Source: an uncultured archaeon
GTDB lineage: Archaea > Asgardarchaeota > Lokiarchaeia > Sigyniarchaeales > SOKP01
DNA: 37,340 nt
Assembly (NCBI GenBank): GCA_964508365.1
Contig: CAZDTP010000021.1
Span: 13,298-50,637 of the forward strand
Direction of reading: 5' to 3'
The translations under genes and the position numbers were made by a program. Below the pieces are notes generated by a model, which saw only the letters and a list, made by a program, of their open reading frames with translations, ran no database searches and was not told the DNA's origin. Each line of letters begins with the position of its first letter. Position 1 is the first letter of the stretch. This document shows positions 1 through 37,340 of the stretch, piece after piece.

Positions 1-91
1 TTTCCAAGATATCAATTTAGACTATTTTCGTAAGATAGATTAACTATTTTTTTAAAGAAAAAGGTCTCAGAATTATATGTTAAATAGTCTC

Positions 92-1111
92 TTATTTTTC
101 CATTCTTCCAATAAATATGTCATCTCTCTCACAATATGGTTTTGCTTTTGAAGAATTTGGGGGGGTTAATTCTTGTTTTTTATAATTTATTATAACTAAT
201 GCTCCCATAACAATTAAACCCCCAATGATATTCCACAAACCTATAACATCGTTTCGTTGAAAAATTATAGATAAAATAAGAGTTATAAATGGTTGCAAAT
301 ACAAAAACGATGCAACACTTGAAGACTTTAACTTTTTAAGGGAGTAACTCCAAATATAATAGCCAATTACGAAAGCTCCCAAACCTAAATATAAAGCACA
401 TAGAAAAACAATAAGATTTAAGAAATTATTTAAAAAAACATTCATTTGTCCTGTAATTATAATGAGCATAAAGAATTCGATAACACCAAAGATGGAAATA
501 TTCTTTAGATTTTGAAAATCAGTCCTAGAACTGTCAAATTGCTTTACTTTTTTTATAGCAATGGTATAAAATGACCACACCAGAGGAGCTAAAAGAGCAA
601 GGATATAACCTAAGAAATTAGGTGAATTTGGTTGAAGGACTCCAATGTTACCTCCAGTAATTAATAAATACGCTCCAAAGGAAGCAATTACGAAACCAAT
701 TACTTTATTTTTACTCAATTTTTCTTTGAAAATAACAAGTGAAAGTATTGTAATAAGAATAGGGTTGATTAGACAATCTGCAAGTACGGGTAATGAAGGA
801 CCTATCAAGGAAATAGCCGAGTAAATAATAAGAAGGTACAATGATACTCCAGCTAAGCTTGCTAACATTATGTACATCCAATAATTCCTTACTGATCCTT
901 TATTGATGTCTTTATCAAAATTTAAGGAACCTTTTTTATTATTTTTCTTTCTAAGATACAGATCAATTATAATCATTAAAATAGCGGCAATGATTAACCG
1001 GTACAACGCGATCGAAAGCGGTGTAACGAAATCCATAGCTATATCTACAACTATAAATGAAAAGCCCCAGAAAAAAATCATTACAAAAAGTAAAAAATAA
1101 ATCAGTAACAT
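92..1111 (-). CDS. EamA/DMT family transporter
   Basis: 339 aa, about 10 hydrophobic segments in two EamA-like halves (FFWGFSF...YRL; SLVIFKEK; ASFLYLQPFITLILS). Confidence 0.85.
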   Translation of the reverse strand: MLLIYFLLFVMIFFWGFSFIVVDIAMDFVTPLSIALYRLIIAAILMIIIDLYLRKKNNKKGSLNFDKDINKGSVRNYWMYIMLASLAGVSLYLLIIYSAISLIGPSLPVLADCLINPILITILSLVIFKEKLSKNKVIGFVIASFGAYLLITGGNIGVLQPNSPNFLGYILALLAPLVWSFYTIAIKKVKQFDSSRTDFQNLKNISIFGVIEFFMLIIITGQMNVFLNNFLNLIVFLCALYLGLGAFVIGYYIWSYSLKKLKSSSVASFLYLQPFITLILSIIFQRNDVIGLWNIIGGLIVMGALVIINYKKQELTPPNSSKAKPYCERDDIFIGRMEK

Positions 1112-1190
1112 ACTTGACTAAAAAGAATATTTTAAATGAAAAAAGATTTAGAATTATAAGATTAAATAACGATAGACCAAAATAGTATTT

Positions 1191-2687
1191 ATGGTGTTGG
1201 AAAATTTAGAACCAAAAATTGTATGGAAAATATTTGAAACGATAACAAAAACTCCGAGACCTTCTAAACATGAAGAAAGAATCCGTGAAGTGATAAAAGA
1301 TTTTATTTTAGAATCTGGTAAATTAAATAATACTGATTTTCAGATTAATCAAGATTCCGTAGGAAATATCTTAATTAGAAAACCTGCTACAAGAGGTATG
1401 GAATTAGCTCCTTATTTAATGCTTCAAGCACATATGGATATGGTATGCGAAACAGATAGAGCAGAAGGATTTGATTTTATGAATTCTGGAATCCCAATTA
1501 GAATTCAAGACAATGGTGAATGGGTAGATGCTGATGGAACTACACTAGGTGCTGATAACGGCATTGGTGTAGCACTTGCACTAGCCACTTTAGTTGATCA
1601 ATCAATAAAAGCTCACGGTCCAATTGAAGTTTTACTTACTGTAAATGAGGAAGATGGTTTTGATGGGGCCACTCTATTAGATCCTCTAGCTCTTGACATA
1701 AAAAGTAAATTGATGATTAATCTCGATGGTGGTCCTTTAGAAGATATTGTAGTTGGTTCCGTTTGTGGAAGACGAATAAGATTCTCAAAGAAATTTAATT
1801 TGATAGAAGTCAATGAAAGTGATAATTTAGAATTCTATGAAATAGTAGTACAAGGATTATTAAGTGGGCACTCAGGAGAAGACATACACTTACCAAGAGC
1901 TAATGCCAATAAGTTAGCAGCTAGGATCATATCAAATATTTCACAAGAAATGAAAATCTTCGTCAGCAAGTGGCAAGGTGGAACAAAATCTAATGTAATC
2001 CCTGCTAAATCTTCAATAATAATAGGATTTGCTTCAAAAAATAATCAGAAATTTGAGGAATTGCTTAACGAGGAAATCTCATCAATATTACAATATTACG
2101 AAAAATTCGAACCTAACCTGAAAATAAAATCCATAAAAGCTCTACCAAGGAAGTATTTAACAGAGGAGGAATCTAAATTATTAATCTCGACCATTAATAT
2201 AATCCCTCATGGTGTCTTAAAAATATCCTCTATTTACGATAAATTTATAGAAAGCTCCAATAATCTTGGTATCATTGACACAGAAAAAGAAACCGAAATG
2301 ATCTGGCTTTATCCGCGAAGTATTATCAGAAGTGAAATGAATTCGTTTTGCGTCTCTATGAAACAACTAGGAGAAATCGGAGGTTGGAAGGTGTTTTTGA
2401 GACCAGTTTTACCCGAATGGCTCCCAGATCTAGAATCTAACTTCTTAAATTATGTAAAAACGGAGTATGAAGATTTATTGAAAAAGAATGTAAAAACAAC
2501 GGTGGTTCATGGTGGTTTAGAAACTGGAATGATTAGCACTAGGATAAGTGGGCTCCAGATGGTCTCCCTTGGTCCGACTGTAGAAGGTTTACATTCTCCG
2601 AGCGAAAAATTAAAAATTACTGATGTTGGAGTGCTATATACACTAATTAAGAAATTAATCGAGAATACGTTAAAATTAAATCAGTAG
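1191..2687 (+). CDS. pepD: M20 family aminoacyl-histidine dipeptidase (PepD-like)
   Basis: Motifs QAHMDMV, GADNGIG, NEEDG, GHSG, HGGLE, HSPSE; 498 aa matches PepD length. Confidence 0.9.
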   Translation: MVLENLEPKIVWKIFETITKTPRPSKHEERIREVIKDFILESGKLNNTDFQINQDSVGNILIRKPATRGMELAPYLMLQAHMDMVCETDRAEGFDFMNSGIPIRIQDNGEWVDADGTTLGADNGIGVALALATLVDQSIKAHGPIEVLLTVNEEDGFDGATLLDPLALDIKSKLMINLDGGPLEDIVVGSVCGRRIRFSKKFNLIEVNESDNLEFYEIVVQGLLSGHSGEDIHLPRANANKLAARIISNISQEMKIFVSKWQGGTKSNVIPAKSSIIIGFASKNNQKFEELLNEEISSILQYYEKFEPNLKIKSIKALPRKYLTEEESKLLISTINIIPHGVLKISSIYDKFIESSNNLGIIDTEKETEMIWLYPRSIIRSEMNSFCVSMKQLGEIGGWKVFLRPVLPEWLPDLESNFLNYVKTEYEDLLKKNVKTTVVHGGLETGMISTRISGLQMVSLGPTVEGLHSPSEKLKITDVGVLYTLIKKLIENTLKLNQ

Positions 2688-2730
2688 TATTAATAAAATT
2701 ACTAAAATATGTGTTATTATTTATTTCACT

Positions 2731-4020
2731 CTAAGCATCTTCTAAATTAATAATTTCTTTAAGGTATTCAAGAGCATAATTTTTTTTATTATCATCAAGC
2801 TTACACTCCGTTACTTTCCAAAATCTATATTCGTGATTTAAATACGCGGGACACTTGTTTCTTATATCTTCAGGGCAATCTGTAAGTCGCCAGCACTGAA
2901 ATAATTTTTTTGTATAATACTTATGAAATTTTTTAGGTAATTTCTTAAAATCAAATTTTGTTTCTCTAAGATATTTATCTAAATCGTTCGAATTATAAGT
3001 ATTCCAAAATAGAATTTTTTTTGATTTATTTTCCTCTTTTTCCATAAACTCTAGCATTGCTGCCATGGTTTTTCCTGTATATGTGGTATCTAGTTTGAAA
3101 TCGCTTTTTTTCCCTTCTAGCTCATAGATTAAATCTACAGCGTTTTGACCTTTAATTGTTTTTACTCCATACCCCGATCCTAGATATCCTTTAAAAATTT
3201 CGAAATCTTCTTCAGTAATGTCTACATTTTCAACACTATCATCTCTTTTTCTCAAGTATTTAATAGCTTTTTTCGCGATTTTAATAATAGCTTTAGGATT
3301 GACGACTATATCTTGAGATACTTTTACAGCAATCACTTTAGTTTTTAATCCCAAGAGCTTGCAACCTGCAGCTAACCCTGCCGACGTTCCACTCGATCCT
3401 GCTGCTACAAAAATATAATCTGGTTCGGGTAATAATCCTTTATCTATTTGCTTTTTTACCTCAATTATAGCGTTAATAAAACCAATTGATCCTAAAGGTG
3501 TTCCAACTCCTAGAATTGGTGATCCTCCTATTGACATTAGATAATATTTCGGATGAACTAATCTAAAAAGCAAACTTTTGAGAATTCCAAATTCAAAACT
3601 CTTTGTGAAATGTAATTTTGCTCCAAAGTAATCGTATAGTAGAAGAGAACGTTGAACATGCCAAGTTAACGGTTGGAGAGATAAAAATAACTCACAATTT
3701 AAACCGAGTTCTTTTGCTATTATTGCACAAGCTATTCCATGGTTCGTTCCAATCCCTCCTAAGGTGATTATCCCTTTCTTTTTTTTGATGAGCGCTTCTC
3801 CAAAGATAAATTCAAACTTTCGAGGTTTATTGCCCCCATATATGTTATGTATTTTATCATCCCGCTTAATATATATTTCTCCACCTTTTAAATCTAAGTA
3901 TGTTTCTAATTCATTTAACCTTTCAACTTTAGATGGTGTTCCCGTTAAAAGAGGTACCCAAGGGACTCTTTCTTCTAACCTAGGATATACATCAAACAAA
4001 ATAGGCTTTTTCTTCACCAT
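2731..4020 (-). CDS. PLP-dependent D-cysteine desulfhydrase / ACC deaminase family protein with C-terminal Cys/Trp-rich extension
   Basis: YGGNKPRK PLP-lysine motif, GGIGTNHG, AAGSSGTSAGL, LDTTYTGK; about 54 aa tail CWxxxxC...CPAY...FW...C. Confidence 0.85.
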   Translation of the reverse strand: MVKKKPILFDVYPRLEERVPWVPLLTGTPSKVERLNELETYLDLKGGEIYIKRDDKIHNIYGGNKPRKFEFIFGEALIKKKKGIITLGGIGTNHGIACAIIAKELGLNCELFLSLQPLTWHVQRSLLLYDYFGAKLHFTKSFEFGILKSLLFRLVHPKYYLMSIGGSPILGVGTPLGSIGFINAIIEVKKQIDKGLLPEPDYIFVAAGSSGTSAGLAAGCKLLGLKTKVIAVKVSQDIVVNPKAIIKIAKKAIKYLRKRDDSVENVDITEEDFEIFKGYLGSGYGVKTIKGQNAVDLIYELEGKKSDFKLDTTYTGKTMAAMLEFMEKEENKSKKILFWNTYNSNDLDKYLRETKFDFKKLPKKFHKYYTKKLFQCWRLTDCPEDIRNKCPAYLNHEYRFWKVTECKLDDNKKNYALEYLKEIINLEDA

Positions 4021-4200
4021 GAGGATTAAAATTTGTCATTACAAAAAAAAGCTTTTAAAATAAGGTATATGAATTGACAATTCTATCAGAAATTAAGGTA
4101 AAAATCCATTTTAAAGTTAATCAAAAATTTTTAAATAATTCTATCAAATAAGATATCAATGAAATTAGATTTTTAAGACTTTTATTCAGGTTATTTTGAA

Positions 4201-5400
4201 ATGGATTTTGCGATTAAAGATTATTCATTATTGGATGATATTGGACCTGAAAAAATTATAATAATAAAAAACCCATCAACAGACTTAAACTCTGTTTTGG
4301 TTATAGATAATTCTGATTATGGAATTCCCGCTGGTGGTGTAAGAATTGCTCCCGATATCTCTCTTGATGAAATTATTCGATTATCACGGGCAATGTCGAT
4401 GAAATTTTGTGCTTATAGGTTGAAACTTGGGGGCGCAAAAGCGGGTATATGGGGTGATCCCCGTGATAAAGAGAAAAAAGAAATTTTACTTACAAGTTTT
4501 GCAAAAGCTACTGAAACTTTTATTAAAAACGATGTGTATTATCCTGGTCCAGATATGGGAACTGATGACGATGATCTTTTAAAAATGTTTAGTGTAATGG
4601 GAGTTCCGAATTTAGCACCAAAAAAAATTGGGATGATAAAGCTAGGAGTACCTGTTGAAGAATTATTTACGGGTTATGGTGTAGTAAATTGCTTAGAAGT
4701 AATCTATAATAATTTAGAGAAGCTTACTAAGAAAAAGTATGATACATCTAAAAAACCGAAAATTCTATTGGAGGGATTTGGTAAAGTAGGAACTGCTATT
4801 GCAATGAGCTTAAAAGAATTAGATTTTACCTTAACAGGTGTATCAACAATAAATGGTGCTATTTTTGATGAAGGTGGGCTTGATATTGAAGAATTATTAA
4901 AATTAAAGTTAGGCTACGGAGACGATTTAGTCAACCAATATAATAGTAAAAATCTTATCAGAATTCCGAAAGAAAAACTCTTTGAATTATCATCAGAGTA
5001 TCCCACGGATTTTATTATACCCGGAGCTCGACCTGATGTAATTAATAAAAATAATATTGAAAAAATCAACGCAATAGCGCTAGTTCCGGCCGCAAACATA
5101 CCTTATGAGAAAGGTTCTACTGATATTTTAAAAGAGAAAGGAATTATTGCATTCCCCGATTTCATAGCGAATGCAGGTGAAGTTTTAGCAATTTTAGTTA
5201 ATAAAGTTGCCAAAAACGCTGATGAAATATTTAATTACATTAAATCGAAAATTTCAAGAAAAACATTTGAAGTGATTCAAGGTGCCGTGGAAAAAAATCT
5301 GTCATCGTACGATTATGCTATTGCTGATTCTCTAAATGAATTATCAAAAAAAATTAAACGTAAAACAAACTCACTAGAAAAATTAAACAAAAGATTCTAA
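4201..5400 (+). CDS. Glu/Leu/Phe/Val dehydrogenase family protein
   Basis: GGVR, MSMK, GGAKAG catalytic Lys, PGPDMGT, EGFGKVG dinucleotide motif, PAANIP, PDFIANAG. Confidence 0.9.
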   Translation: MDFAIKDYSLLDDIGPEKIIIIKNPSTDLNSVLVIDNSDYGIPAGGVRIAPDISLDEIIRLSRAMSMKFCAYRLKLGGAKAGIWGDPRDKEKKEILLTSFAKATETFIKNDVYYPGPDMGTDDDDLLKMFSVMGVPNLAPKKIGMIKLGVPVEELFTGYGVVNCLEVIYNNLEKLTKKKYDTSKKPKILLEGFGKVGTAIAMSLKELDFTLTGVSTINGAIFDEGGLDIEELLKLKLGYGDDLVNQYNSKNLIRIPKEKLFELSSEYPTDFIIPGARPDVINKNNIEKINAIALVPAANIPYEKGSTDILKEKGIIAFPDFIANAGEVLAILVNKVAKNADEIFNYIKSKISRKTFEVIQGAVEKNLSSYDYAIADSLNELSKKIKRKTNSLEKLNKRF

Positions 5401-5522
5401 ATTTCGAGTAATATCAATATTATTAAACACTTATATATTTTTAAACCAAAAAATAAAGTAATTAAAAATTTAGTAAAAATGTAGTATTTTATTATAAAAT
5501 TAGACAAATTTGTGAAAGAATT

Positions 5523-6983
5523 ATGGTTGAAGATAAAGAATTAAAACGGGGTATTAACTTACCCATAGCGATCTTTATAATAATTGGAATGGTAATCGGA
5601 GCGGGAATATGGGTTTCGCCAGCAGCTTATCTCTCAAGAACGGGACCTGGGATATTCATCGCATATTTAATTGCTGTTATTCCCGCTGTTTTTGTTGCTT
5701 TTCTCATAGCTTACATTGGATCTGCTTTTCCCGTAGCCGGTGGCACGTATGTAATAACTAGTAGACTATTAGGTGGATTTGGAGGTTTCATGACTGTCTG
5801 GCTGGTGATTTTAGCAGTCGGAGCTACTATAGCTTTCTTAGCTGCGACATTAGGCGTATTTATAGGTCAAGCTTTAGGAATTCCCCCTGAATCGGAAATG
5901 TTATTTGTATTAATCGTTGGAATTTCTGTTTTAGTCATTTTCTACTTCCTAAATTGGATAAAAGTAGAAATTTCTGGTTTAATCGAATTACTCCTTACAA
6001 TTTTCGGAGACGTTTTAGTCATGGTGATATTTATAATAGCGGCGATTCCATACTTTAATCCTTCGAATTTTGAACCTCTGTTTCCAATAGGTCTTGAACC
6101 TGTTATGTTTGCTGCTTTAACTTTCTTTTTCTCTTATACAGGATTCACTTTAATTTTAGATGTTGCTGGAGAGGTTAAAAATCCAAAAAAGAATATACCT
6201 CGTGCGCTATTAATTAGTATGATAACACTCACAATTTTATATGTTTTACAAGCGCTAATGGTTGCTGGAATTCAACCATGGGATAGTCCTGTTGGGACCG
6301 TTACAGAAATTCTCATTCTTGGAGGTATCTTACCTCCCGAACTGATTATGGTTATGATAGTTCTCATTTCCATTGCTATCGCTTCTACCATCCATCCATC
6401 TTACATGGCGTATTCTCGAGACATACTTGTAGCAGCAAGAGAGCAAATGTTTCCAAAAATTTTTACAAAGGTAAATAAAAAACACAAAACACCAAGACCT
6501 GCATTAACACTTTTGCTTGTTGCTGGAATTTTCCTCTTTGTAACCGTTATACCTTTACTCGGACCATCTTATGGTATTGAAACCGCAGGCGTGCTATTGA
6601 GCGCTGTTACAGCTACTGTTGTACTCATACTTCAAATACCTATATCTGTAGCAGTATTTATCCTTCCAAAGAAGTTTCCTGAGTGGCACGAAAAAGCAGG
6701 CTTCAAACCAGCATCTTGGATTTTAAAAACTATAGGAGTATTGGGTTCTATTTCTTCTCTCATCTTTGTTCTACTATTGTTCACTGATCCTGATGCGGGG
6801 TTAATAATTGCTATGATCGTATTTCCCTTCTCTGCTGTTGGAGCAATAGTATATTTATTTAGAAGAAAAACCCTTGTAAAGAGAGGAATTAATATTAAAC
6901 AAATGATGAAAACGCTTCCAGAATCAGTATCCGTTGAAGAAGGAGTACCGAGCAAGGTGGAAAGATTAGCGAAAGAAAAATAG
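5523..6983 (+). CDS. APC family amino acid permease
   Basis: About 12 TM segments; IGMVIGAGIW (TM1), FPVAGGTY, AGEVKNPKKNIP, SRDILVAAREQMFP. Confidence 0.9.
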   Translation: MVEDKELKRGINLPIAIFIIIGMVIGAGIWVSPAAYLSRTGPGIFIAYLIAVIPAVFVAFLIAYIGSAFPVAGGTYVITSRLLGGFGGFMTVWLVILAVGATIAFLAATLGVFIGQALGIPPESEMLFVLIVGISVLVIFYFLNWIKVEISGLIELLLTIFGDVLVMVIFIIAAIPYFNPSNFEPLFPIGLEPVMFAALTFFFSYTGFTLILDVAGEVKNPKKNIPRALLISMITLTILYVLQALMVAGIQPWDSPVGTVTEILILGGILPPELIMVMIVLISIAIASTIHPSYMAYSRDILVAAREQMFPKIFTKVNKKHKTPRPALTLLLVAGIFLFVTVIPLLGPSYGIETAGVLLSAVTATVVLILQIPISVAVFILPKKFPEWHEKAGFKPASWILKTIGVLGSISSLIFVLLLFTDPDAGLIIAMIVFPFSAVGAIVYLFRRKTLVKRGINIKQMMKTLPESVSVEEGVPSKVERLAKEK

Positions 6984-6997
6984 TAATACAATAATAA

Positions 6998-7015
6998 TTT
7001 TTTTTTAATTTTTTT
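6998..7015 (+). terminator. Oligo-T archaeal terminator candidate after the APC permease
   Basis: T9-AA-T7 run between convergent stop codons. Confidence 0.45.
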
Positions 7016-7017
7016 AT

Positions 7018-7923
7018 CTAGGATAATATATAGCCATCTTCTTTTTTTGAAATTAATCCTCGTGATAGAAATTTCTCTAAGTGTTTTTCAACCATAAGAA
7101 GTTCAGCAATAACTTCAAAATCCTTAAAAGACGAATATTTTCTATATATAATATTGTTATTTTTAAATTCTTTTAGTTTAATTGGTCTACTTCTTTCAGA
7201 GAAGAAAGCGAGAATTCTATCGTCCCGTTCTTGCAAGATTGATTTGTAACTTTCAATTTCCTCATTAATTTGGTTCTTTCCTTCAATTATTCCCCTATGT
7301 CCTGTAACCACAATATTTAAATCCAAACTCTTAATTTTAGCTATTGATTCCTCAAATTCAATTAAACTTGCATCAAGATTTCCATAGTAGGGATGTCTAG
7401 TAAGGTCAATATCCCCAAGAAAAGCTATCTTTGAATTTAGCTCATAAAATGCACAATGTCCTGCTGTGTGACCGGGTGTAAAAAGAACTTTTAATTTCAA
7501 CTGATCACCAATGTCAAAAATATCATTATCTTCAACTGTAGTGTCTATTTTAATGTTATGCATCCTTAGAAGTTTGATTAAGCTTTTTAATTCGTCTTCA
7601 ATAGGAGTATTTCTAACGTTGTAGAGAGGTATCATTTTTTCGACATTTTCAATCGGTAGCTTATCATTGGAATGACAATAGAACTTCACATTTTTTAATA
7701 GATAATTTCCTGAAATGTGATCTTCGTGCCAATGACTTAAAAACACGTGTTTTATTGGAAATGTTCTTTTTAATTTTCGGAGATGGTTGGGAGAAATTCC
7801 TGTATCGATGAGGTGATCTCCAACCAAAAGTGAATTGGAATAAGGATACCTAGCATTATTTTTTCCTTTGATAAAAAAAATGTCAGAAAAATCTTCACTT
7901 AACGGTTGTATGAAATCATCCAT
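7018..7923 (-). CDS. MBL-fold metallo-hydrolase
   Basis: SHWHEDH (HxHxDH), PGHTAGH, GD and TGH metal-ligand motifs. Confidence 0.9.
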   Translation of the reverse strand: MDDFIQPLSEDFSDIFFIKGKNNARYPYSNSLLVGDHLIDTGISPNHLRKLKRTFPIKHVFLSHWHEDHISGNYLLKNVKFYCHSNDKLPIENVEKMIPLYNVRNTPIEDELKSLIKLLRMHNIKIDTTVEDNDIFDIGDQLKLKVLFTPGHTAGHCAFYELNSKIAFLGDIDLTRHPYYGNLDASLIEFEESIAKIKSLDLNIVVTGHRGIIEGKNQINEEIESYKSILQERDDRILAFFSERSRPIKLKEFKNNNIIYRKYSSFKDFEVIAELLMVEKHLEKFLSRGLISKKEDGYILS

Positions 7924-8048
7924 GAGATATATTTCATAATCTGAATATTAAAAAAAAATTAATGATTTTCTAAATTAAATATGAGAAACTAATTGATTCC
8001 ACTTTTGTCAATAGGGATTTTATTAAATATATGGAGAAAAACTAAGAC

Positions 8049-9461
8049 TTGAGTGAAAAACCAAAATTATTGAAGAAATTCAGTGCTTTTTTTATATTTG
8101 CGGGATTTTCCCAGATGGCTATATATTCTATAATCGTTAATTTCGTTCCGATATCTTATATAATTTGGCCTGAAGAACCATATCATGCTTTTGAAATAGG
8201 ACTTCTATTAGCAGCGTATTTTTGGGCTATGTCAATCGCTGGGATTGTTTTCGGTAGATTAGTTGATAAATATTCCAGAAAAAAAATCTATCTAACCTGT
8301 CAGTCACTCAGAGGAATCTTATTGTATTTGCTCGCAAGTATTCCAATGGGACAGGGGATAAGTAGCTTCTGGATTGTTTTTTTAATTGGAATTGGTTTAG
8401 GTGCATCTGGGGGATTACTTGGTCCTGCGATTCATTCGTTTAGTAACGATGTTTTAGAAAGAGACCAAAGATCTCAATTTTTTGGAGTACTGGGAACAAT
8501 TGATATGATTTCCTCTCTCGCTGGACCGTTAATTAGCTCGTTTCTTATTCAATTTGGATATTGGAGTATTTATTTCTTAACATCTAGTATTATAATATTA
8601 ATATTAGTGATATACGGAGCTTTTTCTCTTCAAGAACCAAAGCGCGCTGCCAAAACTGAAGGTATCAAAGATATTATTCAGATGAGCGATATAACTTACG
8701 AATACCAAATCAATATGAAGACTCTTCGTTCAACAATGTTGAGTAAAACCAATCTTGCAGCATTAATTGAAGGGCTATTTACTTGCCTTTTTTACAAAAT
8801 GACTGAGTCTTTAATCCTTCCATATGTTCAAACGCCTCCTCATAATGTATCTCCGTTTAATACAATGCTCATTTTAATTGGATTTGGATTTCCAGGTGCA
8901 ATATTAAGCCAATTACTTTTAGCAAAAAAATCTGATGCTTTAGGAAAAAGGAATCCCATAATACGAATAAAATTTATAGTTTTTAGCCTTTTTGCGGGTT
9001 TTCTTTTCGTATTCGTTTATTTCTTCTTGCCTTTTCCAAATTTAACACTGGAACAAGGATATGATACTAGTATACTAATTTATTACCCAATTATATGGGT
9101 TGTAGGAATACTTATTTTCGGTCAACGCGCTATCCAAGGAATTTACAATATTAACCAACCTCCGATAATACAGGATATTAATCTCCCCGAAGCTCAGGGC
9201 CAAATTAGAGCTTGGAACCAGTTTTTAGAGACAATTGGTAATGGATTAGGGCCTCTGTTAGGGGGTCTCTTATTATATAACTTAAGCAACAATTACCAAT
9301 TAGCGGCAATTATTTCTATCTTAATTGGAATACCAGGAGTAATTCTTTGGATTTCTGCGCTTAAATTTTATCAAAAAGATAAGGATCGAATTCGAGAAAT
9401 CATTGATAAAAGAGCTGATCAAATGAAAAGAGATATTTCACAAAATAGAAGTATAAGTTAA
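8049..9461 (+). CDS. MFS transporter
   Basis: About 12 TM segments; motif A GRLVDKYSRK and its second-half copy KKSDALGKRN; TTG start. Confidence 0.85.
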   Translation: MSEKPKLLKKFSAFFIFAGFSQMAIYSIIVNFVPISYIIWPEEPYHAFEIGLLLAAYFWAMSIAGIVFGRLVDKYSRKKIYLTCQSLRGILLYLLASIPMGQGISSFWIVFLIGIGLGASGGLLGPAIHSFSNDVLERDQRSQFFGVLGTIDMISSLAGPLISSFLIQFGYWSIYFLTSSIIILILVIYGAFSLQEPKRAAKTEGIKDIIQMSDITYEYQINMKTLRSTMLSKTNLAALIEGLFTCLFYKMTESLILPYVQTPPHNVSPFNTMLILIGFGFPGAILSQLLLAKKSDALGKRNPIIRIKFIVFSLFAGFLFVFVYFFLPFPNLTLEQGYDTSILIYYPIIWVVGILIFGQRAIQGIYNINQPPIIQDINLPEAQGQIRAWNQFLETIGNGLGPLLGGLLLYNLSNNYQLAAIISILIGIPGVILWISALKFYQKDKDRIREIIDKRADQMKRDISQNRSIS

Positions 9462-9579
9462 AAATTTTTAATCTTATTCCAATTGGTTTTAAATAACAAT
9501 AATAACACATTGAATTTAGGAAAAGCTCTAAGATAAGCATAAAACATTTTGTATAAACAATATTTTATAAAGTGATGAA

Positions 9580-9873
9580 ATGAGAGAAGAAGATCTAATG
9601 AGATTGTTAGCGGGCATAGGTGGAGCAATCACATTAATTGAAACTGTATTAAGTATTAACGAAAGGAATGTCGATACTTCTAAAGTAATATTAATAATAA
9701 CTTCAATAATTCTTGCTGTAATTGTTTTACTCAGTGTTATTCGACCTGGTGATCCGGTACCTATGAATTGGCTATTATTTGTAGTAATAGGTATAGTTAT
9801 TATTATATTTAGTAGCTTAGCTGGAGGAATATTAATCTTAGTTGCAGGATTTATTGGATACACAGAAAAATAA
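9580..9873 (+). CDS. Small integral membrane protein, function unknown
   Basis: 97 aa with 3-4 hydrophobic helices; the overlapping antisense ORF reads as its shadow. Confidence 0.7.
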   Translation: MREEDLMRLLAGIGGAITLIETVLSINERNVDTSKVILIITSIILAVIVLLSVIRPGDPVPMNWLLFVVIGIVIIIFSSLAGGILILVAGFIGYTEK

Positions 9874-10121
9874 AGTAAAAATTAGTTGTTTAGGCATCTA
9901 TCTTTCTTTTATTACTACTTAATAACTTTTTGCAATATAAACGATACAAGTTGCAGGTTTTCCACAAATTAAGCAAGTGGCGAACTCATGTTTCTCTCCG
10001 TAAATATAGTGAATATAAATTAATTTTAACAAATTATCGTAAAATTTCACGAAATTGTTAAATATTAAATGTGAATCTAATACTCCTATAAAAGATTATT
10101 TTTGCAAAATTCAAAAAAGTT

Positions 10122-11153
10122 TTGATTATTATGAATGAAAAAGAAATAGCGTGGGATTTAACAGAAATATTTTCTGGATGTGATGATCCTAAAATCTCAA
10201 AAACTATGGATGCCGTTATGGAAAAAACGGATGAAATTATAAACCAATATAAAGGTAAAATCAACATTCCAAACTTTACAGCCCAAAATTTACATGATCT
10301 CTTAGAAGAACATGAAGAAGTTTTAGCAAGTATAGAAAATTTAGAAATTTTTTCATATAACTCATTCCATGCTAATATGACTCTTCCTGAAACAAAAGCC
10401 CTTTATAATAAATTTATGGATTTTCAGAGCTTGATTTCTAAAAAACTAGCATTCCTTGAATTAGAAATCGGAAAACTCGTTTCTGACAATCCACAGTTAA
10501 TAAAGGAGAAAATTATTAGTAATTATATAAATTATCTTAAAAAAATTAAAAAAGTATTTACTTATAAACTAACAGAAACAGAAGAGCAGTTAATTCTAGA
10601 TAAAGATCAATACGGTGCAAAGGCATGGGAGCAGTTAAAATCTTCTTGGATAAGTACTCGAAAATTTAAAGCTACTGTTGAAGGAAAAGAGACGGATGTA
10701 TCTTTTAGTGAAGTCTTTTCCCTATTCCGCCATCCTAATAGGGAAACAAGGATATCTGTATATAAATCAGTTTCTGGTTTATTAGGCCAAGATGAAGAAA
10801 TTTATTCGTCAGCATTACGGAATATATGTGGTGACTGGGTGAAAAACACGAATCATAGACATTATGATAGTCCAATTCATCAAAGTCTCATTGATAATGA
10901 TACAACTCAAGAGATCATTGATAATCTGATGAGAAATTTTAATAATAGTCTTATAAGAAAAAGAAATACTTTTAATGAGCTTACTGAATCACTTGAAAAG
11001 TTAATTGAAGAAGTCATCTCAGAGGATATTTTACAAGAATTAATTAATACCAATCAAAAAAATGAATTAATCGAAAAATTAAGCACAACAGAATATGCTT
11101 TAGATAAATTAATAGATGATTGGGATTTAAAACGAGATTGGAATAAAAAATAA
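10122..11153 (+). pseudogene. N-terminal half of oligoendopeptidase F (M3B) fused in frame to an unrelated tail of about 74 aa; no HExxH site
   Basis: PepF-like N-terminus (AWDLTEIFSG.DDP; FLELEIG; HPNRETR) that stops resembling PepF after IIDNLM; 343 aa versus roughly 600 aa expected; no HExxH in the ORF. Confidence 0.7.
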
Positions 11154-11194
11154 TAATCTTTTATTTATATCAAATAAAATTAATTAATATAAAT

Positions 11195-12670
11195 CTAATA
11201 ACTCTTGGCAATATACACTGTACATCCAGCAGGTTTACCACAGATTAAGCAGGTTGCAAATTCGTTTTTTTCATCATCAACTCGCTTTCCACGAACAAAA
11301 CCCTTAATATCTTTCTCGACAATTTCAGCACAGTGTTCACCATCCATATCTATTGAACAAAAACCACAACATACAATTTTTCCATTGTTTATTGCTTCAA
11401 TTGCAGCGTCTTTCTCATAAGTCAATTCAATTTGCGATTCAAAGTCGATCATAGACTTTTCTCTAATCTCTTTAGTATAATTTTGAGCTATTTCATCTAC
11501 AACTTTTTCTAGTTCGGGATCCTTAACAAATATCTTCTTTCCATCGTGTCTTTTTACTAAAACCATTTGGTTTTTTTCTAAGTCTCTTGGTCCGATTTCA
11601 ATTCGTATCGGGACTCCTTTTAATTCCCAATTATAAAATTTACTTCCTGGTGACTCGTCAGAATCGTCGATTTTAACCGTATACTTCTTTTTTAACCTTT
11701 CAAATATTTCTTTTGTTTTAGTTAGAACGATATCCTCTTTTTCTTTGAACAGGATTGGAACAATTACGATTTGGATTGGTGCTAAATCAAAAGGTAAGAC
11801 TAACCCCTTGTCATCCCCAAGATATGCAATCATAGCCCCATAATTTCTACTTTGAGAAGGACCATAACAAGTCTGGTAACCATATTTCTCTTCTCCATCT
11901 ATGTCTACAAATTTTACATTAAATGGTTTTGAAAAGTTTTGACCTAAAAGGTGTGTTGAAGGTAATTGTAGAACTTTTCCTGAACCCATTAGAGCATCGG
12001 CTGCGAAGGTTTTTTGTGCACCTGAAAATTTATCCCATTGTGGTCTTTCAAAAAAGATTAGAGGGATACAACACTCATCCTGAAGAATTTGATAAGTCGA
12101 TTCCATATCCTCTTTAACTTGCTCCATCGCACCCTCCATTGTGGCAAAAACATTATGTGATTCAATCCAATGAAATTCTCTCCCCCTAAAGAATGGCCTT
12201 GTCATTTTTCCCTCATATCTCCAGACTTGACAAGAAAGGTATCTTTTAAATGGTAAATCCTTATAACTTCTTATCCACATAGAATACATCTTGTATAACG
12301 CAGTTTCGCTAGTTGGTCGTAAAGCTAAACGTTCTGCTAACTTACCCGAGCTACCTGCTTCAGTTACCCAAAATACCTCTGGTGCAAAACCCTCAACATG
12401 TTCTGCTTCTAATAAGAAATTCGATTCAGGGATTAGAGAAGGCATTGTTAGTGGGAGATGACCTTTTTGTTCTAACAAATCTTCAGTTTTTCTATACATT
12501 TTTCTAATCGTTATTGTTGCCCATTCTCGATAAACGACAAATCCCTTAATATTATATCGAATATCAGCTAACTCTGCCTTGTTTATGAGCTCCGTATACC
12601 AACCGGAAAAATCATCTTCTTTAGAAACTGTAATTCCCGTTAAAGGAGCTTCCTTTTTCTTTTTAGCCAT
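11195..12670 (-). CDS. proS: Proline--tRNA ligase, archaeal/eukaryotic type
   Basis: RPTSET, WRYEGKMTRPFFRGREFHWIESH, LQLPSTHLLGQNFSK, HGTP anticodon-binding domain, C-terminal Cys-rich domain ending in SY. Confidence 0.97.
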   Translation of the reverse strand: MAKKKKEAPLTGITVSKEDDFSGWYTELINKAELADIRYNIKGFVVYREWATITIRKMYRKTEDLLEQKGHLPLTMPSLIPESNFLLEAEHVEGFAPEVFWVTEAGSSGKLAERLALRPTSETALYKMYSMWIRSYKDLPFKRYLSCQVWRYEGKMTRPFFRGREFHWIESHNVFATMEGAMEQVKEDMESTYQILQDECCIPLIFFERPQWDKFSGAQKTFAADALMGSGKVLQLPSTHLLGQNFSKPFNVKFVDIDGEEKYGYQTCYGPSQSRNYGAMIAYLGDDKGLVLPFDLAPIQIVIVPILFKEKEDIVLTKTKEIFERLKKKYTVKIDDSDESPGSKFYNWELKGVPIRIEIGPRDLEKNQMVLVKRHDGKKIFVKDPELEKVVDEIAQNYTKEIREKSMIDFESQIELTYEKDAAIEAINNGKIVCCGFCSIDMDGEHCAEIVEKDIKGFVRGKRVDDEKNEFATCLICGKPAGCTVYIAKSY

Positions 12671-12816
12671 AAACTATCATTCAAAATAAATACTTTAAAA
12701 GTTAAATATTTTTTGAGCTCTCATAAGTATAATAAAATCGTTCATGATTTTTACATAAATATAAATAATTTATAAGTAATATTATCCTAATTTTTTACTC
12801 AAATATTAAATTTAAG

Positions 12817-13332
12817 TTGAAAAAAATGGGAAAAGGTAGCACTATTTTAGCAACTCTAGCTTTAGTAATAGGACTTGTAGTAGGAGCTTTTGTTATATAT
12901 GACAATTTTATTGTAATTCCTCAGGATATTCCATCTGAAAATCAATGGTACGATTTTCATAGTGGTTCTTACTTGGTTCCGGCCAGCGAAGCATGGGGAA
13001 CTTTATCAGTGATTAGTATTGATTTCGATGTTAGTTCAGGACAAGCAGTCCATTTTTTATTTATTGGCCAAATTAATTTTGACGACAGCTCGCCTCCAAG
13101 TAGTTACGTCGAGGTAAGATTTAAGGTAGATGGTATTATAATCTATTTTCCAAGAATCTATGTAATGAGATATAATACTGGTACTCCAGGAGGCTTACGA
13201 ATGTCTGTGTCTCTGCAACACTATAACACTACTATGGCTTCAGGAACGCATTCTATTGAAGTTGTGTTTAAAGGGGACAGCACATCAGATTCAATCAAGG
13301 AGTTTTCTTTATTTGTCCAAACTTTTAATTAA
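12817..13332 (+). CDS. Membrane-anchored or secreted beta-rich protein, function unknown
   Basis: N-terminal basic residues plus a hydrophobic helix, then alternating beta-strand patterns; the true start may be the internal ATG (MGKG). Confidence 0.75.
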   Translation: MKKMGKGSTILATLALVIGLVVGAFVIYDNFIVIPQDIPSENQWYDFHSGSYLVPASEAWGTLSVISIDFDVSSGQAVHFLFIGQINFDDSSPPSSYVEVRFKVDGIIIYFPRIYVMRYNTGTPGGLRMSVSLQHYNTTMASGTHSIEVVFKGDSTSDSIKEFSLFVQTFN

Positions 13333-13348
13333 TTTTTTTTTAAAAAAA
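13333..13348. terminator. Candidate bidirectional T9A7 terminator
   Basis: The whole 16-bp gap between two convergent stop codons is TTTTTTTTTAAAAAAA, giving an oligo-U tract on each transcript. Confidence 0.55.
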
Positions 13349-14137
13349 TCAGTAATCAGGATTTAATTTTGCATTCGTAATAACCGAACCTGATAAATAA
13401 TCTCGATCAGTTGAATAATCAGAGATTTCAAGAAGGAAGATTATCGCTTCATAACCCTTGGAAATGAGATATTCTTTTAATTCTCTCCCAATGTTTTTTA
13501 ACAATTCTTCATCTAATGAAAAGACTGAATATTGAATAATTGCTTTTGGATTGTTGATGAATTCCGACCTTCTTATTATTTCTTTGTTGTCAATTATCGA
13601 CACCGAGTCCGCACCAGCAATTCTTGCGATCTTTTTAATTTCTTCTTCTAAAGAGCCGAAAGTAAAAAATTGTTTACTCCCCAATTCGATTTTTTCTGAC
13701 AGTACCTTTTCTAATTCTTCACGCGTTTTTTTATCGTAAAAAACAGTTAATTCATTTTTACTTATCTCCTTGTATTTACCTGATATTAAATTTTCTTTCT
13801 CCTCGATGAAATCTATAACAGCTTCGTAATATTGATCGTCTAGTTTTTGAAACTCCTCAACACATCTTATATAATGAGTCAACTTGTCAATTAAATCGTA
13901 ATAAAATTTTAACCTTGGTTTAATCTTTAACTTATCGTTAATTTGTTTGATTTCAGGATAATATTTCTTCAAAATTAGGTTAATATTTTTCGTACAAAGA
14001 GCACATAACTTAGCTACTTTATCTGAATATTCAATTGATTTAAAGGCAAAAAGTCGAAGGATATCTTGCTCTATTGCAGAAAGATCGTTAAAAATTTCCG
14101 TAATTTTATTGTTATATTTTTTCTCGATATAAGACAT
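13349..14137 (-). CDS. Hypothetical soluble protein
   Basis: 262 aa open frame with host-like composition; no recognised motif. Confidence 0.75.
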   Translation of the reverse strand: MSYIEKKYNNKITEIFNDLSAIEQDILRLFAFKSIEYSDKVAKLCALCTKNINLILKKYYPEIKQINDKLKIKPRLKFYYDLIDKLTHYIRCVEEFQKLDDQYYEAVIDFIEEKENLISGKYKEISKNELTVFYDKKTREELEKVLSEKIELGSKQFFTFGSLEEEIKKIARIAGADSVSIIDNKEIIRRSEFINNPKAIIQYSVFSLDEELLKNIGRELKEYLISKGYEAIIFLLEISDYSTDRDYLSGSVITNAKLNPDY

Positions 14138-14211
14138 TCCTATAGATAAGATAAACTTTCAATATATAACAATTTTTATCAAATGTTTCAATCTAGATGA
14201 CTTTCAAAGAT

Positions 14212-14241
14212 AAAAAAAAATTAAAAAAAATAATAAAAAAA
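14212..14241 (-). terminator. Oligo-T terminator candidate downstream of tfb
   Basis: Three long T runs on the minus strand 27-56 bp after the tfb stop. Confidence 0.5.
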
Positions 14242-14267
14242 TTCTGTATAAGCTAGTTCTAAACTGA

Positions 14268-15191
14268 TTAAACTAATTTCATTCTAATTTGCTTAGATCG
14301 GGATCGTAATGTGACTTCAGTTACTTTGGCCACTTCTGAGACTTCTGCTTGTGTTTTTCGGCAGTTACTTGATTTGGCCGCCATATAAATTACACTTGCT
14401 GCTAAGCCCTTTGGGTCTTTCCCTGTTCTTAATAGTCCGTTTTTTGAAGCATCTGCGAGCATGTCTATTGCTTTTTTCTGTACTTCCATCGGTAAACCTA
14501 AATCGTTTCCAAATCGAAATACTAACTGCTCTGCCGTGATTGGTTTATATCGTAAATTTAACTCGGGTAATACTTCCTTTACAATCATCCCTAAGCTTCT
14601 GTGGACGGTTCTTCGTGGAGTCATTGATGCGTCGCACACTTCTTCCAGTAAACGTGGAAACTCATGAACTCTGATTGCAGCATAAAGTGAAGCCGCAATA
14701 AAACCATCGATTGATCGACCCATAGTTAATTTCTTCCGAGCTACAACGCTATAAATTTTCCAGGCAGTTTCTTTAATATATTCTGGAATATTTAGCTTCG
14801 ATGTAAGCATCTTTAATTTTGGTTTTGCTTCCCAAAAGTTTCTTTCTATACTGGAAATTAAGGAATTCTGAATTTTAGAGAGTCGAGAGAATAGAGTCTT
14901 TCCTTTTGCGTTAATTAATCGACCCTTTGAATCAATCTTGGAATTTGGTAACATAGTTCTAGGTCCAAATTCTCGCCATCGAGGTTCGGTTCGTCTTCGT
15001 TTGTTAACTTCCTCTACGGTGTATGCTCTCCTTTCATTCCCAACCATATTTCTACTCTGAATCATTCCACAGTTTAAACAGACAATATCGCCATCTTTTG
15101 ACTCGATAGCAGGATCTGCACAGCAATCTCCAACCGGGCTTTCCTCATGTGAACTAACTTTCGCTGATCTTAGGCGGTCTCTGTATGACAT
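14268..15191 (-). CDS. tfb: Transcription initiation factor IIB (archaeal TFB), divergent N-terminus
   Basis: Zn ribbon (CC...CLNCG), two cyclin folds (GRSIDGFIAASLYAAIR; GKDPKGLAASVIY), C-terminal HTH TQAEVSEVAKVTEVTLRSR. Confidence 0.93.
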   Translation of the reverse strand: MSYRDRLRSAKVSSHEESPVGDCCADPAIESKDGDIVCLNCGMIQSRNMVGNERRAYTVEEVNKRRRTEPRWREFGPRTMLPNSKIDSKGRLINAKGKTLFSRLSKIQNSLISSIERNFWEAKPKLKMLTSKLNIPEYIKETAWKIYSVVARKKLTMGRSIDGFIAASLYAAIRVHEFPRLLEEVCDASMTPRRTVHRSLGMIVKEVLPELNLRYKPITAEQLVFRFGNDLGLPMEVQKKAIDMLADASKNGLLRTGKDPKGLAASVIYMAAKSSNCRKTQAEVSEVAKVTEVTLRSRSKQIRMKLV

Positions 15192-15585
15192 ATATTTTCA
15201 CTTTTTTCGTTACAAATTTGTTTACTAATGATTATTCAATATTATAAACGTAAATTTTCGCACTTATTTATGATCCTTTTGATTTATAAGTTTTTTGAGA
15301 ATATTACTACAAATAATCTTATTAATATTATATTAATGTAAGTAATGTAACGCCACTATTTAAAAATGTTTTTGTCTGAGGTTGTGATATGTCCCAGAAC
15401 ATAATTTTCACGAGGTTTGCGGGCATATAATGGGAAAAAGTCAGATTATTTTTCATAAGTTTATGTTTTAGGATTTTGCTGTTGCGCAATTATTAGAGAT
15501 CTCTTATATGATATTATCACAAATTAGACTATTGGATAATTTTATCGCCTACTTGTATGGATTAATCACCAAATTCTCTACAAAT

Positions 15586-16638
15586 TTATTCCTCAATTTT
15601 ATTAAAAAATAGTAATTTTCTTGCTATTTTATGGAAAGCTATCTCTATATTATAGCCAGTTAAAGCAGAGATTTCAATGTATTCAAGGTCTAAAGAGTAT
15701 GAGAGCCTGATCGCATCAATCTCACTTACAATTCTTTTTTTAGCTAAATCATTCTTATTACCAATAAGATAACCCTTTAGTGCTATATTATTTTTCATGT
15801 AATTTTTTATATCTTGATACCATTTTGGAACATTAGCAAAAGACATTGGATTCGTTAAATCAAAAATTAATAGTAGGATGCTCGCGCCCTCATAAAATTT
15901 CTTTCTTATGCGTTCAAATTTGGTTTGACCTCCAATATCCCACAATACTAATTCTACAATCTTATTATCAACATCAAAGATTTTTTGGGTAATGTTTAGA
16001 CCCATCGTTGGAATGTATGCCCTAAGAAATACATTATCAGTAAATCTTAGAATTATAGATGTCTTGCCTACCTTCGGGTCTCCTAGGACTACAACTTTAA
16101 ATTTACTTTTTTCTCCCTGATTATCATCAAAGATTTTTCGAGATGGTTCTTCTTTTTTTGGTACATACTGGCTTTTAGAAGATAAATATTCTGTTAAATT
16201 GCATAAAATCATATGCAACTTCACAATTTCTTCGTATATTAATTCGTCTAAAGTCTCATTTTTCTCTAGGGTGAGCATAGTGCTAATAGTTTCACTAAAA
16301 TATGAATCGATATAACTCATATATCGGTAATATATCTGATCATTTTCTTCAGCAAATAAAAAGACTATCGCAGACTTTGAAATTCCTTCTCTATTAGTAG
16401 GATCTTCTCTTTTAAAATATTTAATTAGAACTTTTATTTTTAAAGGTGAAATAGGAAAAATTAAGAGAACTTCCGGAATGAAAGTTGGATCCCCAGCTAT
16501 AATCGAAATACACTCCTCAACGATATCTCTTCGGTATTTTTCTGGTAGATTATAAGGATACCAAAATTTAATCTTTGGAGTATTTTTATCTATATCAAGA
16601 TAAATGATTGCGTTTGTAGAATCCATTTCAATCGACAA
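15586..16638 (-). CDS. Rab-like small GTPase fused to an N-terminal longin/uDENN-like domain
   Basis: G1 GDPKVGKTS, G2 YIPT, G3 WDIGGQ, G4 GNKND, G5 ISAL; about 175 aa N-terminal extension; the N-domain fold is inferred. Confidence 0.88.
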   Translation of the reverse strand: MSIEMDSTNAIIYLDIDKNTPKIKFWYPYNLPEKYRRDIVEECISIIAGDPTFIPEVLLIFPISPLKIKVLIKYFKREDPTNREGISKSAIVFLFAEENDQIYYRYMSYIDSYFSETISTMLTLEKNETLDELIYEEIVKLHMILCNLTEYLSSKSQYVPKKEEPSRKIFDDNQGEKSKFKVVVLGDPKVGKTSIILRFTDNVFLRAYIPTMGLNITQKIFDVDNKIVELVLWDIGGQTKFERIRKKFYEGASILLLIFDLTNPMSFANVPKWYQDIKNYMKNNIALKGYLIGNKNDLAKKRIVSEIDAIRLSYSLDLEYIEISALTGYNIEIAFHKIARKLLFFNKIEE

Positions 16639-16672
16639 TTCTTATATACAATTACTAATTCACTGATTTAAA

Positions 16673-17953
16673 TTATATGTTTATTAACGGAAGAATTTGT
16701 GGCCCATTAGGCAAAATAAGTATGTGTGCGTCTCTTCCATGTTTAATTATAGCATTTTTTATTGCATTTTCTATAGTGTCAGCATATTTTAAACCAATAT
16801 TTCCGATTTCTTCCTCTTTCATACTAGACACAAGATATATTTCTGACTTCATTAATATTCGGGTTAATACTTGAATTTCCCATTGATCAGGTACAATTAT
16901 TTCTTTTTTTAGAATTTTGCTATAGATTTCTTCTGGATGTTTTTTAGAAAAGATTAATTCTTTAAACTTATCCTGTCCTACGCCAACTCCTTCGCTGCAC
17001 TCATTTACAGAAATTATAGTACCTCCTCGCTTTACACCCATTTCTCCTATTGCCATACTTTTTACAGCTTGATACAGGTTGAGATCTAAAGGATAACCTC
17101 CATTCCCGCAAACCACGATATCGAACGGTTCTTGAATTTCTTTGAAAACAAGTTTGTTTTGATAATCTATTAATTTTTTATGAACCTGTTCTAAATCACC
17201 AGCAGCTAATTGGGTGATTTCATGATTTTTATTAATACATACATTAATAGTGAAATCTACACCTACTATTTTTGCATGTATAGATGAATGTTCAGGTAGA
17301 GGATTATTTTCATAGATTCCAAATCGAGCATAAGGAGAAGCTATATTTTCAGCGGAGTGATTTGCTAGTATAGTTTCAGTACCTGCTAAACCAGGAATAA
17401 TGGATTTATATCCCCCTGAAAAACCGAAGAAAAAGTGAGGTTCAACATATCCAGTTAAAATTTTTAGATCGCTTTCATAATAGTACCTATTGATATAAAT
17501 AGGATCCTGATGATCGCTATTATATACTGATACGAGAGATTTCTTATCGGCTGCAATATGGCTAATAATTTTAACATCACTTATTGAAAAAACACCTAAA
17601 ATTCTATTTAGTTCCTCTTTACGGGATGGACGATGCAATCCCGTAGCAATTAAAACTGTTATATATTTTTCTTTAATCCCGTAATCATTTAATTCTTTCA
17701 AAAGTCCCTCTAGAATCAGATGTGTTGGAACTGGTCGCGTTGCATCTGAAACGACAATACATACAGATTCGATTTTTTTTCCATTTTTTATTATAGCCTT
17801 TAAGGAGAGATTTCCCACAGGATTTTTAATAGCATCCCTGATAGCTTTAATTGGATTTTTAATTGGAAACTGCTCTACAGGTTCAATAATCTTCGTGTTC
17901 CAATTAGGATCAATCTCTAATTCAATTCCATTTTTTCCGTAGTCTAATTTCAT
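16673..17953 (-). CDS. larA: Nickel-pincer-dependent lactate racemase family protein (LarA)
   Basis: SDATRPVPT, IATGLHRP, EPHFFFGFSGGYKSIIPG, GGYPLDLNLYQAVK motifs; substrate not determined. Confidence 0.9.
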   Translation of the reverse strand: MKLDYGKNGIELEIDPNWNTKIIEPVEQFPIKNPIKAIRDAIKNPVGNLSLKAIIKNGKKIESVCIVVSDATRPVPTHLILEGLLKELNDYGIKEKYITVLIATGLHRPSRKEELNRILGVFSISDVKIISHIAADKKSLVSVYNSDHQDPIYINRYYYESDLKILTGYVEPHFFFGFSGGYKSIIPGLAGTETILANHSAENIASPYARFGIYENNPLPEHSSIHAKIVGVDFTINVCINKNHEITQLAAGDLEQVHKKLIDYQNKLVFKEIQEPFDIVVCGNGGYPLDLNLYQAVKSMAIGEMGVKRGGTIISVNECSEGVGVGQDKFKELIFSKKHPEEIYSKILKKEIIVPDQWEIQVLTRILMKSEIYLVSSMKEEEIGNIGLKYADTIENAIKNAIIKHGRDAHILILPNGPQILPLINI

Positions 17954-18029
17954 TAATACTAAGCGTAAGTTTATATTTTAAATATCTATTACAAAATGCG
18001 TAATCTTTTTGTATTCATTTCTATAAATT

Positions 18030-18911
18030 TTATAAAGTGTTAAATGTGGTACCTCTAAAACCCCAACTTTTTAGGGTATGCTCCGTTTCGTTAATCATAT
18101 TATCGATAAACACTTTTATTGGTAAAATTTCTTTTATATGACCAATTGCCATTGACGCTATTGGAGAATCTTTTAATTCCAAATGGAATATCTTTTTATA
18201 ATATTTTTCATCGAATATATCTTGATTTAATATCTGTTGTTTCCAATTTTCTGAAGCAGGACTCTCTAATGTAGCGATAATTGAACTTCCTAAGCACACA
18301 GCATCTGCTCCCATAGCTAATGCTCCAAGAAAGCCCCTAGCATCTCCTATACCTCCAGCAGCAATAATCGGTAGATTGAGCAACCTTCGAGCCATCGTAA
18401 TATTTACAAGTGTCGTATTTTGAGTTGGATTCTTAAAACCTGTACCCTCTAGACCAACAAGTGTAATAGCGTCAGCTCCTATCTTTTGAGCGGCTATTGC
18501 GTGTTTTATAGTAACACACTTATGAAACCAGTAACAACCTGCGTCTTTTATTTTATTTCCTAATCCTGGAGCTTGGTATGCAGAAGTAGTAAATATATTT
18601 ACTCCCATATCAATTGCTAAATTTAAGAAATCATCATAGGATTCTTCAGTTCTTCCCCTCCGCTTTTTTAGGAGATATGGTGGTGTAATAGTGAAATTAA
18701 CTCCAAAAGGTTTATCCGTCAATTTCATCATATTTTCAATTTCGCTTTGGAAGGATTCGATTTTAGGATAATTAATAGCAGTAATAATACCTAATCCTCC
18801 AGCGTTAGAAAAAGCACTTGCAAATTCTGCTCTCCCTATTGCTGCAAAGGCACCCATTATTAATGGGAATTTCACACCTGTCATTTGGGTTATCAATGTT
18901 TCCCATTTCAT
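18030..18911 (-). CDS. Nitronate monooxygenase / FabK-like flavin TIM-barrel protein
   Basis: SNAGGLGII, TDKPFGVN, PIIAAGGIGDARG, ALAMGADAVCLGS. Confidence 0.85.
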   Translation of the reverse strand: MKWETLITQMTGVKFPLIMGAFAAIGRAEFASAFSNAGGLGIITAINYPKIESFQSEIENMMKLTDKPFGVNFTITPPYLLKKRRGRTEESYDDFLNLAIDMGVNIFTTSAYQAPGLGNKIKDAGCYWFHKCVTIKHAIAAQKIGADAITLVGLEGTGFKNPTQNTTLVNITMARRLLNLPIIAAGGIGDARGFLGALAMGADAVCLGSSIIATLESPASENWKQQILNQDIFDEKYYKKIFHLELKDSPIASMAIGHIKEILPIKVFIDNMINETEHTLKSWGFRGTTFNTL

Positions 18912-19084
18912 AAATTATTAAACTCCTTTCTAAAAGTATTTTTTAATTAGGAGGTAAAACACAAATTTTTATTTTTTTTAGTAATTTACCTTTATTACAA
19001 TTAGTATAATTAACCAAAAAAGATTTTTTAAATATTTGAACCGTTCATTTAAATTAATGACGGGATGATAAAATTTAACAATAT

Positions 19085-19474
19085 GTGGTACAATTGCCTA
19101 GGACACTAATAGATTTTTGGGTTTTAACAGACAATGGAATTGTATTATACTCAAAAGTATCAGATCAAAAGCTAAATCCACAACTCTTTGGTGCTCTGAT
19201 GAGTGCTTTAAATAAATTCGCTGAAAAGTTGACAGACGGCGGAATTTCGAATTTTGAAATGTCTGACCTTCGCTTCGTGGTAATAAAGCGAAGAACATTT
19301 CTTTTCATAGGAAGTTCTTCAAATAAAACCAAAGAAAAGAAAGTAATTGATGATCTTTTGGTAATCTCTGACCAATTTTTTGAATTATATACTGAAACTT
19401 TAATAAATTGGGATAATAATGTAGAGATTTTTTCTGATTTTGGGGATTATATTGAGCAATTTTTAGAGAAATAG
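19085..19474 (+). CDS. Standalone longin-like domain protein
   Basis: 129 aa with a beta-beta-alpha-beta-beta-beta-alpha-alpha pattern (WVLTDNGIVLYSK; LFGALMSALNKFAEKL; WDNNVEIFSDF). Confidence 0.7.
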   Translation: MVQLPRTLIDFWVLTDNGIVLYSKVSDQKLNPQLFGALMSALNKFAEKLTDGGISNFEMSDLRFVVIKRRTFLFIGSSSNKTKEKKVIDDLLVISDQFFELYTETLINWDNNVEIFSDFGDYIEQFLEK

Positions 19475-19520
19475 CATCCCGTAAAGTTAAATTAAATTAT
19501 TAAAACATAATTGACTATTA

Positions 19521-19928
19521 TTGAAAATAACCGTAAAAAATTTAAGAATGAAATTATATAAGAATAATGAAACAATAAAATTGGTTAACAATCTAATGGA
19601 CGATAAGAATAAAAGTATTGAAAAAGAACCAAAAAAGGCTCACTTTATAAAAGATTACGAGGATGTTCTAAATAGTAATAAATTACGCTTATTTCCTTCC
19701 AGTGATTATAACAAACAATTAAAAAATTTGAATAATCCTAGGTTCTTAGGATCTTATCACCTTAAAGAAGAAAACACTCCTAGATATACTACATTTAAAA
19801 CACTCATGAAGGGAGATCTAGAGGTAAAATACGCAAAAGCTTTAAGGAGCACTTTGATTAACCCCGTGACTATCGCTCTCATCATTATCGCATTATTATT
19901 CAACATTTTGTGGTTCTTTTTAATCTAA
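19521..19928 (+). CDS. Tail-anchored membrane protein, function unknown
   Basis: Hydrophilic body with a single C-terminal hydrophobic helix ending at the stop; the true start may be the internal MDDK. Confidence 0.65.
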   Translation: MKITVKNLRMKLYKNNETIKLVNNLMDDKNKSIEKEPKKAHFIKDYEDVLNSNKLRLFPSSDYNKQLKNLNNPRFLGSYHLKEENTPRYTTFKTLMKGDLEVKYAKALRSTLINPVTIALIIIALLFNILWFFLI

Positions 19929-20072
19929 CTTTAAAATTGGAAATAGAGGGCTTTAACGCATTTTTTTCTATTAATGAACATTATCATTTAGAAAATATGT
20001 ACCTTCCAAATAAATTTTAAAGAGATAAGATGTTTTATTACATATACTTTTTAATTACTCCTTAAAATTAAC

Positions 20073-20077
20073 GAGGT
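20073..20077 (+). promoter_or_regulatory. Shine-Dalgarno-like site for the TTG start at 20085
   Basis: GAGGT 7 nt upstream of the start. Confidence 0.55.
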
Positions 20078-20084
20078 ATACACT

Positions 20085-21554
20085 TTGATCTACGATGTAA
20101 TTATTATAGGTGGTGGGGTAACTGGTTGTTGCATCGCACGAAATCTTTCAAAATACGATCTAAAGATAGCTTTACTGGAAAAAGAAGCCGATATATCATC
20201 AGGTACTACTAAAGCAAATTCTGGTGTTATTCACGCAGGTTTTGCTTCCCCAAGAGAATATCTAAAGCGAGATTTATGCATTCAAGGAAACAAATTATAT
20301 ACTCAAGCTTTTGAAGAATTGAATTTTCCTTTTCAGAGAATTGGTTCATTTGTAATCGCCTTAGAAGACAACCAAATTAAAAACTTAGAAGAACAGAGGA
20401 GACAAGGTACCCAAGATGGGGTTCCGGGATTAGAAGTAATCTTAGACAAGGAAAAAATAAAATATATGGAACCAAATATAACTAACGATGTTGTAGGTGT
20501 GTTACACGCCCCAACTGCTGGAATTGTAAGCCCCTATGAAATGACTTTCGCGTTAGCTGAGAATGCTGCTACGAATGGCGTAAAATTCTTTCGAAATCAA
20601 AAAGTAAAAAGAATAAAACACCAGAATTACACTTTCGTAATTAAAACTAAGGATAAAGAATATAAAGCAAGTAATGTAATTAACGCAGCGGGAGTTTATG
20701 GGGAGAAGATATCAAAAATGGTTGGTTTAGACTATTTCAATATCATGCCAAGAAAAGGCGAATATATTCTCTTTGATAGAAACGCTATGCATTTAAATAA
20801 AATATTATTTCCAACACCAACAAAGATCTCTAAAGGTATTTTAGTTTGTCCAACCGTAAGTGGAAATACTTTTGTTGGACCTAACGCGCAAAATATTAGC
20901 GATAAGAAAGATATATCAACAACAGAAGCTGGTCTAAAAGAAATTTTAGAAGGTGGAAGAACTTTGGTACCAAATCTACCTTTGAGAGCTTCTATTAGGA
21001 ATTTTGCAGGTTTAAGGGCAGTTCCAGATTCATACGATTTTATTATTGATAACACAGATGTTTATGGATTTATTAATGTAGTTGGTATTTTATCTCCTGG
21101 ATTAACTTCATGTTATGCAATTGCAGAGCGAGTTACTGAATTTTTAGAACTGCTAGGTGCAAATATGACGGTTAAAGAGGATTATAATCCGATTCGAGCG
21201 AAACCAGAGCGATTCAAAAATCTCAGTAAAGTAGAATTAGATAATAAAATAAAAGAAGATCCTGCTTGGGGAAGAATTATCTGTCGATGTGAGACGATTC
21301 CAGAAAAAGAAATATTAAACGCTATCCGTTCTCCCGTTGGAGCGACAACATTAGATGGGATAAAATTTAGATGCCGACCTGGAATGGGAAGATGTCAGGG
21401 GGGTTTTTGTAAACCAAGACTAATAGAGATTCTTTCAAGAGAATTGAATATTCCCTATGAAGATGTAGTGAAAATGGGCGAAGAAACTAATTTACTTGTA
21501 GCGAAAACAAAAGAAATTGTTCTTCGAAGTATAGAAGGAGGTAAAAAAGAGTGA
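20085..21554 (+). CDS. GlpA/LhgO-like FAD-dependent oxidoreductase with C-terminal BFD-like [2Fe-2S] domain
   Basis: GGGVTG Rossmann motif, GTTKANSGVIHAG, PRKGEY, FAGLRA, PGLTS, C-terminal CRCE...CRPGMGRCQGGFC. Confidence 0.88.
   Translation: MIYDVIIIGGGVTGCCIARNLSKYDLKIALLEKEADISSGTTKANSGVIHAGFASPREYLKRDLCIQGNKLYTQAFEELNFPFQRIGSFVIALEDNQIKNLEEQRRQGTQDGVPGLEVILDKEKIKYMEPNITNDVVGVLHAPTAGIVSPYEMTFALAENAATNGVKFFRNQKVKRIKHQNYTFVIKTKDKEYKASNVINAAGVYGEKISKMVGLDYFNIMPRKGEYILFDRNAMHLNKILFPTPTKISKGILVCPTVSGNTFVGPNAQNISDKKDISTTEAGLKEILEGGRTLVPNLPLRASIRNFAGLRAVPDSYDFIIDNTDVYGFINVVGILSPGLTSCYAIAERVTEFLELLGANMTVKEDYNPIRAKPERFKNLSKVELDNKIKEDPAWGRIICRCETIPEKEILNAIRSPVGATTLDGIKFRCRPGMGRCQGGFCKPRLIEILSRELNIPYEDVVKMGEETNLLVAKTKEIVLRSIEGGKKE
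21535..21542 (+). promoter_or_regulatory. Shine-Dalgarno site
   Basis: AAGGAGGT 8 nt before the GTG at 21551; the genes overlap by GTGA. Confidence 0.7.
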
Positions 21555-22849
21555 AAAAATACAAATCTGATGTAGTTGTTATTGGTGCCGGAGCTGCTGG
21601 ATTAGCAGCAGCTATTGAAGTAAAAAAGGCTAATCTTGGAGTTTTAATCATTGAAAGGGATAAAGAATTAGGTGGGATAACATTACAATGCATTCACAAT
21701 GGATTTGGATTAAAAGAATTTGAAGAAGAATTAACTGGCCCTGAATATGCTCAAAGATTCATAAACCAAGTATTAGAATTAAAAATCCCCTTTTTATTGG
21801 ATTCTATGGTAATCGAAATTACAAAAGAAAAATTCGTCTATGCTGTTAATAGAAACGAAGGTCTAATTGAAGTAGAAGCAAAAGCGATTATTTTAGCTAT
21901 GGGTTGCCGCGAAAGAACTAGAGGCGCTATAAATATACCTGGTTTTCGCCCTGCAGGCATCTATACAGCCGGACAAGCTCAAAGATTCGTTAATATTGAA
22001 GGGTATCTACCGGGAAATACCTATGTAATCCTTGGAAGTGGAGATATTGGAATGATAATGGCTCGTAGATTAACATGGGAGGGCTGTAAAGTAAAGGCTG
22101 TTGTTGAAATACAACCATATGTTAGCGGTTTACTTCGAAATCAAGTCCAATGTTTGGAAGATTACGATATCCCCCTTATCACTAATTATACAGTTACTAA
22201 AATTCATGGTAGAGAAAGAATAAAAGGAGTAACCATCTCTAAAGTAGGTAGAAATTTTGATCGGATAATCGGTTCAGATCAATTTATTGAGTGCGACACG
22301 CTTCTATTATCTGTAGGATTAATTCCTGAAAACGAACTAACACTAGAAGCTGGAGCGGAATTATCGCAAAATGGAGGTCCGCTTGTTGACGAAAATTTAG
22401 AGACTACTATAGATGGAATATTTGCTTGTGGGAATGTTTTACAAGTTCACGATTTAGTGGATATGGTTACTGTTGAAGCTAAAAGAGCTGGTAAGAACGC
22501 AGTAGAATATATTAATACGAGATACGGTAAAGAACTGAAGAAGGAAAAAACATTTAAGTGCATCTCTGGGGAAAATGTAAATTATGTAAAGCCAGATGTA
22601 ATAAATAAAGATGAACTATCAAAAAATATCTATTTTACTTTTAGAGTTAAATATCCAGATAGAAGAGTAGTGATACAATTGAAAGACGAAAATAATAATA
22701 TAATTTATAGTAAAAAAAAGATATATGTAATCCCGAGTGAGATGATTGAATTGGATTTAAACTTGGAAGAAATAAAAGTGAATCCAGATAGTAAATCTAT
22801 AACAATAGAAGTTATTCCTCGACTAGAAGTATTAATAGAGGAGGACTAA
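21551..22849 (+). CDS. Pyridine nucleotide-disulfide family FAD oxidoreductase (partner of the GlpA-like subunit)
   Basis: GAGAAG, GGITLQCIHNGFG, LAMGCRER, GSGDIG, CGNVLQVHDLVD. Confidence 0.88.
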   Translation: MKKYKSDVVVIGAGAAGLAAAIEVKKANLGVLIIERDKELGGITLQCIHNGFGLKEFEEELTGPEYAQRFINQVLELKIPFLLDSMVIEITKEKFVYAVNRNEGLIEVEAKAIILAMGCRERTRGAINIPGFRPAGIYTAGQAQRFVNIEGYLPGNTYVILGSGDIGMIMARRLTWEGCKVKAVVEIQPYVSGLLRNQVQCLEDYDIPLITNYTVTKIHGRERIKGVTISKVGRNFDRIIGSDQFIECDTLLLSVGLIPENELTLEAGAELSQNGGPLVDENLETTIDGIFACGNVLQVHDLVDMVTVEAKRAGKNAVEYINTRYGKELKKEKTFKCISGENVNYVKPDVINKDELSKNIYFTFRVKYPDRRVVIQLKDENNNIIYSKKKIYVIPSEMIELDLNLEEIKVNPDSKSITIEVIPRLEVLIEED

Positions 22850-22854
22850 TTATC

Positions 22855-22864
22855 GGAGGAGGAG
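22855..22864 (+). promoter_or_regulatory. Shine-Dalgarno site
   Basis: GGAGGAGGAG 6 nt before the ATG at 22871. Confidence 0.65.
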
Positions 22865-22870
22865 AGAGAA

Positions 22871-23251
22871 ATGAGTGAAAGCAGTGTGAGCGTAGTAAAA
22901 GTAATAAGGTGCATAGTGTGTCCTACCGGTTGCCAAATACAAGCAGTTTCAAAGGGTTCTGATATAGTATTTGAAGGATATACCTGTAAAAGAGGATTGG
23001 AATACGCAGAACAGGAATTTTATGAACCCAAAAGGATCCTTACAACTACCATTAGAGTTGAAAGTGGACTTTTACCTTTGATTCCTGTGAGATCTGATAA
23101 ACCAATTCTTAAAGATAAATTGGATGAGGCTTTAATAGAGATTGCGAAAACCCAAGTAAGTGCCCCAATTGAAATGGGTGATATTTTAATAGAAAACATC
23201 CTTGGATTAGAATTAAATATAATAGCTAGTCGAAACTTGGCTAAAAATTAA
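22871..23251 (+). CDS. DUF1667 family Cys-containing small subunit
   Basis: CIVCPTGC...GYTCKRG...RILTTT...PVRSDKPI; usual third gene of this operon type. Confidence 0.85.
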   Translation: MSESSVSVVKVIRCIVCPTGCQIQAVSKGSDIVFEGYTCKRGLEYAEQEFYEPKRILTTTIRVESGLLPLIPVRSDKPILKDKLDEALIEIAKTQVSAPIEMGDILIENILGLELNIIASRNLAKN

Positions 23252-23361
23252 ATATTCTAACTATCTTTTATGATCTCTATGGTTATAAAGGAGTTTACAT
23301 GGCAGACATAATTCATGGTTATCAGTCAAAGAGAGGAGAATATTGTAAACGGAGATAGTAT

Positions 23362-23646
23362 TTACGGGCTAATATTGTCTAACAAAATTATAGCATTCCA
23401 ATCTTCAATAACCTCCTTGGAAGTCATCTCTTCTATTACCAAACTCCCATCAGAACTGGTTAAAACCGTAAGTGTTTTTTTGCCTTCTTCATCGCAAAAA
23501 CCTCCTAACATCTTGTGTAAAAACACTTTTCCATTGAGAACTGCGAAGCCTACGATAAATATTCTGTCGCCACTTTCAAAAAATTCGACTAGTTTGTCAT
23601 AATCGTTTTTGCAATATATTTTATGAAACCAAGATCTTCGTCCCAT
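23362..23646 (-). CDS. Hypothetical protein (about 94 aa)
   Basis: Protein-like composition on the minus strand; likely start MGRRSW at 23646 (the track extends the ORF to 23760); the plus-strand ORF 23315-23602 reads as its shadow. Confidence 0.55.
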   Translation of the reverse strand: MGRRSWFHKIYCKNDYDKLVEFFESGDRIFIVGFAVLNGKVFLHKMLGGFCDEEGKKTLTVLTSSDGSLVIEEMTSKEVIEDWNAIILLDNISP

Positions 23647-23722
23647 TTTTTCATGTGCCCTGATAAATTCGTATTTTATTACTAAACTTAAAGTTAAACT
23701 ATTTAAAGGAAAATTAAAAATC

Positions 23723-24049
23723 TCAAACTTTTTTTTTTCTGCATTTCCTAAAAGGCTCAATTTTTTGGTTTACTAATCTTTTAAAGGATTTGGGCGTTAT
23801 GTTAAATGTCTGGGTGTTGTTGCATGTGATCTGGACTTGTTTCGTGTTATTTTCGTAGTTAGAGAGGAGCGAGTACTTGAGAGTCTGGAGCATTTTGAGA
23901 AATTCTTGTTCAGCGGCTTCTTTTCGTTTTTTATTAGGATTTTTTTTTGCACATATTGTACACCAACGTCCTTGGTACATAGCCCCTGGAGTAGTATCCC
24001 ATTCATGTTCGTATTCGCAGCTGATTTTTATCGGTTTGAATCGACACAC
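23723..24049 (-). pseudogene. Degenerate Zn-ribbon repeat protein fragment of mobile-element or virus type
   Basis: CEYEHEW...GRWCTIC unit followed by a decayed second unit (ITCNNTQTF...PFRKC); in-frame stop 12 codons upstream of the GTG; high GC3. Confidence 0.5.
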
Positions 24050-24264
24050 AATCTTATGTAAATGTTCATCATTTGAAAAATTCTAAGTCTCGCTGATCTC
24101 TTTAATACTAGGTTCAACAAATCAAAAAAGGGAAATGTCAAACTCTTTTCTGATTTGAATCTAAAAAATCCGATATTATGATTTATTAATAAATTCTATA
24201 TAAATTAGCAATTCTTTTTTAATTTAGAGTTAAATTCTTAAATATTAAGTTATGTGAAAATTTT

Positions 24265-24705
24265 ATGAGCTTTAGAATTGAAAGTAAGGAAAAATTTGTA
24301 AAACTTTGGACTACCATTTACAATACCGAAGTTAAGCCTGACTGGTCACATATTCTCCCATACTATGATGATAATATTTATTTTCGTGATACTATTCAAG
24401 AAATCCGGGGTATGAAAGAATTTAAACCAATGACCGAACGATTAACTGAGCGATCTCAAGATTTGAAAATGAAAATTGTCCACATTCTGTTTGAAGGAAA
24501 TATAATTTTCTTTGAATGGGAAATGTCATTAAGTTTTAAGAGGTATCCTAACTCGATGTTATTCGGAGCAAGCAGAATAACTTTAAATGAAGATGGTAAA
24601 ATCATTGAACAAAGGGATTACTACGATCTCTGGGGCGATATTTTCGATAACATACCATTTCTTGCAAATAGATATCGGAAGTTTATGAAGAAAAGATTCG
24701 GGTGA
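24265..24705 (+). CDS. NTF2/SnoaL-like protein
   Basis: 146 aa; YDDNIYFRDTIQEIRG; FFEWEM; GKIIEQRDYYD. Confidence 0.85.
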   Translation: MSFRIESKEKFVKLWTTIYNTEVKPDWSHILPYYDDNIYFRDTIQEIRGMKEFKPMTERLTERSQDLKMKIVHILFEGNIIFFEWEMSLSFKRYPNSMLFGASRITLNEDGKIIEQRDYYDLWGDIFDNIPFLANRYRKFMKKRFG

Positions 24706-25661
24706 TTCGCGTGAACAAATATTGGAAACAATATATAAATTGGGGATATATATCCCAAATGCGGGCAATGCGGAGGAATAAAAAAGCAGAGATTAAAGAA
24801 TGTGATGACGACTTTAAGGAGAGATTAGTAGTTATCACGGGCGCAACTTCTGGAATTGGTTATTGTACTGCAAGAAAATATGCTTTACATAGAGCTAATC
24901 TTTTACTGATAAATCGAAATGAAGAAAAATCAATTTCCGTTTGCAAGGAAATTCGTCAAGATTTTGATGTAGAATGTGAATATAAAATTGCGGATTTTAC
25001 CCGCATTTCTGACTTACAGAAACTAGGGTATGAACTTTTAGATTCGGATATAAGAATTGATGTATTAATCCATAACGCCGGTGTTTATTCTACAAAAAAG
25101 GTGTTTACTGAAGATAATTTTGAACTTTGCTTTCAAGTAGATTATCTTGGGTCATTTATTCTGAATTATATATTAAAGGATAAACCAAAAGCTCAAGATA
25201 ATACAAGAATTATATTTGTAAATTCAGAAGGTCACCGCTTTGCTATTCTTGGATTGAGGTTAGATGATCTTGAGTGGGAGAAGCATCACTATTCCGGTTT
25301 GCGTAGTTACGGGAAAGCAAAAACAGCTCAACTTCTTTCAATGATTTCATTTGACGATTATTTCAAAGATAGCGGATTATCAATAAATGCAATGCATCCT
25401 GGGAGTGTAAAAACAAACATGGGACAAAACAACGGCCCAATTTATCGATTTTTTAAACATCTTTTTATTGATCGAGCGGCAAAATCACCTGAGATATCCG
25501 CTAAAGCTTTATACTATCTCGGTGTGTCAAAGGAAATTAATGGAGTGAGCGGTAAATTTTTCCGCCTTACGTCAGAAGAAAAACCTGCACCTCCTGCATT
25601 GGATAGGGAGGTCGCAAAAGAGCTCTGGAGTTTAAGTATCAAATTAGGTGGTCTTGAATGA
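24702..25661 (+). CDS. Short-chain dehydrogenase/reductase (retinol dehydrogenase-like subgroup)
   Basis: TGATSGIG, HNAGV, VNSEGH, YGKAK (YxxxK), MHPGSVKT; GTGA overlap with the upstream gene. Confidence 0.9.
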   Translation: MIRVNKYWKQYINWGYISQMRAMRRNKKAEIKECDDDFKERLVVITGATSGIGYCTARKYALHRANLLLINRNEEKSISVCKEIRQDFDVECEYKIADFTRISDLQKLGYELLDSDIRIDVLIHNAGVYSTKKVFTEDNFELCFQVDYLGSFILNYILKDKPKAQDNTRIIFVNSEGHRFAILGLRLDDLEWEKHHYSGLRSYGKAKTAQLLSMISFDDYFKDSGLSINAMHPGSVKTNMGQNNGPIYRFFKHLFIDRAAKSPEISAKALYYLGVSKEINGVSGKFFRLTSEEKPAPPALDREVAKELWSLSIKLGGLE

Positions 25662-27259
25662 ATGAACCAGATAAAAAAATTATTATAGTCGGGGCAGGCA
25701 TGGCAGGTTTAACCGCTGCTGCCTATTTGTCTAGGGCAAAGTATGATGTCCTTTTAATTGAAAAAAATAAAGAAATTGGAGGTTTAGTTAATACAATTGA
25801 AAGAGATGGGTTTTTCTTCGATACAGCTGCAAGATCGATTGAAAATTCTGGTATTGTTAGACCTTTTTTAAATGATCTAGGAATTAAACTGGAGATTATT
25901 AACAGTCCTATCTCTGTTGGGATTGAAAGCGATGTTATTAATATCCGTTCGGAAGAAAGTTTGGATGACTATAAGAACTTGCTAGAAAAATTGTATCCTG
26001 AAAAGATAGAAGATATCCACAGAATTGTTTCATTTATGGAAAAAATAATGAAAGATATGGCCGTTTTATATGGGATTGACAACCCCCTTTTAAAAGATCT
26101 CAAGAAAGATAGAAAATTTCTATTTAAAGAACTACTTCCATATTTGGGAAAATTCTTGTTAACTGTCCGGCGTATGAATCGTCTAGATGAACCCGTTGAA
26201 GAATTTTTGGAAAAAATGTCGTCATACCGACCTCTTACTGATATAATTGACCAACATTTTTTTAAAAATACTCCTACATCTTTTGCTATGGGCTATTTTT
26301 ACGTTTATCTTGACTACATTTACCCAAAGGGTGGTACAGGTCAAATACCTAGAGCTATTGAACAAAAGATTATCGAATGGGGAGGGAAAATCCAAACTGA
26401 AACAGAAATCTCCAAAATTATTCCTTCAATGAATCAAATAATCGATATCAATGGCAATTTATATCCGTATGATTATCTCATTTGGTGCGCAGATCTAAAG
26501 ACGTTATACAAGAGACTTAATACAGACAATTTGGATGATAAAATTTCTCGTAAAATTAAAGATCAAAAAGAAAAATTTATTTCCCATCGTGGTGGAGATT
26601 CGGTATTTAGTTTGTTCATCGGAGTTGATGAACCATTAGAAAAATATAAATCTATTTCACACGGACACTTCTTTTACACTCCATCTAAAAAAGGTCTTGG
26701 AGAACTTAATCGTTCGATACTAAAATCATTTATCGAAAATTTTGAAAATACGCCAAAAGAAGAAATTCTACACTGGTTAGATAAGTTTTGCAAATTGAAT
26801 ACTTACGAAATTTCAATTCCTGTGCTTCGAGATCCTTCTCTAGCTCCAAAAGGAAAAACTGGCTTGATAATTAGCATGCTTTTCGAATTTGATTTATTTA
26901 AAAAGGTCCAGGAAGCTTCTTGGTACGAGGAATTTAAAACAGAGGTTGAAAACCGTATTTTAGAGACTCTTTCGAGTTCCATCTACCCGAAAATCGAGGA
27001 AAAAATTCTCTTCCGTTTCTCTTTAACCCCTTTATCAATTTTAAATAGGGTAGGTAGCTCTGAAGGAGCAATTGTGGGTTGGTCATATGAAAAACCAGTT
27101 CCTGTAGTAAATAGACTTCTTAAGATATATAGTTCTGTTAAAACACCAATTCCAAAAGTATTGCAGGGAGGTCAATGGGCTTATAGTCCTGCTGGAATTC
27201 CCATCGCAATTCTTACCGGCTTGCTTGCTGCCCAAAAAATTATGAAAAATAAAATTTAA
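25658..27259 (+). CDS. Phytoene desaturase / retinol saturase family FAD-dependent oxidoreductase
   Basis: GAGMAGLTAA, EKNKEIGG, YPKGG, APKGKT, C-terminal GQWAYSPAGIP; ATGA overlap. Confidence 0.85.
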   Translation: MNEPDKKIIIVGAGMAGLTAAAYLSRAKYDVLLIEKNKEIGGLVNTIERDGFFFDTAARSIENSGIVRPFLNDLGIKLEIINSPISVGIESDVINIRSEESLDDYKNLLEKLYPEKIEDIHRIVSFMEKIMKDMAVLYGIDNPLLKDLKKDRKFLFKELLPYLGKFLLTVRRMNRLDEPVEEFLEKMSSYRPLTDIIDQHFFKNTPTSFAMGYFYVYLDYIYPKGGTGQIPRAIEQKIIEWGGKIQTETEISKIIPSMNQIIDINGNLYPYDYLIWCADLKTLYKRLNTDNLDDKISRKIKDQKEKFISHRGGDSVFSLFIGVDEPLEKYKSISHGHFFYTPSKKGLGELNRSILKSFIENFENTPKEEILHWLDKFCKLNTYEISIPVLRDPSLAPKGKTGLIISMLFEFDLFKKVQEASWYEEFKTEVENRILETLSSSIYPKIEEKILFRFSLTPLSILNRVGSSEGAIVGWSYEKPVPVVNRLLKIYSSVKTPIPKVLQGGQWAYSPAGIPIAILTGLLAAQKIMKNKI

Positions 27260-27297
27260 TTAACAAATTATTTCTATTTTGGAAGGTATTAAAAAAT

Positions 27298-28302
27298 ATG
27301 AAAATTTTAGATGATGAAAAATTTATCAGAAATGTGGAAAGCTTAATTGATCCAAAGGAAGTTAGCTTTTTGTATTTCTTCCAAACATTCAAACGGCTTT
27401 TGCCTCGCTCCCTTTTTAAAAAGCTTTTAATTAAGACTTCAAAAAAGACTCCCTACATGGGTTTTGTAATTGAACCTTATAGTCTGTTTTTATTCTTTAA
27501 GCTTAAAAATATCGAAAAAGCAAAATCATTACTGCCGGAACGCTATGAGTTGAAAAAGACCAGAATTTTTTCTGATGAAGAACCAGAACACTATTTGGGA
27601 ATGGGAGTTTTCAATACCCGGGCAAGTACTTTTTGGGGTTCTAGGCTAGAATCATATCTCGTTGCGGAAGATAAAGAAACCGGTCTTATATCCTGGATTT
27701 TTATCGATATTCTGAGCAATACAATAATTTATATCCCTTCATTAGGAGTTACAGATAGAAACTGTAAAAACGCTATATATACGACTAGCTCAAAGGGAGA
27801 TCTACTACTGGATTTCAAAGAAGACACAACTAACCGACAGATAATTTTAACGGGTAATATTACCAATGGAAAAATACGCAGCCTTGATCAACCCCTTTGG
27901 GTAATAGGAAATACATCTATCGGTCACATTAAAAAATTTTCAGATAATAGCTATGATCCATTTGCCGTAATATTTGATCCCGCTGAAGTTGAAAAAGCTT
28001 TAGAAATTCCTATTGAGGATATTCACTTAAAGTTTAATACACTTTTCCCAGATTTAGCAGAGCCGGAACTATGCAAGGTATTATGTTTCCCCTTCGCTCA
28101 GCACTATATTGCCGACAGTCCCGGCCGTCGCACCTATATCAAAGATATCAATGACATGATCGAGAATTATAACAAAATTGCGGATATGAAAGAAATAAAA
28201 ACTTTTTCAACAAGAAATATAAAGATAATGTTTTTAATGGGAATATCTTTATTTATGGTAATCATTATTTCCCTACTTATTTTATTGATAATTAATCTAT
28301 GA
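27298..28302 (+). CDS. Hypothetical protein with C-terminal TM helix, possibly acetoacetate-decarboxylase-like fold (paralog A)
   Basis: Aligns by eye with the next gene (PYMGF.++PY.LFL.FK+KN; LP+.YEL; R+E.Y++A.+KETGL+SWI); the fold is inferred. Confidence 0.75.
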   Translation: MKILDDEKFIRNVESLIDPKEVSFLYFFQTFKRLLPRSLFKKLLIKTSKKTPYMGFVIEPYSLFLFFKLKNIEKAKSLLPERYELKKTRIFSDEEPEHYLGMGVFNTRASTFWGSRLESYLVAEDKETGLISWIFIDILSNTIIYIPSLGVTDRNCKNAIYTTSSKGDLLLDFKEDTTNRQIILTGNITNGKIRSLDQPLWVIGNTSIGHIKKFSDNSYDPFAVIFDPAEVEKALEIPIEDIHLKFNTLFPDLAEPELCKVLCFPFAQHYIADSPGRRTYIKDINDMIENYNKIADMKEIKTFSTRNIKIMFLMGISLFMVIIISLLILLIINL

Positions 28303-28338
28303 AGATGGATTTGAAAAAAAAAACCAAGGTTTATGTAA

Positions 28339-29358
28339 ATGGCACATGAAGAATACAGGAATTTTTCAAAAAAGACAGAATCTCTTGTAAAGCCTAAAGA
28401 TGTGACTGCCATTAGCTTTTTGAGCAGTTTCAGTAAATCTCTTCCTAAAAAAACACAACATAAATTTACGCAGAGCGGCAAGAAAAGAATTCCTTATATG
28501 GGATTCATAGTAGATCCCTATTGTTTATTTCTATCTTTTAAGATAAAAAATACTTCAGCAGCGCAAGAGATGCTCCCCGATGGATATGAACTAGCAGAAG
28601 CCTCAATCTTCAAGAACGATGCAAAGTTTCCCATGGCAATTGCAAGCGTATTTACCGCTCGAACATCAGGATTTATAGGCATGCGAATCGAGTTTTATAT
28701 TATTGCTCGCAACAAAGAAACTGGGTTGTTATCTTGGATCATTTGTGATTATGAAACGAATACTAACAGCTATGACCCAAAGAATGGATTTTGTGGTTAC
28801 ACTTGTGATCCAGCCGTGTTTACAACCACATACTTTGGGGAGTTACTGGTTGATATTAAGAATCACACCAATAATAAAGAATTCATTGTATCGGTTGACT
28901 TAGAAAAAGGTGATTCAAGGGAATTGGAAGAATCTCTCTGGATTGAAGGAAATCTTATTGTCGATTATGGAGGCGAGCTAAAAAATGATTTTTCAGAGCC
29001 TTTCAGCCTGCTTTTTGACCCAGATATGGTGAAAGAAGCGGTAAACATACCTCTAGAACACATTTCACTCAAGGCAAACTCCTATCTGGGTAATATTATT
29101 GATCCTGTTAAGCCAGTAAACGCAGTTATCTTTCCTTATAGTCAGCACTTCATTATTAAGCAAGATCTGGAAAAGTATGCGGTTAAAAACCAAAAGGATT
29201 TAGATCTTCAAATTAAGTCTTTCCTTAGCAGAACTGGATTTAAAACCATGTCAGGTGATGATATAAAAAAACCCATTTATGGAATGGTCTTAATTTCTTA
29301 CCTAGTACTTATCAGTATAATTGTATATTTACTAATAAGACTTTATTTATTTGGGTAA
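28339..29358 (+). CDS. Hypothetical protein with C-terminal TM helix (paralog B of the upstream gene)
   Basis: Shared motifs along the full length, including FPxxQHxI and KT+S before the TM helix. Confidence 0.75.
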   Translation: MAHEEYRNFSKKTESLVKPKDVTAISFLSSFSKSLPKKTQHKFTQSGKKRIPYMGFIVDPYCLFLSFKIKNTSAAQEMLPDGYELAEASIFKNDAKFPMAIASVFTARTSGFIGMRIEFYIIARNKETGLLSWIICDYETNTNSYDPKNGFCGYTCDPAVFTTTYFGELLVDIKNHTNNKEFIVSVDLEKGDSRELEESLWIEGNLIVDYGGELKNDFSEPFSLLFDPDMVKEAVNIPLEHISLKANSYLGNIIDPVKPVNAVIFPYSQHFIIKQDLEKYAVKNQKDLDLQIKSFLSRTGFKTMSGDDIKKPIYGMVLISYLVLISIIVYLLIRLYLFG

Positions 29359-29720
29359 AAACCTCATTTTTTATTTTTCATTAAATTCTTGGCACTATTC
29401 TATATGAAAAAAAAGTCGTATGTGCATTAGAAAGTGCTTTATGAACCACGAATAGGTTTATTAAGGAAAATTAATAACATCAATCTACTTAAATAAATTA
29501 AGGTAATAGCTCGTATTATTATTAAATAGTAGTGATATAAAATCAGAAAGCAAAATCTAACGGTGAAAAATCCTGTCAGAAAATAAAGAGTGAGAATTGG
29601 AACGCTTTTTGGCAACGCTTTAAATAAATTTAAATCACCTAATAAACTTAAACTCCTACCTGCTTAAAATTCATAAATACAATTAGGAAAATTTATGATT
29701 TATAAAATGTTATAAGACAC

Positions 29721-30176
29721 ATGGTAGAACTGGATCAAATCTATAAGGTGCATGAAAATTTATATATCGGTGCATATTGGCCAAGGTTAAACTTTGAAAA
29801 ATTTAAAGACATAGGTATTACTGCTATTGTGAATTTAATGGAAGAAAATTACTATGATCCTACAGATCAAGGATTTAATTACCTTTTTAAAGGATTCCCC
29901 GACGACTGGTACCCTCCGCATAGCTACATTTCTGAGATTTTAGAATTTATAGATAATAACATTGAACATGGAAAGGTTTTAGTTCATTGCGCAATGGGTA
30001 TTTCCAGAAGTGGAGGGATTATTGTAGCTTGGTTATTAAAGAATAATCCAAAATGGAGTTGGAGTGATGCGATGAATTATGTAAATAAATCAAGACTGAT
30101 ATTTCCTGCCATCGAAATAAAAGAGTCCGTACTCGATTATTTTGAGTCAATACAAGGATATAGAAGAGGAAAGTGA
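29721..30176 (+). CDS. Dual-specificity protein phosphatase family protein
   Basis: VLVHCAMGISRS (HCxxGxxRS) P-loop; acidic loop GFPDD; 151 aa. Confidence 0.92.
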   Translation: MVELDQIYKVHENLYIGAYWPRLNFEKFKDIGITAIVNLMEENYYDPTDQGFNYLFKGFPDDWYPPHSYISEILEFIDNNIEHGKVLVHCAMGISRSGGIIVAWLLKNNPKWSWSDAMNYVNKSRLIFPAIEIKESVLDYFESIQGYRRGK

Positions 30177-30331
30177 GATTTTTCAAACTCTATTTTAATT
30201 CTTTCAACTTTAAAATTTATCTGCTTATTTAATTGTTTTTCTTTTCCTTAAATTTTTATTGGTATTCTAAGGTAATCAAAGTAATATTTACCCAATAATT
30301 AGATTAAATAAAGTTTTACGAGTATTATATT

Positions 30332-30625
30332 TTGCCACATCGAAATAGTGTAAAAAACGAAAGAATATCATTTTATTTCGATATAATTTCAGGAACCGTT
30401 ATATCATTAGTCTCGATATTTTGCATTATTTTCGTCTCTATAACGGAGGGTATTAAAAATTTTTCAATTTTCTATGTGCTAGGACTAGGATTTTGGATAG
30501 GTTGGTTAGGATTATCAATATTTCTTATAATAGTCGGCATTAAATCCTACTACAACGAAAAACATTTCAGATTAACCGGTGAACAAAAAAAAGCGAGAAA
30601 ATTAAAAGCCCCAATAGTAAGCTAG
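30332..30625 (+). CDS. Small two-TM membrane protein
   Basis: Two hydrophobic helices and a basic C-tail; TTG start uncertain. Confidence 0.6.
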   Translation: MPHRNSVKNERISFYFDIISGTVISLVSIFCIIFVSITEGIKNFSIFYVLGLGFWIGWLGLSIFLIIVGIKSYYNEKHFRLTGEQKKARKLKAPIVS

Positions 30626-30764
30626 CTCATAAGATTAAAGTACTAATTCTAAACAACTTTAATAAATTGACCTTTTCAGTTTTTAACATAAATATTTAAG
30701 ATCAGCCTTAGATCATTTAATAAAAATTATAGTTCAATAAAGAGAAGAAAAAGGAGAAATTAAA

Positions 30765-31100
30765 ATGCCTGAGTTTGAAGAAAATGTTTTAAGCTTGCTC
30801 AAAAAAATAGATGAAAAACTTGATAGACTACTTGGTGCTAAAGGATTTGAAACCGATTCGAAGCCTTCAATTGCTCAAAAAAAAGAAGTATATGTTAAAC
30901 CGTCTGCTGTAGTTGAAAAAGAGGAGGAAGAGGAAAAAGCGAAAATAAATCCACCCGTTGAAGGAAGAAGAGTTTGTCCTGCATGTGGAGGAATAGCTTT
31001 CAACACAGAAGAAGATAAATCTCAAATATTATTTCAACAAGGTGGAATGAAAATTTTCGCAAAACGGTATATTTGTAGAAATTGTGGAACGGAAGCTTAA
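30765..31100 (+). CDS. Small protein: short coiled coil, charged linker, C-terminal Zn ribbon
   Basis: AAGGAG SD; VLSLLKKIDEKLDRLL; CPAC...CRNC. Confidence 0.85.
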   Translation: MPEFEENVLSLLKKIDEKLDRLLGAKGFETDSKPSIAQKKEVYVKPSAVVEKEEEEEKAKINPPVEGRRVCPACGGIAFNTEEDKSQILFQQGGMKIFAKRYICRNCGTEA

Positions 31101-31329
31101 ATCAGAACGACTAAAATGTTTTTTTAAAAACACATCCATAGAAGCTTTGTAAATAACGATGGATTTAAAGTGATTAGGAAATCATTATATCCAAAGACAC
31201 ATAAAAAAATGTTGAAGTAACTCAATATTATACTTACAGTTTTAACTATGCAAATCCAATTGGAAATTGCTTGATTACGATAATAAAATTTAATTTTAAT
31301 CTTACTTTTCTCTTCGTAGTGAAATTTTT

Positions 31330-31968
31330 ATGGCTAACGAAGAAATTATTATCCAAATTATGTTTATTACTCTCGCAATGATTGGTTTAGGCGAGATTCT
31401 CAATAGGATTATGGGTTTAAACATGGACTCTGCAAAAGAAATAAGAGAAAAATCAAAAAACCTACAAGAACGAATGAAAACCGCTAGACTTACAGGGAAT
31501 TCTCAAGACATGTTTGAACTCCAACAAGAATCAGTCGCATTGACGAAATTAATGATGAAAAAGCAGATGATCCCCTCATGCGTAAGATGTTTTATTTTTA
31601 TAGGAATATTTGCTTTGATAGGCGCTATTTACGCAGCTTACGCAGAAAATTTGCTTCCGTTTCCAATACTGATATTCGGTTCTGGTTGGTTTGCTGTATA
31701 CTTCTTGTTCTCTCTCAGCTTTAGTCTTATCCTCTATGGAATTAAAAGACTTTATAGGAAACTAACTGGTAAAGAAGACAAGCGAAAAAAGGCATCAAAA
31801 GAAATTTTAGGCATGCTTTCGCCGGGATCAGGATATCAGTCGGGTAATATCCAGTTAACAAGATCAATTTCTAATAGACCCCCGCGAGATAATGTTGATG
31901 ATGGTAAGCAAGAGGATAGTGATAGACCACCTAAAAGCGATTCATGGAAAGATCGAATACAAAAATAA
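31330..31968 (+). CDS. EMC3/TMCO1 (DUF106, Oxa1 superfamily) membrane protein
   Basis: TM1, cytosolic coiled-coil hairpin (KEIREKSKNLQERMKTAR...ELQQE...MMKKQMIP), further TMs, GSGW.AVYFLFSL. Confidence 0.75.
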   Translation: MANEEIIIQIMFITLAMIGLGEILNRIMGLNMDSAKEIREKSKNLQERMKTARLTGNSQDMFELQQESVALTKLMMKKQMIPSCVRCFIFIGIFALIGAIYAAYAENLLPFPILIFGSGWFAVYFLFSLSFSLILYGIKRLYRKLTGKEDKRKKASKEILGMLSPGSGYQSGNIQLTRSISNRPPRDNVDDGKQEDSDRPPKSDSWKDRIQK

Positions 31969-32000
31969 TTACATCAAAAACCAAGTTCATCTGATTAAAA

Positions 32001-32480
32001 ATGACAGAAAAAAACATTATTAAGAAACAGATGACTCTTTATTTTATTTTTGCAGTTTGTATGATCCTCTTAAATTACATTATACAAAAAATTAATCAAC
32101 TTGCTATTTCTCCCTATTTATGTTCTGTGTTCGGAGGAAATGATTTTATTCAAGTTCTATATTGTTCTACAAACCCTATAAATATGCCTGTACTAATAGG
32201 TTCTATCGTAGCAACCGGAATAACTTATATCATTAAGTTTTTCTTAGATAAGTACCTAGTCTTCAAAAAAACCAGTCTAAAGATCAAAGAGACTTCAGAA
32301 GAGTTTTCCAAATACTTTGGATTTGCGATTTTAACTACGATTGAAAATATTGGAATCCAATTTATCTTAACCAACGTATTTAATGCACCTTTAGAGGTAA
32401 GCGTTATCATCGCATTGTCTATTGGTTATGTATCTAAATTCTTTTTAGATAGAAAATATGTGTTCACCAAAGAATACTGA
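32001..32480 (+). CDS. GtrA family membrane protein
   Basis: 4 TM; repeated KFFLDK/RKYVF motif and FSKYFGFA. Confidence 0.8.
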   Translation: MTEKNIIKKQMTLYFIFAVCMILLNYIIQKINQLAISPYLCSVFGGNDFIQVLYCSTNPINMPVLIGSIVATGITYIIKFFLDKYLVFKKTSLKIKETSEEFSKYFGFAILTTIENIGIQFILTNVFNAPLEVSVIIALSIGYVSKFFLDRKYVFTKEY

Positions 32481-32547
32481 GTTTTCTTCTTCTTTTCAAT
32501 TTTACTCCATTAATTTTTAATACTATTAATTTATTATTTTTAATATT

Positions 32548-33828
32548 ATGTCACAAGAACAGCGGGATCAAAAAGAAGAAGACACATCGATGGTAGATGC
32601 ATTAAGTTCACTTGGTTGGATTGAAGAGAAAGAGGAAGAAGAAGGACTCCCTGTTTCTGAAGTAGAATCTTTAAAAAAACAACTAAATCTCTTTCTAGAA
32701 CAGAACAGACAACTAACTGAAGAAATCGCTAATCTCAGAGAAGATAATGAAAGTCTTAAAACAATAATAGATTCTTTTCAACACAAGAAGGAAAAGACCA
32801 TTCAATTATCAAAAGAAAATAATGATGCAATTGATAATTTATTGCACACAATTGTTCAAAAGGATGAGTTAATAAAAGATCTCGAATCAAAAATTGATTT
32901 CTTAAATGAAACTCAAGTAAATGATTCAGATATTAGTATATCAATTCAAAATAAAGAAAAGGAAATTGAAGCGTTAAAAACTCAGCTAGAGGATAAAAAT
33001 CATATAGTTTTAGAATTCAAAACTTCGAACCAAGAAAAAAATCAAGTGATCCAGAACCAATCTATAGAGCTTGAGAGATTAAATAAAATAGTTACAGATC
33101 AAACTCAAAAAATTCGATCTGTATCATCTGACATAGAGACGCTAAGATCAGACCAACAAACGAACAAAGGAATAACTGAGAAATTGGATGAAAAAGAAAA
33201 CAAGATAAAAGAATTAATGGAACAAATTCAATATTTAGAGAATGATACAATCCAAAAATCAAAATTCGAGAAGCAACAGATATTACTTGAAAAAAAAGAT
33301 GAGATAATCACTGAAAAAGAGAAAGAAATTTTCGATCTTGAAAACACACAACAAGCAGCAAACCAATCAATAAAAGACTTACAGCAGAAGTTAGAAACTT
33401 TTAGCCTTGTAAAAAAAGACATAGAAAAAAAGGAAGAACGCATCAAAAACTTGGTTTTAGAAATTGAGAAATTAACTCAAAAAAACATAACGAATGAAGA
33501 GTTTATTAACCAAATTCAAGCTCGATTGGAAGAATCTCAAGAAAAATCTGGTAATATAACTGGAAAATTTGAATTAGAAATAATGAATTTAAGAAATTTT
33601 AACGACGAGCAAATAGCAGAAATCAAAATGTTAAGAGAAATTGGTAATGATCTGAAAAATAAACTACAAGAATCTGAACAAATTGAAGATCGGATTCTTA
33701 CGGAAATGCAAAATGTTAAGGACGAGAAACTCAAACTAGAGTCTGCACTTGATAACAAAGAGAAGGAACTAATCGAGTTAAAGAAAAAAATTAAAATTAT
33801 GCGGAGAGATATAAAGTCATCATCATAA
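32548..33828 (+). CDS. Long coiled-coil protein
   Basis: 426 aa, E/K/Q/L/I-rich heptads almost throughout; no TM or globular domain recognised. Confidence 0.85.
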   Translation: MSQEQRDQKEEDTSMVDALSSLGWIEEKEEEEGLPVSEVESLKKQLNLFLEQNRQLTEEIANLREDNESLKTIIDSFQHKKEKTIQLSKENNDAIDNLLHTIVQKDELIKDLESKIDFLNETQVNDSDISISIQNKEKEIEALKTQLEDKNHIVLEFKTSNQEKNQVIQNQSIELERLNKIVTDQTQKIRSVSSDIETLRSDQQTNKGITEKLDEKENKIKELMEQIQYLENDTIQKSKFEKQQILLEKKDEIITEKEKEIFDLENTQQAANQSIKDLQQKLETFSLVKKDIEKKEERIKNLVLEIEKLTQKNITNEEFINQIQARLEESQEKSGNITGKFELEIMNLRNFNDEQIAEIKMLREIGNDLKNKLQESEQIEDRILTEMQNVKDEKLKLESALDNKEKELIELKKKIKIMRRDIKSSS

Positions 33829-33892
33829 TCTTTAGTGTTAGCTTTATTTTAAAAAAAGATAAAAAATATTTGTTTAATTTTTATTTCGGGGG

Positions 33893-34909
33893 TTATTTCT
33901 CCCTCCATTCGATACCACATTGGCCACACTTGTACTTTTTCCCGTATACGCGGGGGTAATCTAATATAATATTGCTTTTATCAATACTTTCGTGGATCAT
34001 AAGTTTGTCTTCGATATTACACTTAGGGCATCTTCTACGGCCATCAGATTTTTCGATGGTTAAGATTGAATCGTCCTTAAAACCGGGGATTCCTGGACCT
34101 GCACTTGAAGCACTTGATTCCTTAAGGTGAGCAATATCTGCTATAACTTCATCAGCAATTTCCTCTCTTACCTCTGATTTAAATTCAGGTTGGATTCCCA
34201 TAGCTTTTCTATCAGCTTCAGTTTCAGGTTCTAATGGGGATTCAGCTCTTAATTGAACTGCATCTGATTCTTTATAATCTTTTCCACGATCTAATGCTGC
34301 TAAAAATTCAGCGTCGTCTCCTTCTTCGAAGATTTGCTCATTTTGAGCTCCTGCTCTTTCTGAATCAATATTACGTGCCCATTGACCAGCTTTGACTTTT
34401 TCTTTAACATTGCAAGTTTCTCCTTGCCATATATATACTTTATTACCTAAATCAGCCACGAAACAATCTTCAGAATCTAACGAGTTTTTGGAAAAAGGAA
34501 CTTGAATCATTTTCATGGAATTAATACCTTCAAATTCTTCGGCTGAAACACGGTAAAGAATGTTGCTCCACTCTTCAAATCCCGCCCAATCTCCTGTAGA
34601 TACATCTTTTAACAGTGTCTTTGCGTAATTCTTTTCAACAACCTTCATCGCGCCCATCGAATTAATAGTTTTCATGAAATTGGGGGTTTCTTGCTTTTCA
34701 TCAACCGTAATAATTTTAGCTGCCCCACCTCTTTGCTGGTCTAAAGTTCGGGCTTGAGCTGCTCCCGCTGTCTTTTCATCTACGCTACATTTACTCCCAA
34801 TCCATACATATATTGTATTACCATCGTCAAGAACGTAAACGTCTCCTGTAGAAAATATGGGTTTTGAAATCTCTTTCAGGTTACCTTGTTCAACTAAAAA
34901 TAGTTTCAT
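33893..34909 (-). CDS. Two-domain gelsolin-like protein with C-terminal Zn ribbon
   Basis: Repeat 1 FSTGDVYVLD...YVWIGSKCSVDEK; repeat 2 LDSEDCFVAD...YIWQGETCNVKEK; C-terminal CPKC...CGQC; GAGG SD. Confidence 0.92.
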   Translation of the reverse strand: MKLFLVEQGNLKEISKPIFSTGDVYVLDDGNTIYVWIGSKCSVDEKTAGAAQARTLDQQRGGAAKIITVDEKQETPNFMKTINSMGAMKVVEKNYAKTLLKDVSTGDWAGFEEWSNILYRVSAEEFEGINSMKMIQVPFSKNSLDSEDCFVADLGNKVYIWQGETCNVKEKVKAGQWARNIDSERAGAQNEQIFEEGDDAEFLAALDRGKDYKESDAVQLRAESPLEPETEADRKAMGIQPEFKSEVREEIADEVIADIAHLKESSASSAGPGIPGFKDDSILTIEKSDGRRRCPKCNIEDKLMIHESIDKSNIILDYPRVYGKKYKCGQCGIEWREK

Positions 34910-35034
34910 AAAACATTCCTCAAATAGAAATTTTTTTAGAAATCTTTATATTAGATATAAACTCAAGCTTTTTAATTTATTGCAAAAACAAATAAAAGCA
35001 AATGGGGTAATATATAGAAAATATCAGAGTTAAA

Positions 35035-36414
35035 TTAAAAATCTCTTAATGCGTGATCAATTCTACTTACGAACTCTGCAATCTTTCTTAAATCGATTGA
35101 GCAGTAAGCGATTCTAATCCCATTAATGTTATCATGTTGTTTTTCAATAGGAATTACGCCAACTTTATATTTTTTTAATAGATGATCCGCAAAGTCATTC
35201 GCTTTGATTACTTCTGGGTTTAAATTAACAAATATAAAGAAACCCCCAGCGTTTGAGTCTACCGATATGTTTTCGTTTTTTATTTTCCTAAACTCAGCAT
35301 TGATTTTCTCATATCTCTCTTTAAGGAGATGCTTAACTTTTTCTCGTTTTTGTATCAAGCCATCCATTCCAATATCGTCAAAGAGCTTAAGAGTTAGACT
35401 TTGATAAAAATGATTAGAGTTTGAGATCGTAGTCCTAAGTAAGCCAGAAAGTTTATTATCGATTTCAGCTTTCAAAGTTGTTAATTCTTGCGCATTTTTA
35501 ACCCAGTGAGGTTTTAATCCAATTGTAATGAATCCAATGCGCCCTCCATAAAGTAATAGCTCTTTAGTAATTCCATCTAACTTAATTGGAATTATGTCCT
35601 CCTCTAGTTCGTGCAATGCGTAAAAAATCGAGCGATTAATTACTTCCTTAGAATAAACATAGGGTTCGTAAGCGTCGTCTACTAAAATTATGATCGGTTT
35701 AGAAATAGTTTTTTGTGCTTCTATTAAAGCATTTAGTATCTCTGCTAATTCTTCCTGATTAGGGATATAACCCGTAGGATTATTAGGAAATCCTAAAATA
35801 AGAATAATTTTTTCTTGAACCTTTGATATTTCGTAAATAGCATTTTTCATTCCATTGATGTTGAAATTTTCACCTGAAAAAAAATCAAACGATTTAATTC
35901 TGGCCCCGATTAATTTCTCAACGATGTTATCGTAATTTCCCCATCTCTTATTAGGTGATATAATAAAATCTCCCTGGTTTAGGAACAGTGAACAGCAAAA
36001 AAATATCCCGTTTGTTAACCCCGCAGTAACTACAGGTGTAGTAACAAAATTCTCAAGTTTATTTAGCTTATCTTGTTCAAAATCTATGTTATAACAAGAT
36101 TTTTTGATTATCCAATTTTTCCAAGAATTTTTTAAATCCTCAAGCCCAGAAATCTGAGGATATGGTACAACTTCGTTCACATTTAACTTAGTATAATTCT
36201 TTATATCTTCTAGATACAACGGGACCCATTCGGGAGTTCCTCCCTCAATAAAATCTTCCTCGAAGCCATAAGCAGATCCGAGAGTACCATTAATTTCGGC
36301 TTCTTTTTTTGCTCTTCCAGACCAATGAAAGACTCCCTGAGGCAAATAAATGCGTTTTCCTTGTTCTGATAAGGCATTATAGAGAGGAGTTTTTTTTATC
36401 ATTTTAAACTCCAT
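35035..36414 (-). CDS. Class I/II PLP-dependent aminotransferase
   Basis: GFPNNPTGY, VDDAYEPY, DGITKE PLP-lysine, GGRIGF, GIRIAYCS. Confidence 0.9.
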   Translation of the reverse strand: MEFKMIKKTPLYNALSEQGKRIYLPQGVFHWSGRAKKEAEINGTLGSAYGFEEDFIEGGTPEWVPLYLEDIKNYTKLNVNEVVPYPQISGLEDLKNSWKNWIIKKSCYNIDFEQDKLNKLENFVTTPVVTAGLTNGIFFCCSLFLNQGDFIISPNKRWGNYDNIVEKLIGARIKSFDFFSGENFNINGMKNAIYEISKVQEKIILILGFPNNPTGYIPNQEELAEILNALIEAQKTISKPIIILVDDAYEPYVYSKEVINRSIFYALHELEEDIIPIKLDGITKELLLYGGRIGFITIGLKPHWVKNAQELTTLKAEIDNKLSGLLRTTISNSNHFYQSLTLKLFDDIGMDGLIQKREKVKHLLKERYEKINAEFRKIKNENISVDSNAGGFFIFVNLNPEVIKANDFADHLLKKYKVGVIPIEKQHDNINGIRIAYCSIDLRKIAEFVSRIDHALRDF

Positions 36415-36605
36415 GATATTTGATGTAATAATTCCTCGAATTAAAGTTTTTAAGCTGAATGCTATATGTTTTTATTAACCTTTTAAGAATTGAGAAGTAT
36501 TGTGAAAAAAATCTTAAAGAATGACCTATATGGTGAATTTAAATAGAACTAAGGTATATAATCTAATATAAATAATGAAAATAGTATGAGAAATCGTATC
36601 TAAAA

Positions 36606-37190
36606 ATGTCCGATAAAGAAGTTTCTGAACAGAAAAAGGAAAAAGAAAACATCGTAGTCAAAGGTTGGAACGAATTTGTTTCAAACATAACAAAGGAGTA
36701 CAATAATTTCCAAAAAAGTATTGAAGAAAGCACAAAGAAGAATACAGAATTGTGGAATCAGAATCAAGAAAAGATTAATAAATTTTTTGAAGGTGCTAAG
36801 GAAACTTGGAATACCACTATAAAAGAATGGGGGACTGAAATACCAAAAACACATAATGAAAATGTAGGTTCATGGAACGTTAATCTTGAAAAAGTTAACG
36901 CATTTTTTGAAAACAATCAACGATCTTGGGAAAATAAACTAGAAGAATGGAGTGCTGATTTTGAAAAAAGACAAACAGAGACTAAGGAACAATGGGAGGA
37001 AAGAAAACAGAAAATAGGCGAAGATATAAAGAACTGGCAAGATAAATCTAAAAGAGATTGGGAAAAAGGTCTGAAGACCTTCCGACGCGAAATGATGAAG
37101 GGATCGTATATGTTCCTTTTATTTATGTTACCAATATTAGCTGTGTTTGTTGTTATTGTGTTGTTAGTCACTCGATTATTTAATTATTAA
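36606..37190 (+). CDS. Tail-anchored protein with Trp-periodic amphipathic helical repeats
   Basis: Hydrophilic W/F-periodic helical body with a single C-terminal hydrophobic helix. Confidence 0.85.
   Translation: MSDKEVSEQKKEKENIVVKGWNEFVSNITKEYNNFQKSIEESTKKNTELWNQNQEKINKFFEGAKETWNTTIKEWGTEIPKTHNENVGSWNVNLEKVNAFFENNQRSWENKLEEWSADFEKRQTETKEQWEERKQKIGEDIKNWQDKSKRDWEKGLKTFRREMMKGSYMFLLFMLPILAVFVVIVLLVTRLFNY
36753..36992 (+). repeat. Intragenic 40-residue tandem protein repeat (two full copies plus a partial third)
   Basis: W50/W90/W130, FF60-61/FF100-101, W68/W108 and W75/W115 are spaced exactly 40 aa apart. Confidence 0.75.
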
Positions 37191-37216
37191 ACTCTGAGTT
37201 AATAACTTTTTGAAAC

Positions 37217-37340
37217 ATGTTAGAGATATTTATCTTTTCCTTTCTCGTTGCTCTTACTGGAGCGTTATCGCCAGGACCGCTATTAACATTTACAATTTAC
37301 AAGTCGATAAAGCAGAAAAGAGGTTACTTAGCAGCAATCT
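37217..37340 (+). CDS. LysE family translocator, 5' partial (runs off the window edge; absent from the ORF track)
   Basis: Hand translation MLEIFIFSFLVALTGALSPGPLLTFTIYKSIKQKRGYLAAI contains the LysE N-terminal SPGP motif followed by a basic stretch and G. Confidence 0.85.
   Translation, partial: MLEIFIFSFLVALTGALSPGPLLTFTIYKSIKQKRGYLAAI

Follow-up and report, generated by a model that had tools for sequence, protein, structure and literature searches.

A 111-aa protein and a two-domain gelsolin, encoded on opposite strands of the window (the whole stretch of 37,340 nucleotides that was analysed), both end in a zinc ribbon. The question raised by this locus is whether the two tails are copies of one module and, if so, what such a module might do at the end of an actin regulator and of a small helical protein. 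The features concerned are listed below.

30765..31100, + strand: 111-aa Zn-domain carrier, with a helix, a disordered linker and a Zn ribbon (ORF; AF2)
30771..30836, + strand: conserved N-terminal amphipathic helix, residues 3-24, consensus MSEFE..vL.LL..I..KLD..L (orthologue alignments; AF2)
30960..31097, + strand: C-terminal Zn domain of the small protein, residues 66-111 (matches the tail of the gelsolin in BLASTP, E 2e-6; HMM, 73 bits)
33893..34909, - strand: gelsolin of 338 aa, in which two gelsolin domains precede a C-terminal linker and a Zn domain (ORF; Pfam)
34265..34909, - strand: the two gelsolin domains, spanning roughly residues 1-215 (PF00626 and PF25480; the boundary is approximate)
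34046..34264, - strand: acidic low-complexity linker, about residues 216-288 (sequence composition)
33896..34045, - strand: gelsolin Zn domain, residues 289-338, a predicted C4 zinc ribbon with a long beta-hairpin (7WHG_G match; AF2)

The two proteins and their shared tail

The first-pass annotation of this DNA had aligned the two C-termini well beyond their four cysteines, and BLASTP bears this out. Residues 66-110 of the 111-aa protein and residues 289-334 of the gelsolin are identical at 16 of 48 positions (E 2e-6, in a single comparison), and the motifs GRRxCPxC, DKSxI and K[KR]YxCxxCGxE occur in both. A C4 zinc ribbon is common to the two C-termini and, judged by sequence, their likeness is far above chance. 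The flexible, charged linker described in front of each module was also found, being low-complexity or acidic in composition in both proteins. AF2 models the 111-aa protein with a helix at residues 3-24 (pLDDT about 90) and the ribbon at residues 79-104, and between these residues 26-55 are disordered (pLDDT <50). Because this model comprises only a single helix, a disordered linker and a ribbon, the earlier description of the protein as a coiled-coil adaptor is undemonstrated. The 111-aa gene was detected in 38 of the 51 syntenic loci with enough flanking sequence, and a conserved gene order surrounds the gelsolin/111-aa pair. The metatranscriptome contigs did not cover the 111-aa gene, which is evidence neither way. 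The window also carries EMC3-like, GtrA and CC426 genes.

In the gelsolin, Pfam detects gelsolin/cofilin-fold repeats in two stretches (PF00626, E 5.6e-27, above cut-off). The translation reads LKDV at about residues 99-102, between the gelsolin domains, and the WH2-like motif found between the domains of Loki 2DGels is LVDV or LKDV (PMC9433394). Across 98% of its length the protein shares 43% identity with a protein of genome G170 that was mapped to GNAMCCOK_04136, and by homology it is the orthologue of Loki2DGel and of Lokiarchaeum ossiferum B35_2DGel1. Calcium-dependent severing or sequestering of actin comes from biochemistry on the orthologues Loki2DGel and MKD1-2DGel only (PMC9433394). 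The AF2 model of the gelsolin Zn domain (pLDDT 87.9) has strands at model residues 23-34, 39-46 and 52-55.

A terminal module already described in Lokiarchaeal gelsolins

The first-pass annotation had proposed that an HMM of the two segments be used to find all carriers, and such a search retrieves a specific family in which the DK and Y.K positions are kept. Exactly eight ORFs of this genome score 71-85 bits, and the next, which are generic Zn ribbons, reach at most 15 bits; an HMM built from 148 sequences leaves the same gap to the generic ribbons, of more than 50 bits. Across these 148 diverse members, cysteines 1, 3 and 4 of the (Cys-X-X-Cys)2 signature and the D are invariant, while cysteine 2 and the P, Y and K are at least 90% conserved; AF2 models the module as a zinc ribbon, with putative zinc binding. 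The conserved tyrosine, which is Y40 of the model and Y322 of the gelsolin and is replaced by Phe in the 111-aa protein, falls within the long hairpin formed in the AF2 model by strands 23-34 and 39-46.

The module lies six residues or fewer from the C-terminus in 264 of 266 carriers, occurs as two tandem copies in some proteins, and is basic (pI 8.5-10). Its eight carriers in this genome are the gelsolin, five coiled-coil or helix proteins, one protein of unknown fold and one free 58-aa protein, and in general the remaining parts of carriers are gelsolin, coiled coils or unknown. A search of 1.84 billion proteins returned 523 cluster representatives, all of them from Asgard archaea where the source names an organism. 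The module is a sharply defined, portable and always-terminal family. PF24161, found on most of the coiled-coil carriers, is the generic coiled coil of CCDC39 and leaves the ribbon uncovered. Nor is the ribbon the "domain X" of 1DGelX, for which a coiled coil is predicted (Akil et al. 2020).

A profile of the eight genomic copies matches residues 283-333 of 7WHG_G (E 1.2e-18, 69.5 bits). This match identifies the shared segment as the "Zn domain", specific to Asgard archaea, that was published for Lokiarchaeal gelsolins in 2022, and it is not new as the first-pass annotation had implied. Akil et al. 2022 (Commun Biol 5:890; PMC9433394) described it at the end of Loki gelsolins, on multi-domain proteins unrelated to them, where it is exclusively C-terminal, and in stand-alone form, and suggested some cellular feature or complex as its binding partner. 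Loki2DGel (KKK44901.1; 7WHG chain G) and MKD1-2DGel share the layout of the window gelsolin, in which a pair of gelsolin domains is followed by a charged linker (in Loki2DGel the "Link", of 69 aa, equivalent to about residues 216-288 here; PMC9433394) and then by the Zn domain, and they have the conserved hairpin tyrosine as well. Nothing essential distinguishes Loki2DGel from the window gelsolin, its orthologue in a different genus. The family also occurs as free mini-proteins, among them TFG08877.1, a discrete Zn-domain protein (PMC9433394), and the one encoded in this genome. A literature search on 2DGelX, Loki2DGel and Loki zinc-ribbon/coiled-coil proteins found no later study of the Zn domain. 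Since the 2022 paper already contained both the module and its occurrence on unrelated proteins, the value of this window lies in annotation and refinements (the Asgard-wide free form, the carrier list, the synteny and the co-IP mapping) and not in discovery.

Distribution in Asgard archaea and co-purification with Lokiactin

Akil et al. could not consistently detect the Zn domain outside Loki (PMC9433394), whereas we found a single free copy in many other Asgard families. Genomes of the Loki order carry 4-16 copies each, while many other families have exactly one free mini-protein, and therefore the tag is probably the product of an expansion of an Asgard-wide gene: a free single-copy mini-protein would have gained copies and been joined to other proteins within the Loki order. 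Several large Asgard groups possess actin but lack the mini-protein, and against the ESM Atlas it gave only borderline, unnamed clusters. Coiled-coil genes lie beside it in two non-Loki Asgards (L009 and L010); these genes are homologues of one another (E 3e-7), but nothing related to them was detected in this genome, and they provide no Rosetta-stone link.

A public Lokiactin co-IP from L. ossiferum, a cultured relative from another family of the same order, was re-checked for Zn-domain carriers, which were mapped by molecular weight and tag order onto the rows drawn on from Supplementary Table 2 (bioRxiv 10.1101/2025.11.30.690169). In these rows, log2 enrichments of 1.7-4.0 were recorded for six of the eight L. 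ossiferum carriers, five of them at adjusted p < 0.05, and the six fall within the top 54 of about 1500 rows (hypergeometric P about 4e-8). Bare modules of 6.5 kDa and 7.4 kDa are among those enriched, and the gelsolin carrier is the highest of all (3.97, against 3.85 or less for the others). GNAMCCOK_04250 and 04085 are examples of top hits that do not carry the tag. A carrier of 59.9 kDa was detected without enrichment (log2 0.57), and the remaining one, L104 (39.9 kDa), was not found among the rows listed, which exclude 841 rows of the table. As far as these data go, carriers of the module, bare modules included, co-purify with Lokiactin in this cultured relative. The co-IP employed formaldehyde cross-linking, so that it shows proximity and not direct binding.

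The enriched gelsolin, B35_2DGel1 (UYP47817.1, GNAMCCOK_04136), bears the same tag as the window gelsolin (bioRxiv 10.1101/2025.11.30.690169; Nature 2026, PMC13716822). A small Zn-module gene lies four locus tags away from it, in the same relative orientation as in the window, but the protein is a bare module of 62 aa, without the N-terminal helix of the 111-aa protein. The products of GNAMCCOK_04133-04135, between the two, are not among the co-IP rows listed.

A possible docking tag for the Lokiactin network

We consider it reasonably probable that the Zn domain serves as a docking tag, gathering its carriers at a single shared site of the Lokiactin network. The tag would be a basic C4 ribbon of about 45-50 residues, with a long beta-hairpin bearing the conserved D-K and Y-x-K-K, located at the extreme C-terminus after a flexible linker. 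It could in this way bring a calcium-regulated actin-severing gelsolin to the same place as several coiled-coil rods, a small helical protein and a mini-protein that is free. The module itself may mediate the co-purification with Lokiactin, and the hairpin face, with D310, K311, Y322 and K324 in the gelsolin, would be the binding surface. The partner may be Lokiactin itself or a hub bound to actin. The portable interaction tag suggested in the first-pass annotation fits all the evidence and is supported in part: very different proteins end in the module, and in L. ossiferum the gelsolin orthologue, coiled-coil carriers and bare modules alike are enriched with Lokiactin, while a shared partner is putative. 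Two published results argue against a docking tag: the isolated Zn domain of Loki2DGel failed to co-sediment with F-actin from rabbit, and in human cells GFP-Loki-Tail had a diffuse distribution (PMC9433394). The cross-linking in the co-IP, its origin in another family, the carrier detected without enrichment and the lack of the mini-protein in several large actin-bearing Asgard groups also weigh against it. A possible but rather doubtful variant is that the ribbon binds Lokiactin filaments specifically, ancestrally as a free mini-protein across Asgard archaea, and that in the Loki order its fusion to a gelsolin and to abundant coiled-coil rods turned it into a family of actin cross-linkers or anchors. 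If the ribbon were specific for archaeal actin in this manner, it would not be expected to bind rabbit F-actin.

Other explanations of the same data must be weighed against a docking tag. The Zn domains could bind each other, with the other carriers being dragged into the actin co-IP by the gelsolin domains of the gelsolin. Self-association of this kind would agree with the top enrichment of the gelsolin carrier in the rows drawn on, with the tandem modules, with the coiled coils that make up most of the carriers and would present two tags, and with the failure of the isolated domain to bind rabbit F-actin (PMC9433394). We nevertheless regard it as unlikely: evidence of oligomerisation was not obtained, and the invariant D-K and Y.KK face is kept even in lineages whose only copy is free and which have no tagged proteins, so that a tag of purely homotypic kind would find little to connect there. 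Tethering of cytoskeletal proteins to anionic lipids on the inner face of the membrane, by the basic ribbon and the hairpin aromatic, seems quite improbable. The pI, the conserved Y.KK and an RR before the first knuckle that is conserved in Loki members would suit such an anchor, as would cytoskeleton-like carriers in need of membrane attachment, and the authors of the co-IP note a bias against membrane proteins (bioRxiv 10.1101/2025.11.30.690169), so that a membrane partner could be missed. However, the module has no hydrophobic loop, the free mini-proteins do not conserve the RR, enrichment with actin extends to soluble bare modules in the rows drawn on, and GFP-Loki-Tail was diffuse in human cells (PMC9433394), though the membranes there differ from archaeal ones.

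A ribbon that binds nucleic acid or RNA polymerase, of the TFIIS-C, Rpb9 or NrdR kind, is a still more remote prospect. The fold of the module is that of a generic zinc ribbon. Its nearest folds are TFIIS domain III, Rpb9/A12.2/C11, NrdR and Rpp21, it is basic, and some sources automatically name its members "RNA polymerase subunit M/TFIIS" or "S27AE". The ribbon of TFIIS domain III, Rpb9 and archaeal TFS-RpoM (PF01096) is, like the module as modelled, a three-stranded C4 ribbon with a long beta-hairpin, ranks at the top of the structural neighbours, and shares the outline CPxCG ... hairpin ... Y/F-x-C-x-x-CG-x-x-W. These structural matches are insignificant, however. Foldseek against the PDB found nothing with an E value of 0.001 or lower; the best rows, 1TFI and 5XON_U, had probabilities of 0.90-0.94 but E values of 0.24-0.44 and VIA-align Z scores of 3.4-3.5, and a wide VIA-align comparison reached at best Z 4.0 (NrdR), where Z <8 is common background. 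In Pfam searches with both modules all Zn-ribbon families stayed below cut-off, and PF01096 was not among the matches even at E up to 1; the first-pass annotation had allowed for a known nucleic-acid-binding family, and none matches by sequence. The catalytic acidic DE at the tip of the TFIIS hairpin reads as a conserved DK here, if the pattern of the two hairpins is a guide to equivalent positions. TFIIS-type ribbons act in transcription, whereas the context of the module is cytoskeletal: none of the carriers has a nucleic-acid-related domain, and carriers co-purify with actin in the rows drawn on. That two generic CxxC...CxxC ribbons merely look alike by chance might be argued from the abundance of zinc ribbons and the ease with which four cysteines alone align, but this explanation is refuted, to the point of being negligible, by the pairwise E value, by the gap of more than 50 bits between the eight paralogues and every other ribbon in the genome, and by non-Cys positions that are invariant across 148 members.

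The layout of a docking tag on a gelsolin recalls, by analogy only, the headpiece of villin and supervillin, in which gelsolin repeats and a flexible linker are likewise followed by a small module at the extreme C-terminus that is also found on other cytoskeletal proteins. The headpiece is a three-helix bundle without metal, of unrelated fold and without homology to the Zn domain, and in villin it adds a second actin contact, whereas actin binding by the Zn domain is only putative. If the ribbon itself bound Lokiactin filaments, as in the rather doubtful variant above, it would amount to a zinc-based counterpart of the villin headpiece, older than eukaryotes. One small tag, carried by an actin-severing protein, by abundant coiled-coil rods and by free mini-proteins that co-purify with Lokiactin in a cultured species, marks a largely unstudied network of proteins around archaeal actin, for which the isolated 50-residue module provides a simple experimental handle.

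The shared tail and its published counterpart

The first-pass annotation had claimed that a single zinc-ribbon module ends both the gelsolin and the 111-aa protein (Zn111) of the window, and this is correct. A pairwise alignment of the C-termini of the 111-aa and 338-aa proteins gives 16 identities over 48 columns (E 2e-6 for the pair), and GRRxCPxC, DKSxI and K[KR]YxCxxCGxE are common to both tails, on neither of which any Pfam zinc-ribbon family reached its cut-off. The module profile also matches residues 283-333 of PDB 7WHG chain G, 'Lokiarchaeota gelsolin (2DGel)', at E 1.2e-18. Akil et al. (2022, Commun Biol 5:890, PMC9433394) described Loki2DGel as a pair of gelsolin domains joined through a 69-aa linker to a domain, named 'Zn', that potentially binds zinc, and they also recorded free Zn-domain proteins. 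Therefore the first-pass observation and its interpretation repeat a published description, and the Zn-ribbon module has been known since 2022 (PMC9433394). The last 109 residues of Loki2DGel lack density in the crystal, so no experimental view of the domain exists (PMC9433394).

The two genes lie on opposite strands, separated by three others, in a conserved block at 28339-36414 of the window.

Genes of the block, in the conserved order
35035-36414, - strand, aminotransferase
33893-34909, - strand, ORF, 338-aa two-domain gelsolin with Zn domain (two Pfam gelsolin repeats, E 5.6e-27)
32548-33828, + strand, 426-aa coiled-coil protein, converging on the gelsolin
32001-32480, GtrA-like
31330-31968, EMC3/TMCO1-like insertase homologue
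30765-31100, + strand, ORF, 111-aa protein (Zn111)
30332-30625, 97-aa membrane protein
29721-30176, dual-specificity (DSP) phosphatase

This order is kept across dozens of Lokiarchaeial MAGs (80 loci of Promethearchaeota/Promethearchaeia MAGs, gelsolin 67-97% identical), and Zn111 was found in 38 of the 51 loci with enough flank. The linkage of gelsolin and Zn111 is thus conserved, but, as all the genomes compared are kin, it does not prove that the two work as a unit. Locus L014 (DATKTW010000143.1) and several JBHL... records with the same synteny, and a gelsolin gene 73-97% identical to the window's, are titled as other taxa (Nanopelagicaceae bacterium; Hermod-, Hod-, Thor- and Odinarchaeota) and are probably mislabelled or mis-binned MAG contigs.

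In four metatranscriptome runs, which belong to several studies, contigs with 95-99% identity extend over the gelsolin gene, its Zn-coding end included (records spanning 33894-34934). They give weak support for transcription of the gene, because the contigs come from close relatives and DNA carry-over is possible. The window itself derives from salt-marsh metagenomes.

AF2 models the full 111-aa protein with a helix at 3-24 (pLDDT ~90), disorder over 26-55 and the ribbon at 79-104. The parts conserved across 44 orthologues are the helix, the ribbon and a short acidic segment preceding the ribbon. The window's own 111-aa gene is uninterrupted. In five orthologues (L041, L053, L057, L062 and L075) the ORF ends directly after '...KIYAK' (e.g. 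L062:12184-12528:-), and the remainder of the module (KKY.C..CG...) resumes beyond an insertion of ~27-32 nt which includes an inverted repeat, e.g. TGTAATAT...ATATTACA. This insertion looks like a short archaeal bulge-helix-bulge-type intron within a protein-coding gene.

Carriers in the genome of the window

Eight places in the window's own genome, in which the window is part of contig C21 (13298-50637), match the gelsolin tail. An HMM of the module separated eight ORFs, scoring 71-85 bits, from generic ribbons, which came next at 15 bits or less; an HMM of 148 sequences gave the same gap. The carriers of this genome form a set of paralogues with sharp limits. Besides the gelsolin and the 111-aa protein it comprises four coiled-coil proteins (137, 278, 280 and 410 aa), a 171-aa protein whose N-terminal part has no assigned family, and a free 58-aa protein. 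In all eight the module is basic (pI 8.5-10.0) and makes up the last ~50 residues, behind a low-complexity linker. The best-scoring, 280-aa carrier (contig C34:39658-40500, + strand; locus L005:802-1641:+) starts with a long poly-proline tract (~residues 17-45), which precedes a Q-rich coiled coil, then an S/T/P linker and finally the Zn domain; the combination of poly-proline and coiled coil is reminiscent of the regions with which eukaryotic actin assembly factors recruit profilin.

Co-purification with Lokiactin in a cultured relative

The L. ossiferum genome (one contig, ~6.0 Mb, same order as the window's genome) also has eight carriers. These were assigned, by computed mass and genome order, to entries of the 'CoIP Lokiactin' sheet (Supplementary Table 2, bioRxiv 10.1101/2025.11.30.690169; anti-Lokiactin versus IgG, three cultures, 0.25% formaldehyde); computed masses were ~0.05% above those of the table throughout.

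Zn-domain carriers of L. ossiferum in the Lokiactin co-IP (log2 enrichment; adjusted p)
GNAMCCOK_04136, 36.6 kDa, B35_2DGel1, orthologue of the window's gelsolin: 3.97; 0.015
GNAMCCOK_05159, 43.78 kDa, carrier: 3.85; 0.066
GNAMCCOK_03900, 6.54 kDa, free mini-protein, counterpart of the 58-aa protein: 2.53; 0.0039
GNAMCCOK_04980, 44.64 kDa, coiled coil, counterpart of that on contig C55 of the window's genome: 2.10; 0.0012
GNAMCCOK_00612, 36.98 kDa, carrier: 1.91; 0.012
GNAMCCOK_04132, 7.37 kDa, bare module: 1.74; 0.029
GNAMCCOK_03553, 59.9 kDa, carrier: 0.57; n.s.

Seven of the eight were matched among the rows listed, and six fall within the top 54 non-contaminant rows of ~1500 (hypergeometric P ~4e-8). 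GNAMCCOK_04980 is among the ~30 most abundant proteins listed, and GNAMCCOK_04132, four tags from 2DGel1, is the positional counterpart of the window's 111-aa gene. Although a cross-linked co-IP reports proximity only, and these data come from another family of the same order, the enrichment of the two module-only proteins gives the strongest indication that association with the actin network is mediated by the module itself. The portable interaction tag of the first-pass annotation, though not new, is a reasonable idea with indirect experimental support.

We consider it probable that the module is a C-terminal zinc-ribbon tag targeting its carriers to the Lokiactin network, although the published test saw no association between the isolated Zn domain and rabbit F-actin (PMC9433394). 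That the modules simply associate with one another seems unlikely, and that they anchor their carriers to the membrane more doubtful still. Least probable of these is nucleic-acid binding. The AF2 model from the 148-sequence alignment (pLDDT 87.9; strands 23-34, 39-46 and 52-55) is a confidently predicted zinc ribbon with a long hairpin. Among solved structures it comes closest to TFIIS domain III, Rpb9/A12.2/C11, Rpp21 and the NrdR ribbon, none a significant match (Foldseek E >=0.24; best structural Z 4.0); the fold class carries no specific functional information.

Several Lokiactin-enriched proteins have locus tags near 2DGel1 (GNAMCCOK_04068, 04077, 04085, 04132, 04136 and 04143, itself and the bare module included). 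Two untagged proteins, GNAMCCOK_04250 (20.6 kDa) and 04085 (56.4 kDa), were enriched above actin itself and are candidate hubs. The window's genome has two close actin genes, at C22:34564-35706 (- strand; L094) and C60:19977-21011 (+ strand; L095). The contig end truncates the C60 actin, which over 349 aa shows 100% identity to the canonical Lokiactin of another genome from the same genus. The C22 actin is only 82% identical to it; close counterparts occur in few genomes of the genus, and this copy is a lineage-specific second Lokiactin paralogue.

Range of the module across Asgard archaea

A search of 1.84 billion cluster representatives gave 523 matches at E <=0.001 and 283 at E <=1e-10, and every named source is Asgard. 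The module ends within six residues of the C-terminus in 264 of 266 collected carriers, a few of which have two modules, one terminal. Such metagenomic proteins, with modules ~120-170 residues apart and the second C-terminal, are P0125, P0153, P0154, P0157, P0176 and P0244 (480-586 aa), and P0123, P0132 and P0163. Four positions (C, D, C and C) do not vary among 148 diverse members, and four more (P, C, Y and K) are at least 90% conserved. In Pfam, the 145 best representatives otherwise match nothing but coiled-coil families; gelsolin carriers turn up in a 90%-identity search.

Within the phylum, 239 of 399 genomes have a match at E <=1e-6, and some large Asgard groups in this survey have none at that threshold. 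Copies number 3-16 per genome in the window's own family (134 of 134 genomes), 4-9 in other families of its order and 1-3 in other families of the class, with exactly one in many further Asgard families. In each of five distant genomes with one copy, that copy stands alone as a free protein (48-66 aa); sources named for such mini-proteins are Heimdallarchaeaceae, Jordarchaeaceae, Freyarchaeota and Odinarchaeota MAGs. At two loci of unrelated non-Loki Asgard families, the mini-protein gene (L009, 1480-1632:-; L010, 1480-1647:+) lies directly upstream of, and on the same strand as, a neighbour (801-1340:- and 1990-2457:+, respectively). These neighbours, of 156-180 aa, are mutually homologous (E 3e-7). 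Both have an N-terminal helix that a Pro-rich linker connects to a C-terminal one, which is short and basic, and each may form with the mini-protein a conserved partner pair.

Akil et al. could not consistently detect the Zn domain beyond Loki (PMC9433394), and the free copies in other Asgard families widen this published range. The distribution suggests that, in the Loki order, a free Asgard mini-protein multiplied and became attached to other proteins as a tag.
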